Shown: one piece after another, positions 1 to 64,000 of the stretch
Layout of the letters: each line of letters begins with the position of its first letter
Numbering within the stretch: position 1 is the first letter of the stretch
From: Candidatus Enterousia sp.
GTDB taxonomy: Bacteria; Pseudomonadota; Alphaproteobacteria; Rs-D84
Direction: 5' to 3'
DNA: 64,000 nt
Assembly: GCA_045637165.1 (NCBI GenBank)
Contig: JAZTYU010000025.1
Location: 5,565-69,564 of the forward strand
Position numbers and translations under genes: made by a program
Notes under the pieces: generated by a model
What the model was told of the DNA's origin: nothing
Databases searched by the model: none
Seen by the model: the letters and a program-made list of their open reading frames with translations, nothing else

Positions 1-7803: not shown

Positions 7804-9375
7804 TTACTTGTTTTTGCGTTTTATCATTTCCATTTGGATTATCCCGAATATATTCGATACCGTCCAATACAGGACCAATCCTGCCGGCATCCATGCAAAC
7901 ATTACTGTGAACAATATCGGCATCCAACGCATCATTCGCTGGGTCTGGGCCGCAACATCATTGCCATTGCCAGATGTTTTTGGCGACTGTAAACGTTGCT
8001 GAATCCACATGGTGGCCCCCATCATTATCGGCAATATAAAGTATGGGTCCATCGCAGATAAATCGGATATCCACAAAAAGTGTGCATTACGCATTGCAAC
8101 TGATACCAACAAGGCCTTATACAATGCGAAGAAGATTGGAATCTGAATCAACATTGGCAAGCAACCTGACATTGGTGATGTCTTGTGCGTTTGATAAAGT
8201 TTCATCATTTCCATTTGCAGACGCATTTTATCATTTGCATACAATTTCTGGATGCGTTGCATTTCAGGCTGCATTTTCTGCATTGCTGCCATTGAAACAT
8301 ATGATTTACGGGTCAAAGGCCACATCAGCATTCGCAGTAAAATTGTCATTATGATAATCGCAATACCATAATTCATCACAATACTGTGGATTGCATTTAA
8401 TAACCACAACATTGGACGTGCCAAGAACCAGAACCAACCATAGTCAATTGTTTCAGCAATTCCTGGAATCTTTGATTCTGCATAATCCAGGACACTCTGG
8501 TCACGTGGGCCTGTGAACAAATTTGTTGTGATTGTTGCGGTTGTGCCAGCAGCAACAGGCACAGCAGACGCCGCAATATCAGATGCGTATTTGTCGCCTG
8601 CCTTTTTAATGCGGATTGTTTGGTCAGGCGAAGAAATTGACGCAACAGTTTCCCAATACTGGTCTGCAAAACCTGCAAAACCAGTTGTTGTTGAATAGGC
8701 ATATGATTTTTTATCTAGTTTTGCCCAAGCAACATCTTCGACATCAGAATTTACATACGCAATAGCACCATTTGAAACACCGGCAGCGGATGCCATATCA
8801 TTTTCACGAACAATTCGTGCATACGGTGCAACAGAAATATCAGAACGTGATTTGTTATTGATTGTGTCTGTAATAGTTATTGTATAGCCGTCCACTGCGA
8901 TATTACGGACAAATTCAACCCCATCAGGATTACGCCAGGTGTATGTGCCGTCTTGGCCAGACCAGACCGTTGTAGAAACAGGGGCGGTTGTGCCAGTGGC
9001 AAGTTGTCCAACCTCGATAAAATTATTATCATTGCCTAATAAAACAACTGGCTCGGTAGTATTTGGAGAGGCTGCAAAATTTGTCAGTGCAATATCTGAT
9101 ATACGCAAGCCTTGAACCGTTGCCGTTATGTTATCAGACGAAATTGTTGATGTCGGAACACTTGATAAATCTTCGTTGCTGGTTATGACAGTATCTGATT
9201 GCACAGCCTGCCGGGGTGATGTAATCGCACCAATTGCCCACCAGGCAGCAATAAACATCAATGTCCACCACAAAAATCCAGAAAACGGAGATTTACGTTG
9301 GCTTGCGTTCTTGTTCGCATTCCACTGATTAAAACCAGAATTTTTATCCATATACTGAACCATTTTATTTACCAT
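7804..9375 (-). CDS. yidC: Membrane protein insertase YidC
   Basis: 523 aa: N-terminal TM, large periplasmic domain and the conserved 60-kDa IMP core (NYGIAIIIMTILLRMLMWPLTRKSYVSMAAMQKMQPEMQRIQKLY...MSGCLPMLIQIPIFFALY). The start could be ATG 9363 instead. Confidence 0.95.
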   Translation of the reverse strand: MVNKMVQYMDKNSGFNQWNANKNASQRKSPFSGFLWWTLMFIAAWWAIGAITSPRQAVQSDTVITSNEDLSSVPTSTISSDNITATVQGLRISDIALTNFAASPNTTEPVVLLGNDNNFIEVGQLATGTTAPVSTTVWSGQDGTYTWRNPDGVEFVRNIAVDGYTITITDTINNKSRSDISVAPYARIVRENDMASAAGVSNGAIAYVNSDVEDVAWAKLDKKSYAYSTTTGFAGFADQYWETVASISSPDQTIRIKKAGDKYASDIAASAVPVAAGTTATITTNLFTGPRDQSVLDYAESKIPGIAETIDYGWFWFLARPMLWLLNAIHSIVMNYGIAIIIMTILLRMLMWPLTRKSYVSMAAMQKMQPEMQRIQKLYANDKMRLQMEMMKLYQTHKTSPMSGCLPMLIQIPIFFALYKALLVSVAMRNAHFLWISDLSAMDPYFILPIMMGATMWIQQRLQSPKTSGNGNDVAAQTQRMMRWMPILFTVMFAWMPAGLVLYWTVSNIFGIIQMEMIKRKNK

Positions 9376-9901
9376 CCTTTATATTTTTTAAACAACAACG
9401 ACGGGCAAGGAACATATTTAACAAATATAAACCAACACCGACAACAATACAAATGTCTGCAACATTAAACGCAGGCCAATGCCAACCACCAATATGAAAA
9501 TCAAGGAAGTCAACCACCGCACCAAATCTGATGCGGTCAATCAAATTACCAATTGCACCACCAGCAATCAATGACAATGACACCCATTCATATGACTTGG
9601 CACGGACAAACAAATAATGCAATATCATTCCAATTATCGCACCAGTTGCAAATATCAATATTATCGGGGTTGCTTCGCCCAAGGCACGAAATAATGAAAA
9701 TGACGCACCAGGATTCCACGTAAAGACAATATTAAAATAATCACACACATGTGCCATTAAATATGGCACTGGAACAATATCCCATGCAGCACCAAATAAT
9801 GGAACACCACCCGTGATTAAATACAACAACGCCCCCTTGGACACCAGGTCCAGGAACAACACGCCAAAAATGATTGATAAAATCAATGTTATTTTTTTCA
9901 T
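9365..9901 (-). CDS. lspA: Lipoprotein signal peptidase (signal peptidase II)
   Basis: 178 aa, 4 TM. Motifs NPGASFS and GNLIDRIRFGAVVDFLDF...FNVADICI. Confidence 0.93.
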   Translation of the reverse strand: MKKITLILSIIFGVLFLDLVSKGALLYLITGGVPLFGAAWDIVPVPYLMAHVCDYFNIVFTWNPGASFSLFRALGEATPIILIFATGAIIGMILHYLFVRAKSYEWVSLSLIAGGAIGNLIDRIRFGAVVDFLDFHIGGWHWPAFNVADICIVVGVGLYLLNMFLARRCCLKNIKDGK

Positions 9902-9960
9902 ATTTGCCTTTCCGTTCTATATAGGTTGAAATATAACAATATGCAAGGTGAATTGCAAAT

Positions 9961-9991
9961 AAAATGTCCCCAAAAAATGGGGACTTTTTTG
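9961..9991 (-). terminator. Hairpin terminator downstream of the CPA2 antiporter gene
   Basis: GTCCCC-aaaaaat-GGGGAC with flanking A/T runs. Confidence 0.65.
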
Positions 9992-10001
9992 TAAGCAACA
10001 A

Positions 10002-11711
10002 TCAATCACGTTTGTCCGAAATCACAGTCGATAAGGCTGCATAATTATCCTGACGCATATCAATTAGCAAGTTATTTATACTGCGTTCAGATACACCTAA
10101 ATCAGACAATACACCAAAGCCCAATAAAAACGAAGATTCTATGGTTTCGGGCATCACTGTTTCGACCCCCTGGGTCATCAGCATCTGGGAATCAGCCAAA
10201 TTACGTGCACGGGCAAAGATTTTTACACGTGGTGCAATCGAACGAACAGTCAATATTGTCCGCTTGGCTGTGGTGGCGTTATCCAATGCAACAACAACTG
10301 ATTTTACACGACGTGGACGCAGACCAAATTCTGACAAAACATCACGACTGGTCGTATTTCCATAGACTACATTAAAGCCCATTTCACGTCCCATCATAAC
10401 AGCGTTAACATCTAGGTCAATCGCAACATATGGAATCTTTTTTGCGTCCAGCATTTGGCATATAATTTGACCAACACGACCAAAACCACAAACAATCACA
10501 TCAGGTTGAACTTCTGATTTATTCATTTCTATTTTGCGTGATTGACGCTGAGGAAACAATCGTCCATTTCGCTGCAGATAATCGTGCAAGTCTAACAATA
10601 GCGGAGTTATCATAATCGATAGGATTATTATCGCCGTCAAAATTTCTTTGTGGCCAGATGGAATTGCAGAAATCCCACTGGTCTTCATTGTTTGCAGCAT
10701 CAATAATGCAAATTCACCACCCTGAGCCAGAATCAAAGAAATCATCAATGCATCAGGTGCGTTGACACCACGAACACGTGCAACAATGAATATCGCAAAA
10801 AACTTTAACGCAATCAACCCTATAACACCAAACAGAACAACATACCAATAATGTCCTAGCAGTTTTAAGTCTAGCCCCATACCCAATGAGATAAAGAAAA
10901 ACGCCAGAAACAATGTTGCATACGGTGAAATTTCAGCGGTAATTTGATGACGATAAATTGTTTCTGACATCAACATACCTGCCAAGAAGGCACCCAGACC
11001 TGCCGGCAAACCAATCAAGTCAACCAAAACAGCCCAAATAACAATGTTCAGCATTACAGCAAGTAAAAAGGCTTCTTTGGATTTAAGTTTTGCAACCTGA
11101 CGGAATAATGGTGTCATTACAAAACGCCCCATTAAAACAACTGACAACACCAAAACAACAGATATTACACCAACGTCAATCGCAGTTGCCCCAAGGTTAA
11201 ATGTTCGCCCAGCCAGTGCAGGCAACATTGCCAGCAGTGGAATTGACAATAAATCTTGGAACAAAAGAATTGAAAATGTTTGACGTCCCATTTCTGTATT
11301 TAACTGATTACGTTCCGTCAACAACTGTAAATCAATGGATGTGCTGGACATTGCCAACATCAGCGACACCATTATGCACCCCAGAATCGACCAAGTTGTC
11401 AGCCCAAACAACAGTGGAAATAACATAACTGCAACCATCATTACCTGGGCAGCACCAAAACCAAATATTGTGCGTTTCATACGCCACAGACGTTTAATAT
11501 TTATTTCCAGACCAATACTGAACCACAAAAACAATATTCCCATATCGCCCAAAAATGTCCAGGCATCTGACAATTCAAACAGATTAAAAACATAAGGTCC
11601 TGATAAAACACCTGCGAATAAAAACGCAACCAATGCACCTATTTTTGCCATACGCAGCATATAAACCAATGTGAAAACAATCGCAAAAAATGCAAGCAAT
11701 GATAAAGACAT
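10002..11711 (-). CDS. CPA2-family monovalent cation:proton antiporter (KefB/KefC-like) with TrkA-N domain
   Basis: 569 aa: roughly 12 TM Na/H-exchanger domain followed by a Rossmann motif VIVCGFGRVGQIICQMLD. Confidence 0.88.
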   Translation of the reverse strand: MSLSLLAFFAIVFTLVYMLRMAKIGALVAFLFAGVLSGPYVFNLFELSDAWTFLGDMGILFLWFSIGLEINIKRLWRMKRTIFGFGAAQVMMVAVMLFPLLFGLTTWSILGCIMVSLMLAMSSTSIDLQLLTERNQLNTEMGRQTFSILLFQDLLSIPLLAMLPALAGRTFNLGATAIDVGVISVVLVLSVVLMGRFVMTPLFRQVAKLKSKEAFLLAVMLNIVIWAVLVDLIGLPAGLGAFLAGMLMSETIYRHQITAEISPYATLFLAFFFISLGMGLDLKLLGHYWYVVLFGVIGLIALKFFAIFIVARVRGVNAPDALMISLILAQGGEFALLMLQTMKTSGISAIPSGHKEILTAIIILSIMITPLLLDLHDYLQRNGRLFPQRQSRKIEMNKSEVQPDVIVCGFGRVGQIICQMLDAKKIPYVAIDLDVNAVMMGREMGFNVVYGNTTSRDVLSEFGLRPRRVKSVVVALDNATTAKRTILTVRSIAPRVKIFARARNLADSQMLMTQGVETVMPETIESSFLLGFGVLSDLGVSERSINNLLIDMRQDNYAALSTVISDKRD

Positions 11712-11747
11712 TCCCTTTTCCCTCTCTCGTTTGTCTTGATAATAAAA

Positions 11748-12572
11748 CTATAACAAATTATTTGCCAAGATTGCAAATGTTTCTGGTGCAAGATTTTCGG
11801 CACGCTCGGTCCCGGTTAAACCAAATACAGTCCAATCAACACCAGGGATAATTCCACGTATCATTTTACGACGTTGACCAAACAATTTTGCAGTGATTTG
11901 TTCAATCTTGGCAATGTCTGAAATTTGTGAAATCTTTTGTGCGTCTGGAATTATTTGAACAACAGCACTTTGGACCCGTGGGCGTGGAACAAAAGCAGTG
12001 TTTGGAACATCGAACAATATTTTACTGTTAGCAAGTAAAGATGTCAAAACAGCCAGACGACCATAATGTTCATCCCCTGGACTGGCGGTGATTCGTTGGG
12101 CAACCTCTCGCTGGAACATCAGGGTCAGCGATGTTATTCGTTCGCCGGCCGCAATCTTTTTTAACCAACCTATCAATAATTCTGTGCCAACATTATACGG
12201 CAAGTTCGCACATACTGCGTATTCATCAAAACCCAACTTTGAAAAATCTACACGCAGTGCATCGTCGTAAATAACAGACAAGCGACCATTTGATGCATCA
12301 ATAATTTGCGACAATATTGGTTCGGTTGTCTTGTCCTTTTCAATCGCAATAAGTTGCTTGGCACCTGCTAATAAAATCGCACGGGTAAGACCGCCTGGGC
12401 CAGGCCCAACTTCTACAACATTAGTGTTTTTTATATCAGGAACACTGTTCGCAATACGGCCTGTTAAATTCAAATCAAACAAAAAATTCTGACCAAACTG
12501 CTTTTTAGGTTCCAGACCACATTCACACATCATCGCAGATACAGGTGGCAAAGATGAAATTAAATCTGTCAT
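11748..12572 (-). CDS. rsmA: 16S rRNA (adenine1518/1519-N6)-dimethyltransferase
   Basis: FGQNFLFDLN and VVEVGPGPGGLTRAIL SAM motifs, NLPYNVG. 274 aa. Confidence 0.93.
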   Translation of the reverse strand: MTDLISSLPPVSAMMCECGLEPKKQFGQNFLFDLNLTGRIANSVPDIKNTNVVEVGPGPGGLTRAILLAGAKQLIAIEKDKTTEPILSQIIDASNGRLSVIYDDALRVDFSKLGFDEYAVCANLPYNVGTELLIGWLKKIAAGERITSLTLMFQREVAQRITASPGDEHYGRLAVLTSLLANSKILFDVPNTAFVPRPRVQSAVVQIIPDAQKISQISDIAKIEQITAKLFGQRRKMIRGIIPGVDWTVFGLTGTERAENLAPETFAILANNLL

Positions 12573-13168
12573 AATGATTTACGCCCCCCAAACGCCAATG
12601 TCAATGTTCCTTCGTCTAAATAATCTAAATCACCGCCCAATGGCACACCAGAGGCAAGTTCAGAATAGGACACACCGTCTGTTTCACCGATAACCGACAT
12701 TATGTAATGCTGGGTCGTTTTACCTTCGACTGTGTTTGGCAGGGCAAATATGATTTCTGTGATTTTTTCATCACTGATACGACCAGGCAGAGTATTGATA
12801 TTTAAATCTTGGGGTAAAACACCCGACGCCCCAGACAACAAACCACCAATAATATGATAACGACCATGAAACACAGACGATTTTTCCAGTGTCCAAACAT
12901 CGGCCAGATCACGAACAATGCACAACTGACCATTTGCACGTGATGCATCACGACAGTATTCGCACACCCCTGCCCCACGGTCAGTCAAAACACCACAACG
13001 TGGGCATGATGCTATATTTTCAGACGCATCAATTATTGCAGAGGCAAGTGCATTTGCACGACCTGTTTTATCTTGTAATAAACAAAGGGCAATACGCTGA
13101 CCACCACGTGAGCCAACACGTGGTAATTTTGCAAACAGTTTTATCAACTTTTCAATTTTTGGATTCAT
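12569..13168 (-). CDS. recR: Recombination protein RecR
   Basis: 199 aa. HhH N-terminus (LPRVGSRGGQRIA), Cys4 zinc finger (CPRCG...CEYC) and a Toprim region. Confidence 0.93.
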   Translation of the reverse strand: MNPKIEKLIKLFAKLPRVGSRGGQRIALCLLQDKTGRANALASAIIDASENIASCPRCGVLTDRGAGVCEYCRDASRANGQLCIVRDLADVWTLEKSSVFHGRYHIIGGLLSGASGVLPQDLNINTLPGRISDEKITEIIFALPNTVEGKTTQHYIMSVIGETDGVSYSELASGVPLGGDLDYLDEGTLTLAFGGRKSL

Positions 13169-13183
13169 AGCGTATATAAAATA

Positions 13184-14401
13184 CTAGTGAAAAACATAAC
13201 TGTCAATACCGTTTGCAGTTGCAGACGATTTTAGGTTCTGGGCCGCTGATTCAGATAAACCATAGACACGCACACGGTAAAGCCCAGTGCCTGTTGGTTC
13301 AACAACTGCGTTTGCACCCAGTTTATTTTTGACATTTGCAACCTGGGAACGGGCCGCTGATTCAGATGAAAACGCACCAAACTGAACACCTGTTCCACCT
13401 GCTGATGTTGCAGTCTGGGTTATTGCAGCACCCGAATATTTTGGCATTGCGTTTGCAGTTGCAGAATTATACGCACCTGCAAATGTTGTTGGATTTGCCG
13501 CTGTTTGATTATACGTTGGCTGATTGTATGACGGTTGGGATACTGGCTGTGTTTGATGCGACGTCTGCACAGGTGCAACAGGTGTATTCTTGACAATTGA
13601 AGCCCCCCCATTTCCCAACATTGTAAAACCACGATTTAACATTTGGGCGGCTACGTTGGCACGAACGTCTTTGTTTTCTGCCCCCAGCACCACAGACATC
13701 AAATGCGAACCATTGCGATATGCAGTTGCAACAAGTGAATATTTAGATTTCTTGGTATAACCTGTCTTCATACCATCACAACCGTTAAAAGACGTCAACA
13801 GGCGGTTTCCATTTGTATATGTTTTGCCGTTATATGTCCAAGACTTTATCCCAAAAAAGTGCCAATACTGGGGAAAGTGTTTATATACCGCCATTGATAG
13901 CAGTGCAATATCACGTGCCGTTGATAAATGGTCATCATTTGGCAAACCAGATGAATTTTCAAAATTCGTATTCGTCAGTCCTATTTCACGTGCGACACGG
14001 GTCATCAGGTCTGCGAAAGATTCTTCTTGGCCACCTTTTAGGTTTTCAGCCAACACACGGGCAACGTCATTTGCACTGTAAACCGCCAATGCCTTTATCG
14101 CATCTTCGACACGAATTTTAGACCCCGCTGCCAGTCCTAGTTTTACAGGCTCTGCATTTGCGGCAGACTGTGATACAATCAGATAATCGTCCAAAGCCAA
14201 ACGACCGTGTTCCAGTGCATCAAACGTTAAATACAATGTCATTATTTTTGTTAAACTTGCCGGATAATTTAGTTCATTTGCGTTTTCTTGGTATAAAACA
14301 CGACCTGTATCCATATCTGCAACCAGTGCCGCACGATACTGTGCTGCGTTGGCAGCGTCACAAAAAATCAGCGTGAATAAAAGTGGTAACATTCTTCTCA
14401 T
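13184..14401 (-). CDS. D-alanyl-D-alanine carboxypeptidase (S11, PBP5/6-like) with C-terminal SPOR domain
   Basis: Signal peptide, SLTK active-site motif (PASLTKIMT), SGN-like NSSGL and KTGYT motifs. A Q/T/P-rich linker is followed by a SPOR-like tail (GVQFGAFSSESAARSQV...YRVRVYGLSESAAQNL). Confidence 0.88.
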   Translation of the reverse strand: MRRMLPLLFTLIFCDAANAAQYRAALVADMDTGRVLYQENANELNYPASLTKIMTLYLTFDALEHGRLALDDYLIVSQSAANAEPVKLGLAAGSKIRVEDAIKALAVYSANDVARVLAENLKGGQEESFADLMTRVAREIGLTNTNFENSSGLPNDDHLSTARDIALLSMAVYKHFPQYWHFFGIKSWTYNGKTYTNGNRLLTSFNGCDGMKTGYTKKSKYSLVATAYRNGSHLMSVVLGAENKDVRANVAAQMLNRGFTMLGNGGASIVKNTPVAPVQTSHQTQPVSQPSYNQPTYNQTAANPTTFAGAYNSATANAMPKYSGAAITQTATSAGGTGVQFGAFSSESAARSQVANVKNKLGANAVVEPTGTGLYRVRVYGLSESAAQNLKSSATANGIDSYVFH

Positions 14402-14443
14402 ACAATAAATGTTAGTAAAAAAATTGTATGTGGGTCAATAATT

Positions 14444-14470
14444 AAAAATCCCCCATTTGGGGGATTATTT
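14444..14470 (-). terminator. Hairpin terminator downstream of pyk
   Basis: AATCCCCC-attt-GGGGGATT with A/T runs. Confidence 0.7.
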
Positions 14471-15841
14471 TTAGTCTAATGTGCGAAGACTAATTTTGTC
14501 TTCGTCCACGATAACTATTTTGCCCTGATTGATGTTAAAGCGACGGGCAGCATTAAACGCATCACGCATTCCAAACAATTCATTGTCATAAATTGGGAAT
14601 ACACCACGTGCCAAACACAACTGATTTGCAATCACTGATTCATTACATACTGCGATAACAGGAATATCAGGTTTACGGCAAGAAATTTCAGTCGCTGTAA
14701 TCGTATCACGGGCAAATACAACAATTGCAGACGCACGGTTCAAATACGCCATTGACGCAACAGAACGTGACCAGTCATTTTCAGGAATATTTTCAACACG
14801 TGACCAATCAAATGGATTTGCAATCGCATCGGCGTCTGCATTTGCCAAGATATTGGACATTGTTTCAATAACATTTACAGGATTCATACCGATTGTTGTT
14901 TCTTCGGACGTCATTGTTGAATCCGCACGCAGGTATGCAGTGTTTGCAACGTCTGTAATTTCGGCACGGGTTGGAAATTCACTGTTCACCATCGAACCCA
15001 ACATCTGGGTCGCAACAATTACAGGCTTGTTCATTTTGCGACATTCACGAATAATATGACGTGAAATCGCAGGAACAGACGCATATGGAACTTCGACCGC
15101 CAGGTCGCCACGTGCAATCATAATACCGTCTGCGATGGCTGCAATATCTGTTATGCGTTCAACAGCGTTTGGACGTTCGATTTTTGCAATAATTTTGATT
15201 GGATGTGCCGTGCGTTGGGTGATGAAATCACGAACCTCGGCAATGTCTTCGGGACGTTGCACAAATGAAATTGCAACCCAATCTGGTTTCTTGGTAATTG
15301 CATATTCCAGGTCTTTGCGGTCCTTGGCAGTCAAGACAGATGTGTTGATTTCTGTGTCTGGCAAATTAAAACCACGACGCGACCAAATTTCTGTGCCACG
15401 AATAACAGTTGCATCAACACGGGTCGCAGATGCAAAATCAACACGCATTTCAATTTTACCGTCATTTAACAGAATTCTGTCACCGACCTTTAACGACGCT
15501 AAAACATCGGCATCGGGCAACTGAACACGGGTTGAATTACCAGGCGTTTGGTCTGTATCAAATGTAAATTTCTGACCAATTTCCAGGGGATATTTATCTT
15601 CGGTTTCAAAGTTTCCAATACGATGTTTTGGTCCTTGCAAGTCAATCATCACAGCAACAGGCATATTTAATTGTGATGATATTTCACGAATCATATCGAT
15701 TTTACGTCCCTGAACATCGCCTGTGTCGTGGCTAAAATTCAAGCGGCACATATTCACCCCAGCCTGAATCATACGGGTTAGTGTTTCACGGTCTTCGCAT
15801 TTTGGACCAATTGATGCGGTAATTTTGGTAAACTTGTTCAT
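14471..15841 (-). CDS. pyk: Pyruvate kinase
   Basis: 456 aa. TKITASIGPKC, NMCRLNFSHD, MIDLQGPKHR and IMIARGDLAVEVP motifs. Confidence 0.95.
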   Translation of the reverse strand: MNKFTKITASIGPKCEDRETLTRMIQAGVNMCRLNFSHDTGDVQGRKIDMIREISSQLNMPVAVMIDLQGPKHRIGNFETEDKYPLEIGQKFTFDTDQTPGNSTRVQLPDADVLASLKVGDRILLNDGKIEMRVDFASATRVDATVIRGTEIWSRRGFNLPDTEINTSVLTAKDRKDLEYAITKKPDWVAISFVQRPEDIAEVRDFITQRTAHPIKIIAKIERPNAVERITDIAAIADGIMIARGDLAVEVPYASVPAISRHIIRECRKMNKPVIVATQMLGSMVNSEFPTRAEITDVANTAYLRADSTMTSEETTIGMNPVNVIETMSNILANADADAIANPFDWSRVENIPENDWSRSVASMAYLNRASAIVVFARDTITATEISCRKPDIPVIAVCNESVIANQLCLARGVFPIYDNELFGMRDAFNAARRFNINQGKIVIVDEDKISLRTLD

Positions 15842-15891
15842 AAGACATCCCTTGTGTTTTTCGTAATTTTGTTTTTCTTGATTTTTGCGAT

Positions 15892-15907
15892 TTATGATAT
15901 ATCATAA
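15892..15907. promoter_or_regulatory. Perfect 16-bp palindrome in the pyk / gapR divergent promoter region
   Basis: TTATGATATATCATAA is its own reverse complement. It lies 31 nt upstream of the gapR ATG. Confidence 0.4.
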
Positions 15908-15937
15908 CTTTTATAAATAAACAAGGGGAAAACAGAA

Positions 15938-16186
15938 ATGAAACAAGCAAATCACGGTGCTTTTGATAACCAGCAGTTGTTGAGCATTATTGAACGTATT
16001 GAAAAGTTAAACGAAGAAACAGCCGCTATTGCAGCAGACATCAAAGAAATTTATTCCGAGGCTAAATCTGCAGGTTATGACCCAAAATATATTCGCCAGA
16101 TGATTCGTCTGCGTAAACTGGACCCTGATGAAATTGATGAAGCCGATGAACTGACACAAATGTATCGTAATGCATTGGGGATATAA
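15938..16186 (+). CDS. gapR: GapR/DUF2312 (UPF0335) nucleoid-associated protein
   Basis: 82 aa. LLSIIERIEKLNEE...IKEIYSEAKSAGYDPKYIRQMIRLRK is the alphaproteobacterial DUF2312 signature. Confidence 0.85.
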   Translation: MKQANHGAFDNQQLLSIIERIEKLNEETAAIAADIKEIYSEAKSAGYDPKYIRQMIRLRKLDPDEIDEADELTQMYRNALGI

Positions 16187-16500
16187 TGAAAGGCTTTACA
16201 AAAACAGTCGAAGATTTTAACTGCACCCATTGTGGTGCAGTTGTTCGTGGAAACGGATATACAAACCATTGTCCAAACTGCTTGTGGTCAAGACATGTTG
16301 ACAATAATCCAGGCGACCGGGCGGCAGCATGTGGCGGAATGATGGCACCGGTGGCGGTGGAATCAAGTGGGGATAAATTTATCATCACGCATCGTTGCGA
16401 AATATGCGGCAAAGAAAAAAGACAAAAAACCACAGACAATGACAACATTGACACAATCATCGAAATATCCAGAAATAAATCTTTTATTTTTGGAAAATAA
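16186..16500 (+). CDS. RNHCP domain-containing zinc-ribbon protein
   Basis: 104 aa. FNCTHCG...GYTNHCPNCLWSRHVD...HRCEICG matches the RNHCP family pattern. The start overlaps the gapR stop (TAATG). Confidence 0.75.
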   Translation: MKGFTKTVEDFNCTHCGAVVRGNGYTNHCPNCLWSRHVDNNPGDRAAACGGMMAPVAVESSGDKFIITHRCEICGKEKRQKTTDNDNIDTIIEISRNKSFIFGK

Positions 16501-16528
16501 AAAATCCCCAAATCGGGGATTTTTTTAT
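16498..16528. terminator. Bidirectional hairpin terminator
   Basis: AAAATCCCC-aaatc-GGGGATTTTTTT between convergent genes. Confidence 0.75.
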
Positions 16529-16543
16529 TACCAGACCAAATAA

Positions 16544-16840
16544 TTATGGCATTGGAACACCGGCGGTCGCCGCACCCATAACCTGGTCGATTATTGTGTC
16601 GGCCTTTTCCTTGGCGTCTTGGTATGCCGCCATAACAGCCTGTTCAACAGCCGCCGCACCACCAGACAAAACGTCTGGACGGATTGTCAATTTTACCATA
16701 TCGTATTTCCCAGTCATATCGATGATGCATGCACCACCGTCGGCGATACCCTTGACCGTTGTTTTTGCCAATTGTTCCTGGGCATTGGCAACCTTGGCCT
16801 GTAATTCAGCGGCCTGGGCCATTAATGCTTCCATATCCAT
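16544..16840 (-). CDS. ybaB: YbaB/EbfC family nucleoid-associated protein
   Basis: 98 aa. ...AQEQLAKTTVKGIADGGACIIDMTGKYDMVKLTIRPDVL... is the typical YbaB pattern. Confidence 0.88.
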   Translation of the reverse strand: MDMEALMAQAAELQAKVANAQEQLAKTTVKGIADGGACIIDMTGKYDMVKLTIRPDVLSGGAAAVEQAVMAAYQDAKEKADTIIDQVMGAATAGVPMP

Positions 16841-16858
16841 TTAATCTCTCCCTGTTAT

Positions 16859-17218
16859 TTATTTTTGTTTTTCAATGTGCAACATTTGCAAAATCTTTGG
16901 TGGGATACCCCAAATTTCCGCAGCCTTTGCAGATAAAACCAATGATGGAATTACTTCGTTATTTGCGTAATTCACCATTGCTTCGGCAGATGCAACACGT
17001 GGCTGGGTTGATGCCATTGTATTATAACGAATGCTTCCAGATGGCGTGTCGTGCCGCTTCTGAACTTCAACAAATCTGCGACCTGTATTTCTATCAACAA
17101 AGATTCCAATAAAATAATTTTCTTCTAGGTATTTCTTGAACTTTGGAACATCAGTGGCAGCACACCCCAGGTGTGCTGCCCACTGTTCATCAGTCCATTT
17201 CAACTGTTCTGGTTTCAT
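16859..17218 (-). CDS. Hypothetical protein (119 aa)
   Basis: An ORF packed tightly between ybaB and pnp on the same strand. No recognisable motif. Confidence 0.5.
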   Translation of the reverse strand: MKPEQLKWTDEQWAAHLGCAATDVPKFKKYLEENYFIGIFVDRNTGRRFVEVQKRHDTPSGSIRYNTMASTQPRVASAEAMVNYANNEVIPSLVLSAKAAEIWGIPPKILQMLHIEKQK

Positions 17219-17229
17219 TTAGAAAATCC

Positions 17230-19410
17230 CTATTTCTTGATTTCTTCACCAGTTTTCTGGTCGATACCAACCATTGACATACGTGTTTTGCCACGTTTGT
17301 CCGCACCCAGATAACGAACATAAACTGTATCGCCTTCTTTGATTTTTGTATCTTCGATTTTTGCAATACGTTCGCCGGTGATTTCAGAAATATGAACCAT
17401 CGCTTCAAATCCGTTCATGATTTTTACAAACAGACCAAAGTCTTTCATGCCAGAAACCGTTCCTTTGTAAATCTGGCCTACTTCTGGTTCTGCAACAATG
17501 TCTTTGATACGACGGATTGCTTCGTCTGCATCTTCTTTGGTTGTTGCCATAATTTTAATTGATCCATCGTCTTCCAAGTCAATAATCGTGTTAGTTTCAC
17601 GAACCAGAGCCTGAATTACAGAACCGCCTTTGCCGATTACTTCACGAACTTTGTCTGGGTTGATTTTCATTGTATATGCCTGCGGGGCATATTCTGAAAC
17701 ATTACTGCGTGGCTTTTTGATTGCTTTTTCAATCTTGCCCAAGATGTGCATACGACCATCTTTGGCCTGGGCCAATGCATGTTCCATAATTTCAAATGTG
17801 ATAGATGTGATTTTAATATCCATCTGCAAGGCTGTGATACCCTGGTCTGTGCCTGTTACCTTGAAGTCCATATCACCCAAGTGGTCTTCGTCGCCCAAGA
17901 TATCAGTCAAGATAGCGTAATCATCACCTTCTTTAATCAAGCCCATTGCAATACCTGCAACCGGACGTTTCATTGGAACACCACCGTCCATCATCGCCAA
18001 TGTCGCACCACATGTTGTCGCCATTGATGAAGAACCGTTTGATTCCAAAATGTCCGACACAATACGGATTACATAATCAAATTCGCTGCGGGTTGGAACC
18101 ATTGGATGAACTGCACGCCATGCCAAGTTTCCGTGACCAATTTCACGACGACCCGGAGATTTCAAACCTTTGCATTCGCCAACAGAATAACCTGGGAAAT
18201 TATAGTTCAAGATGAAATCACGTTCTTCGGCACCATCTAATGATTCAATTGGCAATGCGTCTTTGCCGCCACCCAATGTCAATGATACCAAAGCCTGGGT
18301 TTCACCACGTGTAAACAATGCAGAACCGTGTGCACGTGGCAGAACACCCAATTCAATTTCAATTGGACGAACTGTCTTGTTATCACGGCCGTCAATACGT
18401 GGTTTGCCAGCCAAGATGTTGCCACGCATAATACGTGCTGTTAAATTTTCAACAACTTCATCAGCCCATGATTCCAACGTAGATGTGGCACGTTCTGTTT
18501 CTGGGAACAATTCTGGAATGCGTGCTTTTGCCTGGGCATGAATGTCTGACAATGTTTCCAAACGAACCAATTTTTCTTTGATTTGCAAAGCCGCTTCGAT
18601 TGCAGGTGCAAACTGTTCAAAATCAGATTCCATCAAAATCTGTTCTGGTGTTTTTTCAGGTATTGCCCAACGTTCTTTGCCGGCCTTGGCAGCCAATTCG
18701 TTGATTGCGTTGATAACAGCCTGTTGTGCATCAAATCCAAATTTTACCGCACCCAGAACTGTCTTTTCATCCAATTCACCAATTTCAGATTCTACCATCA
18801 AAACGCCGTTGTTTGTCGCAGCAACAACCAAATCCATTTCAGAATCTTCAGTTTCTTTTTTCGATGGATTCAAAATATACTGACCATCAGAATAACCAAC
18901 ACGGGCCGCACCAATTGGTCCCTGGAATGGAACACCACTTAAAGCCAATGCAGCAGATGATGCAATCATTGCCAAAATATCAGGCTGATTGACTTTGTCA
19001 TAAGAAAACACCTGAGCAATAATCTGAACCTTGTTCTTGAATGTTTCTGGGAACAAAGGACGGATTGGACGGTCAATCAAACGTGCTGTCAATGTTTCAG
19101 CCGTTGATGCCTTGCCTTCACGTCTATCACGTGAACCTGGGATACGACCAGCAGACGCAAATTTTTCTTGGTAGTCAACAGTCAATGGAAAGAAATCTTG
19201 CCCTTCGACGGCAGATTTTTCCGCACAAACAGTTGCCAAAACCATTGTTTCACCCATTGTCGCCAAAACCGAACCGTTGGCCTGCTTTGCCATACGACCT
19301 GTTTCCAGACGCAATGTTGTGTTGCCGTATGGAATTTCAACAGCAACAGGGTTGTTTAATTGGACTTTTTCGTCTTTCTTGAATAAACCAAATACCATTT
19401 TTTTCTCCAT
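17230..19410 (-). CDS. pnp: Polyribonucleotide nucleotidyltransferase (PNPase)
   Basis: 726 aa: two RNase PH domains, a KH domain (KIREVIGKGGSVIQALV) and an S1 domain (GQIYKGTVSGMKDFGLFV). The start may be ATG 19398. Confidence 0.97.
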   Translation of the reverse strand: MEKKMVFGLFKKDEKVQLNNPVAVEIPYGNTTLRLETGRMAKQANGSVLATMGETMVLATVCAEKSAVEGQDFFPLTVDYQEKFASAGRIPGSRDRREGKASTAETLTARLIDRPIRPLFPETFKNKVQIIAQVFSYDKVNQPDILAMIASSAALALSGVPFQGPIGAARVGYSDGQYILNPSKKETEDSEMDLVVAATNNGVLMVESEIGELDEKTVLGAVKFGFDAQQAVINAINELAAKAGKERWAIPEKTPEQILMESDFEQFAPAIEAALQIKEKLVRLETLSDIHAQAKARIPELFPETERATSTLESWADEVVENLTARIMRGNILAGKPRIDGRDNKTVRPIEIELGVLPRAHGSALFTRGETQALVSLTLGGGKDALPIESLDGAEERDFILNYNFPGYSVGECKGLKSPGRREIGHGNLAWRAVHPMVPTRSEFDYVIRIVSDILESNGSSSMATTCGATLAMMDGGVPMKRPVAGIAMGLIKEGDDYAILTDILGDEDHLGDMDFKVTGTDQGITALQMDIKITSITFEIMEHALAQAKDGRMHILGKIEKAIKKPRSNVSEYAPQAYTMKINPDKVREVIGKGGSVIQALVRETNTIIDLEDDGSIKIMATTKEDADEAIRRIKDIVAEPEVGQIYKGTVSGMKDFGLFVKIMNGFEAMVHISEITGERIAKIEDTKIKEGDTVYVRYLGADKRGKTRMSMVGIDQKTGEEIKK

Positions 19411-19533
19411 TTTATTTGATTCTGATTTTGCGAAGAAAAATCATTCGTTTGTGCATTCTGTGATAAACACACAAAGGAACAATTTAGTCTTCGCCATGGC
19501 AATTATAAACCATATTTACACCATTGCAAGTTA

Positions 19534-19560
19534 TTAAAAAAAGCCCCCAAACGGGGGCAG
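19534..19560 (-). terminator. Hairpin terminator downstream of the RND pump gene
   Basis: GCCCCC-aaac-GGGGGC. It is preceded by A7 on the plus strand, which gives a T-run on the transcribed strand. Confidence 0.7.
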
Positions 19561-19563
19561 GTC

Positions 19564-22500
19564 TTATTTTTTCAATCGTGTTCGCCATGTGCGTAAACGT
19601 TCCATAAGCAGGAATAACGCAGGCGTCAATGTAAAGGTGAATATCAGACTGGCCAGCATACCACCAATCATAACCGCACCCATTGCGACCTTCATACCAT
19701 CAATGGACCATAACTGTGGAACCATACCGGCAATAACAGCAATCGATGTCATCAAAACCATATTGCGTTTGTCGGTCAATTCTGCCCACAAGGCTGTTTT
19801 TGCATCTTGGCCCTGGGAAATGCGAACTATGGTTGGTTCCAGCACCAAAATATTATTGTTTACCACCAAGCCAACCAACATAACAAACGCCAACATCGCA
19901 CCAACGTTCATTGTTGCCCCAGACAGGAACATCATAACAAATACGCCTGTAAAACTGGTCAAAATCGATGTGGCAATCGTAAATGGATGAACTAATGAAT
20001 TCAATATCGCAGCCAACAACATAAAGGTCAAGATTGTCGCCAACAAGAAGGCACGACCTATTTCACTGGCTGATTCTGCCTGGGTGTCAGACATACCACC
20101 GAACTTGGTAAAATAACCTGGTTGCCAATCAATTTTATTTAATTCAGATTGAATCTTGGCCTGGACTGGTCCCATTGTTGATTTACCAATATTGATATCG
20201 ATTTCGGTGTATCTGTTTTTATCTTCACGGCGGATATCAGATGTGCCAGGCTCTGTTCGGACAGCCCCCAAGGACGACAGTGGCACCATACCCTTTTGCG
20301 AATTTACATATACGGTATCAAACAAAGACGCATTTTTGAAAGGCTTGGCAAATTCCAAGATGATTGGGTATTCTTCGCCAAATTCTTTATATTTGAATTC
20401 GTCATTACCGTAAAGTGCTGTTCGCAAGGTCGTTCCAGCATAGGAATTTTGAACACCCCAGAAATTCATCTTGTCCTGGTCTGGGATAAACTGTGTTTCC
20501 AAGGCTGGTGCCTGCTGGGCACGGACAGCAGATTGAACTTCTGGAATCTGGTTCACTATTTCAATAATCTGGCTGGCATACGCTTCACGGGTTGCGTCAT
20601 CTTCACCAAAGACATTTAAGACCAAGTCTGATGAAACACCTGATGACATTGCTTCGCCAGCACGAATTTGAATTTCTGCATCTGGGATATTTGCAATCGC
20701 AGGCAAGATTTTTTGTGCCAAAATCTTGTCCGACAATTTACGCTCTGACGCATCGACTAATTCAACTGTTATTGTTATATTCTGTAAACCACGTTCGCCG
20801 ATTTTTACGGTTGTTGATTTAACCTCTGGGAACTGGGTCAAAGCCTGTTCTATATCAACGGCGATTGATTCAGACTTTTCAAATGTCGCCCCCATTGGTG
20901 CACGTGCAGTGATTGTTATTTCGTTCGCATCAGTTGATGGTTGAAATTCATTTCCAACAAACTTCATCAACATCGTAGATGAAATAAATATCACAAACAC
21001 AATCCCCAATACACCCCACGGATGCGACGCCTGATAATCATAGCAGCGACGCAACCAACCTGTGCTGGTCGGCTTTGGATATGTTTGCTTTTCTTTTTTG
21101 GCCTGACCGTGATTGCCCAGACGCAAGAACCTGGCAATCATCATTGGTGTCAATGTGAACGAGAACATCAACGACAACAACGTCAAGTAAACAACAGTCA
21201 TACCAAACTGGACCATGAATTGACCAACAATACCGCCCATAAATGCCAACGGCAAGAACACTACGACGTTTGTGCCAACACCAGCCAAAACAGAAACAGC
21301 AACTTTTTTTGTTCCGTCAATTGCGGCATCTTCGGCATTTTTGCCGGAACGCATTTCTTGCAAGGCGGATTCAATCAAAATAATTGCATTCGATACCAAC
21401 GTTCCCAACGCCGAAGAATACGCCAGTAAGGTCATCGCATTGATTGTAAAGCCGTCTTTGTCCATAAAGAAGAACCCAGCCAACAATGATGCAGGAATCA
21501 CAACACCTGCGATAACTGTTGAACGCCAATTACGGGTAAACGCCAACAAAACTAAAATAGTTAAAACAACCCCCAAGACAATGCCATCAATGGTGCTGTC
21601 TGTTTCATCAGCGATTGTTATTGACGAGTCTGAAACAATCTGCATCTGGGCACCAGGGAAACGTGATTCCAGGTCTGATTGCAACTGAGGCAGACGTTCG
21701 TGCAAGGCACGTGAAATATTTATCGCATTTCCATCCGATGCCTTGACCACGGATGCAATTACAACAGATTCACCATTATAACGTGCACCGTTTTCAATAT
21801 CACGGGCCGCATCAGAAATCTGGGCAATGTCAGATAATTTGAATTTGTTTCCTTCGACCGTTGTTAAACGCAGATTCGCAATTTCATCAACCGATGCAAA
21901 TTCACCAACAAAGCGGACGTTTGAAGAATTTGCCGTTGTTTCAATTTTACCCCCAGGAACGTTCAAGTTATGTGCACCCAGCGCAGATACTACGTCCATT
22001 ATTGTCACACCGTTTGCAGCCATCAAGTCCGGATTCATTGCAATGCGGATTGCACGTTCACGACCACCAAAAATCGATACACTGGATACACCACTGATTG
22101 ATGTAATTTTTGTCGAAAGAAAATTATCAACATATTCTTCTAAATCACGTGCATCGGCACCGTGCAGAACAATATCAACAACAGACTGTTGCAATGGATT
22201 TAATTTCTCTACAACAGGTTGATTCATATCTTCGGGAAATTCAGAAATCAAAGAGTCTAGTTTTGTTTTGATTTCTGTTGCCTTGTCATTTACATCAACA
22301 CCCAGGTTGAATTCCGCCATAACATAGCCACTGGTTTCATAGGCCTGGGATGTTATTTTTTTTAATTCTGACACTTCGGACATTGCGTCTTCGGCACGCT
22401 TGATAATCTGGGATTCAATTTCCGCAGGCGTTGCCCCAGGATAAACAAAGGTCGCAGTTACCATCGGAAAATCAACCGCAGGCGTGCGTTCAATGTTCAT

Positions 22501-22587
22501 ATTAGGAAACGATACCAGCCCCAATACAACCCACACCAAAACAAACATCAGTGTGGTAATTGGTCTGCGAACAAAAAATTTCAGCAT
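19564..22587 (-). CDS. RND efflux transporter, AcrB/HAE1-like inner-membrane pump
   Basis: About 1007 aa. MLKFFVRRPITTLMFVLVWVVLG start, 12-TM two-lobe architecture. ATG 22587 is preceded by a GGGGGA SD; the track start 22605 is a TTG. Confidence 0.92.
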   Translation of the reverse strand: MLKFFVRRPITTLMFVLVWVVLGLVSFPNMNIERTPAVDFPMVTATFVYPGATPAEIESQIIKRAEDAMSEVSELKKITSQAYETSGYVMAEFNLGVDVNDKATEIKTKLDSLISEFPEDMNQPVVEKLNPLQQSVVDIVLHGADARDLEEYVDNFLSTKITSISGVSSVSIFGGRERAIRIAMNPDLMAANGVTIMDVVSALGAHNLNVPGGKIETTANSSNVRFVGEFASVDEIANLRLTTVEGNKFKLSDIAQISDAARDIENGARYNGESVVIASVVKASDGNAINISRALHERLPQLQSDLESRFPGAQMQIVSDSSITIADETDSTIDGIVLGVVLTILVLLAFTRNWRSTVIAGVVIPASLLAGFFFMDKDGFTINAMTLLAYSSALGTLVSNAIILIESALQEMRSGKNAEDAAIDGTKKVAVSVLAGVGTNVVVFLPLAFMGGIVGQFMVQFGMTVVYLTLLSLMFSFTLTPMMIARFLRLGNHGQAKKEKQTYPKPTSTGWLRRCYDYQASHPWGVLGIVFVIFISSTMLMKFVGNEFQPSTDANEITITARAPMGATFEKSESIAVDIEQALTQFPEVKSTTVKIGERGLQNITITVELVDASERKLSDKILAQKILPAIANIPDAEIQIRAGEAMSSGVSSDLVLNVFGEDDATREAYASQIIEIVNQIPEVQSAVRAQQAPALETQFIPDQDKMNFWGVQNSYAGTTLRTALYGNDEFKYKEFGEEYPIILEFAKPFKNASLFDTVYVNSQKGMVPLSSLGAVRTEPGTSDIRREDKNRYTEIDINIGKSTMGPVQAKIQSELNKIDWQPGYFTKFGGMSDTQAESASEIGRAFLLATILTFMLLAAILNSLVHPFTIATSILTSFTGVFVMMFLSGATMNVGAMLAFVMLVGLVVNNNILVLEPTIVRISQGQDAKTALWAELTDKRNMVLMTSIAVIAGMVPQLWSIDGMKVAMGAVMIGGMLASLIFTFTLTPALFLLMERLRTWRTRLKK

Positions 22588-22608
22588 ATTTTCCCCCTTG
22601 GTCAAAAA

Positions 22609-23208
22609 TTATTTTTTTATTTGGACTTTTGTGCCAGCATCAACCGCAGACAAAATCACAATATCACCATCAGAAATACCAGATGCAATAAATGCATTTT
22701 CAGAATCTTGGCGGGCAATTTCGATTTGACGAGCCTGGGCAACGCCATTTTTTTCCACCATAACCGTGTTGTTTGAAATTGCATACAATGGAATAAAGTA
22801 GCCCATCGCCTGATATTCTGCAAACTGCAAACCATCTGAAACGCCAGACGTGCGAACAACAAACATACCCGTGTCATAGTCCAAACCTGATGAAACAGAT
22901 ACTATTTTACCATTACCAATTTTCTGGCCTGCCTTTAACCGGGCAACCCGGTCGCCACTAACATAGGCACGATTATTTTTTACCGCCAGTGGTTCATACA
23001 AAACACCAGATGTCTTGGTCATCTCAAGTGCCATTACAGGTGCACCAGAATCAGCCGCAACACGTGACGCATTAAACACATAGCGTGCATTTTCAGACGC
23101 AACAGCCGCAAATCTGAATATTACCCAGCCAACCAATATCGCAATCAGCGATATATACATTATTTTTTTGAACATTTTTGTCGCAAGTGTTCTTTGTATT
23201 TTTTCCAT
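22609..23208 (-). CDS. Unusually short (199 aa) periplasmic adaptor-like protein of the RND operon
   Basis: It sits between the tolC-like and acrB-like genes with 2-3 nt gaps. It has an N-terminal TM anchor and then beta-rich segments resembling barrel-sandwich/beta-barrel adaptor parts (..AYVSGDRVARLKAGQKI..; ..GDIVILSAVDAGTKVQI). No coiled-coil hairpin is visible. Confidence 0.6.
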   Translation of the reverse strand: MEKIQRTLATKMFKKIMYISLIAILVGWVIFRFAAVASENARYVFNASRVAADSGAPVMALEMTKTSGVLYEPLAVKNNRAYVSGDRVARLKAGQKIGNGKIVSVSSGLDYDTGMFVVRTSGVSDGLQFAEYQAMGYFIPLYAISNNTVMVEKNGVAQARQIEIARQDSENAFIASGISDGDIVILSAVDAGTKVQIKK

Positions 23209-23210
23209 TT

Positions 23211-24542
23211 TTATTCACCTAACTTTTTTACTGATTCCGCAGACATTAAAATCTGATATTTCATTTTCAAGACCGACACATCCAGTTGATATAACCCGGC
23301 CGAAACATCCGACAATTCAACCGCAGATGTTTGACCAGACGCAAATCGATTCTGGGACAGACTATAAGTCTTGGCCGCCAAATCACGTGCCTGAACCAAG
23401 TTCGCCAGATTATCACGCAATAAATCATACTGGGCAATCGCATTTTTATATTGCTCGGTTGTGATTTTCTTGGATTGTTCCAGGTCTTGACGGGTCGCTT
23501 CGGCATTCATTGCCTCTATCGTGGCATTGGCAGAATTTAAGCCACCTGTAAATATCGGCATTTGCAACGCCAATCCCCAATATGCGGACTGACCACCCTT
23601 TTTATCAAACAAATGTCCAACATCATCTGACATTGATGAATAAGTGTATGACGCAGTTGCCGCCAACGTTGGATATGAATTTGCACGCTGGGAACGGGCC
23701 ATGCGTTCATACATATTGACCTGTTCGTCCAAAATTTCCCATTGCGGTGTTGACTTTAATTCGCCTGCATTTAATGCGTCGAATTTATTTGGAAAATTAT
23801 CAGTCAATGTTATCGGTTCATCTACATCAATACCAGCCATAATCTTTAACATGCGATGTGCTGTATCACGATTAAACTTTGTTGATGCTAATTCAACCTC
23901 TTTGGCCAGAATATCAGATTCAATTTTTAACAAATTACTGCGATTCGCACGGCCTGCCGATGTCAATTTCTGTTTTGCCGTGCGGGCATTTTTCAAATCT
24001 TGTTCGGACAATTTTACCATTTCATCCGTCATCTTGGCAGTCCAATACAAGTCGGCTGCGGCATAGCGAACTTCACGCCCTGTCAATTCACGTGACGATT
24101 CTGCCATCTTGATTGCGGATTTTACAGATTTAACCGCATTGCCAATTTTGCCAAATGTATAAATTGGCTGGGTCAGGGTTAGGCCTGCCTGAAAAATATT
24201 ATCTGGAATTTCAATAACCACAGATTGGTCTTTTAATGATTCTGAAATCAGCCCACCCATTTCTGGGGGCAATTCAATCCCCATCGACTTAGACGGGTTT
24301 TCAATATTTACCAGATTCATATATGATGCAGATGCATCTAACTTAAACCAACGGTTAGCGTTGGCTGCATCCAGGGACGCCTCGGCTTTTTTCAGATTAG
24401 CGTTCGCCTTTTTCAAATCGTGCGATTGAGCTGTAATCTTTTCAACTGCATCATTCAATGACAAATCCAAAGAATATGCCGGCGAAACAATAATACCGGC
24501 ACAAACAGCCATGAATAATGATGTCAATGTTATTTTAGTCAT
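23211..24542 (-). CDS. TolC-family outer-membrane efflux protein
   Basis: 443 aa. Signal peptide, and two repeated helical/beta halves typical of OEP family proteins. Confidence 0.85.
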   Translation of the reverse strand: MTKITLTSLFMAVCAGIIVSPAYSLDLSLNDAVEKITAQSHDLKKANANLKKAEASLDAANANRWFKLDASASYMNLVNIENPSKSMGIELPPEMGGLISESLKDQSVVIEIPDNIFQAGLTLTQPIYTFGKIGNAVKSVKSAIKMAESSRELTGREVRYAAADLYWTAKMTDEMVKLSEQDLKNARTAKQKLTSAGRANRSNLLKIESDILAKEVELASTKFNRDTAHRMLKIMAGIDVDEPITLTDNFPNKFDALNAGELKSTPQWEILDEQVNMYERMARSQRANSYPTLAATASYTYSSMSDDVGHLFDKKGGQSAYWGLALQMPIFTGGLNSANATIEAMNAEATRQDLEQSKKITTEQYKNAIAQYDLLRDNLANLVQARDLAAKTYSLSQNRFASGQTSAVELSDVSAGLYQLDVSVLKMKYQILMSAESVKKLGE

Positions 24543-24984
24543 TTGTCAACTCCACCTTTTTCAAAACTTCGTGCATTGTGCGTAATGCATCGGTCAGACG
24601 TTTTTCGTCTTCACGGGAAACACCAATAAAAATACGTTCGATACCATCACGGAACAAATCCATTGCAACACGTGCCAACTCTGCCCCAGATGACGACACA
24701 CAATACCAAGTGTTGCGGCGGTCATTTTCGTCAATCGTGCGAACAACCAAACCGTCCGCTTCTAATTTACGAAACGCAGCACATAAATTTGGTGCAGACA
24801 CATGTTCACGACGGGCAATATCTTTTAATCTGGCACGACCACCGTTATGCAAACGCACCAATATTGACATCATTTGACGTGGATAGCCGGTGCTGTCCAC
24901 ACGGTCAAGACGCAATTTTTCTGCAATCTTGTCCAGTGTCCAAATATTTTCTTCCATCAGACGAACAAATTCCTTGCGTGCCAT
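24535..24984 (-). CDS. MarR-family transcriptional regulator
   Basis: 149 aa. Winged-HTH segment (LKDIARREHVSAPNLCAAFRKLEADGLVVRTIDENDRRN). First gene of the efflux operon. Confidence 0.88.
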   Translation of the reverse strand: MARKEFVRLMEENIWTLDKIAEKLRLDRVDSTGYPRQMMSILVRLHNGGRARLKDIARREHVSAPNLCAAFRKLEADGLVVRTIDENDRRNTWYCVSSSGAELARVAMDLFRDGIERIFIGVSREDEKRLTDALRTMHEVLKKVELTND

Positions 24985-25157
24985 TTATTCCTCCTATATA
25001 ATAGGGCTGGTTATCAAGTTTATTAAAAAACTTAATTATTATATATTTTAACAATTGTTTTTTCAAGTAAAAAATTTCGCCCCTTTGTTTTTCTTGTCTT
25101 TTTTATTTGACGAATAGCGAATTGTGTGCAACGCTGGTGCGACACAAGGTAAATAAA

Positions 25158-25844
25158 ATGAACATAAAGAGTATATTTGATTTTTTTAGAAAAAGTCCAG
25201 ATGATAAAAAAGTCCTGATTGCAACGCAAACACATCCACAAGAATACTATCTGCGGATGTTTTGGGAAACCGTCTTGCCACAAATCACAGAAATAACAAC
25301 ACAGTCAAGATACGGATACCATGGTCTAAGCCATACCGCCCAGGTCGCAATGTTTGGTATCGATATCGCATACACAATTGGTCAAGACCCCTTACCTGTG
25401 ATTTTGGCGGCAGGTCTGCATGATTGTGCCAGAAAAAATGACGATTGGTGCAATGAACACGGTCCAAACGCCGTGCCAATCGCACGTGAATTTCTGGCAA
25501 AGAATTATCCAACACTAAACAAAACAGAAGTTAAACAAATTATCAATGCTGTTAAAAATCATACTAACGGCCGCATTGCCCGTGATGGTGTGGCGGCATG
25601 CCTGTGGGACGGGGACAGAATCCGCCTGTCGTGGGAAATGGGATATGACCCGTATTTCTTTACAACTATGCGTGGCCGCCAGATTGCATCGTTGAATCAG
25701 ACGGGACAAATATGCTATATCGCAGCCCAGGATGACTTTCTGGTAAAACATAACATTCGAACACGCCAACAAATTGAATATGACCGTCAGCAAGACAAAA
25801 TCCAATCCAAAATCGGCACACAGTTCAAAACAAAAGAACTATAA
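25158..25844 (+). CDS. HD-domain metal-dependent phosphohydrolase-like protein
   Basis: HGLSHTAQVA ... AAGLHDCARKND (H...HD pattern). ATG 25158 is preferred over the track start 25107. Confidence 0.65.
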   Translation: MNIKSIFDFFRKSPDDKKVLIATQTHPQEYYLRMFWETVLPQITEITTQSRYGYHGLSHTAQVAMFGIDIAYTIGQDPLPVILAAGLHDCARKNDDWCNEHGPNAVPIAREFLAKNYPTLNKTEVKQIINAVKNHTNGRIARDGVAACLWDGDRIRLSWEMGYDPYFFTTMRGRQIASLNQTGQICYIAAQDDFLVKHNIRTRQQIEYDRQQDKIQSKIGTQFKTKEL

Positions 25845-25891
25845 TTTTGTTATTGCAAAAATATAAATAATATTTATAATGATTGCGAAAT

Positions 25892-25965
25892 TGGGGTGTC
25901 GTCTAATGGTAGGACAAGAGATTTTGGTTCTCTTTATCATGGTTCGAATCCGTGCGCCCCAACCA
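25892..25965 (+). tRNA. trnQ: tRNA-Gln (anticodon UUG)
   Basis: TGGGGTGTCGTCTAATGGTAGGACAAGAGATTTTGGTTCTCTTTATCATGGTTCGAATCCGTGCGCCCCAACCA. The acceptor stem TGGGGTG pairs with CGCCCCA, the anticodon stem is AGAGA/TCTCT, and the loop is TT-TTG-GT. Confidence 0.88.
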
Positions 25966-26310
25966 AAATAAACAATGTCCGCAGGGGGGGCATTTTTTTG
26001 TTTTGCTATACGCCATCACTATGTAAATAACGTGGAAGACCCTGGCTCTGTTTCATACGTTGTATTTCGACCAGAAAATATTTTGTTCAATGGTCAGCCA
26101 CCAGTCAAAGAAAGCAAAACAAATATTTTGAAAGTAAAATTTTCAAATGATGTTTGCCGCCAACCTACAAAAATCGAACAGGCCGTCCTGAAATGCGAAC
26201 GTGCAAGAAGGAATGCCCAACCATTCAAATCCCGGTAAAGCACAATATTTGTTGACCATGACACTTTTTTTATATATCATTATTCGTTGGCAAACTATCA
26301 AGGATATAAA

Positions 26311-27507
26311 ATGGAAGATTTTAGATATTCGGCTTTTTGGATTTCAAAAGATTGCTTGAAATCATATATAGAAGGAACCATAGTAGAAAGAAAAATCAAA
26401 AGAAAAGATTTTTATAACAGCAATACATTGCTTACAGCCAGCATAATTGCCTGTATTGCAAATAACGACTATGAATTTGACGCCAGCGACAAAGAGACGG
26501 CAAATACTTTACAAGACCTGATTGAAATGTGTGGTATGGACGAGAAAGGTATTTATACAGATGCTGCACATCGTGCGATGCGTAATCTGTGCGTAATGCG
26601 TGGTATGAAACCTGACGCAATCAAATTACAAGATAAAACCAATACTACGTTGTGGGAACGCACAACTAATAAGGTCAAAGGATTTTTTGGGTGGGGAAAA
26701 AAGAGAGAGGCACAACAAAACTCAACAGAAGCAAGAACAGAAAGATTGCCATTGGCTATGGACACTTTTCGTCGTGAAAGAATTACCCTGATTACGGCAG
26801 CAACCGCATCAATTGTAATCATGTGTGCAACCGTTGCGGCGGGAATGTCTTTGAGTCGATGTTCTTCGTTAAACAATGACGGCAACGACGACCAAACAAA
26901 ACAAAAAACACAACAAGTTCTTCAAAAGCCAAACACTGACACATTAAAAATTCAACCACTGAATACATATAACAAAGATTGGAAAGTCGTTCGTGGTTCG
27001 CAACCTGCGTCTATGTCGCCAAAACCAAGCATCACGCCAATGGTTGAACAAAAACTTAGACCAACACCAACAACAGAACAGATGGCGGAAATCGCCCGTA
27101 TCAACGCGTGCTGCAACAGTTCTTTGAATATTCTGATTGGACAAAACGCACGTGATAAGTTATATAACCAAATTCGCAAACAGGTTGAACGTGGTATATT
27201 CCAAATTCCAGACGGCATGTCAGTTGAACGTGTTGCACACGCAATGACAATGAGTCGTATTTACGAAGGCAAAAGTGTTATCCTGGATGCACTGAACAGC
27301 GAACAAAAATTAAACAATGCACAACAACAAGCATTTGCAAAGTATATCGAAGAAATCGGTGTTAATGGTGTTGGCCTGCAAAAACGTATGGCCGCAAAAC
27401 AAAAGTTGTCCAGCCACAGTAAATATGACCAGGCATCCAAATCAATGAAAGCAACGCACGCAAAAAACTTGAAACAATTGCGTCAAATGCGGGCACATAC
27501 AAAATAA
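26311..27507 (+). CDS. Hypothetical membrane-anchored protein (398 aa), orphan
   Basis: ATG 26311 with an AGGA SD. One central TM helix (ITLITAATASIVIMCATVAAGM). The C-terminal half is Q/K/N-rich. No recognisable domain. Confidence 0.6.
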   Translation: MEDFRYSAFWISKDCLKSYIEGTIVERKIKRKDFYNSNTLLTASIIACIANNDYEFDASDKETANTLQDLIEMCGMDEKGIYTDAAHRAMRNLCVMRGMKPDAIKLQDKTNTTLWERTTNKVKGFFGWGKKREAQQNSTEARTERLPLAMDTFRRERITLITAATASIVIMCATVAAGMSLSRCSSLNNDGNDDQTKQKTQQVLQKPNTDTLKIQPLNTYNKDWKVVRGSQPASMSPKPSITPMVEQKLRPTPTTEQMAEIARINACCNSSLNILIGQNARDKLYNQIRKQVERGIFQIPDGMSVERVAHAMTMSRIYEGKSVILDALNSEQKLNNAQQQAFAKYIEEIGVNGVGLQKRMAAKQKLSSHSKYDQASKSMKATHAKNLKQLRQMRAHTK

Positions 27508-27510
27508 ATA

Positions 27511-27540
27511 GAACCGCCGGTTGGCGTTTTTATTTTTTTT
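27511..27540 (+). terminator. Weak hairpin terminator
   Basis: CGCC-ggtt-GGCG followed by TTTTTATTTTTTTT. Confidence 0.5.
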
Positions 27541-27601
27541 GGACATACGGAAAAGTTTCATTTGAAAATTATGCTTTTTAGGTATATCATAGGTTTGCAA
27601 C

Positions 27602-27676
27602 GCTCCCATCGTCTAGCGGTTAGGACATCAGATTCTCATTCTGGCAACACGGGTTCGATTCCCGTTGGGAGTGCCA
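27602..27676 (+). tRNA. trnE: tRNA-Glu (anticodon CUC)
   Basis: GCTCCCATCGTCTAGCGGTTAGGACATCAGATTCTCATTCTGGCAACACGGGTTCGATTCCCGTTGGGAGTGCCA. Glu-type D-arm (TCGTCTAGCGGTTAGGACA), anticodon loop TT-CTC-AT. Confidence 0.85.
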
Positions 27677-27769
27677 AGTTTTCTTTTAAACCCCGACGCA
27701 AATGAGAGAATTATTTTTAGCCCGAGGGTATGCGTCGCAATAGCAAATACTGTTTATAAACATAAAAAC

Positions 27770-28468
27770 ATGGCAAATAAAAATATAAATTTTGACATTA
27801 TCTTTTGTGCGGCATTGGTCTGTGTATCTATTATTATTGGAACACATCAAATGGCCAAGATAGAACAAGAAGCAAAAGAGAAAGAAAAAGCACAGCAACT
27901 GCAAAAACAAAGACTGGATGCCATTCAAAAACACAGAATGGCACAGATAGAAAAATTCGAACAAGAACAAGCAATGTGCGATTCTTTGATTGATATCACG
28001 AACGCAAAAATTGATTCTGTGTATTGGATTATTGATAGCCTGCAATGTGATTGGCGTGAACGGGCCATGGATTCTGTAAAAAACAACAAGCATATTATCG
28101 CACAAAACCAGATTCAACAAAATATAAACAAATTAAATACAACAAATAAATATAACATCGAAAAAGCATATAAATACGCACTGCAAGAATACCCATATAT
28201 AAAAAACATTGAAAATAGTGAGCAGGTTTTTTATACGTTCTTTCATGACAGCAAGGTAAAAAAAATATTTTCAAAATACAAAAGAAACAATCGACGCATT
28301 AAACGATTGCAAGACCAGTATGATGCACTGCCTGATGTTGAAACACTGCAAAAAAGTATAATTGCATATTTTGACAGCACAACAAATGCACAGGTGCGAC
28401 ATCAATACAAACAAATCGATTCGCTGTTGAATAAAAAGAATCAAATTATCACCCAGAAACAGCGATAA
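27770..28468 (+). CDS. Hypothetical membrane-anchored coiled-coil protein (232 aa), orphan
   Basis: ATG 27770. The upstream part of track ORF 27665 overlaps the tRNA. N-terminal TM (IIFCAALVCVSIIIG) followed by a K/E/Q-rich heptad-like sequence. Terminator follows. Confidence 0.6.
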   Translation: MANKNINFDIIFCAALVCVSIIIGTHQMAKIEQEAKEKEKAQQLQKQRLDAIQKHRMAQIEKFEQEQAMCDSLIDITNAKIDSVYWIIDSLQCDWRERAMDSVKNNKHIIAQNQIQQNINKLNTTNKYNIEKAYKYALQEYPYIKNIENSEQVFYTFFHDSKVKKIFSKYKRNNRRIKRLQDQYDALPDVETLQKSIIAYFDSTTNAQVRHQYKQIDSLLNKKNQIITQKQR

Positions 28469-28498
28469 AAAAAAACGCCTGATAATCGGGCGTTTTTT
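28466..28498. terminator. Bidirectional hairpin terminator
   Basis: AAAAAAAACGCC-tgataatcg-GGCGTTTTTT between convergent genes. Confidence 0.6.
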
Positions 28499-28877
28499 AT
28501 TGCAATAAGTTTTTAGCGTTTTCAAGTAGATTTATTGCTAAATCCAAATCAGCAGAATTTATTGTCGAAACCGTATCAACTGTTGGTGCGGCCGTCGGAA
28601 CAGATGCCAGCAATTCATCGGCAGACGTTGGCAAATTACCATCACGAAGTAATTTTTTTACCCCTGCAATTGTCATTCCATGCTTATATAACAAATCACG
28701 AATAACAACCAATCGAGCAACCGTTTCTGTGCGATAATAGCGCCGACCACCTGCCCCTGTGGTTGGACGTATCGCAACTGGGAATTGCTTTTCCCAATAA
28801 CGCAAGGTATGTGCCGGAACATTTAACCGTTTTGAAACTTCATTTATCGACGCAAAGTATTCATTTGTGTTTTCCAT
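28497..28877 (-). CDS. MerR-family transcriptional regulator
   Basis: 126 aa. SINEVSKRLNVPAHTLRYWEKQF...GGRRYY is the MerR HTH signature. Confidence 0.88.
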   Translation of the reverse strand: MENTNEYFASINEVSKRLNVPAHTLRYWEKQFPVAIRPTTGAGGRRYYRTETVARLVVIRDLLYKHGMTIAGVKKLLRDGNLPTSADELLASVPTAAPTVDTVSTINSADLDLAINLLENAKNLLQ

Positions 28878-28896
28878 ACCGGCACCCCTTGTTTAA

Positions 28897-31647
28897 TTAT
28901 TCTGCCGTTTCCTGGGTTTCAACCACAGTTTCTGCCTCTGATGCGGTTTCTGATTCTTCGCCTGCTCCTTCGATTGAAATCGCCGAGACAACACGTTCGT
29001 TTTCAGCCGTGCGGAACAGTGTCACACCAGCAGTCGAACGACCCGCAATACGAACATCACGAACAGGCGTGCGGATAATCTTGCCACCGTCTGTTACCAT
29101 AATAATGTCATGGTCATCAGCAACAGGAAAAGACCCAGCAACAGCGGTATTTTTGCCACCCAGTTTGATATTTGTAAAGCCGCCACCCCCACGGTGTGTC
29201 AGGCGATATTCATACGAACTGGTGCGTTTACCAAATCCATTTTCTGAAATAGTTAAAATGAATTCTTCGTTTGCAGCCATCTGGGCCATCTTGGCATCAT
29301 CCAAGACCAATGTTGTTGTTTCTTCGTCAGCGTCTGCTTCTTCTTCGATTCCTGTTTCTGCACGACGGACAGCACGTGATTGCTTGATATACGCTGCACG
29401 AACAGCACTGTCGATTTCGCCACGGTTCAGCATTGCCATACCAATAATACGATCATCTTTGCCCAATGTTATACCACGAACACCTGTTGAATTGCGACCT
29501 GCAAATACACGGATTTCAGGAACTGGGAATCGAATACTGCGACCACGATATGTTGCCAAGAATACATCTTGATCTTCGGTGCATGGCAATACAGAAATCA
29601 GACTGTCGCCGTCATCCAGTTTCATTGCAATCTTGCCGTTGGCACGAATTGAATCAAAGTCCGACATACGATTACGACGAACTGTGCCAGATGCTGTTGC
29701 AAACATCAAGAAATGTTCTTTACCAGACTCTGCGGCACGGGCTGCGTCTTCTTCGGAAACTGGTAGGATTGCAGTAATCGTTTCGCCAGGTTGCAACGGC
29801 AACAAGTTCACCAATGGCCGTCCCTTGGCGGCAGCCGCAGCCTCTGGCAATTTATAGGTCTTTAATTTATAGCACAAGCCCAAAGAACTAAAGAACAATA
29901 ATGGCGTGTGGGTGTTTGCAACAAACACCTGAACAACATAATCGTCGTCTTTGGTTGCCATTGCATTACGTCCCTTGCCACCACGCTTCTGGGCACGATA
30001 AGTATCCAGTGCAACACGCTTGATATAACCTGTGTTGGATACGGTTACAACCATATCTTCACGGGCAATCAAATCTTCGATATCAATATCAATTTCTGCA
30101 TCTGAAATTTCTGTGCGACGAGGCGATGCCCAATTATCACGAACAGCGATTGTTTCATCACGAATAATCTGAATAATGCGTTCATGACTGCCCAAGATTT
30201 CCAACAAATCACGGATAACCGCACCCAGATTTGTTAAATCATCATGGATTTTGTCACGTTCCAGACCTGTCAAACGATGCAACTGCAATTCGAGAATTGC
30301 ACGTGCCTGGTCTTCGGACATATAGAACATGCCATCTTTGTATTCTGTGTTCGGGTCATCAATCAACTGAATATAAGATTCAATATCCGAGGCACGCCAA
30401 CCACGTGAAATCAGGGCTTCACGGGCAGCCTCTGGATTGACACTGGATTTAATCAATTCAATAACTTCGTCCAGATTTCCAACCGCAACTGACAAGCCCA
30501 ACAATGTGTGTGCACGATTACGTGCCTTGTTCAAATCAAAAATTGTGCGACGACGTATAACCTCGGCCCGGAAGTCAATAAAGGCATCCAAAACACCACG
30601 AACATTGAACAACATTGGACGACCACGATTCAACGCCATCATGTTGACAGGGAAATTTGTCTGCATTTCCGTGTATTGGAACAAGTGATTCAAAACAACA
30701 TCCGCAATCGCATCACGCTTTAATTCAATAACTATACGCAAGCCCTCTTTGGATGACTCATCACGAATTTCAGAAATGCCTTCGATTCTTTTGTCCTTTA
30801 TCAGTTCGGCAATTTTGATAATCATTTGTGCCTTGTTTACCTGATATGGAATTTCATCAACAATAATTGCCTGGTGGTCACGGAAATCTTCGATATGAGT
30901 CTTGGAACGAATAATAATCGAACCACGGCCTGTGGTGTGTGCCTTGTATGCACCAGCATGCCCCATAATCATCGCACCTGTTGGAAAATCTGGTCCAGGA
31001 ATAATAGCAAATAATTCATCGTCTGTTAAATTGCGATTATCCAATACAGCTAAAATACCATTGCAGATTTCACCCAGGTTGTATGTCGGAACGTTAGTCG
31101 CCATACCAACAGCAATACCAGAACCGCCATTTACCAAGAAATTTGGAAATTTAGCCGGCAAGACAACCGGTTCTTGTAAAGAACCATCAAAGTTTGGTTG
31201 CCAGTCAACAGTATCTTTGTCCATATCGTCCATAAGCGACGCACCCAGTTTTGAAAGGCGTGCCTCTGTATAACGCATAGCGGCAGCCTTGTCCCCGTCA
31301 CGTGAACCAAAATTACCCTGCCCTTGGACCAGCATTTCGCCCATCGAAAAGTCCTGCCCCATACGAACCATTGCCTCGTAAATAGAACTGTCACCGTGAG
31401 GATGGTATTTACCCATCACATCACCAACAATACGTGCAGACTTTACCGTCGGCTTGGTCGCAGGTGCAACATCGTTCATAACATACAAAATTCGACGATG
31501 CACAGGCTTACATCCGTCACGGACATCAGGCAACGCACGGTCAACAATAACCGACATTGCATAGTCCAAAAAACTGGTCCGCATTTCATGTTCCAACGAC
31601 GACTGAGGAACACGTGTTTCGTTTACTTCATTGATGTTTTCTGACAT
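28897..31647 (-). CDS. gyrA: DNA gyrase subunit A
   Basis: [38 protein letters not shown] with the active-site Tyr, and C-terminal beta-pinwheel repeats. ATG 31647 with an AGGAAAGG SD; the track start 31707 adds a spurious 20 aa. Confidence 0.97.
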
Positions 31648-32227
31648 ACTTACCTTTCCTATGTTTATAGTATACAAAACATAGCAGATTTTAGGGCTTT
31701 TGGTCAAGAAATAAAGCCCAAAAAATCATTTGACAAAACACAGGTTTGTGATACCGTATTCCAGAACAAAAATTTAAGCAAAGAACAATAAAAAATGGGA
31801 CAATTAAAACAAGATTTAATAGAAACAAGACAGTTTGTTCAGGATATGAAAAACTCACCCAAAAACACATATCTAGAAAACGCACAACTGACATGCCAAA
31901 TCTGGACATTAGACAGAATGATTGATGCAATTGACCTTGTCAACAATCTGATTCGGTCCACAAAACAAAAATTAAAGTAGGCAAAACAAGGAATATAATT
32001 TATGTTTTTACCATTTTACAAACTGTTTACAGGCCTGTTTATATACTATTTGACGTTGGAAGCACTAAAAAAATTTGGATTGATAAAATCTAAATAAAAA
32101 GGTTGCGTTTTTATAAAACGTATGGTTAAATATAGGCACAAACGGATTTTTCCAGGGTGTTGATGATGCTGCTCGGTGCACACTGGAACACAAAAAGAAG
32201 AAAGAAAAAGAACCAAGGATTTAAGTT

Positions 32228-32380
32228 ATGGCAACAAAACGCACTTATCAACCATCGAAAACACGTGGTGTTCGCACACACGGTTTCCGTGCAAGAATGG
32301 CAACTGCGGGCGGTCGTGATGTTCTGAACCGTCGTCGTGCAGCAGGTCGTAAACGTTTGGCAGTAAATGCTGCAAACTAA
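32228..32380 (+). CDS. rpmH: 50S ribosomal protein L34
   Basis: 50-aa ORF below the track cutoff. Own translation: [50 protein letters not shown]. Confidence 0.93.
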
Positions 32381-32395
32381 GACGCACATTGGTTA

Positions 32396-32426
32396 TAAAA
32401 AAAACCGCCGATTGGCGGTTTTTTCA
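32396..32426. terminator. Bidirectional hairpin terminator
   Basis: AAAAACCGCC-gatt-GGCGGTTTTTT. Confidence 0.75.
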
Positions 32427-32440
32427 ATTATATTTATTAC

Positions 32441-33169
32441 CTATATTTCTTCCCAATGACAAATCACAACAGCGTGTTCTGTTTCGCCTGTTCTGATTTT
32501 ATGTTTTGACACCAAACCATCAATCGCAACATCAACGCAAATTTCAGGCGTATCTGGATTTATCTCTTTTTTGAAATTTATGTCTATCTTTTTCAATTTA
32601 TGATTTGTGCGATAAACATAACCAACGCTTTCTGTTGCCCAGACAGCATATACCGCATTATTTATATGCTGATTCACGTCAATATCATCAAAACGACATT
32701 TCATAACATGCGTCTTGGTCGTTTCAAAGTCTGCAAACTTTTCAAATGCACAACCATAGGCACGTGTCGGGACAACAACATCTGGGGACAAATGTTTTGC
32801 CAGCGGTAATGGTCGACGACGTTCAATATCAATCAAAATCCACTGAGAGGTTGCACGAACCATCAAACGACCATCCGCCCCATGAATTTCAAAATCACGT
32901 GTTGCACGCAATGCATCTTGGCATGATGGCCAGGTAGAAAACGTTAACTCTTCGCCTTCGGTTGGCAATTCTATGATATCGACCAAGTAATAGGTCACAA
33001 CCCACCCAAGTCCGTTTTCCAGACAATATGTGCGGCCACACCCCAAAATTTCAGCGTGTCTGTCCGCAATGGATTGCAACTCGTTCATCAATATCAACGG
33101 ACGAACATTTCCAAAGCGGTCGCACTGATACGCTTGAAGAACACGACATTCTATCAACTTATCTGACAT
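32441..33169 (-). CDS. Acyl-ACP thioesterase family protein (double hot-dog)
   Basis: 242 aa. The N-terminal hot-dog resembles the FatA/FatB-type family (..RFGNVRPLILMNELQSIADRHAE...GLGWVVTYYLVDI...). The second half carries DIDVNQHINNAVY. Confidence 0.7.
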   Translation of the reverse strand: MSDKLIECRVLQAYQCDRFGNVRPLILMNELQSIADRHAEILGCGRTYCLENGLGWVVTYYLVDIIELPTEGEELTFSTWPSCQDALRATRDFEIHGADGRLMVRATSQWILIDIERRRPLPLAKHLSPDVVVPTRAYGCAFEKFADFETTKTHVMKCRFDDIDVNQHINNAVYAVWATESVGYVYRTNHKLKKIDINFKKEINPDTPEICVDVAIDGLVSKHKIRTGETEHAVVICHWEEI

Positions 33170-35575
33170 CTACTGCCCCTGAACATTTTGCTGAACAACA
33201 AAATCGATTTCATCGCCCAGAACAATTTCGTTTGCACGTGATGCAGACTTTATCAAGCCATGTAGAACTTCTGGCGTGTTCGCAGGAATTGTCAAAGTTT
33301 CCAGTTTGGCACCGTTGCCTACCTTACGCTCTGTGCGAAGACCACGAACGTTTTTCAAAATATCCAACGCAACATTCATCATAGAAACATCTGTTTCGTA
33401 TTCAGATTTCACAGTTGGATATTCTGTTAAATGCAGGGTTTCGCCACCTTCGGCGTCACGATAAATTTTCTGCCACAGTTCTTCGGTTGTAAACGGAATA
33501 AATGGTGCATACAGACCGATTATATTGCGTAAAACAGTGTATAATGTCCATTGGGCCGACAGTTTTGATTCGCTACTGTATTTTTCAGGCGTCCAGAAAC
33601 GGTCTTTGATAAATTCCAAATACTGGTCGCAGAAAACATCCCAAAAGAACATATCAATTGCAGCACGTGAATTATAGTTGTCGTATTTATCCAAATGCTT
33701 GCGTGTTTCTGCGATTGTTTTGTTCAATTCAGCCAAAACCCATCTGTCTTCGATAAAACGTTCACTAACTGGAATCTGGCGTGCTGTTGCAGGTTCAAAA
33801 TCAGACAAGTTCATCAATGTATATTTTGATGCGTTCCATAATTTTGTCAGCAACTTGGACCCACGTTTTACTTCGTCATCCGAATAACGGATATCTGTGC
33901 CGATTGGTGCAGTCGATATCCAATAACGCAATGCGTCAACACCAAATTTATCAACAGCCGTCAATGGGTCTGTGCCATTGCCTTTGGTCTTGGACATCTT
34001 TTGCCCCTTGGCATCACGAATAAGGCCGTGGAAATTTACCGTCCGGAACGGAACATCGCCCATTACATAAATCCCCATCATAACCATACGTGCGACCCAG
34101 AAGAAAATAATATCTGCGGCTGTGTATAACAAATCTGTCGGATAATATTTTTTCAATTCCAAAGTATCATTTGGCCAGCCCAGGGTCGAGAATGGCCACA
34201 AACCTGATGAAAACCATGTATCCAAAACATCTGAATCACGTGTCAATGTTTTGCCACCAGACTGTTTGATTGCCTCTTCTTCGGTTTCTGCAACATAAAC
34301 CTTGCCTTCTGCGTCATACCAGGCAGGAATATGATGTCCCCACCACAACTGACGTGAAATCGTCCAAGGACGTATCCCCTTCATCCAGGCCATAAACAAG
34401 TTATAACGATGTTCTGGCAAGAATTTGATTTTGCCTTCTTCTACGGCCTTTATCGCAGGAATCGCCAGTTTTTCTGCGTCCACAAACCACTGGTCTGTCA
34501 GATACGGTTCAACAGGAACTTGACCACGTTCAGAATACGGTGTTGGAATAATTTTGTCTTCGATTTTTACCAACAAACCTGCTGCTTCGATATCAGCCAC
34601 GATGGCTTCACGGGCCTTGTATCTGTCCAGGCCACGATATTTTTCAGGAACCACAGGATTGTCATTCATTTTGGCATCTGGGGTCAAAATACATACAGGT
34701 GTCAGGTTATGACGAACGCCAACCTCCCAGTCGTCAAAGTCGTGGGCAGGTGTAATTTTTACAGCACCTGTTCCCTTGTCCGGGTCAGCATGTTCATCAC
34801 CGATAATTGGAATCTGGATATCAGTCAATGGAATAATCGCACGACGACCAATCAAATGTTTTAACTTTTCATTTTCTGGATGAACAGCAATCGCCTGGTC
34901 GCCAAATAATGTTTCAGGACGTGTCGTCGCAATTTCAATCACACCACCATCAACCAGGTTATAGTTAAAGTAATAGAATTTACCCTTTTCGTCACGGGTT
35001 TCAACCTCTAAATCCGATACGGACGTTTGTTGTTTTGGGCACCAGTTTACAAGGCGTTTTTCACGATAAATCAGGCCCTCGTTATACATTTTTACAAACA
35101 GTTTTGTAACTGCATTGGACAAACCTTCGTCCATTGTAAAACGTTCACGATTCCATACAGGCGTTACACCCAATACGTGCAACTGATTCATAATTTGACC
35201 GCCCTTGTCAGCCTTCCACGCCCAGGCACAATCTAATTTTTCTTGCAAAGACAATGAGTGCGGATTTATACCACGCTTTGACAAATCACGTTCGACCAAC
35301 AACTGGGTCGCAATTGATGCATGATCTGTGCCAGGTTGCCACAAAACATCAAAACCAGACATACGTTTATAGCGACAAATAATATCTGTCAAAACGTTAT
35401 TCATCGCATGCCCCATATGTAATGACCCGGTCACATTTGGTGGCGGCATCATAATACAAAATGCAGGCTTGTCCGATTTTACATCGTTATTCCAAAATGT
35501 ATTTTTATCCCAAAATTCTTGGATTTTTATTTCGATTTCACGTGGGTTTATGTTTTTGCCTAGTTCTATGTTCAT
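33170..35575 (-). CDS. valS: Valine--tRNA ligase (short form, no C-terminal coiled coil)
   Basis: 801 aa. PPPNVTGSLHMGH (HIGH) and KMSKTKGN (KMSKS) motifs, and an editing CP1 domain. Confidence 0.95.
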   Translation of the reverse strand: MNIELGKNINPREIEIKIQEFWDKNTFWNNDVKSDKPAFCIMMPPPNVTGSLHMGHAMNNVLTDIICRYKRMSGFDVLWQPGTDHASIATQLLVERDLSKRGINPHSLSLQEKLDCAWAWKADKGGQIMNQLHVLGVTPVWNRERFTMDEGLSNAVTKLFVKMYNEGLIYREKRLVNWCPKQQTSVSDLEVETRDEKGKFYYFNYNLVDGGVIEIATTRPETLFGDQAIAVHPENEKLKHLIGRRAIIPLTDIQIPIIGDEHADPDKGTGAVKITPAHDFDDWEVGVRHNLTPVCILTPDAKMNDNPVVPEKYRGLDRYKAREAIVADIEAAGLLVKIEDKIIPTPYSERGQVPVEPYLTDQWFVDAEKLAIPAIKAVEEGKIKFLPEHRYNLFMAWMKGIRPWTISRQLWWGHHIPAWYDAEGKVYVAETEEEAIKQSGGKTLTRDSDVLDTWFSSGLWPFSTLGWPNDTLELKKYYPTDLLYTAADIIFFWVARMVMMGIYVMGDVPFRTVNFHGLIRDAKGQKMSKTKGNGTDPLTAVDKFGVDALRYWISTAPIGTDIRYSDDEVKRGSKLLTKLWNASKYTLMNLSDFEPATARQIPVSERFIEDRWVLAELNKTIAETRKHLDKYDNYNSRAAIDMFFWDVFCDQYLEFIKDRFWTPEKYSSESKLSAQWTLYTVLRNIIGLYAPFIPFTTEELWQKIYRDAEGGETLHLTEYPTVKSEYETDVSMMNVALDILKNVRGLRTERKVGNGAKLETLTIPANTPEVLHGLIKSASRANEIVLGDEIDFVVQQNVQGQ

Positions 35576-35637
35576 TTTTTGTCCTGTATCTAAAAATATA
35601 ATCTGAGTGAAATCGTATCAGATTTATTTCAAATTTC

Positions 35638-35662
35638 AAGAAAAACGCCCAAATGGGCGTTG
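35638..35662 (-). terminator. Hairpin terminator
   Basis: ACGCCC-aaat-GGGCGT with an A-run upstream on the plus strand. Confidence 0.7.
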
Positions 35663-35663
35663 T

Positions 35664-36188
35664 TTATTTTTCTATTACGGGCTTCCAGTTTGTAGTGTCC
35701 AAATTCTGTAATTCAGACGGCAATTTATTTGCATCCAAGGTATTCCAATTCTGGGTGCGACCAAACGGACCTATTTTGCCACGAACATTTAATTTTTCAG
35801 GTGTTTCCTGCCAGATAACAGACGAATAAACCTTGCCTGATTTTGGGTCCATTATTTTTCCGTCGTTGTATTCGTTGTCGTCGTTGTCCCACTCCATATC
35901 CCAAATAATATCCAGGCCGACCATTTTTGGACTGCCTTTGACTTTTTCTGCAACACGAACTGGATTTGATAACGTCTCAGATATTTTGCCGTCTGTCCCA
36001 TACAGTGCGACAATTCGCCCCGCCAGGTTCATATCATCGCCGTCCTTGTATTCATACAGTGCAACAATTGATTTAGGACTGTTTGTTTCGTCATCAATTG
36101 TCTGGTAAAGACCAACAAAGGGCGTTGCTGCGTTGGCAGTAAATGACAAAAGCAACACCGCAAAAAAACCAAAAAATTTCATATTCAT
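35664..36188 (-). CDS. DUF2147-like secreted protein
   Basis: 174 aa. Signal peptide, then G.Y...DDETN.PKSIV..Y and GKIMDPKSGKVYS...L.VRG patterns typical of DUF2147. Confidence 0.7.
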   Translation of the reverse strand: MNMKFFGFFAVLLLSFTANAATPFVGLYQTIDDETNSPKSIVALYEYKDGDDMNLAGRIVALYGTDGKISETLSNPVRVAEKVKGSPKMVGLDIIWDMEWDNDDNEYNDGKIMDPKSGKVYSSVIWQETPEKLNVRGKIGPFGRTQNWNTLDANKLPSELQNLDTTNWKPVIEK

Positions 36189-36279
36189 AATATTTCCTTT
36201 TTACTTTCGTTGGACATATATTGGAACAGCTAAATTTTAGACAAACGCCTTATGAATTACAATATTTTATTTGCAATAG

Positions 36280-36307
36280 TTGACACACAAGTTTTTTGCA
36301 GTAAAAT
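36280..36307 (+). promoter_or_regulatory. Candidate sigma70 promoter
   Basis: TTGACA, 16-nt spacer, TAAAAT, about 30 nt upstream of the ATG at 36338 (AAAGGA SD). Confidence 0.5.
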
Positions 36308-36337
36308 TTTATAAAAAAAGTCAAAGGAATTTAAATT

Positions 36338-36748
36338 ATGAACGATTATCTGAAAGCGGTCATTATTCGAACAATCAATATGAACGATGTCGTCGCCAGA
36401 CGAAATTGGGGATATACGGATTATTTTGTAAAAAACAATGAAAACACCTTATTGATGCAGTTTACAGAAGGATATGAACTTGGGCGATATGTGTTGTCCG
36501 TTGCCAACTACAGTTTTGAAACACAAATCTCAAAGACAGAACGCCACCCCAAGATACTGCAACCTGTGCAAAAACTTAAGCGTGATTTATTAGATATTCT
36601 GTCAATTCTTAAAAAACGAGAAGAAGCATTACGAGACACAAAAGCTCGTGAAAAAGTAGCAAATATTCAATCCGCAAAAGAAAATATGAATGTAATGGAA
36701 CAAAACATGTTGAATTTGCTGACTGGAAGCAAACAAAAGGTTATATAG
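36338..36748 (+). CDS. Hypothetical protein (136 aa)
   Basis: Good promoter and SD. No recognisable domain. The 3' end overlaps the convergent comF-like gene by 8 nt. Confidence 0.45.
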   Translation: MNDYLKAVIIRTINMNDVVARRNWGYTDYFVKNNENTLLMQFTEGYELGRYVLSVANYSFETQISKTERHPKILQPVQKLKRDLLDILSILKKREEALRDTKAREKVANIQSAKENMNVMEQNMLNLLTGSKQKVI

Positions 36749-37463
36749 TTCGGACAACACGACAAAATGTTACCCCATATACTGCAGCTGCACCGTTTGC
36801 CATCAAAACACGACGTAATTCTGAAAAAGTTGCACCAGTTGTCATAACGTCATCAACTAATAAAATTTTACGACCACGAATCTTGTCAGGACGAACAACT
36901 GAAAATACACCGTGAATATTTTGGACCCGCTGACGTGAATTTTTATGTCCCATATCTGGCCGATATTTTCGACGAACAGAATCAACATCCATACGCACCC
37001 CCAACACACTGGCGATTGGACGGGCCAATAATGCCGCCTGGTTATAACCACGATGAAACAAACGACGGTTTGCCAGTGGCACTGGCATAACAATATCTGC
37101 ATTAACATCAACATCTTGCAATGCCCACATCATTGCCCGTGCCATAAATCGATAATGATTTATTTTTCCACAATGCTTGAACGGTAAAACCACCGCCTTG
37201 GACGCATCATCATAGACACATGCACTGCGAATCCAATCCAGTTCGCATTTGCCCGATGCACAAACCGGGCACATCGGTGCCGTATCAAAATCAATATCAC
37301 ACAGAAACGGATAACCACATTTAACACAATGCGGACCATCAATCCAATTTATTGACGTCCAGCACGTTTCACACAGTTCACCATGTGTTGATACCGGCGT
37401 ATCACATAATGGACACGCCGGTGGAAACAAAAATCCAATTATTTTACGAAACAACCCTACCAC
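36741..37463 (-). CDS. comF: ComF-family phosphoribosyltransferase-domain protein
   Basis: 240 aa. N-terminal Cys-rich zinc-finger region (CPLCD...CETC...CVKCG...CPVC) and a PRTase motif ILLVDDVMTTGAT. Confidence 0.85.
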   Translation of the reverse strand: MVGLFRKIIGFLFPPACPLCDTPVSTHGELCETCWTSINWIDGPHCVKCGYPFLCDIDFDTAPMCPVCASGKCELDWIRSACVYDDASKAVVLPFKHCGKINHYRFMARAMMWALQDVDVNADIVMPVPLANRRLFHRGYNQAALLARPIASVLGVRMDVDSVRRKYRPDMGHKNSRQRVQNIHGVFSVVRPDKIRGRKILLVDDVMTTGATFSELRRVLMANGAAAVYGVTFCRVVRTI

Positions 37464-38764
37464 GACATACTTTTATAGGTCTTTTTATCCAATGTATCGC
37501 CAAAGATATCACGCTTTTGCTGGGTCAAGGTTTCATACTGGTCGCTGGAAATAATACGCAATACAAAGCCAGGTTCATCCCGGGTTGATAAAACCGGAAC
37601 AATACGATGCTGGGATACACCATTATCAGTCAAAACCTGTTCGACAATTGCCAAGCGACGGGCCGCTAGTTTCCGTTCGTCCTTGCTTTTGGTCATATAC
37701 TGGGGGATTGCAACCTGAATTGCACGGGTTGGCTTGTTCACAACAATGCCCGCATATTCTGTCAGCAAATTATAGTTTTCACGTGAAAGTGCAGAATCTT
37801 CATTACGGAACTTGATTTTGATTTCCAGCGGACGAATTCCCGAGTCTTCGGATAAATCACGGCTGGCAGTAAAACCTTCGATTCCAGATGACATATCACT
37901 GGCGACATCAAAACTGTCATCAACAGAATATGTGGATAAATGTTTATTTTCCGACAAGAACGTTTTACGGAACGCCTTACGCAGTTCGGTCGGCGACATC
38001 TTGGTCATATCATCACGAACAGCGACAATACGGGGCGACGTTGTTTTTTCAACACTACGCACAACAACATCATCATTCATCGGAACGACCAAACGACGCA
38101 ACGATACAGATTCGTTCGATTTAGATGCTGACACTGTTTCAGCCGCTGCAATTTTCACAGGTTCTGGCTGAACAACCGGGCGTTCCGACACAGGTTCGGC
38201 AGCACTTGCAATCGGGGCAGCAATTACACGATTCGAAACCGTGCGAACACTGTCATTTGCACGTTTTTGCATTTCGACCAAGCGTGCAATCTGAGCATCA
38301 ATATCAGACGCCGGTTCTGTGGCAGCGGCAGTTGCTGCGACAGGCATAGCCTGGGGCTGTGGCAAAGCCGTGGCAATATGTTTATCCAAACTTTCTTCGG
38401 GCAATACAGAATCGGAACGAATAACCGAAAACTCATCAGGGCTTGGCATACGCAAGGCTAAATCCTGACGTGCCCACAAATCATTACTGGGGCGACGTGG
38501 CGTCAACACATCAGCAGCCGCAACAATAGCAGCACCAGAATCAATCGATTTTTCAACCGTTTTTGCAGAACGGGCAACAACAGAACGTGTGCGTGTTGGT
38601 GCAGTTTTTGCAACGACTGTTTTTGCAGGTTTTGACACATCTTCGCCAAAAGCACTGCGTGCAGAAACACCACCGGACGATAAATTCACAACCGGCAAAC
38701 GTGCGTTCGCCGCAGTCGGCAATACCAGACACACCGACAAGATACCAAATGTAAGATGACGCAT
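37457..38764 (-). CDS. Secreted protein with degenerate OmpA-like C-terminal domain
   Basis: 435 aa. Signal peptide (LVLPTAANA), a long A/V/S/R/P-rich low-complexity region, and a C-terminus (LEIKIKFRNEDSALS...ERKLAARRLAIVEQVLTDNGVSQHRIVPV) resembling the OmpA_C/MotB fold pattern. Confidence 0.55.
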   Translation of the reverse strand: MRHLTFGILSVCLVLPTAANARLPVVNLSSGGVSARSAFGEDVSKPAKTVVAKTAPTRTRSVVARSAKTVEKSIDSGAAIVAAADVLTPRRPSNDLWARQDLALRMPSPDEFSVIRSDSVLPEESLDKHIATALPQPQAMPVAATAAATEPASDIDAQIARLVEMQKRANDSVRTVSNRVIAAPIASAAEPVSERPVVQPEPVKIAAAETVSASKSNESVSLRRLVVPMNDDVVVRSVEKTTSPRIVAVRDDMTKMSPTELRKAFRKTFLSENKHLSTYSVDDSFDVASDMSSGIEGFTASRDLSEDSGIRPLEIKIKFRNEDSALSRENYNLLTEYAGIVVNKPTRAIQVAIPQYMTKSKDERKLAARRLAIVEQVLTDNGVSQHRIVPVLSTRDEPGFVLRIISSDQYETLTQQKRDIFGDTLDKKTYKSMSW

Positions 38765-38829
38765 TTTCCTTTCCTTCCGTTGTAATCATAGAACAAATCA
38801 CGAATCGTCTGCAAGTGGAAAATAACGTA

Positions 38830-38856
38830 AAAAAATCCCCCGATTGGGGGAATTAT
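38830..38856 (-). terminator. Hairpin terminator
   Basis: ATCCCCC-gatt-GGGGGAAT with an A7 run. Confidence 0.7.
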
Positions 38857-38860
38857 CTTT

Positions 38861-39565
38861 TTACAACTGAACTTTGCCGTTTGTTGCAACTAAATCTGCC
38901 ATCATTTCGATATGACCACCGGCCTCACGCACAATAAGGTCGCCAGCTGCAATTTCAGCATAATTTAAAACATCAGATACGAATGCATCAAATTTACCGG
39001 CTGCAACCCACGCCAAATCCAACGCAGGACACCCTGTGCGACGAACATCACCAATTTCAGGACGCGAATCAGTTGTGTTATACGCAACCGTCAACTGGTC
39101 GGCGTCAGATAACTTGGACGTTTTCAGGCGTGCAGAATGATATGCCGAAAATACGTATGCACCACGTTCAACCTCTGCATAATACAGACGTTCATCGATT
39201 GGTGAATAAATCAAAGCGATTTTTGTTTCATCATTTGAACGCAACGCCAACGATATTGCAAAGTGCGGATTACCACGAACAAAATTTGACGCCCCAGACA
39301 ACGCCAAAACAAATTCGTCACGACCGTCGCCTTCGTGAACAGCATTTGGTGTCAACAAACCTGCTGATGGACGAACCAATAACAGGTCTTTTAATATACT
39401 TTCTTCGATACGGGCAGACGCCTTTTGCACAAAATCATGTGCGCTGCGTAGGGATTGTTGCAGGTTTTCAACTTCGCCAAAATCACGACGCAACGATGCA
39501 CCAGTGCGTTGCAATGCAGCAAACATTTTATTTAATTCTATTGAACCTTTTATCAACAATTCCAT
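38861..39565 (-). CDS. Inositol monophosphatase (SuhB) family protein with degenerate active site
   Basis: Family pattern ..NFVRGNPHFAISLAL.. and ..LDLAWVAAGKFDAFV..IAAGDLIVREAGG. The DPxDGT metal motif is replaced by ALSGAS. ATG 39565 with a GGGGGA SD (the track start is a TTG at 39583). Confidence 0.7.
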   Translation of the reverse strand: MELLIKGSIELNKMFAALQRTGASLRRDFGEVENLQQSLRSAHDFVQKASARIEESILKDLLLVRPSAGLLTPNAVHEGDGRDEFVLALSGASNFVRGNPHFAISLALRSNDETKIALIYSPIDERLYYAEVERGAYVFSAYHSARLKTSKLSDADQLTVAYNTTDSRPEIGDVRRTGCPALDLAWVAAGKFDAFVSDVLNYAEIAAGDLIVREAGGHIEMMADLVATNGKVQL

Positions 39566-39616
39566 CTTGCCGTCCCCCGTCAAGCATATGTTATGTTCAG
39601 TTTTTTGGGTTTAATC

Positions 39617-39829
39617 TTAGAAATTAAAGCCAGCAAATTTTGTTTTGAATTCTGCTGCACGTTGGCCCTTTTCACCAGCGTTTGAACGCTGACCAGTCCA
39701 TGCAGAATGGTTCAAGTTATCTGTTGACAAGATGTAATCTTTTTTAACAGATGAATAGATTACAATTGTAGAACCGTCAGTACGTGTGACGTTGTTCGCA
39801 TAGTATTCTGGATGAATCCCTTGTTTCAT
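39617..39829 (-). CDS. rpmE: 50S ribosomal protein L31
   Basis: 70 aa. MKQGIHPEYY start. Confidence 0.9.
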   Translation of the reverse strand: MKQGIHPEYYANNVTRTDGSTIVIYSSVKKDYILSTDNLNHSAWTGQRSNAGEKGQRAAEFKTKFAGFNF

Positions 39830-39904
39830 AGTATTTACCTTTGTTTAAATTTTAGCCTGTGAATTATACAAGGATTTTTATAAAAATCAAGCGATAATAG
39901 CACG

Positions 39905-40414
39905 TTAATATCTACCAATACACCCAAGATATGAATTTCCCGTCGATTCCAGAACATTTATAAACTGATTCTGATTGCGACCAGAAAAAAGTGCCAATAT
40001 TGTGCCAGAGTCCGTCGCCAGCATATCCGAAACAGTCGCAATCGTGGAATTCATCTGTTTGAAAAAGCCGCTGGTCGGATAAATTTCAGCCGCCAACAGT
40101 TGGGTTTGACCACGGGGACGGGCGTTTTTGCGTGATTCAATTACCATCAACTGGCATTCTGGGGATATTATCAGTTTGTCGCTGACAATACCATCACCAC
40201 CCAATAATTCACCCCACCAACCAGTAGAACCACAAAATACGGGGTAGTAAATTACCACATTTGGATTCGCAGACAACACCGCCGCAATGTCGATATCATC
40301 AGTGCATACGTCCGGCATTATCCCAGTCGAATTATTGATAACTTTGCGTGCCAACTGGTATTCGCTATCCCCAGTTGTTCGCCGTGGCCAGTAAAGAATC
40401 GGAAACTTTGTCAT
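39905..40414 (-). CDS. Hypothetical protein (169 aa)
   Basis: An ORF between the membrane-protein array and rpmE. No terminator lies before rpmE. No recognisable domain. Confidence 0.5.
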   Translation of the reverse strand: MTKFPILYWPRRTTGDSEYQLARKVINNSTGIMPDVCTDDIDIAAVLSANPNVVIYYPVFCGSTGWWGELLGGDGIVSDKLIISPECQLMVIESRKNARPRGQTQLLAAEIYPTSGFFKQMNSTIATVSDMLATDSGTILALFSGRNQNQFINVLESTGNSYLGCIGRY

Positions 40415-40482
40415 TGCTATGAATTATATCAGATTCGGATTTTATAAAAAAGGGGGGCAGGTTAAATAAAGCACTTGATTTT

Positions 40483-41772
40483 TTATTTTTTCATTGTCTC
40501 ATACCATTTTTTAAGGTTTTGCCACACTATATCAATGTTCTTTTTGGTTGTGTCATAGAAGTCTGTGGATATCTGAACGTTAAATAAACTCTTGGCCAGG
40601 GCAGGAATCAACGTCATAAACATCGCAATAAATATGCCCATCAAGATTATTGTTATCAGGCTGTCATTACGCATCATCAAGGCGTCCATTAAAAATTTCG
40701 AATCGTTTTGTGTCAATGCTGTCGCCAATGCAGGTGCCCCTGCCCAGTCGCCAAATATCGCATTCAGAAACATTACTGCAAACGCTACAAACACACCTGT
40801 TATCGCCAAGCCAAGTGTTGCAGATATAACATAATCAATTATTCCACGAATCGTATTACCAGCCCCAGCAAGCGATATTTTCCAGCCCTTGAACAGCCAC
40901 GCCAGTAGCATTAGCGGCAGCATTACCAAGTCCATCGCCAGGGTTATAAAGATTTCTAGGAAATACAATGGAATTGGTAACAACGCCATAAAAAACAAGA
41001 CCAGTATCGCAAGCCCTGCAAAAAACATTATGACATTTGGAAAGATCGGAATCTCCCACATAATTGTATGCATATAATCCGTATCAAATGCCATATTCAA
41101 CATCGTCCAACCAACCGTCATACCCAAACCTGTCATCTGATGAACACCAGATAACTCACACGCCAGGTTATGACGCAATTTCGGTGAAAACGTCCCAGAA
41201 TTTGATGCAGCAGCATCAATCGATGTCGAATCTGCCAGTGCCGTCGCAACAACACATGCATCAAAGCCATCTTCGTGAACAATCGCCCTGTTTAGCGAAA
41301 GACCTATGTTAAAAACAGGTTCTATCGCAATTTCAGATATCATTCGTGGCAGTGGGGCGACCAATAATGCAGCAACAACCCCCAGTTTGAACAAATGTGT
41401 TGTAAAAGTGTTTGCGATTGACCAGGGGCCTTGAATTTTCTGATTCATAAAGCCATCAAGCAATTTCCACGCAAACCAAGTAGCAGACAGAATTATCGCA
41501 AACGGAATAATTACACCACCCAACGAATGATAAACCTTGGGTAATAAATTCGACATCGTTGCCATAATGTCAGAAAACATACTGCACGTCCAACAACTGG
41601 AAAAAAACTGATACGCACTGGACATATCAACAGGAACAGTGCTGCGATAAATCGCAAAACCAGCAAGAACACCAACGCCTGCAATGCCGCCAACAACAAA
41701 CGGTGCAACCGCACCCGCCGTAAATGGCAAGAAAGACAAAAACGTAATCCAAAATTTTTTTATACGATTCAT
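40483..41772 (-). CDS. VirB6/TrbL-like polytopic membrane protein, paralog 1 of 5 (divergent copy)
   Basis: It shares family motifs with the four downstream paralogs: N-terminal CWTCSMFSDIM..., IEPVFNIGLSL, a loop Cys pair, 5-6 TM helices, and a K/W-rich tail (VWQNLKKWYETMKK). Start taken at ATG 41772; the track TTG 41802 is the alternative. Confidence 0.55.
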   Translation of the reverse strand: MNRIKKFWITFLSFLPFTAGAVAPFVVGGIAGVGVLAGFAIYRSTVPVDMSSAYQFFSSCWTCSMFSDIMATMSNLLPKVYHSLGGVIIPFAIILSATWFAWKLLDGFMNQKIQGPWSIANTFTTHLFKLGVVAALLVAPLPRMISEIAIEPVFNIGLSLNRAIVHEDGFDACVVATALADSTSIDAAASNSGTFSPKLRHNLACELSGVHQMTGLGMTVGWTMLNMAFDTDYMHTIMWEIPIFPNVIMFFAGLAILVLFFMALLPIPLYFLEIFITLAMDLVMLPLMLLAWLFKGWKISLAGAGNTIRGIIDYVISATLGLAITGVFVAFAVMFLNAIFGDWAGAPALATALTQNDSKFLMDALMMRNDSLITIILMGIFIAMFMTLIPALAKSLFNVQISTDFYDTTKKNIDIVWQNLKKWYETMKK

Positions 41773-41782
41773 TGCTTTTAAG

Positions 41783-41812
41783 TATATCACATTTTGTCCC
41801 AAATGTGATATA
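41783..41812. promoter_or_regulatory. Perfect 12-bp inverted repeat (candidate operator) in the divergent promoter region
   Basis: TATATCACATTT-tgtccc-AAATGTGATATA. It overlaps a TATAAT -10 box (41809-41814) facing the 4-gene operon and a TATACT box on the other strand. Confidence 0.55.
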
Positions 41813-41841
41813 ATTGAAATAATAAATATAAATTATAGAGA

Positions 41842-43110
41842 ATGTATATATTAAAAAAACTGTTCTGGGTTTGTGTTTTTGCGGGGGTGTTTTGCACGCC
41901 TGGGTCAGCATTTGCAGGAAACATCATTGATGCATTAAACCTGGCACCGTTTGTTTCGATGGTGCTGGACGCTTTTATGATGGTCGCAACAGGAACATAC
42001 GAATTTTTTGTCGGTAATGGCGACGGGATTATATATATTTTGATTTGGATGTTTTTAGGGCTGACCATTGCATTGGCATTGGCAAAAATGTATATGCCAA
42101 AGGCATGGGCAGGATTACTGGGTATGTCGGGCGGTGGCGAAATCGAAAGCGGAAAAATCACCGGAACTAAAATTATTGAAAATGTTATGAAGCCCGGTTT
42201 TCGTGCAATTATTGCAACGGTATTATTGTTGCAAATTAAACCTGTGTTTCTGACAGAATGGCTGATAAATCCTTTTTTACAACTGGGGTCAATTTATACA
42301 AACGCACTGACAGAAACAATCAATCAGCCAGGAATGAAAGGTCCAGAATTAAAATGCCCACCAGAGATTGTTGAAAAAGCTTGGATTTCCGAAGATTCAT
42401 GCAACTTTTTAATCCAGCCTGTGTCCGATTTGTCAAATGCAAACAACCAAATTATCAAGCGTGGTTTCGATTCGCTGACCAGCGGTTTGTTGGGACTGAT
42501 TACACTGGTACCACATGGGGGCGAAGACTTCTTGAACGTGATAACAGGTCTGGTTTTAATCATAACCTTTGTGGGCAGTAATTTGTTTATGGCCCTGCTG
42601 ATTATCCAGGGAATATTTAATATTGGCATGCAGTTGATTTTATATCCGTTCTTTGTGCTGACATATGTGTTCAAGTCAAGCGATAAATGGCTGGATGTGT
42701 GGCCGGCATTTGGCGGTATAACCAAGGCGTTGCAACAACTGATTATCACAATGATTGCCTGTGCATTTATGCTGTGTGTAAATTTGGCAATTATTCATGC
42801 GTTATTTGATTGGAACTCGTCTGTTTTTGTTGTCGCAGCAGGTGGAACAGCGACCAGCAACATCCCAACAGTCGGAACAGGAGCAATGGGATTTGGCGAA
42901 CATTCTGTAACCTGGATGTCGGCAATACTGACGTTCTATTTGTTCTTTAAAATTTATGATATCACACAAAAACAACTGAAAAAGTATATCGGTGGGGGAA
43001 TGGACGGACTGTATAACAGTGTAAAGTCTGATTCTAAAACGCTGTGGGCAGGTGCAAAAAAATGGGGAACAAATATCGGCAAGGCCGCCGGTTGGATAAA
43101 AGGAAAATAA
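41842..43110 (+). CDS. VirB6/TrbL-like polytopic membrane protein, paralog 2 of 5
   Basis: 422 aa. Signal-like N-terminus, INPFLQLGSIY motif, loop Cys pair (KCPPE...SCNF), multiple TM helices, K/W-rich tail (LWAGAKKWGTNIGKAAGWIKGK). Confidence 0.55.
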   Translation: MYILKKLFWVCVFAGVFCTPGSAFAGNIIDALNLAPFVSMVLDAFMMVATGTYEFFVGNGDGIIYILIWMFLGLTIALALAKMYMPKAWAGLLGMSGGGEIESGKITGTKIIENVMKPGFRAIIATVLLLQIKPVFLTEWLINPFLQLGSIYTNALTETINQPGMKGPELKCPPEIVEKAWISEDSCNFLIQPVSDLSNANNQIIKRGFDSLTSGLLGLITLVPHGGEDFLNVITGLVLIITFVGSNLFMALLIIQGIFNIGMQLILYPFFVLTYVFKSSDKWLDVWPAFGGITKALQQLIITMIACAFMLCVNLAIIHALFDWNSSVFVVAAGGTATSNIPTVGTGAMGFGEHSVTWMSAILTFYLFFKIYDITQKQLKKYIGGGMDGLYNSVKSDSKTLWAGAKKWGTNIGKAAGWIKGK

Positions 43111-43117
43111 ATAAACA

Positions 43118-44305
43118 ATGAATAATTGGTTGGGAAACTTGGTCGATAATACTGTGCAGTGTTGGGGCTGCGAGATATTTGACAGACTGTTTCAGATTGT
43201 GTCTGATGCAGCCGCCAATGTTTACAACCAGTTTGCGTTTGTATGCACCGTTTTATTCTGTGTGTTGTTTGCGTTCTTTGTATTAAACGCAGTTTGGAAA
43301 AGCATCAAAGGCGGTGGAACAGACCCACTTTATACAAAATCTGTGCAAAAGGTTTTTATCAACGCAATTGTATGTATCGGTTTTTTAGGTATGGGGGTGG
43401 CACTGCCACGATTTATAACAACTGTTACATTTGAACCTGCTGCACAAATCGCAATGACATATACCCAGGCAATGATAAACCTGGACCAGGAACAGGTTGC
43501 AGAAAAAATTACATACAAACCTATGAAAATGTCAGACGATGGTTTTTATCGCCCAGAACTGCGTGATAAAATTATTATGCTGATGAAAACAACTATCACA
43601 CAATTCCAGTCGTATATAAAACTGGGGATTGCAGTTATGGATTCGGCTTTTTCATGGAAGGCTCTGTTGGGTGTTGGCAGTTTAATAAAACACATTATCT
43701 TGTTTGTTATTGGGGCATATTTGTCGTGGTATTTCTTTAAGATGTTTTTCAGATTTTGCTGCTATTTTGCAGACATTATTATTGCAATGGTGTTTTTTGC
43801 GTTCTTTTTCCCATTATCATTAGCACTGTATTCATTCAAAGGGGCAGATAATGTGCCGGGTTGGATTGGCGGACTGGGCAAGACAATTGGTATCGGACAA
43901 TTTAAAAACTTGATAAACGCAATTATAACGTTGGCCTCAACCGTTATAACATACACAGTAATTATGGTTATCATCGCAAAGTTCTTTTCTGCACCAGGGG
44001 CATCAAACGCTGATTTGATGGCCGCAATTACCACAGGACAAATTTTTGATGCAGATTTAAACACTGAAAATTTACAAGCGTTGACATTGGCCAGTTGTTT
44101 GATTCTAACATATGTGTTGAACTTTATTTACGGACAAATTCCACAGGTTACAAAAATGATTCTGTCGGTATTTGGGGTCGATGAAAGTAAAACAAATAGT
44201 GAAAAGTTGGCAGACGATATGATGAATCTGACAAAAACTGTTTGGGACACAACAAAAAAAGTCGGTGAAGCAATTATTACAGGCGGGGAAAAAGATAAAA
44301 AATAA
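43118..44305 (+). CDS. VirB6/TrbL-like polytopic membrane protein, paralog 3 of 5
   Basis: 395 aa. The N-terminal layout CWGCEIFDRLFQIVSDAAANVYNQF, then a TM, then AVWKSIKGGG and VQKVFINAIVCIGFLG mirrors the N-terminal helix / TM1 / basic-Gly turn / TM2 pattern of VirB6. Tail VWDTTKKVGEAIITGGEKDKK. Confidence 0.58.
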   Translation: MNNWLGNLVDNTVQCWGCEIFDRLFQIVSDAAANVYNQFAFVCTVLFCVLFAFFVLNAVWKSIKGGGTDPLYTKSVQKVFINAIVCIGFLGMGVALPRFITTVTFEPAAQIAMTYTQAMINLDQEQVAEKITYKPMKMSDDGFYRPELRDKIIMLMKTTITQFQSYIKLGIAVMDSAFSWKALLGVGSLIKHIILFVIGAYLSWYFFKMFFRFCCYFADIIIAMVFFAFFFPLSLALYSFKGADNVPGWIGGLGKTIGIGQFKNLINAIITLASTVITYTVIMVIIAKFFSAPGASNADLMAAITTGQIFDADLNTENLQALTLASCLILTYVLNFIYGQIPQVTKMILSVFGVDESKTNSEKLADDMMNLTKTVWDTTKKVGEAIITGGEKDKK

Positions 44306-45798
44306 TGTTAAAAGCACAACTAATCTTGGTCGCTGTTAGATTCTTGATGGGGGCAATCGCATTAGGAATTGGAGTGTGGTATTTGTCATCATCAATCGGT
44401 GGTGCTGCACTGACATATACAAACATGGGAAATTTTCTGACCGCAATCGGTGTTGAAAACGGCGATATCGCCAGTGCAAATGCGTGCTTTATGTGTGGAT
44501 ATATCGCAGACTTGTTTTCAATAATCGGGGACGCAACCGAACGCTTTTGGAATTTGATGGTAAAAAATATTTGGGTGCTGGTGGCAGTTGGTTTTGGCAT
44601 CTTTATGTTTATCCACACTGTTCAATACATCTTTGACCACGCAAAGAAAACAATAAACTATGAAAAGCCAACAGAACACAAGATTGAATTCAAGGCCTGG
44701 TGGGACAAGGTTTGGAAGTTGGGTGTGCGAATTATGATTGTTGGGACCCTTATGGGGGCATTGGGTATGGGCGGTACCAGCGCACTGCGTAGTGTTTCAC
44801 AGATAACAATTACACCCGTTCTATATATGGGGGCAGAACTGGGTATGATTGCGTCCGGGGTGTCAGAGGCTGCCGATTGCGGTGCGTTAAGCAATGTCCA
44901 GTCTGGCAACAAATCAGACGATATCTTAAATCCAATTATGCAACCGTTTATGTGCGTAATGGGAAATATAAACAGCGTTATGCTGGCCGGGGCAGCAGGT
45001 GGTTTTTCAATGATGAATTATGCCTGGCTGGATTTAGGCGGTGGTGTGTTGACGTGGGTTGCAGGCTTGGTGCTGGTGTTGATGTTCCTGGTTATTGGAT
45101 TTGACCTGTTCTTTCAAATACTGTCAATTGTGTTTAAACTGGTCTTTATAATCATATTTATGCCATTACTGTTGGCGGCAAGTGCGTTTGAAGGAACTTG
45201 GTCCAAGGCAAGCGGTCTGGTCAGCAAGGCAATCGGAATGCTGGTGTCGTCTGCGGTGAGAATTGTCGCAATCACATTAAAGGTCTTGGTGATATACGCA
45301 ACTGTTTCATATACTGCTGACGCATATTTCCCAGGACCACGTGATGGATATAGTGTGGTCTTGCCACCAATGATGGGTCAAAAAATCGAAAATCCTGATG
45401 CACAAACGCTGTCTGTGATTGACGTATTTGCAACCTGCGAACAGGTGGCGTTGGTTGACGGTGAAATGGACAAGGATTTATTCAAAAACTGTTTCAATGC
45501 ACGCAAAGCTCAGGTCGAACGGTCTTATCCAGGGGCATTTGATTTCTTGGCCGACGGGTGGGAATTTTTGTTGATGATGGTATTCTTGTTCTTTTTATAC
45601 TATTACGCAATCAGTCCAAAAATTGACAAACTGTTGCCAAATGGTGGTGTTAAATTGCCAATACCTGGCGAAAACAGCAATGTGGCCACAGGTGAAACGT
45701 TTGACTTTGGTGCGTGGGTGCATGACCTGGGGCAAAAGATGTGGGCGGTGCCTGTGCAGATTACAGAAAAAATCACCAAGGCAATGGGTAAAAAATAA
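44305..45798 (+). CDS. VirB6/TrbL-like polytopic membrane protein, paralog 4 of 5
   Basis: 497 aa. CFMCGYIADLFSIIGDATERFW, ITPVLYMGAEL, a loop Cys pair, many TM helices, tail MWAVPVQITEKITKAMGKK. The start overlaps the previous stop (TAATG). Confidence 0.55.
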   Translation: MLKAQLILVAVRFLMGAIALGIGVWYLSSSIGGAALTYTNMGNFLTAIGVENGDIASANACFMCGYIADLFSIIGDATERFWNLMVKNIWVLVAVGFGIFMFIHTVQYIFDHAKKTINYEKPTEHKIEFKAWWDKVWKLGVRIMIVGTLMGALGMGGTSALRSVSQITITPVLYMGAELGMIASGVSEAADCGALSNVQSGNKSDDILNPIMQPFMCVMGNINSVMLAGAAGGFSMMNYAWLDLGGGVLTWVAGLVLVLMFLVIGFDLFFQILSIVFKLVFIIIFMPLLLAASAFEGTWSKASGLVSKAIGMLVSSAVRIVAITLKVLVIYATVSYTADAYFPGPRDGYSVVLPPMMGQKIENPDAQTLSVIDVFATCEQVALVDGEMDKDLFKNCFNARKAQVERSYPGAFDFLADGWEFLLMMVFLFFLYYYAISPKIDKLLPNGGVKLPIPGENSNVATGETFDFGAWVHDLGQKMWAVPVQITEKITKAMGKK

Positions 45799-47093
45799 TG
45801 AAGTGGATAAAAAAAATCTTTGGTGGGATTATTATTGCAATTACTGCAATAACATTGGCAGCACCTGCATTTTGTGCAGCCAGCAATATGCCTATGCCTG
45901 ATATTGGCGATAATGGGACGTGGGCAACAGATAACAACAAAGAATTATTTGTTGGCGAATTGACCAATGATATCAATCAATTTCAGGGCGAATTCCAGAA
46001 AAAAGTCGTTAAAGACTATGTTCCAATAGAGGCTAAAATTGGTCTGACATTTATGAATGCTTTGTCTTTTGTAAGCGATGTTCTGGATTCGTCCTTGGTT
46101 CGATTTGTTGTGCTGTTTATGTTTATTGCTTTTATGTTCTGGGTAATGTTCGAAACTTACAATATGATGCAGGGTGGCAAAGGCAACACAATGGATCTGA
46201 TTAAAAACATCGTAAAAAAAGGAACGATGATTGCAATTTGGGTCGTTGTTTTGCGTTTTGGACCAGCACAGATTTTCATGTGGATAATGGGTCCAATTGT
46301 CAGCGTTGGGACATATCTGGCAGACTTTATATTAGATGCAGTGGCCGCCAGTGCGGGGGCAGAACTGCCCAATACATGTGCAGCAATTCGTGAATATACG
46401 GCTGCTAATATTTCTGCAAATAACATAATTGATGCAAATGCCGCCGCAGATATGATGTGCCTGCCAACAAGACTGTCAGGTTTTTGCTATACAGCGATTG
46501 CAGCAGGTTTCAAGTGGATGCTGGCTGGAATTGGACGCAGTGCATTTACTTTTATTGGCGGCCTGTTATTTGTTGTGATGTTCATTATGATTGCATGGAA
46601 ATTTATGTTTATGGCACTGGGGGTTATCGCAGACTTGTTCCTGGGGGTTATGATGTTGCCTTTTACCGCAATCAAGGAAACAATTGGCAGCACTTCATAC
46701 AAGGGTATGGCCGGAAATATCTTTAACAGTTTCTTGAAAATATTCAGCACAGAATCACTGGACGACCAGATAAAACGATTTGTTCAGGCGGCAATATATT
46801 TTGTTTCACTGTCAATCATAGTGGCTTTTTGTGCGGCAATGCTGTCAGGGGTTGTTGATGCAGATATTGCGTCCAGAATCCCAACACTGGAAAACGATGG
46901 GTTCTGGGTAACCGTTTTAGTTGGGGCGTTAACCTGGTGGTTTGCAAATCAGGCAATGGATTTGGCAAAAAAACTGGGGGGCAGTATAACAACATCTGTT
47001 GGCGACCAAATGCGTGGCGATATTAAAAAGATGTGGGATAATACCACTGGCACAGCGAAAAAATGGTGGAAGATTATCAAAGATGGCAAATAA
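45798..47093 (+). CDS. VirB6/TrbL-like polytopic membrane protein, paralog 5 of 5
   Basis: 431 aa. Signal peptide, MGPIVSVGTYL motif, loop Cys pair (NTCAAIRE...MMCLPTRLSGFC), tail KKMWDNTTGTAKKWWKIIKDGK. The start overlaps the previous stop (TAATG). Confidence 0.55.
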   Translation: MKWIKKIFGGIIIAITAITLAAPAFCAASNMPMPDIGDNGTWATDNNKELFVGELTNDINQFQGEFQKKVVKDYVPIEAKIGLTFMNALSFVSDVLDSSLVRFVVLFMFIAFMFWVMFETYNMMQGGKGNTMDLIKNIVKKGTMIAIWVVVLRFGPAQIFMWIMGPIVSVGTYLADFILDAVAASAGAELPNTCAAIREYTAANISANNIIDANAAADMMCLPTRLSGFCYTAIAAGFKWMLAGIGRSAFTFIGGLLFVVMFIMIAWKFMFMALGVIADLFLGVMMLPFTAIKETIGSTSYKGMAGNIFNSFLKIFSTESLDDQIKRFVQAAIYFVSLSIIVAFCAAMLSGVVDADIASRIPTLENDGFWVTVLVGALTWWFANQAMDLAKKLGGSITTSVGDQMRGDIKKMWDNTTGTAKKWWKIIKDGK

Positions 47094-47095
47094 AA

Positions 47096-47121
47096 ATAAA
47101 ATCAGGTCAAAAGACCTGATT
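47096..47121. terminator. Bidirectional hairpin terminator
   Basis: ATCAGGTC-aaaa-GACCTGAT flanked by A/T runs, between the array and fabZ. Confidence 0.7.
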
Positions 47122-47577
47122 TTATTTTTGTAATTTTTCTAATGCGTCTTTTTGCAAAACTGCTGTAAAGGTTGCTTCGGCCACCTTTTTACCGCCAACC
47201 ATTGCAATGCCGTGGAACTTATACAGACTTAGTTTTGTAAGCAATAACTCAACATGCAATTCCAGTTTATCGCCAGGACGGACCATATGCGAAAACTTTA
47301 TTTTTTCCATTGTAGTAAAATAACCCAATGTGGTTTTGCGTTCTTCGTCAGATAACCGTGAAAACGCAACAAAGCACGCTGTTTGTGCCAATGCTTCGAC
47401 CTGAAGAACACCTGGCATAATCGGATTGTCTGGAAAATGACCAGCACACCAAAATTCGTCATCACGGACGTATTTTACACCAACGGCACTGGTATCATTA
47501 TATTCACGAACTTCGTCAATTAAACGCATATTACCACGATGTGGTATCACATGTTCTATTTCTTGTGCGTCAATCAT
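47122..47577 (-). CDS. fabZ: 3-hydroxyacyl-ACP dehydratase FabZ
   Basis: 151 aa. IPHRGNMRLID...GHFPDNPIMPGVLQVEALAQ motif. Confidence 0.95.
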   Translation of the reverse strand: MIDAQEIEHVIPHRGNMRLIDEVREYNDTSAVGVKYVRDDEFWCAGHFPDNPIMPGVLQVEALAQTACFVAFSRLSDEERKTTLGYFTTMEKIKFSHMVRPGDKLELHVELLLTKLSLYKFHGIAMVGGKKVAEATFTAVLQKDALEKLQK

Positions 47578-47606
47578 TATATCCCTTCCTTGTTTATATT
47601 ACAATT

Positions 47607-48650
47607 TTAGTTTTTTACTTGCTTTCTTAGCCAGGCATAATGACGCATAAATTCGGTCCCAGGTCCCGCAGGATAGCCCATATGTGATTCGCCATCTGGG
47701 ATATTACGGAAAACGCCACTGTTTGCACCAACAGATGCATCATTACCAATATGCACCCCATTTGCGACGCCAACGTGGCCACCCAACAACGCACGGTCAC
47801 CAACAACAACACCACCCGCCAGGCCAACGCCACTGGCCAAGAAACATTCTTGGCCGATTACAACACCATGTGCAATCTGGCATAAATTGTCAATTTTCGT
47901 TCCATCACCAACCCGGGTATCTGTCATCGCACCACGGTCAATGCAGGTATTCGCCCCCACAGAAACACGTTCGCCCAAGACGACACGACCAACATGTGGA
48001 ATAAATATATTGCGACCATTTTGACGGGTATATCCAAAACCGTCCTTGCCGATAACCGCCCCAGAATTTATAACGCACCCTGCCCCAATTGTGGCATTTT
48101 CAATATGTGCCCCAGATTGAACAATCGTATCACGACCAATCACAACATTGCGACCAATATAAGCATACGGGTAAATTTTTGCCCCTGGTTCAATCACCGC
48201 ACCACGTTCAATGGTTGCAAACTGACCAACATAGGTTGTGCGTTTCTTGCGAAAAAACACACCACGTTCGATATGGGCGTTCTTGCTGATGCCAAAGCGT
48301 GGTTTTTCACGATAGATTTCACCCAAAATCTTGACAATGTTGCCACGTGGAGTGTCTGTTATCAGCAGCGTCGCACCAGATGGAGCGTGTTGGGCCATTT
48401 CAGGCTGAACCAATATCACCGTGGCACGAGTGTTTTCCAAAACAGATATTGGCAATATCTTGAATGCATTGCTGTTCTGTTCAGTTGAATAAAATGCCAA
48501 CTGGCCAGGCTTGGCATCTGCAATTGGTGCAACCGAACGCACAGGGGCATTTGCATCGCCACGTAATTCCAGACCAAATTTGGCCGCCAATGCACCGGCT
48601 GTGGTTTTGTTTGCCGCCGGGCCGAACAAATTCTTTATAAAGTTCATCAT
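47607..48650 (-). CDS. lpxD: UDP-3-O-acylglucosamine N-acyltransferase LpxD
   Basis: Hexapeptide-repeat left-handed beta-helix preceded by the LpxD N-domain (..VRSVAPIADAKPGQLAFY..). I start at the MMNFIKN methionine, about 48650 (+/-1 nt). The 57 upstream codons of the track ORF begin at a TTG and cover the nusA promoter region. Confidence 0.9.
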   Translation of the reverse strand: MMNFIKNLFGPAANKTTAGALAAKFGLELRGDANAPVRSVAPIADAKPGQLAFYSTEQNSNAFKILPISVLENTRATVILVQPEMAQHAPSGATLLITDTPRGNIVKILGEIYREKPRFGISKNAHIERGVFFRKKRTTYVGQFATIERGAVIEPGAKIYPYAYIGRNVVIGRDTIVQSGAHIENATIGAGCVINSGAVIGKDGFGYTRQNGRNIFIPHVGRVVLGERVSVGANTCIDRGAMTDTRVGDGTKIDNLCQIAHGVVIGQECFLASGVGLAGGVVVGDRALLGGHVGVANGVHIGNDASVGANSGVFRNIPDGESHMGYPAGPGTEFMRHYAWLRKQVKN

Positions 48651-48713
48651 AGTGTGCCGATTATAATTAAATTTTTTCACGTCCGCCACAAATTTATAAT
48701 TTATTGTTTTTTC

Positions 48714-48741
48714 CTTGCGTTTTGACGATTCGTCTTTATAA
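48714..48741 (+). promoter_or_regulatory. Candidate sigma70 promoter of nusA-infB
   Basis: TTGCGT, 16-nt spacer, TATAAT (coordinates +/-1 nt). Confidence 0.4.
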
Positions 48742-48768
48742 TATACAGTGTTCTTAAATAGTTTTTTA

Positions 48769-48796
48769 GGAGCGGGGTCAGAAAACCCCGCTCTTT
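48769..48796 (+). promoter_or_regulatory. GC-rich hairpin in the nusA 5' leader (possible attenuator)
   Basis: GAGCGGGG(T)-loop-(A)CCCCGCTC followed by TTT, about 40 nt upstream of the nusA ATG. Confidence 0.45.
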
Positions 48797-48834
48797 CAAT
48801 AAGACATAGGTAATAAACCAAAAGGAGAATATAG

Positions 48835-50445
48835 ATGTCTTTTGCATCAATGCCACGTCAAGACTTGTTGTTGGCTATCGAATCTTTGGCACGGGAAAAA
48901 CAGATTGACCGTGACATCGTGTTTGAATCGCTGGAATCTGCAATCGCAAAAATTGCAAAACATAAATATGGCGAAGAATTTAATATCACTGCATCTATTG
49001 ACCGTAAAAACGGAACAATTCATGTAAAACGCTTGTTCGATGTTATCGAATCCGCAGACGCAATGGGCGAAGAATATAATCCAAACACTATGCTGACAGT
49101 CGCACAGGCTAAAAAATATGCCGATAAACCACAAGTGGGCGACGTTGTAGAAGACGCACTGCCAGAACCTGAATTTGGTCGTATGGCGTTCCAGACTGCA
49201 AAACAGATTATGACTGCACGTGTTCGTGATGCAGCCAAAGAACGTGAATACGAAGAATACAAAGATAAAATTGGCGAAATCTTGAATGTAAAGGTTATCC
49301 GTTCAGAATTCGGTAATGTTATCGTTGGTATTGACGAAGACCCAGCAAATCGTGGCAAATTCCGTGCAGAAGGATATTTGAAAAACAGCGAAATTATCCC
49401 TGCCGAAGTCAATGAATTGCTGAATCCAAAACCAGTTGATAAAAACGATAAAACAAGACGTGCAAAAGACAATACTATTCGGGTGTTGGTATTGGATGTT
49501 GTCCGTTCTAATACAGGACCACAAATCTTCTTGACCAGAACACATCCAATGTTTATGGAAAAACTGTTCGCACAGGAAGTGCCAGAAATCTATGAAGGAT
49601 TGATTAAAATCAAATCTGTGGCACGTGCCCCAGGTTCACACGCAAAAATCGCAGTTGAAACAACAGACCCATCATTGGACGCAGTTGGTATGACAGTCGG
49701 CATGAAAGGAACACGTATCCAAGAAGTTATCGATGAATGTCATGGCGAAAAAATTGACGTTATCCCTTATTCCGAAGACCCAGCAGCATATATCGTTAAT
49801 GCAATGCACCCTGCCAAGGTTGCAAAAATCATCGTTGACGAAGATACACGCCGTGCAGTCGTCGTTGTAAATGATGACCAACAGTCTTTGGCAATCGGTC
49901 GCCGTGGTCAAAACGTTCGTTTGGCATCACAATTGACAGGCTGGAATATCGATGTTATGAACGAAGCCGAAGAACAAGAAAAACGTGCAAAAGAATTCAA
50001 AGAAAAAACAGAACTGTTTATCAGTGGTCTGGACGTTGATGAAATGATTGCACAGTTGTTGATTACAGAAGGTTTCCGCACTATCGAAGAAATCGCATAT
50101 GTCGATGCACCTGAACTGGAAGAAATCGAAGGATTCAACCCAGAACTGGCAGCAGAATTGCAAAAGCGTGCAAAAGATTATTTGGCCAAGGTCGAACAGG
50201 ACTATCTGGACCAGGGACATAATTTAGGTATGAGCGATGATTTGTTGAAATTCGATTTCATCAAACGTCCAACAATTATGAAACTGGGTAATGCTGGCAT
50301 CAAATCACTGGAAGATTTGGCAGACCTGGCAACTGATGAATTAGTTGAAATCTTGGGCGAAGATACAATGTCTAATCGTTTGGCGTCTCGTGTTATTATG
50401 AAGGCACGTGAAATCGCATACGATATCAAACAGGATAATGAATAA
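48835..50445 (+). CDS. nusA: Transcription termination/antitermination factor NusA
   Basis: 536 aa. N-domain, S1, KH1/KH2 (..GMKGTRIQEVI.. / ..AIGRRGQNVRLASQLTGWNIDV..) and two C-terminal HhH acidic repeats. Confidence 0.97.
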   Translation: MSFASMPRQDLLLAIESLAREKQIDRDIVFESLESAIAKIAKHKYGEEFNITASIDRKNGTIHVKRLFDVIESADAMGEEYNPNTMLTVAQAKKYADKPQVGDVVEDALPEPEFGRMAFQTAKQIMTARVRDAAKEREYEEYKDKIGEILNVKVIRSEFGNVIVGIDEDPANRGKFRAEGYLKNSEIIPAEVNELLNPKPVDKNDKTRRAKDNTIRVLVLDVVRSNTGPQIFLTRTHPMFMEKLFAQEVPEIYEGLIKIKSVARAPGSHAKIAVETTDPSLDAVGMTVGMKGTRIQEVIDECHGEKIDVIPYSEDPAAYIVNAMHPAKVAKIIVDEDTRRAVVVVNDDQQSLAIGRRGQNVRLASQLTGWNIDVMNEAEEQEKRAKEFKEKTELFISGLDVDEMIAQLLITEGFRTIEEIAYVDAPELEEIEGFNPELAAELQKRAKDYLAKVEQDYLDQGHNLGMSDDLLKFDFIKRPTIMKLGNAGIKSLEDLADLATDELVEILGEDTMSNRLASRVIMKAREIAYDIKQDNE

Positions 50446-50469
50446 TAATTAAAACGGAGTCGGTATAAT

Positions 50470-52884
50470 ATGGCAACATTGACACTTGGAAAATCTGTGA
50501 CAACTGATGCAGTTCGCAATAAAAAAGGCGAATCTGTCTTTGTCGAACGTCGTCGGCGTGTTGTTGCACCAAACAGCAAAGAACTGCGTGATGAACCAGC
50601 CGCACCAGCACCACAGCATAATGCTGCTGATGAAAAACTAAGAGCCGTGCTGGCCGCAGCCAAGGCACGTGAAGAAGAACGTAAAAAACGTGAAGCCGAA
50701 GAAGAAGCCGCACGCAAAGCACGTGAGGCTGAAATCGAACGTGAAACACGTGAATACGAACGGGTAAAAACACAGCTGGCAGAACGTGAAAATGTCAATG
50801 TTGCCGAGAAGACCGAGGCCACTGTCGAAGAAAAACCTGTCGTAAAAAATCCAAAGCCTGTGCAACAGCCAAAGGTATTTACAAATAATGCCACGCCAAA
50901 CACAGGTAAAAAGAACCGCAATTCGGACGACGACGAAGGACGGACTAACAAATTTAACAATTCTAAAAAAGATTTCAAAAAGTCTGGAAAAATTCACCTA
51001 AACGACATTGTTATGGGTGGTGGTGATGACGATGATGAAATCGGCCTGCGTGGTGCAAATCGTCGTCGCAGCGAAGCATCGTTAAAACGATTCCGTGAAA
51101 AAGCACGGGCCGTATTTTCTGCCCCACAAAAAGTCGAACATGTTGTCTCGCTAGGGGATACGATTACTGTCAAAGACCTGGCAGCGGCAATGGCAGAAAA
51201 AGTTGGTAACGTTATCAAAAAACTGATGGAAATGGGAATGATGGTTTCTGTAAATCAGTCTATTGATGCAGATACTGCTGAACTGATTGCAACCGAATTT
51301 GGTGCAACGGTTAAACGTGTTGAAATGAAACCATACGCTGACATTCTGGAACGTGAACCAAACCCTGAAAAGTTGGCACCACGTGCACCTGTTGTTACAG
51401 TTGTGGGGCACGTTGACCATGGTAAAACATCGTTGCTGGACGCATTTAGAAACGCAAATGTTGCCGCAGGCGAGGCTGGCGGTATTACACAGCACGTTTC
51501 TTCGTATGAAGTTAAAACAAAGTCTGGAGAAATGATTACTTTCCTGGATACACCAGGGCATGAAACATTTACAGCAATGCGTGCACGTGGTGCACAGATG
51601 GCAGATATCGTTGTTTTGGTTGTGGCGGCAAATGATTCTATTATGCCACAGACAATCGAAGCGATAAATCATATTCGTGCAGCAAATGTGCCTTTTATCG
51701 TTGCTATCAATAAAATTGACTTGCCCGAAGCAAACCCAATGCGTGTAAAAACAGACCTGTTGCAACAGGAAGTTCAGGTCGAAGAAATGGGTGGCGACGT
51801 GCAATGCGTTGAAATTTCTGCGACAAAAAAAATCGGTCTGGACAAACTGGAAGAAGCCATTTTGTTACAGGCAGAAATGATGGAATTAAAAGCAGACCCA
51901 GAAATGCCAGCAGTCGCATACGTGGTAGAGGCAAAACAAGAAAAAGGTTTGGGTGCAGTTGCAACAATCTTGATGCGTCAGGGAACACTGAAAATTGGCG
52001 ACGTGTTTGTTGTTGGCGAAACATTTGGTCGTGTTCGTGGTTTGATAAATTCGGCAGGTGAACGTGTAAAATCTGTTAAACCTGGTCAGCCAGCCGTTGT
52101 GTTGGGGTTAAACACTGTGCCAGGGGCTGGGGATGAATTGCGTGTTATGGAAACAGAAGCACAAACCCGTGAAGTCGCAGAATATCGCATCCAAAAGGCC
52201 AAGGACAAGGCAAATGCTGTTAAACGTTCAAGTCTGGAAGAGTTGTTTGCAAAACGTGATGAATCAAAAAAACTGATTTTGCCAATTATTTTGCGTGCAG
52301 ACGTTCAAGGTTCTGTTGAGGCTATTTCAGATATGGTCAAAGACATCAATACTGATAAGGTTGGCGTTGAAATATTGTCATCAGGTGTTGGTCAGATTAC
52401 CGAAGGCGATATCCGTTTGGCAACAGCATCAGGTGCGGTCATTATTGCATTTAACGTCCGTGCAGATTCAACAGTCCGTGATATGGCACGTGGCAACGGT
52501 GTTGACATCAGATATCACAGCGTCGTTTATCGCATTACAGATGAAATCAAAGAAATCTTGTCTGGTAAATTAGCACCTGAAAAACGTGAAACATTTATCG
52601 GATACGCCGATGTTATCGCACTGTTCACAGTTGGCAAGGGTGTTCGTGTTGCAGGATGTCGCATGACCGAAGGTGTAATCAAAAAAGATGCCTTTGTTCG
52701 ACTGCTGCGAAACAACGTTGTTATTTATGACGGGAAAATCGGACAACTGCGTCGTGAAAAGAACGAAGTCAAAGAAGTTTCAGGCGGTGTTGAATTCGGT
52801 ATGTCTTTTGATAAATACAATGACTTAAAAGAAGGCGACCGTGTTGAATGCTATGAAGTAGAAGAAGTTCGTGCACAGTTGTAA
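50470..52884 (+). CDS. infB: Translation initiation factor IF-2
   Basis: 804 aa. K/E/R-rich N-region, and a G domain ([29 protein letters not shown]). Confidence 0.97.
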
Positions 52885-52912
52885 AAAACATCCCCCATCT
52901 GGGGGATTTTTC
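52885..52912 (+). terminator. Rho-independent terminator after infB
   Basis: ATCCCCC-atct-GGGGGATTTTT. Confidence 0.75.
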
Positions 52913-52916
52913 TTAT

Positions 52917-52947
52917 AAAAACACAGCGTAAAATACGCTGTTTTTTT
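52917..52947. terminator. Second, bidirectional hairpin terminator
   Basis: ACAGCGTA-aaa-TACGCTGT followed by T7. It serves the convergent Cys-rich gene as well. Confidence 0.65.
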
Positions 52948-55222
52948 ATATCATACCAGTCCCTGTTCCATATACACATTTACTGTTTTTCATGTAATAA
53001 TTATCTTCACACACACATGAACCGTAAGTATTACGTATCGCATTATTACCACAATGTGCCACACAGGAATTACCCCATGGCTCATAACCGTTTTTACACA
53101 TACAATGTGCATTTACATAGAAGCCAACTGAATTTCCACTGCCATTTGCTATTTTGTCTGGTTCGGCCGCTGTTGATTGATAAATGGAATTTTCTGGGCA
53201 CAACAATGACTGATAGAACATTTCAGATACGCCTTCTAGGTATTGTTCATCTGTTGGCTCAGTCACAACTGAGCATTCTGTTTTTCCTGAGTTATCAATA
53301 CAAATCTCTATTTCACTGTTATAAAATATGGCGTATGCACAGGTCAACGCAACATTGCGGCATGCACCACGCATTACGTTATAAATGCTTTTGATGCTGG
53401 CAGATGAAGACCAGGAATTTAATTGCGATACCTGTTGATTATAGCAGGATGCAATATCAAGCATACAACTGGACGCATAATCAGAAATTATATTCTGTTG
53501 TGCTGAATTGATGTTTACCATCGCACGTTGAACATAATTTATAACAACATCATTGTATGGTTTATATTTTCCATTATCATCATAGGTATAACGCTGACAT
53601 TTATCCAAAACGGCACGGCACAGGCCTTCTTCGGTAACGGACTGTTTGGTTCCGATTTTTTGCAACAGATATTTAGCAACGCACGAACCATCGTTCGAAC
53701 CTTCTGCCTTGCAGTCGGTATCGGATATTTTCTGAGATGAATATGCATCTGTTAAAAATGTCGTGTCAATCGTAGCATTATTATACGATTTCATAAATTC
53801 GGTGATATCTGATATCTTTTGCCCCAGAACAACATTACCGTTTTCATCGATATAACGTTTGGTTGGGTCAACGCATTTGAAATAATCGTCGCCACAAACC
53901 ATGTCGTCTTTCATACATGTTTCCAGTGCAGCGATACAGCCCTTGGCATCATATTGATTTTTATTCTGCAATACCGCCAGACGTGCCTTTTGCAACATAC
54001 GGTTTGCACTGCGAACATTGGAAACCAGCGTTTCGTTCATCTTGGTCAAACCCTGTTCATAGGCAATACAATCCTTGTCAATTGCCAGGTCGTAATTTCC
54101 GGTAATCTGACTAACCGTTGCACCGGCCCCCTTGCACTGATTCAAAACAGTTGTGCAACGTTTTTTTGCAGCACTGTAAAGGTCAGAACCACGCAGATTT
54201 GAAAAACTGCTGGCACTGTCAGTATTCAGGAAATCCAAACTAAATAAATCTGCTGTTTCTGATGAAAAATCCAAATCCATATCAAATGTTGAAAATGTAT
54301 CAGACGAATACGACGAATTAGACACAGGGTCACGAATTAAATCTTCGATTTCTTGTAATAAATTACGGTTTTCAGATGTATCAACGGTGCCGCTTAGGGC
54401 TTCTTCGGCCTCAGTCTCGGTCATGATGGCACGAATTTCGTCTGCGGACAAACCAACATAGCGGATACGTTGGGCAACCTCGTTCAATTGGTTATTGGCA
54501 TCCTTGACAGCCTCTTCTACCTTGGTATAACGGGATAGATTCGATGAACATGAACAACGTCCCTGATTGGCATCGATTACGGCACAGAACTGGTCCATGC
54601 ATTCATTATACTGTTGCTGACAAGATTTATTTAACGTTGCTGTTTGTTCCAAGCGTTCGGTTGCCTGGGCAATTGTTTCACGATTTTTCTCAGCAGCGGC
54701 ACGTGATTGAATAGAACGCACAACCTCGTCAATATTGGAACCAGTCTGTTGGCCTGTATCACCAATTGTGGCACGACCGCCAACCTCGGCCGTTGAAGGA
54801 CGCAGGGTCAGTCCAGCCCGACGAACCACGGGATTGCTGTTGATACTGGCCGATGATACACGCTTATTACGGCCAACCGTATTGACCGCCGTGCTAAGAT
54901 TACTGCGGGCAACATCTTCGCCGTCAGACGATGATGTTAACGCACGGGATATGATTGTTGCACGTGCAGGGTCCACAGGCGTGTCTGTTTTTTTCTTGTC
55001 CGTGGTTGCCCCGGTAAAAACACGTGATACTGTATTTTGCACATCAGGCACCTGGCCAGTTGGACGGGTTGCAACACGGGAAACCGTTCCACGTTCGGTT
55101 GCGGAACTGGAATTTTCAGTCTTTTTCGCCGTAGGAATTGCACGAGAAATAGCCCCGTCAGCCGCAAAGGCCGTGGGTGCTGCGATTATTAGTGCAAAAA
55201 TACACGTTAACAGTCTTGTCAT
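52946..55222 (-). CDS. Large secreted cysteine-rich protein (758 aa), unknown function
   Basis: Signal peptide (IFALIIAAPTAFA). About 190 aa of S/T/R-rich low complexity with repeated VSR-like motifs. An acidic F/D/S segment. About 30 Cys in paired spacings through the C-terminal ~560 aa, ending in an EGF-like cluster (CMCKNGYEPWGNSCVAHCG...CVCEDNYYMKNSKC). Confidence 0.7.
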   Translation of the reverse strand: MTRLLTCIFALIIAAPTAFAADGAISRAIPTAKKTENSSSATERGTVSRVATRPTGQVPDVQNTVSRVFTGATTDKKKTDTPVDPARATIISRALTSSSDGEDVARSNLSTAVNTVGRNKRVSSASINSNPVVRRAGLTLRPSTAEVGGRATIGDTGQQTGSNIDEVVRSIQSRAAAEKNRETIAQATERLEQTATLNKSCQQQYNECMDQFCAVIDANQGRCSCSSNLSRYTKVEEAVKDANNQLNEVAQRIRYVGLSADEIRAIMTETEAEEALSGTVDTSENRNLLQEIEDLIRDPVSNSSYSSDTFSTFDMDLDFSSETADLFSLDFLNTDSASSFSNLRGSDLYSAAKKRCTTVLNQCKGAGATVSQITGNYDLAIDKDCIAYEQGLTKMNETLVSNVRSANRMLQKARLAVLQNKNQYDAKGCIAALETCMKDDMVCGDDYFKCVDPTKRYIDENGNVVLGQKISDITEFMKSYNNATIDTTFLTDAYSSQKISDTDCKAEGSNDGSCVAKYLLQKIGTKQSVTEEGLCRAVLDKCQRYTYDDNGKYKPYNDVVINYVQRAMVNINSAQQNIISDYASSCMLDIASCYNQQVSQLNSWSSSASIKSIYNVMRGACRNVALTCAYAIFYNSEIEICIDNSGKTECSVVTEPTDEQYLEGVSEMFYQSLLCPENSIYQSTAAEPDKIANGSGNSVGFYVNAHCMCKNGYEPWGNSCVAHCGNNAIRNTYGSCVCEDNYYMKNSKCVYGTGTGMI

Positions 55223-55273
55223 TCTCTTGGTGGTAATTATATCACATTTTTTTAACTGTGTTAACAGTCTTTT

Positions 55274-55301
55274 GAAAAAAAATCCGCCATTTGGCGGATT
55301 A
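55274..55301 (-). terminator. Hairpin terminator
   Basis: AATCCGCC-attt-GGCGGATT with an A8 run. Confidence 0.7.
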
Positions 55302-55745
55302 TTATTTTGCTGCTGCGTCTGTGGTGGCGCTTTCCAATAATTTTTTTGCTAACTCTACCTTGGCAGTGTCAATTTTTTCAGTAATTTGTTCTTTGATTTC
55401 TGTGCCTGCGTCTGTGGCCTGGGCCTTGACATTTTCAGTCGCTGTGCCGGCAGTAGATGTAATCTGTTCCGTTAGTGCGGTGATTTCTGGACTGTTTTCA
55501 GAAACTGCCTTTTTTACATAATCAACGCATTTTTGTGAAACTGTTTTTACGTTATCTGTCAAACATTCAACCAATGTTTTCTGACCTATGATTATTTCAG
55601 GACAAACAGATGTAATTTCGTCGATGTTGCATGCCTGGGACAATGTCTGGGGTTCGGATTCCTTCTTGAACAAATCAGAAAACCAGCCAGCATTTGCCGC
55701 AGTTGTTGTAAAACAAATTAAACCCAGAATAAATATACGTTTCAT
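55302..55745 (-). CDS. Small secreted protein with one cysteine-rich repeat and T/E/A/K-rich helical tail
   Basis: ATG 55745 (MKRIFILGLICFTTTAANA signal). C-x8-C-x12-C-x11-C (CNIDEITSVCPEIIIGQKTLVECLTDNVKTVSQKC) resembles the bacterial 'cysteine rich repeat' pattern C..D....C......G.....CL.......S..C. Confidence 0.6.
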   Translation of the reverse strand: MKRIFILGLICFTTTAANAGWFSDLFKKESEPQTLSQACNIDEITSVCPEIIIGQKTLVECLTDNVKTVSQKCVDYVKKAVSENSPEITALTEQITSTAGTATENVKAQATDAGTEIKEQITEKIDTAKVELAKKLLESATTDAAAK

Positions 55746-55811
55746 TATTTTCCCCTTTTGGTTGCTAGTCGTCCAAATAATAGGATTATTATCCGCCAGG
55801 GTCAAGTAAGT

Positions 55812-57881
55812 TTATCCAATCACTGATATATATTCACGTGCAACCTTTTTTATCCCACGTGTCTTGAACGCAATGGTCAATATTGCACCAGCATCTTCGA
55901 TAACAACACCACTGCCCAGTTCCTGATGAGCAACCAATTTGCCCAGCAAGGATGCAGGTCGTGATATCTTGTCCCTGGGCTGGGGACGTGGCTGAGGGTT
56001 ATAGGTATGTGTTGAATATGAAGAGGTTGCACCACCTTGGAAATCAAGATAGCGATTATCCATTTCAGATATAAAGCGACTGGGGGCATTATACTGGCGA
56101 GAACCATAGACAATGCGCATCATCGAATTTGATATAACACAACGACGACGGGCCCGGGTTATCGCAACATAAGCAAGGCGACGCTCTTCTTCGATTGCAC
56201 CTTCGTTTATGGCCTTGTCGTTGGGAAAGACAGCCTCTTCCCAGGCAGGCAAAAACACAGTGTCAAATTCCAACCCCTTGGCGGCGTGAATTGTCATTAT
56301 ACTGACCGTGTTGGTGTTTGCAGGGTTGTCTGTCGCATCGTTATCATCGGTCATCATTAGGGCCGCTTGCTCGATAAACTCAGGCAAGGTTTCGTATTTT
56401 GCAATCACCGTCGAAATCAATTCATTGATGTTTGATATACGCTCTTTGGCATCAGAATCCTTGGATTCTGACCACATCTTCATATAGCCTGTGCGTTCTA
56501 ACAGTGTTTGTGCAGCCTGTTTTGGCGGCATCGAATACCACGGAAAATCAAATGCAGATAAAAATTCATCAGCGGCTGCACGCAACTTTGGTGCAAATTC
56601 ACAATGACGCATCCCTGCCATCAGGTTTGTTCCAGCGGCACGCAAACGTTCAATTGCCTTGTCCCCAAAACCACGACGGGGTTTACCAATAACACGCAAA
56701 AACGATATATCGTCAAACGGATAAACCAGTAAACGCAAATACGCAATCACATCACGAATTTCCATACGGTCATAGAACTTGGTCGCACCAATCAATCGAT
56801 ATGGAATTCCACGTGATGCAAATTCTTCTTCGAATATACGAGACAAGCCACCCGCACGAATAAGTAATGCAAATTTTGAAAAATCATTCGTGCCATCTCG
56901 CAATATTGCATCTGCGATAATTCGTGCCTCGTCCCGGTCGGTTGGCAATGTCAAAACATAAACAGGCTCGCCCATTGATGCAGAATCCATTGCACGTAAA
57001 TCTTTGCCCAAACGCCCCTGGTTATGACGTATCAAGGAATTGGCAGCCTGTAAAATATTCGAAGTGCTGCGATAATTTGTTTCAAGACGAATTATCTGGG
57101 CATTTGGAAACGTTTTATCAAAATTTAAAATATGTTTTATTTCAGCCCCACGCCAGGAATAAATAGACTGGTCATCATCACCAACACAACATATATTCGG
57201 ATTTTCAAGACCACGGGTCAACATTGTTAAAAATTCCATTTGGGCGTTATTTGTGTCTTGGAATTCATCAACCAGAATATATTTGAACTGATTTTGATAT
57301 CGCATCAAGACATCTGGATTTTTATCAAATAAATCCAGAACTCGCAAAATAATATCACCAAAATCAACCGCATTCAGACGTGCAAGTTCAGCATTATATG
57401 CGTTAAATAATTTGTCCTTGTGCTGATAAGCAATTATCCCCCTGTCCTTTATCGACGAAAACTCTTCGATATATTCAGCAGGTGTTTTTGTTGATGATGA
57501 TAACAATGATTTTATAACTGTTTTTTGTTCATCTTCGCCATAAATAATGAAATCACGATTTAGACCTGCACGCTGGGCATTGGCACGCAAAATTCGCAGA
57601 CAAATCGAATGAAATGTCCCACACCAAATATCGCCAGAATACCAATCGCCATTTGAAAATTCACCCAGACGATTTTTCATTTCGTTGGCTGCCTTGTTCG
57701 TAAAGGTCAAGGCTAAAACCTGCCACGGTTGGGCCAGGTGCAAATTCAAAATATGTGCAATTCTAGTCGTTAAAACACGTGTTTTGCCAGTGCCTGCACC
57801 AGACAACACCAACAATGGTCCATCGGTTGTTTCAACTGCCAGACGCTGTTCGTTGTTAAGATTTTGTAGCATTAAATTCAT
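55812..57881 (-). CDS. uvrD: ATP-dependent DNA helicase, UvrD/Rep/PcrA family
   Basis: LNNEQRLAVETTDGPLLVLSGAGTGKT (motif I), ILVDEFQDTN and YRST motifs. ATG 57881; the track start 58106 runs across the dnaQ start and is spurious. Confidence 0.93.
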   Translation of the reverse strand: MNLMLQNLNNEQRLAVETTDGPLLVLSGAGTGKTRVLTTRIAHILNLHLAQPWQVLALTFTNKAANEMKNRLGEFSNGDWYSGDIWCGTFHSICLRILRANAQRAGLNRDFIIYGEDEQKTVIKSLLSSSTKTPAEYIEEFSSIKDRGIIAYQHKDKLFNAYNAELARLNAVDFGDIILRVLDLFDKNPDVLMRYQNQFKYILVDEFQDTNNAQMEFLTMLTRGLENPNICCVGDDDQSIYSWRGAEIKHILNFDKTFPNAQIIRLETNYRSTSNILQAANSLIRHNQGRLGKDLRAMDSASMGEPVYVLTLPTDRDEARIIADAILRDGTNDFSKFALLIRAGGLSRIFEEEFASRGIPYRLIGATKFYDRMEIRDVIAYLRLLVYPFDDISFLRVIGKPRRGFGDKAIERLRAAGTNLMAGMRHCEFAPKLRAAADEFLSAFDFPWYSMPPKQAAQTLLERTGYMKMWSESKDSDAKERISNINELISTVIAKYETLPEFIEQAALMMTDDNDATDNPANTNTVSIMTIHAAKGLEFDTVFLPAWEEAVFPNDKAINEGAIEEERRLAYVAITRARRRCVISNSMMRIVYGSRQYNAPSRFISEMDNRYLDFQGGATSSYSTHTYNPQPRPQPRDKISRPASLLGKLVAHQELGSGVVIEDAGAILTIAFKTRGIKKVAREYISVIG

Positions 57882-57929
57882 CGTTCCATTATAATACCCC
57901 AGACAATTATTATCAAGGACAGGATTATT

Positions 57930-58607
57930 ATGAAACGGGTTATTTGCTTTGACATTGAAACAACAGGGCTGGAATATATGCGTGGCGACCGATGCATTGA
58001 AATCGGGGCGGTAGAAATTCTTGATGGAAAAATTACAGATAATTCTTTTCATGAATACATAAACCCAGATGGAAAAATTATTCCACCTGATTCGTATATG
58101 GTTCATAAAATTTCAAATGCGTTTCTGGAAGACAAACCAAAATTTGCAGAGATTGCACAAAAATTCTTGGACTATATCGGTGACAGCCCAATTGTTGCAC
58201 ACAATGGATTTGATTTTGACTTTCCTTTTATAAACTTTGAACTGTCAAAATTAAACCTGCCACCGATTCCACGAGAACAACAAATGGATTCTATTGTTAT
58301 TGCCAGAAATCGTGTGTTTGGCCCGAAAAGCTATACGTTGGACGCATTGGCAAAATGGTATGGGATATCACTGGCGGCACGTGCTGATGCACACGGGGCA
58401 TTGATTGACTCGGAATTGCTGGCCAAGGTGTTTTTAGAACTGGACAACGAAGCACCCGCACCAGATGTCAATGAAATCATTGCCAAGCAACATGCCGCTA
58501 TGTTGGCACACCCAAAAATAGGTCAAGATTTCCCATACAGAAAGTATGAACCCAAACCAGAAGATTTTGAAAATCATAAAAAGTTTATGGAAGAAATTAC
58601 CAAGTAA
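57930..58607 (+). CDS. dnaQ: DNA polymerase III subunit epsilon (3'-5' exonuclease)
   Basis: 225 aa. ExoI FDIETTGL, ExoII VAHNGFDFDFPFI, ExoIII HGALIDSELLAKVF. Confidence 0.93.
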   Translation: MKRVICFDIETTGLEYMRGDRCIEIGAVEILDGKITDNSFHEYINPDGKIIPPDSYMVHKISNAFLEDKPKFAEIAQKFLDYIGDSPIVAHNGFDFDFPFINFELSKLNLPPIPREQQMDSIVIARNRVFGPKSYTLDALAKWYGISLAARADAHGALIDSELLAKVFLELDNEAPAPDVNEIIAKQHAAMLAHPKIGQDFPYRKYEPKPEDFENHKKFMEEITK

Positions 58608-58608
58608 A

Positions 58609-58636
58609 AAAATCCCCACGTTTGTGGGGAATTTTT
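58609..58636. terminator. Bidirectional hairpin terminator
   Basis: TCCCCAC-gttt-GTGGGGA flanked by A7 and T-rich runs. Confidence 0.7.
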
Positions 58637-59678
58637 ATTTTGTTATCTGGTCCGCTATTAAATGAACAGCATTGTTTGGAACAAGTGCCTTGCTGGCCAT
58701 TTTTTCCAGACGTGATGGATTATCAAACAAATCGGTCAAGGTTGATGACAACCAACGTTCTGTAAACTTGGACTGTTCAATCGCAAACCCACCACCGTTT
58801 TTTGCAAAACTTGCCGCATTGGCAGCCTGGTCAGGATTGATATTTAGCGGAACAAGTATCGCAGGACGACCAATCGTCTGCAATTCTACAACTGTGCTGG
58901 CACCACTGCGACCAATTACCAGGTCAGAGCCTGAAATCGCACCTGCCATATCGTGGATAAACGACAGAACATTTGCGTGAATTTTATTGTCTGCATAAAT
59001 CTTTTGCAAACGTTCTACATTTTCAGGACGGGTTTGGTGCGTGATGAATATCTTTTTGTTTTTCATTGCAATGATTGCGTTCGGAACAACTTCGTCCAGA
59101 ATTTGTGCCCCAAGCGAACCACCTGTGACCAAAATTTTTGACGCATTTGGCAGTGGTGTTCCTGCGGCCTCGATAAAATCACGACGAACTGGCAGACCCG
59201 TATAAACAACATCTGTGCCAGAATTTGGAATTCCAGAAACATTTGGGAAACTGGTCATCAATGTTTTTACCCAGCGCATAGCAAATTTATTCGCACGGCC
59301 AATGGCGGCATTTTGCTCGTGCAAAAAGGTCGGAATATGCAATAAATGTGCTGCAAAAACAGCAGGCACTGACGCATAACCACCAAATGCCACAACACGG
59401 TCTGGGCGTGATAAAAGAAATCGCAACGTTAGGGCAGATGCGGATACACCTATCTTGGTCAATGCCCAGATTTGTTTCAGGCGACTTTTTGCACCAACCC
59501 CAGACGCCCAAACAAATGAAAAACGTGCCCCACGTGGTGCACCACGACGGACCATTGCACGAACACGACCGTCATGCGAAATAGTTATACGATGACCACG
59601 GGACGATAATTCTTCGGCAACACTTAGTGCTGGATAAACATGCCCACCTGTGCCACCTGTTGCAATCCATATCTTCAT
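58635..59678 (-). CDS. murG: Undecaprenyl-PP-MurNAc-pentapeptide GlcNAc transferase MurG
   Basis: MKIWIATGGTGGHVYPALSVAEEL start at ATG 59678. GT28 family pattern. Confidence 0.93.
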   Translation of the reverse strand: MKIWIATGGTGGHVYPALSVAEELSSRGHRITISHDGRVRAMVRRGAPRGARFSFVWASGVGAKSRLKQIWALTKIGVSASALTLRFLLSRPDRVVAFGGYASVPAVFAAHLLHIPTFLHEQNAAIGRANKFAMRWVKTLMTSFPNVSGIPNSGTDVVYTGLPVRRDFIEAAGTPLPNASKILVTGGSLGAQILDEVVPNAIIAMKNKKIFITHQTRPENVERLQKIYADNKIHANVLSFIHDMAGAISGSDLVIGRSGASTVVELQTIGRPAILVPLNINPDQAANAASFAKNGGGFAIEQSKFTERWLSSTLTDLFDNPSRLEKMASKALVPNNAVHLIADQITK

Positions 59679-59697
59679 AACACACCCCTTTTTTGTT

Positions 59698-60849
59698 TCA
59701 TTTCCACTTATCTTCACGGACAAGTGCCAATATCATTCCAAACAGCAAACAATATGCCAACAGCGAACTGCCCCCGTATGAGATAAATGGCAGCGTCATA
59801 CCCTTTGGGGCAAACATTTTTAGTGTTGTTAGCATATTAAAGCATATTTGTGTTCCAAACAATGCCGCTGTGCCACCTGTTGCGTAAAGAACAAACAAAT
59901 CACGAGAACGGGTCGCATTTGTTATCAAACGACGAAAAACAAAGAACAACAAAACCAATAAACCACACGCAAGGATTACTCCTAAATCTTCGGCAATGGC
60001 GGCAAAGATAAAGTCTGTATGAACGTCAGGCAAATATTGCTTTACAAACGCATCATCACCAGAGCCAAGCAATCCACCATGACGAATTGAATCAATCGAA
60101 TTATCCACCTGGTATGTATCGCCCTGACCAGAAAAGAATGCATCAAGACGACGATGAACGTGGCCCAATGTATAATAACCAACCGTCAACATCAACAGTC
60201 CTACACCACCGAACGCAGGAATCAAAATCAATGGCAGACCTGCGATAAATACCATTGCAGAAAACACCAGCAAATACAGCACCGCAGTCCCAAGGTCTGG
60301 GTGGTTAAATATTATAAACACAACCAGTGCAAACAGTCCCAGGTAGTACGACCAACTGAACAATGTATCAAAACGCCAGGCTTCTTTGTTAAAGAATATA
60401 TTGCTGCCATAGCGTTCTTTCATCTTGGCCAAGAAATATGCAGTCAGAATAATAAAACCAGGTTTCATAATATCCGCAGGCATAATGTTAAAAGGCCCCA
60501 AATCTACAAATCGGGCAGAATTATTGATAATATGTGGTGCAACAACCGTCAATGGCAACAGTGCCAACCCAAACAACAAATTAGCCGCCGATATACGCAA
60601 AACCCATTTCTTGTTCAGAAAACTGGCCCCAAATAAAAAGACCAACCCCAGGCAATAAAATGGAATCGCCTTGACCAGATAAAAATACCAAGATTGACCA
60701 ATACGTTCGGCTGCAACAGAGCCAGCCGAAACCACAAAGATTGCAGACAATGCAATCATCAACAAAACACACCCCAGCAGGCGGCGGTCTATTTCAAAAT
60801 ACCAACTGGTTAGTTTACTGTCTTCACTGCGTGTTATAAATTTAGACAT
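59698..60849 (-). CDS. ftsW: SEDS-family peptidoglycan polymerase FtsW
   Basis: 383 aa, about 10 TM. GLPLILIPAFGG, FIFAAIAEDLG and LPFISYGGSS motifs. dcw context. Confidence 0.9.
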   Translation of the reverse strand: MSKFITRSEDSKLTSWYFEIDRRLLGCVLLMIALSAIFVVSAGSVAAERIGQSWYFYLVKAIPFYCLGLVFLFGASFLNKKWVLRISAANLLFGLALLPLTVVAPHIINNSARFVDLGPFNIMPADIMKPGFIILTAYFLAKMKERYGSNIFFNKEAWRFDTLFSWSYYLGLFALVVFIIFNHPDLGTAVLYLLVFSAMVFIAGLPLILIPAFGGVGLLMLTVGYYTLGHVHRRLDAFFSGQGDTYQVDNSIDSIRHGGLLGSGDDAFVKQYLPDVHTDFIFAAIAEDLGVILACGLLVLLFFVFRRLITNATRSRDLFVLYATGGTAALFGTQICFNMLTTLKMFAPKGMTLPFISYGGSSLLAYCLLFGMILALVREDKWK

Positions 60850-60865
60850 GTCTTTCTTTTTTACC

Positions 60866-61954
60866 TTATGCGAATTTCAACAAAACCAACGCCAAGCCAG
60901 AGAACAATATTGACAACACAAAAAAGCGTTCAACAATCTTGGTTTCTGGCCAGCCTAATTCTTCGAAATGATGGTGCAATGGTGCACGCAAAAATACACG
61001 ACGACCTGTGCCGCTGATTTTACGGGTAATCTTGAAGAACATTGTCTGGATAAATGATGACAGCAAAATCAAAACCATCATTCCAGCAGCAATACCCATT
61101 ATCAATTCTGATTTTAACAGCATTGCAACTGTTCCGATAAATCCGCCCAATGCCAGCGAGCCAACATCGCCCATAAATATTGACGCAGGCTTGGCATTAA
61201 ACCACAAGAATCCCAAGATTGCACCAAATGCCGCACCCAGGACAGCATACAGACCACTGGCCATTGGCAAGAACATCACCGTATCCATAAATCCAATACG
61301 TGTCGCCCCATACAGTGCAACAACCAAAACAACCAAAACAGGCAACAAAACCTTGGCCAGCATACCGTCCAGACCATCGGTAATGTTGGTGGCGTTGGCA
61401 CTGCCACAAATTACAAAATATGCAAATATATAATACAAAAGTCCCAGCGGCAAAATTATTCCCGCCCCGATTGCCAATGAATATTCAGGAATATATGGTG
61501 GCATTGTTTTATTTATAAAATACGCCAGAATAACGACAAAAACACCTTCGACAATCAGACGTGTCAAAGGCGACAAACCATTTGACGCCTTGACCGATTG
61601 AGACGAAACTTTTTTATAATCATCAATAAATCCAAGCCCACCAAACATTAACAAAGCAGCCAGTGCAATCCAGCCTGTGGGATTATGAATTGGCATAAAC
61701 AGTAAACTTGCAACAACAATTGACGCAACAACCAAGATTCCACCCATCGTTGGCGTGCCGGCCTTTTTCAAATGGGCTGTTGGGACATTTTCACTGATTG
61801 GTTGCCCCTTTTTCTGAACAGATATCATCGCATTGATAAATGGACGACCAAAAATCAACATCAGTGCAAAAGCAACGAAAAAACCGCCCCCAAATTGTGT
61901 CCAGCCACTGGCAAAAAATGAATAACCTTGGTTTAGAAAATAGTCTGTCAGCAT
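60866..61954 (-). CDS. mraY: Phospho-N-acetylmuramoyl-pentapeptide transferase MraY
   Basis: 362 aa. KKAGTPTMGG, NATNITDGLDG, GDVGSLALGG and LHHHFE motifs. Confidence 0.96.
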   Translation of the reverse strand: MLTDYFLNQGYSFFASGWTQFGGGFFVAFALMLIFGRPFINAMISVQKKGQPISENVPTAHLKKAGTPTMGGILVVASIVVASLLFMPIHNPTGWIALAALLMFGGLGFIDDYKKVSSQSVKASNGLSPLTRLIVEGVFVVILAYFINKTMPPYIPEYSLAIGAGIILPLGLLYYIFAYFVICGSANATNITDGLDGMLAKVLLPVLVVLVVALYGATRIGFMDTVMFLPMASGLYAVLGAAFGAILGFLWFNAKPASIFMGDVGSLALGGFIGTVAMLLKSELIMGIAAGMMVLILLSSFIQTMFFKITRKISGTGRRVFLRAPLHHHFEELGWPETKIVERFFVLSILFSGLALVLLKFA

Positions 61955-62019
61955 AAAAAATCCTTTCCTTATGCTGACATTTTATCACAAAAGATTTGAT
62001 ATACAAATGGTATTATGAA

Positions 62020-64000
62020 TTAAAATACACCACCAACAACGGCACTGGATTGGGCAGACTTTTTTGATGGGGCAGGATTTGGCTTTTGACCTGATTTGAA
62101 TGCCTCTTGTATAATTACACCAGATGGGTCATCAATGGCAGATGCACCACTGCGACGATTGACCCGAATAAATGTCATACCATCAGGGACTGAAAACGGT
62201 TGATTCTTTTCGTTTGCCAGTGCAACCTTCATAAAATCTGCGAATACACGTGCCGCCATGTGCGAGCCGGCACCACGCCCCAAGGATTTTGGTGTATCAA
62301 ATCCCAGATACACACCCGCAATTAAATTTTTGGAAAAACCGATAAACCAAACGTCTTTGACATCGTTGGTCGTGCCTGTTTTGCCGGCAATTGTATGACC
62401 TGGGACCCGGGCCTGCTTGCCCGTGCCACGTTCAACCGCACCCTGCAAAATAGAAACCATTTGATATAAACTTTGTGGGTCTGACAATGGTTCTGATTCA
62501 ACAACTGTTTCAGGCGGCAACATTTCATCAGACCATTCGATGATTTCAGATGGTGTGCCGTCAATTACACGACCATAGCGGTCTTCGATATAATCAACCA
62601 GATGTGGTTGAACTGTGCGGCCACCGTTGACAAATGCAGAATACCCCAGAACTAATTTTTCCAATGTTGTTTCACCAGACCCCAACGCCATAGACAAATT
62701 CATATTACGCATATCTGATGGATAAACACCGAAACGCTGGGCAACGGCGATTGCGTTTTCTGTGCCAATCTGTTCAACCAAACGCACGGTCGGGACATTG
62801 CGTGATGTTTCCAGGGATAGACGCAACGGAATATCGCCCAAGAATTTCTTGTCATAGTTTTCAGGCTTCCACAATGTGTCATTTTCACGCCAGCCAACAA
62901 TCGGTGCGTCCAATATCATTGTCTGGGGGGTATAGCCTTGTTCCAACGCTGCCAGATATACAAATGGCTTTATCGTAGAGCCAATTTGACGATACGCCTG
63001 GGTTGCACGATTAAATGAACTTTCACGGAAAGAACGACCGCCTGCCATTGCAACAATTCGACCAGTGTGTGGATTCATTGCAATAATCGCACCTTGTAAT
63101 TTATCAGTGCGACCAGCATTATATGCGTCCAGTTCACGTGCCAGGGCCGCCGATGCAGCACGCTGAAATTCAGGAACAATGGTTGTTTTGATATACAATC
63201 CCTGGTTATACAAAGTTTCACGCCCCAGTGTTGATAACAACTGACGACGAACATCTTCGGCAAAGTATTGAAAGTCTTCTTCCATCTGGGCGGTAAAGCC
63301 ACTGTTGATATTTAATTCTTCGGCAGCTGCGGCGTCAGCCTGGGATTGCGTGATATAGCCTTCTTCGACCATGCGACGCAAGACGTAATTACGACGTTCA
63401 ACGGCACGACTGCGATTGTTTGGTGCCTTGGGCAAGGATGCCAGAAATGCACACTCTGACAATGTCAATTCAGATACGGGTTTATTAAAATACATCAAGG
63501 CAGCCGAACCAACACCGTATGCACGTGCCCCCAGGAATATCTGGTTCATATACAGCGTTAAAATATGCTGCTTGGAAAAACTGCGTTCCAGACGCAAGGC
63601 CAGTATGGCCTCTTTTATTTTTCTGGAAATAGTGCGTTCAGATGTTAAAAAGAAATTTTTCGCAACCTGTTGTGTGATTGTTGATGCACCAGACAACGTT
63701 GTATCACGCCCCATTGCACGCAATGCATTATTTGCCAAGGCACGTGTTATTCCCTGAATATCAATCCCGGGGTGTGTCCAGAAATTTTGGTCTTCGGCAG
63801 CAATGAACGCATTTACCAATTGGGCCGGCATATCCGCATAGTCGATAAAAACACGACGCTCTTCGGCGTATTCAATCAACAACGACCCGTCAGACGCATA
63901 AAGGCGTGTTGCAACCGGCGGTGCATAGGTCGCCAACTTTTTATAATCTGGCAAATCATTTCCATAAACCAAAACTAATGCCGCCAGCGATGCAATCCCC
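62020..64000 (-). CDS. mrcA: Class A penicillin-binding protein (PBP1A-like glycosyltransferase/transpeptidase), 5' end beyond window
   Basis: GT51 motifs (FIAAEDQNFWTHPGID, GASTITQQVAKN, RKIKEA) and transpeptidase motifs (STIKPF, SLN-like, KTGTT). The reading frame continues upstream of track start 63972 through a TM-like segment (GIASLAALVLVYG) to the window edge. Confidence 0.9.
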   Translation of the reverse strand, partial: GIASLAALVLVYGNDLPDYKKLATYAPPVATRLYASDGSLLIEYAEERRVFIDYADMPAQLVNAFIAAEDQNFWTHPGIDIQGITRALANNALRAMGRDTTLSGASTITQQVAKNFFLTSERTISRKIKEAILALRLERSFSKQHILTLYMNQIFLGARAYGVGSAALMYFNKPVSELTLSECAFLASLPKAPNNRSRAVERRNYVLRRMVEEGYITQSQADAAAAEELNINSGFTAQMEEDFQYFAEDVRRQLLSTLGRETLYNQGLYIKTTIVPEFQRAASAALARELDAYNAGRTDKLQGAIIAMNPHTGRIVAMAGGRSFRESSFNRATQAYRQIGSTIKPFVYLAALEQGYTPQTMILDAPIVGWRENDTLWKPENYDKKFLGDIPLRLSLETSRNVPTVRLVEQIGTENAIAVAQRFGVYPSDMRNMNLSMALGSGETTLEKLVLGYSAFVNGGRTVQPHLVDYIEDRYGRVIDGTPSEIIEWSDEMLPPETVVESEPLSDPQSLYQMVSILQGAVERGTGKQARVPGHTIAGKTGTTNDVKDVWFIGFSKNLIAGVYLGFDTPKSLGRGAGSHMAARVFADFMKVALANEKNQPFSVPDGMTFIRVNRRSGASAIDDPSGVIIQEAFKSGQKPNPAPSKKSAQSSAVVGGVF

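What the first reader, a model, noticed from the sequence alone, without database searches (positions are those of the whole stretch)
40483..47093. Five-member paralogous array of compact VirB6/TrbL-like membrane proteins, not attached to virB3/virB4
Five ORFs (about 430, 422, 395, 497 and 431 aa) are clearly homologous to one another. They share an N-terminal amphipathic segment followed by a TM and a basic/Gly turn. They share a conserved [IFM].P[VFAI]..[ILMV]G motif: IEPVFNIGLSL, INPFLQLGSIY, FEPAAQIAMTY, ITPVLYMGAEL, MGPIVSVGTYL. They also share a large loop, a cluster of 4-6 further TM helices and a Lys/Trp-rich C-terminal tail. One copy is divergent. The other four are translationally coupled (a 7-nt gap, then two TAATG stop/start overlaps). 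The N-terminal layout of paralog 3 (helix, TM1, KSIKGGG turn, TM2) resembles VirB6/TrbL. In Rickettsiales the rvh T4SS is known for 3-5 tandem virB6 paralogs, but those follow virB3-virB4 and are much larger. Here the array sits alone between rpmE and fabZ-lpxD, about 34 kb from virB8-10. It is therefore either a new compact form of VirB6 proliferation or a previously undescribed membrane-protein system.
Basis: partly seen in the sequence, partly recalled or inferred. Interest (0 to 1): 0.82.

Follow-up and report, generated by a model that had tools for sequence, protein, structure and literature searches.

The report
Compact five-gene VirB6-like array in Enterousia
A tiny-genome gut bacterium (Candidatus Enterousia) carries five unannotated, very divergent copies of VirB6, the inner-membrane core protein of type IV secretion machines, in a conserved stand-alone gene array, a stripped-down version of the unexplained VirB6 multiplication known from Rickettsia and its relatives.

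Summary
Five ORFs (P1 on the minus strand; P2-P5 on the plus strand, joined by a 7-nt gap and two TAATG overlaps) lie between rpmE and fabZ-lpxD, 34 kb from virB8-9-10. The same layout occurs in 79 of 83 related loci, all from Candidatus Enterousia (order Rs-D84, genomes under 1 Mb).

Pairwise similarity among the five is weak. Iterative profile searches still unite them in one superfamily with 0 of 1191 decoys.

No Pfam or NCBIfam model hits them, and shallow profiles do not match canonical VirB6. Four other lines support VirB6/TrbL homology:
- Distant relatives in larger tandem arrays of other Alphaproteobacteria/Rickettsiales-labelled MAGs hit Pfam TrbL, one above threshold.
- Those relatives align the same core segment to both the Enterousia and the VirB6 profiles.
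- A deep superfamily profile built without any VirB6 aligns to canonical VirB6 at 89-91% probability over about 260 columns (reversed control below 1%).
- AlphaFold models of P3 and P5 both have R388 TrwI/VirB6 as best PDB match.

The essential VirB6 Trp is not conserved in register, and no other T4SS gene is adjacent.

Verdict: a new compact, stand-alone variant of the rvh-type multicopy VirB6 array. A T4SS role is inferred, not shown.

The parts
40483..41772 (-). P1: the divergently transcribed VirB6-like paralog. It has an N-terminal membrane anchor, a CWTC..F motif, an 'EP....G' motif, a loop with Cys residues, a TM cluster with 'LPLMLLAWLF', and a K/W-rich tail.
   Evidence: ORF (the mechanical ORF extends to a TTG at 41802; the ATG at 41772 gives 429 aa, as in the L001 ortholog). 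Orthologs in 79 loci. hhalign to P3 96.7%. Matches bridging protein P0203 at 67.7 bits.
41842..43110 (+). P2: first gene of the four-gene co-directional set. Signal-peptide-type N-terminus, no CxxC motif. It is the most isolated paralog.
   Evidence: hhalign to P5 94.5%. Recruited in iterations started from P1, P3, P4, P5 and from canonical VirB6.
43118..44305 (+). P3: the smallest paralog (395 aa). N-terminal QCWGC..FD helix, TM1, KSIKGGG turn, TM2, loop, then a TM cluster with 'FPLSLALYSF'.
   Evidence: AF2 model pLDDT 66. Top five PDB matches are TrwI/VirB6.
44305..45798 (+). P4: the largest paralog (497 aa). N-terminal anchor, CFMC motif, core 'MPLLLAASAF'.
   Evidence: TAATG overlap with P3. 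Matches the 514-aa protein of the L098 array at 75.8 bits; that protein also hits Pfam TrbL.
45798..47093 (+). P5: last gene. Signal peptide, conserved loop Cys residues (C194, C221), degenerate core 'MLPFTAI', K/W-rich tail.
   Evidence: TAATG overlap with P4. AF2 model pLDDT 64. Top four PDB matches are TrwI/VirB6, target-normalised TM 0.50-0.51. First Enterousia group reached when iterating from canonical VirB6.
41785..41810 (.). Perfect inverted repeat TATCACATTT-N6-AAATGTGATA in the P1/P2 divergent intergenic region. It overlaps extended -10-like elements facing both ways. It is either a candidate operator or a pair of back-to-back promoters.
   Evidence: Unique in the window (0.02 expected). 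Present with at most 2 mismatches per arm in 64 of 79 related loci.
47090..47131 (+). Hairpin plus T-run after P5, between the convergent P5 and fabZ genes. Likely terminator of the P2-P5 transcript.
39905..40414 (-). Conserved 169-aa ORF immediately downstream of P1 on the same strand. It may be a sixth gene of the unit. No hydrophobic segment was noted on reading its sequence, and no family matches.
   Evidence: No Pfam match. A homolog lies 50-100 nt downstream of P1 in 74 of 76 loci.
2067..6753 (+). virB8 (2067-2738), virB9 (2751-4307) and virB10 (4327-6753): the only other T4SS genes in the window and the presumed partners of the array.
   Evidence: Pfam VirB8, CagX and TrbI above threshold. 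The trio is conserved in 80 metagenomic loci.

Best explanation
The five genes encode very divergent, domain-only paralogs of VirB6/TrbL, the polytopic inner-membrane protein that forms the membrane-embedded base of the type IV secretion stalk and the platform for pilin or substrate passage. They form a conserved chromosomal unit in Candidatus Enterousia: P1 is transcribed one way, and P2-P5 the other way as one translationally coupled transcript. The array most likely supplies the inner-membrane/stalk module of a chromosomally scattered, rvh-like T4SS whose VirB8-VirB9-VirB10 genes lie 34 kb away. The tight coupling of P2-P5 suggests that the paralogs are made together and assemble into a mixed (hetero-oligomeric) VirB6 ring rather than acting as alternatives. 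Shown: the ORFs, their conservation and layout, their common ancestry, homology and fold similarity to VirB6, and the presence of virB8-10 in the same genome. Inferred: that they work with VirB8-10, that they co-assemble, and their membrane topology (N-terminal segment and large loop periplasmic, K/W-rich tail cytoplasmic, by analogy with Agrobacterium VirB6).
For: (1) One superfamily: iterative HMM searches from P1, P3, P4 or P5 recruit all five groups, 39 distant representatives and 14 proteins of three other arrays, with 0 of 1191 decoys. (2) Intermediates: relatives P0202, P0203, P0210, the L098 514-aa protein and the L100 789-aa protein hit Pfam TrbL at profile positions about 82-195 (34.2 bits, above the 25.9 cut-off, then 21.2, 24.6, 23.5 and 17.3). 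P0203 matches the P1 profile (67.7 bits, residues 330-671) and an independent 14-sequence canonical VirB6 profile (32.8 bits, residues 518-687) over overlapping residues. (3) Register: the P1, P3 and P4 profiles align their '..PL......F' segment to the very residues that the VirB6 profile aligns to 'GPlfiiallFeatr'. (4) From canonical VirB6, iteration reaches all five groups by round 6 with 0 decoys. (5) Superfamily profiles built without any VirB6 align to canonical VirB6 at 91.4, 89.4 and 91.1% probability, E about 1e-6, over 247-269 columns covering VirB6 columns 11-284 of 350. Reversed controls give 0.3-0.6%. (6) Structure: for the P3 and P5 models the best hits among 350,542 PDB chains are R388 TrwI/VirB6 (probability 0.99-1.00; P5 target-normalised TM 0.50-0.51 over about 320 columns), while unrelated hits have probability 0.3 or less. 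(7) virB8/9/10 are in the same genome. Multicopy tandem VirB6 is an established hallmark of rvh systems (PMC2653234, PMC11077975). (8) The layout is kept in 79 of 83 loci at 49-99% identity, so the genes are under selection.
Against: No Pfam or NCBIfam hit for any of the five proteins. Ortholog-level profiles do not match canonical VirB6 (5.7% or less), and the converged HMMs do not score canonical VirB6 directly. The link therefore depends on deep profiles and intermediates. The AF2 models are of only moderate confidence (pLDDT 64-66), and the TM-scores for P3 are low (0.25-0.34). The essential Trp of VirB6 is not conserved in register. No virB2/3/4/5/11/D4 lies in the 64-kb window, within 10 kb of the array in 85 loci, or within 10 kb of virB8-10 in 80 loci, so a complete T4SS is unproven. 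The inverted repeat at the array promoter is absent upstream of virB8. No RvhB6 sequence was available for direct comparison.
Confidence: 0.65

Rival explanations
1. The proteins descend from VirB6 but now form a T4SS-independent membrane complex, for example for uptake of metabolites or contact with partner cells. That would suit a bacterium lacking most biosynthesis and standard transporters.
For: The array is never next to any T4SS gene. No VirB4, VirB11 or VirD4 was seen. The essential VirB6 Trp is not conserved in register. The array-specific inverted repeat is not shared with virB8-10. Enterousia genomes are reported to lack standard transporters and to encode many unassigned membrane proteins (PMC12306168).
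Against: virB8-9-10 are retained and conserved in these tiny genomes, which implies a working machine that needs a VirB6. No other VirB6 candidate was seen. rvh genes are also scattered into islets in Rickettsiales (PMC2653234), so lack of adjacency is weak evidence.
Confidence: 0.2
2. They are a novel polytopic membrane-protein family unrelated to VirB6. The similarity would then be an artefact of hydrophobic composition and profile drift.
For: No direct Pfam, NCBIfam or PDB sequence hit. Shallow hhalign is not significant. The 'P..L....F...W' regex occurs in 7-20% of composition-matched shuffles. The models have moderate pLDDT.
Against: 0 of 1191 decoys (118 polytopic) were recruited in either direction. 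Reversed-alignment controls give below 1% against about 90%. The core is in consistent register in three independent bridging proteins. Pfam's own TrbL model hits five relatives at the same profile positions. Two separately modelled paralogs both rank VirB6 first. Genuine Agrobacterium VirB6 also fails to find TrwI by sequence, so a direct miss is expected in this family.
Confidence: 0.1
3. The array is a decaying remnant of an integrated conjugative element or plasmid transfer region.
For: VirB6 genes are typical of conjugative elements. The array is detached from the other vir genes.
Against: All five ORFs are intact, and the order is identical in 79 of 83 loci spanning 49-99% identity. The array's GC content (0.414) matches the window (0.421). 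Neighbours are housekeeping genes, with no relaxase or integrase. The stop/start overlaps are preserved.
Confidence: 0.03

Closest known systems
Rickettsiales vir homolog (rvh) T4SS RvhB6 paralog arrays (Rickettsia rvhB6a-e; four tandem virB6 in Wolbachia and Anaplasma)
   Same: Tandem array of 4-5 VirB6-family paralogs in an alphaproteobacterium with a reduced genome. The paralogs are extremely divergent from each other (RvhB6 about 80% divergent within the TrbL domain; here 20-25% identity). T4SS genes are scattered into islets on the chromosome. The Enterousia proteins (395-497 aa) match the size of the RvhB6 TrbL domain (mean 413 aa) (PMC2653234).
   Different: There are no large N- or C-terminal extensions (RvhB6 is 674-1154 aa). 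The array does not follow virB3-virB4 and stands alone between housekeeping genes. One paralog is divergently transcribed. None is recognised by Pfam TrbL, whereas all RvhB6 are. The host is a gut lineage (order Rs-D84), not classified in Rickettsiales by NCBI.
Canonical MPF-T VirB6/TrwI/TraD (Agrobacterium VirB6, R388 TrwI; Pfam PF04610 TrbL)
   Same: Polytopic inner-membrane protein. It has an N-terminal helix with an 'F/I-D' motif, a first TM hairpin, a large loop, and a TM cluster containing a conserved Pro-Leu...Phe segment. There is near-full-length profile-profile alignment and best structural match.
   Different: Canonical VirB6 is single-copy and lies between virB5/eex and virB8. It is 295-365 aa long, has an essential Trp that is not in register here, and lacks the CWxC motif found in P1, P3 and P4.
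Larger tandem arrays in other uncultured Alphaproteobacteria/Rickettsiales-labelled MAGs (loci L098, L099, L100)
   Same: Five co-directional paralogs plus one or two divergently oriented genes, among housekeeping genes and with no adjacent vir genes. They share the CWxC..F, EP....G and PL....F motifs.
   Different: The proteins are larger (365-858 aa). Two arrays are preceded by an 86-88-aa two-TM ORF that Enterousia lacks. Some members are still detectable by Pfam TrbL. Two of the contigs have 28-30% GC.

Membership tests
TrbL/VirB6 (Pfam PF04610) | Match to the Pfam PF04610 model at or above its gathering score | tested here: not met
   No hit even at E <= 10 for P1-P5. Met or nearly met only by distant relatives (P0202 34.2 bits against 25.9; four others 17-25 bits).
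TrbL/VirB6 (Pfam PF04610) | Profile-level homology to bona fide VirB6 sequences | tested here: met
   Shallow ortholog profiles are not significant. Deep superfamily profiles without VirB6 give 89-91% probability, E about 1e-6, over 247-269 columns, with reversed control below 1%. Iteration from canonical VirB6 reaches all five groups with 0 of 1191 decoys.
TrbL/VirB6 (Pfam PF04610) | Fold like the solved VirB6 (R388 TrwI in the stalk complex) | tested here: met
   TrwI chains are the top 5 hits for P3 and the top 4 for P5 among 350,542 PDB chains. Probability 0.99-1.00; P5 target-normalised TM 0.50-0.51; P3 TM 0.25-0.34. The models are of moderate confidence (pLDDT 64-66).
TrbL/VirB6 (Pfam PF04610) | Conserved core segment (GPL....F..T+) in the TM/cytoplasmic region, in register | tested here: met
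   Pro and Phe align in register through three bridging proteins and in the converged alignment. P5 is degenerate.
TrbL/VirB6 (Pfam PF04610) | Invariant, essential Trp after the core segment (PMC2653234) | tested here: not met
   The Trp column of AtVirB6/TrwI is not Trp in P1-P5 or in the bridging proteins. P1-P4 have a Trp 3-12 residues after the Phe, but out of register.
TrbL/VirB6 (Pfam PF04610) | Polytopic inner-membrane protein with at least 5 TM segments and a large central loop | tested here: met
   Hydropathy gives 5-7 segments per protein, with a long loop between the N-terminal pair and the C-terminal cluster, similar to AtVirB6 and TrwI. No dedicated topology predictor was available.
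TrbL/VirB6 (Pfam PF04610) | Encoded within or beside a T4SS gene cluster | tested here: not met
   No T4SS gene within 10 kb in 85 loci. virB8-10 lie 33.7 kb away in the same window.
Rickettsiales rvh-type multicopy RvhB6 | Several tandem, mutually very divergent VirB6 paralogs | tested here: met
   Five paralogs, 20-25% pairwise identity, conserved in 79 of 83 loci.
Rickettsiales rvh-type multicopy RvhB6 | Large flanking extensions around the TrbL domain (674-1154 aa proteins) | tested here: not met
   395-497 aa, roughly the domain alone.
Rickettsiales rvh-type multicopy RvhB6 | Array located downstream of rvhB3-rvhB4 | tested here: not met
   Flanks are rpmE/orf169 and fabZ-lpxD. No VirB3/VirB4 was found in 85 loci.
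Rickettsiales rvh-type multicopy RvhB6 | Other rvh hallmarks: duplicated VirB4, VirB8 and VirB9, and no VirB5 (PMC11077975) | not testable with these tools
   Only 64 kb of the genome plus 10-kb flanks were readable. One virB8 and one virB9 were seen.
Rickettsiales rvh-type multicopy RvhB6 | Direct sequence relationship to RvhB6a-e | not tested
   No Rickettsiales RvhB6 sequence was obtainable. The P0203 search returned only itself.
TraG_N (F-type VirB6 analogue, Pfam PF07916) | Match to the Pfam model | tested here: not met
   No hit at E <= 10.

The most novel reading that the evidence does not exclude
The five paralogs assemble one-each into a hetero-pentameric VirB6 ring, matching the 5-fold symmetry of the T4SS stalk. 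Their divergent periplasmic loops would then take over the role of the missing VirB5 tip. If so, Enterousia would be a minimal, extension-free model that explains why rvh-type systems multiply VirB6. A further possibility is that this ring works without a VirB4-powered T4SS, as a contact or uptake device for a partner-dependent bacterium.
Probability: 0.2. Interest if true: 0.8.

Novelty: new variant of a known kind. Interest (0 to 1): 0.6.

Why it matters
Multiplied, divergent VirB6 genes are a signature of the Rickettsiales rvh secretion system, and their purpose is still described as a mystery (bioRxiv 10.1101/2025.08.29.673095).

This array shows the same multiplication in a widespread, uncultured gut lineage (order Rs-D84) that is not placed in Rickettsiales, has genomes under 1 Mb, and for which no T4SS has been discussed in the searchable literature. 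The proteins are reduced to the bare domain and are invisible to Pfam and NCBI annotation; every named database copy is 'hypothetical protein'.

Three consequences follow:
- The known range of VirB6 proliferation is extended.
- Five unannotated membrane proteins per genome across more than 180 species-level genomes gain a family assignment.
- There is now a compact system for testing whether the paralogs form a mixed 5-fold stalk base.

It also points to a secretion or contact machine as a candidate for how these metabolically dependent bacteria deal with partner cells.

Tried and rejected
- **Direct family scans:** Pfam and NCBIfam scans of the five proteins gave nothing relevant. The weak FAM70 and FlhB matches are judged spurious.
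- **PDB sequence searches:** searches with P3 and with its ortholog profile gave only noise.
- **Shallow profile comparison:** hhalign of ortholog-level profiles against a 14-sequence VirB6 alignment was not significant, barely above the reversed control. It was superseded by deep profiles.
- **Regex motif:** the P..L....F...W motif looked striking but occurs in 7-20% of composition-matched shuffles and is absent in literal form from the bridging proteins. It was dropped as evidence.
- **Homolog search with P0203:** aimed at named RvhB6 proteins, it returned only the query.
- **Structure job on locus-derived P5 orthologs:** I used the last protein search to obtain an admissible alignment instead.
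- **Look-up of the window's own VirB9:** not on record.
- **Array promoter inverted repeat upstream of virB8-10:** absent, so there is no evidence of co-regulation.
- **T4SS genes near the array or near virB8-10:** none found in 85 and 80 loci respectively.
- **L003:** it looked like a variant layout but is the normal array cut by the contig end, with only the C-terminal part of P2.
- **Mobile-element origin:** rejected on composition, synteny and intactness.

Full report
**1. What is there**

The five ORFs exist as described. P1 is on the minus strand. Its mechanical ORF is 40483-41802, but the ATG at 41772 gives the 429 aa seen in orthologs. P2 (41842-43110), P3 (43118-44305), P4 (44305-45798) and P5 (45798-47093) are on the plus strand. 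P2 and P3 are separated by 7 nt, and P3/P4 and P4/P5 share TAATG stop/start overlaps. A hairpin with a T-run follows P5 at 47090-47131.

The left flank is a conserved 169-aa ORF, then rpmE and an inositol-monophosphatase-family gene. The right flank is fabZ, lpxD, nusA and infB. virB8, virB9 and virB10 are at 2067-6753. No VirB4, VirB11 or VirD4 is in the window. The array's GC content (0.414) equals that of the window (0.421).

**2. Organism and conservation**

P3 and P5 each have hundreds of relatives. All named ones are 'hypothetical protein' from uncultured Alphaproteobacteria, and the only precomputed Pfam entry on any of them is the FAM70 match (PF14967) carried by a few P5 orthologs, judged spurious. 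In species-representative genomes the relatives belong to Candidatus Enterousia, which some records label 'uncultured Rickettsiales'. One locus is 98% identical to the window, and one closed genome is 958,618 bp. NCBI places the genus in Alphaproteobacteria incertae sedis. A 2025 paper assigns it to GTDB order Rs-D84, describes genomes under 1 Mb and a probable partner-dependent lifestyle, and never mentions secretion systems (PMC12306168).

The order P1(-) P2 P3 P4 P5(+) is present in 79 of 83 loci, and the other four are cut by contig ends. Identity to the window proteins ranges from 49 to 99%. The unit is therefore old, intact and under selection.

**3. Are the five homologous?**

Pairwise the signal is weak: 20-25% identity and 30-49 bits, and phmmer sees only the P1-P3 pair. 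Profiles built from orthologs give a connected network of long, colinear alignments:

| Pair | hhalign probability |
|---|---|
| P1-P3 | 96.7% |
| P2-P5 | 94.5% |
| P1-P5 | 83.8% |
| P3-P4 | 79% |
| P2-P3, P2-P4 | not significant directly |

I ran iterative HMM searches (inclusion E <= 1e-4 at Z = 100,000) against a test set holding 1191 decoy ORFs from the same loci, 118 of them with at least four TM-like segments. Started from P1, P3, P4 or P5, the searches converge on all five groups and recruit no decoy. The paralogy is real. P1, P3 and P4 share an N-terminal CWxC..F motif. P2 and P5 have signal-peptide-like N-termini instead.

**4. Are they VirB6? Negative results first**

- Pfam and NCBIfam find nothing.
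- PDB sequence searches find nothing.
- Ortholog-level profiles do not match a 14-sequence alignment of bona fide plasmid VirB6/TrwI proteins (5.7% or less).
- As a calibration, genuine Agrobacterium VirB6 itself fails to find R388 TrwI in the PDB by sequence. A direct miss is therefore weak evidence against membership.

**5. Positive evidence**

*(a) Distant relatives that Pfam recognises.* An exhaustive profile search found only 100 relatives among 1.84 billion representatives. Of the 26 longest or most distant ones scanned, three hit Pfam TrbL, one above threshold. These proteins sit in tandem arrays of their own, again among housekeeping genes with no adjacent vir genes:

| Locus | Divergent genes (aa) | Co-directional genes (aa) |
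|---|---|---|
| L098 | 504 | 88, 557, 678, 687, 514, 858 |
| L099 | 664, 420 | 86, 770, 781, 857, 474, 650 |
| L100 | 636, 213 | 473, 457, 365, 418, 789 |

Two further array members also have TrbL as their top Pfam hit, at the same profile positions. The named sources for relatives are Alphaproteobacteria and 'Rickettsiales bacterium' MAGs.

*(b) Overlapping matches in the bridging proteins.* P0203 matches the P1 profile (67.7 bits, residues 330-671) and my canonical VirB6 profile (32.8 bits, residues 518-687). The L098 514-aa protein matches P4 (75.8 bits) and VirB6 (21 bits).

*(c) Register.* The printed alignments show that the P1, P3 and P4 '..PL......F' segment and the VirB6 'GPlfiiallFeatr' signature fall on the same residues of these proteins.

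*(d) Iteration from canonical VirB6.* It reaches all five Enterousia groups by round 6, with no decoys.

*(e) Deep profile-profile comparison.* Superfamily profiles converged without any canonical VirB6 align to the VirB6 alignment at 91.4, 89.4 and 91.1% probability (E about 1e-6). The alignments span 247-269 columns, covering VirB6 columns 11-284 of 350. Reversed controls give 0.3-0.6%.

*(f) Structure.* AlphaFold2 models of P3 (pLDDT 66) and P5 (pLDDT 64) each have R388 TrwI/VirB6 stalk chains as their best PDB matches. For P3 these are the top five hits (probability up to 0.99, TM 0.25-0.34). For P5 they are the top four (probability 1.00, target-normalised TM 0.50-0.51, about 320 columns). 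Unrelated hits follow at probability 0.3 or less.

**6. What does not fit**

- The essential Trp of VirB6 is not conserved in register in P1-P5 or in the bridging proteins.
- A regex that seemed to capture it is not statistically meaningful.
- The array is never beside other T4SS genes.
- The virB8-9-10 trio, conserved in 80 metagenomic loci, also has no VirB2/3/4/5/11/D4 within 10 kb.
- Whether VirB4 exists elsewhere in these genomes could not be tested.

**7. Regulation**

The 69-nt P1/P2 intergenic region holds a perfect inverted repeat, TATCACATTT-N6-AAATGTGATA, at 41785-41810. It overlaps extended -10-like elements that face both ways. It is unique in the window (0.02 expected by chance) and present in 64 of 79 related loci. 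It is absent upstream of virB8. It may be an operator, or simply two back-to-back promoters.

**8. How it most likely works**

In R388, VirB6 sits in the inner membrane as the 5-fold base of the stalk. It is thought to recruit pilin at a membrane site and assemble it at its top, and its first two TM helices bind VirB10 (PMC11294453). VirB6 is also reported to contact VirB8 (title and abstract of PMC6003364).

By homology I propose that P1-P5 form this inner-membrane module for a scattered, rvh-like T4SS built with the VirB8-VirB9-VirB10 proteins encoded 34 kb away. The translational coupling of P2-P5 points to joint production and a mixed oligomer. Five paralogs and a 5-fold stalk suggest one of each, but this is speculation, since Wolbachia has four copies.

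Topology is inferred, not tested. By analogy with Agrobacterium VirB6, the N-terminus and large loop would be periplasmic and the C-terminus cytoplasmic (my own knowledge of the published topology work). This fits three features: the signal peptides or anchors that precede the conserved N-terminal segment in P1, P2, P4 and P5; the conserved loop cysteines; and the basic tails.

**9. Comparison with what is known**

The closest known system is the RvhB6 array of Rickettsiales. Rickettsia has five tandem copies that are about 80% divergent from one another, with TrbL domains averaging 413 aa inside proteins of 674-1154 aa, located after rvhB3-rvhB4 (PMC2653234). Multicopy RvhB6 is listed as an rvh hallmark, and the rvh system is called a rickettsial signature (PMC11077975).

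The Enterousia array shares the multiplicity, the divergence and the scattered gene organisation. It differs in four ways: the proteins are domain-only, the array stands alone, one gene is divergently transcribed, and the proteins are undetectable by curated models. It also lies in a gut lineage outside Rickettsiales as currently classified. I found no paper linking Rs-D84 or Enterousia to type IV secretion.

I therefore rate it a new variant of a known kind.

**10. Limits**

- The link to VirB6 is transitive and profile-based.
- The structural models are of moderate confidence.
- No RvhB6 sequence could be compared.
- T4SS completeness is unknown.
- Function is inferred.

Noticed in passing
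window 41785-41810: Perfect 10-bp-arm inverted repeat (TATCACATTT-N6-AAATGTGATA; the arms extend to 12 bp as TATATCACATTT/AAATGTGATATA) in the P1/P2 divergent promoter. It is conserved in 64 of 79 related loci and unique in the window. It could be an operator for an unknown regulator, or two back-to-back extended -10 promoters.
   Followed up: partly
window 39905-40414 (-): A 169-aa ORF with no Pfam match, always 50-100 nt downstream of P1 on the same strand (74 of 76 loci) and upstream of rpmE. It may be a sixth member of the unit or merely syntenic.
   Followed up: partly
window 4327-6753 (+): VirB10 is unusually long (808 aa against about 380-395 aa in R388 and Acetobacter). It has a Pro/Glu-rich spacer and a Cys-rich C-terminal tail (…CEGNIAPDANGCCPGEIYTDMGEQGFNCCPETGGDCFPPIL).
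   Followed up: no
window 6754-7803: About 1 kb between virB10 and yidC holds only small ORFs (123 aa at 7016-7387, 113 aa at 7434-7775). virB11 and virD4, which often follow virB10, are absent.
   Followed up: no
L098:9734-10000 and L099:4967-5227: Small 86-88-aa proteins with two hydrophobic helices and a basic tail sit directly in front of the larger VirB6-like arrays in two other lineages. This is a VirB3- or pilin-like shape, but they show no detectable similarity to R388 or Acetobacter VirB2/VirB3. Enterousia has no equivalent.
   Followed up: partly
window 52946-55222 (-) and 37457-38764 (-): Two sizeable ORFs (758 aa and 435 aa, the latter with a signal-peptide-like N-terminus) have no Pfam match.
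   Followed up: no
window 45798-47093 (P5): P5 and a few of its orthologs carry a weak, sub-threshold match to Pfam FAM70 (PF14967; 21 bits against a cut-off of 27). This is probably hydrophobic-composition noise, but it is present in precomputed annotations.
   Followed up: partly
L098 and L099 (whole loci): The contigs carrying two of the intermediate arrays have 28-30% GC, against 42% for Enterousia. This suggests strongly reduced, endosymbiont-like genomes. Their taxonomy was not determined.
   Followed up: no

Follow-up and report, generated by a model that had tools for sequence, protein, structure and literature searches.

The window, i.e. the whole stretch of 64,000 nucleotides of Candidatus Enterousia DNA that we analysed, contains an open reading frame at positions 52946-55222 on the reverse strand, which we confirmed as a coding sequence of 758 codons plus a stop codon. 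Just ahead of it lies a predicted promoter of its own (55236..55264, reverse strand), composed of TTAACA, a 17-nt spacer and TATAAT preceded by TG, that is an extended -10 element; with 11 of the 12 hexamer positions matched and the TG present, it is near-consensus. The 5' untranslated region would be about 13 nt long, with an AAGAGA ribosome-binding site. Upstream, a putative terminator hairpin (55281..55300, reverse strand) closes a small gene and separates it from the 758-aa gene, which is therefore monocistronic. The gene's own predicted intrinsic terminator (52923..52941, reverse strand) is found 5 nt past the stop codon; the infB terminator (52890-52907) lies in the same intergenic space, between the two convergent genes. 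The 758-aa gene is a real, monocistronic unit and its product bears a signal peptide; the near-consensus promoter and the flanking terminators, all predicted from the sequence, indicate independent expression. An Rfam scan of the locus returned chance-level matches only. A conserved operon partner was also considered and then dropped, since the adjoining genes vary from genome to genome: the immediate neighbours are housekeeping genes that are not the same across genomes, and of the relatives only the nearest, L010, also has the upstream gene for a 147-aa cysteine protein at this place. When the orthologue loci were compared, we did not find any secretion-system gene in an operon with the 758-aa gene.

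The signal peptide, read from the sequence, occupies residues 1-20 (MTRLLTCIFALIIAAPTAFA, with predicted cleavage after AFA; 55163..55222, reverse strand), in agreement with the sequence-only reading, which had called the protein exported. In the AlphaFold model residues 2-14 of this region form a helix, and C7, located inside it, is retained in 88% of the orthologues. It is followed by a basic disordered arm. The variable part of this arm (residues 21-100; 54923..55162, reverse strand) carries four xVSRx motifs and has a pLDDT of about 30, an identity among orthologues of 19-39% and a dN/dS of 0.29. The motif, written as [TVAI][VI]SR[AVI], is located at residues 24, 46, 64 and 90, and its recurrence, already noticed in the letters, is not random: shuffles keeping the composition expect 0.03 occurrences and none of 10,000 reached four. 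The rest of the arm (residues 101-190, with NPVVRRAGLTLRPSTAEVGGR among them; 54653..54922, reverse strand) is conserved; it is also predicted to be disordered (pLDDT <50) and yet is under purifying selection (dN/dS 0.07), with 86% identity among orthologues over residues 126-150. A phmmer search with the arm alone gave no match beyond the protein itself, indicating that the arm is not a domain common to other proteins.

The first helical cysteine module (residues 191-300; 54323..54652, reverse strand) contains C201, C208, C213, C223 and C225 and the signature C-x2-Y-x2-CMD-x-FC ... RCSC, whose cysteines are invariant. Its pLDDT is 85-95 up to residue 254 and goes down to 64-75 over residues 255-294; its dN/dS is 0.019. 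The core is then interrupted by an acidic loop rich in F, D, S and L (residues 301-345; 54188..54322, reverse strand; net charge -7), which is disordered in both structure models and has a dN/dS of 0.056. The main helical core (residues 346-632; 53327..54187, reverse strand; dN/dS 0.059) is predicted to contain a pair of helices, each some 50 residues in length (370-421 and 558-604), and holds 13 near-invariant cysteines (356, 363, 385, 429, 436, 443, 450, 535, 542, 586, 593, 621 and 628) as well as an orthologue-specific pair (504/514). The variable cysteine-rich tail (residues 633-758; 52949..53326, reverse strand) comprises a beta hairpin, a helix EMFYQSLLC and two hairpin modules of four cysteines each (C675/707/709/720 and C724/736/738/749); identity among orthologues is only 27-49% with indels, and dN/dS is 0.19, or 0.40 against the nearest relative. 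Along the chain, purifying selection is strong in the core (dN/dS 0.02-0.06), whereas both tips evolve faster, with 0.29 for the arm and 0.19-0.40 for the tail. AlphaFold places disorder at residues 15-182, helices at 184-297, a disordered acidic block at 301-337, a helical cysteine-stapled core at 346-632 and short beta hairpins at 638-751, which supports the tripartite architecture (arm, helical segment with acidic block, cysteine-rich part) proposed before any structure was modelled.

The C-terminal end had been described as an EGF-like knot, a description of which half a motif stands. Indeed, CMCKNGYEPWGNSC at residue 707, in the first hairpin module, fits what we take to be the PROSITE EGF_2 pattern (C-x-C-x2-[GP]-[FYW]-x4-8-C) in the form C-x-C-x2-G-Y-x6-C; this single match is kept in 70 of 81 orthologues, and the small disulfide-rich beta hairpins modelled in the tail also recall EGF. 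However, the tail modules have four cysteines and not six, and the Pfam EGF-type models compared (EGF, cEGF and Pvs28 EGF) did not match the tail at E<=10. Two orthologue tails gave sub-threshold matches, to the C-terminal half of EGF models only (best 19.6 bits against a cut-off of 26).

The AlphaFold model is confident (pLDDT 86.6). Foldseek searches against the PDB with two models gave no match (best E 0.92, TM <=0.14), nor did a search of BFVD with one model, and PDB searches by single sequence and by profile were empty. We also scanned Pfam and NCBIfam with the protein, its tail, 10 paralogues from its own genome and 11 long relatives; PF09479 was the sole real domain, present in four long relatives and absent from the 758-aa protein itself. 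These searches bear out the earlier impression that the protein belongs to no recognisable family. The predicted fold is thus one without a solved relative, and on the basis of the models the disulfide-stapled helical fold is likely new.

The protein contains 31 cysteines, of which one (C7) is within the signal peptide, leaving the 30 that had been counted in the mature chain; the spacing C-x6-C is seen seven times. The mature cysteine positions are kept in 93-100% of the orthologues except C641 (10%), C738 (77%) and C749 (73%), and 18 cysteines are near-invariant. The number of cysteines is even in 81 of 81 orthologues and in 107 of 120 family members, and C504 and C514 arise together, cysteines being gained in pairs. 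Judging from these parity statistics, the cysteines pair, and the even counts and paired gains point to intramolecular disulfides and not to free cysteines available for a network. The proposed analogy with cross-linked chlamydial envelope proteins, which implies intermolecular bonds, is therefore not supported. Cysteine-rich proteins had been said to be uncommon in bacterial periplasms; this is true in general but not here, since a crude ORF call gave 71 cysteine-rich ORFs in the same genome, of which 15 belong to the family. It had also been proposed to look for dsbA and dsbB. A DsbA-like protein (274 aa, N-terminal anchor, CGYC) is encoded in 119 of the 121 Rs-D84 genomes covered, but DsbB was found in none of the 121, and the same holds for VKOR. 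Rs-D84 has been described as having no respiratory chain, and standard transporters are also missing (PMC12306168). In an order without DsbB and VKOR, in which published analysis finds no respiratory chain, disulfide formation in an anaerobe is hard to account for, and this tells against the surface-stalk reading given below.

Orthologues were collected from 80 loci, at 55-89% identity, in Candidatus Enterousia-type MAGs from the gut of humans, ruminants and chickens; the species-level genomes that carry one number at least 80, and the ORF stays intact and conserved in these 80 related genomes. There are more than 1,000 close homologues, forming 676 clusters at 50% identity. The own 1-Mb genome encodes about 15 paralogues, which take up about 3.3% of its DNA, and all 15 follow one plan: a signal peptide, an arm rich in T, S, R and A, then a C-x6-C-x4-C core. 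Of the genomes sampled from Enterousia's bacterial family, all 92 encode the protein family, with 8-12 or more copies each. The protein family is missing from another family of the order (f2) and absent outside Rs-D84, where 149 other alphaproteobacterial genera gave one spurious low-complexity match; tblastn against phage and plasmid collections gave no match. The protein family is thus conserved, expanded and taxonomically restricted, and the 758-aa protein is the most conserved member of this lineage-specific, Sec-exported family.

Among orthologues the tail is 75-325 aa long and its number of cysteines is always even. Tail divergence tracks core divergence (r = 0.58), and the absence of discordant pairs with high tail and low core divergence ruled out cassette swapping; the variation consists of point changes and small indels of cysteine modules. 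Some family members reach 1,700-2,300 aa. Four long relatives (P0126-P0129), 55-59% identical across the whole query, carry PF09479 Listeria-Bacteroides repeats, in 2-5 C-terminal stretches per protein. Across the family (n=114) the loop is negative in 112 members and the arm positive in 106; an electrostatic pairing of arm and acidic loop was considered and dropped, as the two charges are uncorrelated (rho -0.05).

The best-supported reading, which in our estimation could equally well prove right or wrong, is that of a stalk displayed at the surface, whose variable head would be adhesive and attach to other cells; the surface or host-interaction part of the earlier proposal would thus stand, but not the cross-linked envelope. 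According to this prediction, the signal peptide is removed first and the helical core (191-632) would fold in the periplasm into an elongated bundle, locked by at least nine intramolecular disulfides that the membrane-anchored DsbA-like protein would make. In the basic disordered arm, the degenerate V-[SA]-R-[AST]-[AG] repeats together with the conserved stretch 101-190 may act as ties to a partner protein or to an anionic component of the envelope. Facing outward, the Cys-knot tail at the C-terminus, which evolves fast, would contact a partner cell, a host glycan or mucus; in relatives this tail is extended by extra cysteine modules or Listeria-Bacteroides repeats. We infer the surface location, the orientation, the outer-membrane route and the adhesive function. 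A conserved core beside a faster arm and a faster, length-variable tail makes a stalk-and-tip pattern, and since PF09479 is typical of cell-surface proteins, its C-terminal position in relatives suggests an outward-facing C-terminus. A secretin and TcpQ-like gene pair is a possible candidate for the outer-membrane route. Against this reading, our analysis turned up neither an outer-membrane anchor nor a beta-barrel, a lipobox or a known sorting signal.

The trypanosome VSG is likewise a long disulfide-stabilised helical bundle with small C-terminal cysteine modules, belonging to a multigene family with fast-evolving exposed parts. Its likeness, and that of Borrelia Vsp/VlsE, to our family (helical bundle, C-terminal cysteine modules, multigene, fast tips) is a functional analogy only: there is no structural match, the core is highly conserved and not hypervariable, and orthologues are stable across species with no sign of switching. 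In a simple adhesin, purifying selection of this strength over 440 residues would be out of the ordinary; a conserved partner inside the envelope might be the cause instead. Fusion to Listeria-Bacteroides repeats, for its part, occurs in relatives and not in the 758-aa protein, which counts against the surface-stalk reading.

A rival reading is a periplasmic or envelope-internal scaffold with an OmcB-like role: a structural layer that these helical, disulfide-stapled proteins would build in the outer membrane or beneath it, with the basic arm binding peptidoglycan or lipid head groups and the many paralogues serving as subunits of one lattice. The extreme conservation of the core, the universality and copy number of the family and the lack of a recognisable outer-membrane translocation signal are in line with it, and so is the joint occurrence of basic arm and acidic loop or core in nearly all members, which could aid electrostatic self-assembly. 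OmcB, whose basic N-terminal segment binds host glycosaminoglycans, is also an exported cysteine-rich protein of a small-genome bacterium. We nevertheless consider such a scaffold unlikely. The even cysteine counts favour intramolecular over network disulfides, the uncorrelated charges of arm and loop do not suggest self-assembly, and fast, length-variable tails with PF09479 in relatives are hard to square with a buried layer. In addition, the Chlam_OMP6 and DUF11 models are unmatched, so that there is no homology to OmcB, and the predicted fold is helical where OmcB is beta-rich. That the cysteines bind a metal or cofactor, or stay reduced in the anoxic gut, instead of forming disulfides would agree with the missing DsbB and VKOR, the anaerobic habitat and the respiratory chain not being reported (PMC12306168), but is very improbable given the strict parity with pairwise gain or loss, the i/i+7 spacing along helices, which is usual for staples between helices, and the DsbA-like protein kept in nearly all of these reduced genomes; moreover, these Sec-exported proteins have no CxxCH or known metal motifs.

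TraN, the mating-pair stabilisation protein of F-type systems, is a Sec-exported proteobacterial protein of the 600-aa class, with about 20 conserved cysteines and a conserved body whose variable tip chooses which partner surface is bound; the 758-aa protein likewise has a core that is conserved and a tail that varies. It might accordingly be a TraN- or VirB5-like contact or stabiliser of a type IV secretion-like apparatus, together with a neighbouring array of VirB6-like membrane proteins. In at least 36 of the 80 loci, an array of this kind lies 0-6 kb away from the orthologue, in three different gene orders; it is directly upstream on the same strand in one locus (L061), and in the window it spans 40483-47093, 5.8 kb from the 758-aa gene. 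However, array and gene are separable: in several genomes (G051, G040 and G044, for example) they are tens of kb apart or on separate contigs, and no family of the order is without VirB6-like genes, not even f2, from which our protein family is missing. The 758-aa gene is a stand-alone cistron between changing housekeeping neighbours, outside any tra operon, with about 15 chromosomal paralogues per genome. Neither the query nor a single one of the 44 family members searched matched the PF06986 profile, even with the threshold relaxed to E<=1, and the PDB search that gave no structural match (best E 0.92, TM <=0.14) was made against targets in which a TraN chain is unconfirmed. The long basic disordered arm and the acidic loop are further differences, as we know of no description of either in TraN. 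We hold this role to be quite improbable, and attach as little likelihood to a soluble secreted effector or toxin-delivery scaffold, like the Sec-dependent polymorphic toxins (MafB-like), in which the N-terminal two-thirds would serve trafficking and the variable C-terminus would be cargo. The conserved front, the variable tail and the very long members would suit the latter, but tails and long relatives have no toxin or enzyme domain (PF09479 repeats only), no immunity-like gene follows downstream, where the terminator is succeeded by the convergent infB, and the tails change by small steps in parallel with the core.

The order Rs-D84, Candidatus Enterousia included, comprises widespread uncultured gut bacteria of humans and livestock with genomes of 0.7-1.1 Mb. 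A family without known relatives that is universal in Enterousia's bacterial family and fills about 3% of the genome is a prime candidate for the molecules that touch a partner or host. A partner-dependent existence has been proposed for these bacteria (PMC12306168), which fits the surface-attachment reading. We propose, tentatively and with more doubt than confidence, that the family, as a so far undescribed fold, provides an obligately partner-dependent gut alphaproteobacterium with its main surface coat or its repertoire for attachment, with disulfides made via DsbA without DsbB, VKOR or quinones; if true, this would mean an unknown oxidative-folding route in an anaerobe. In any case, so many paired cysteines in a lineage that has DsbA but lacks DsbB, VKOR and a respiratory chain are a biochemical puzzle, and antibodies to the conserved core offer a means to localise, enrich or capture the organism. 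On the tentative reading above, each orthologue chain would carry 13-20 disulfides, and the 758-aa protein 15.

The studied gene (52946..55222, minus strand) comprises 758 codons, and the ORF listing, the translation and a scripted cysteine count bore out the sequence-only reading, which had described a 758-aa ORF with a signal peptide and 30 mature cysteines: we counted 31, of which C7 belongs to the signal peptide and the other 30 to the mature protein, with seven occurrences of the C-x6-C spacing. The terminator of the small upstream gene (55300..55281, minus strand) precedes a promoter, TTAACA-17-TATAAT with TG upstream (55264..55236, minus strand), a terminator belonging to the studied gene lies five bases past the stop codon (52941..52923, minus strand), and infB, convergent from the opposite side, has its own hairpin; the gene is therefore monocistronic. 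An Rfam scan of the locus found no Rfam-type leader RNA. The 61-bp gap between infB and the gene is filled by two back-to-back bidirectional hairpin terminators (52890-52941). The Cys of codon 7 (55202-55204), in the hydrophobic core of the signal peptide, is shared by 88% of orthologues; for a lipobox cysteine it sits too near the N-terminus. The gene 80 bp upstream (55302-55745, minus strand) has its own terminator and encodes a secreted protein of 147 aa with a single 4-Cys unit and a T/E/A/K-rich helical tail; as L010, the nearest relative, is the only one in which it lies with the orthologue, it was rejected as a conserved partner.

We observed no significant match to a known family, in agreement with the sequence-only reading, which had recognised none. 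Pfam and NCBIfam gave nothing significant for the query, 44 family members and 10 paralogues, and in these scans the TraN and OmcB profiles never matched. PDB sequence and profile searches returned zero matches, Foldseek gave no match in the PDB (best E-values 1.2 and 0.92, TM ≤0.14) and no usable one in BFVD, and a literature search found no paper mentioning the family. A word-indexed search retrieved 1,047 public homologues; the best 120 share 68-88% identity across residues 190-758, and the named ones among them are all "hypothetical". An exhaustive search of 50%-identity representatives matched 676 clusters (185 at E≤1e-30), with members of up to 2,338 aa.

Enterousia is assigned to the order Rs-D84, whose genomes are below about 1 Mb and lack the TCA cycle, the respiratory chain and standard transporters, and whose members have been proposed to live in dependence on a partner (PMC12306168). 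The window (C25:5565-69564) belongs to a 0.996-Mb assembly of 35 contigs, 96.5% complete, which carries about 15 paralogues totalling 10,842 aa, i.e. 3.65% of a crude ORF call, or 3.3% of the DNA. The plan is common to all: after a signal peptide come an arm of 30-200 aa rich in T/S/R/A and a core opening with C-x2-Y-x2-CMD-x-FC ... RC-x-C. In our sample of the order, all 92 genomes of the window's bacterial family carry at least 8-12 matches; matches are fewer and weaker in sister families and zero in one, f2. Among 149 other alphaproteobacterial genera we found one weak match, to the low-complexity arm only, and phage and plasmid collections gave zero. Orthologue-bearing loci come from guts of human, yak, sheep, goat, deer, buffalo and chicken, under titles including Candidatus Enterousia sp., Ca. 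Enterousia avicola and "Alphaproteobacteria bacterium" MAGs. One 108-kb contig, L044 (CAVGNU010000001.1), is titled "Bacteroides fragilis isolate ... cleanbin"; it carries a 63%-identity orthologue in Enterousia-type dnaQ-uvrD-VirB6 synteny and is probably mislabelled. In the window's genome (G000), one pair of family members recurs at near-identical offsets in C24:1037-5236 and C30:1050-5790 (the first is 851 aa in both, the second 536 and 720 aa), either through a recent duplication or because the assembly mixes strains.

The cysteine positions, on whose conservation in homologues the first description depended, are indeed kept: 18 are invariant in 44 diverse family members and present in 116-125 of 127, while C504 and C514 co-occur in the orthologue group only. 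From core start to C-terminus the cysteine number (26-40) is even in 81/81 orthologues, for which random parity gives a probability of about 4e-25, and in 107/120 family members. This parity is the strongest available evidence that the cysteines pair intramolecularly, and it speaks against the rival view that they form no disulfides, which we regard as very improbable.

The full-length AlphaFold model (44-sequence alignment) has a mean pLDDT of 70 and pTM of 0.51, with pLDDT below 50 at residues 15-182 and 301-337. That of residues 185-758 (118-sequence alignment) reaches 86.6 and 0.66, with 363 residues at 90 or above; it is predominantly helical, helices 370-421 and 558-604 each spanning about 50 residues, and its tail (638-751) is modelled as short beta hairpins around one helix (658-674). 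Across the 80 orthologues, identity is 19-29% at residues 51-100, 86% at 126-150, 81-93% at 201-275 and 91-93% at 376-425, falling to 27-49% per 25-residue window, with indels, at 626-758 (7% for the last 8 residues). Median Nei-Gojobori dN/dS over 22-28 close pairs is 0.29 for arm residues 21-100, 0.073 for 101-190, 0.019 for core residues 191-300, 0.056 for the acidic loop, 0.059 for core residues 346-630 and 0.19 for the tail. Nearly all differences from L010 (90% identity overall) lie C-terminal to residue 632, and orthologue tails vary in length between 75 and 325 aa through added Cys modules. Segments 101-190 and 301-345 are disordered in the model yet strongly constrained, which suggests that they are binding segments.

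The arm motif reported earlier, of the [TV][VI]SR[AV] type, held up: [TVAI][VI]SR[AVI] is present four times where 0.03 would be expected, a count that no shuffle out of 10,000, with composition preserved, attained; a less strict form, hydrophobic-x-[SA]-R-[AST]-[AG], is about 4.4-fold enriched in arms across the whole family. The proposed EGF-like knot stood in part. The PROSITE EGF_2 pattern is kept in 70/81 orthologue tails, but the window tail has no Pfam match at E≤10 and orthologue tails match only the second half of Pfam EGF models, under cut-offs, so that "EGF-like" denotes a resemblance, not membership.

In four long relatives, which share 55-59% identity with the query over its full length, the C-terminal part holds between two and five stretches per protein of the Listeria-Bacteroides repeat PF09479 (E down to 7e-41), a domain typical of cell-surface proteins, which argues for an outward-facing C-terminus. 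The best-supported reading, which we hold at about an even chance, is a surface-displayed, disulfide-stapled helical stalk with a tethering arm and a variable contact head: the basic arm would attach the stalk to the cell and the Cys-knot head would contact a partner or the host. A scaffold internal to the envelope is unlikely in our judgement, and a scaffold for secreted effectors more doubtful still. The sole secretin gene (PF00263), beside a TcpQ-like gene (PF10671) (G000:C9:40815-43426; locus L105 13815-16426), offers a possible outer-membrane route, unlinked to the studied gene; two unannotated ORFs also adjoin it, and its immediate neighbourhood holds no pilus or T2SS ATPase.

A role as T4SS accessory would draw on the VirB6-like array, which lies 5.8 kb from the gene in the window, follows the orthologue, dnaQ and uvrD in 33 loci, and in L061 is immediately upstream on the same strand. 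However, VirB6-like genes occur in every Rs-D84 family, including f2, which lacks the protein family, and in several genomes the two lie far apart; we take the linkage for inherited synteny rather than an operon, and consider this role improbable. The window's gene order is common only to the nearest relative; elsewhere immediate neighbours, named from reading translations, include rplU, a sigma factor, a porin-like protein, dnaA, valS and Skp-like genes. In about 25 loci another family member is found upstream of the orthologue, at a distance of one to three genes. A 757-aa paralogue (G000:C25:69706-71979) lies about 140 bp past the window's right end, on the strand of the studied gene and about 9 kb upstream of it; in about 24 related loci its orthologue precedes that of the studied gene by one to three genes and adjoins a signal-peptide protein of about 190 aa (cluster 5).

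As to oxidative folding, for which dsbA and dsbB had been singled out, only the former was found. The genome encodes one DsbA-family protein (G000:C4:5587-6063; locus L009 1162-1986), which is 274 aa long, carries a membrane anchor at its N-terminus and has CGYC as its active site. DsbA (PF01323) is over cut-off in 119/121 Rs-D84 genomes, and DsbB (PF02600) and VKOR (PF07884) in 0/121 each, control genomes being positive as expected in each search. Because both are absent and a respiratory chain is reported lacking (PMC12306168), re-oxidation of DsbA poses a puzzle. A crude count gives 71 Cys-rich ORFs in the genome, about 13% of coding residues. The Rs-D84 lineage encodes dozens of Cys-rich exported proteins, and G000 holds three giant ORFs, C19:22452-30899 (2,815 aa, 179 cysteines), C11:26498-33040 (2,180 aa, 143 cysteines) and C7:32619-38861 (2,080 aa, 98 cysteines).
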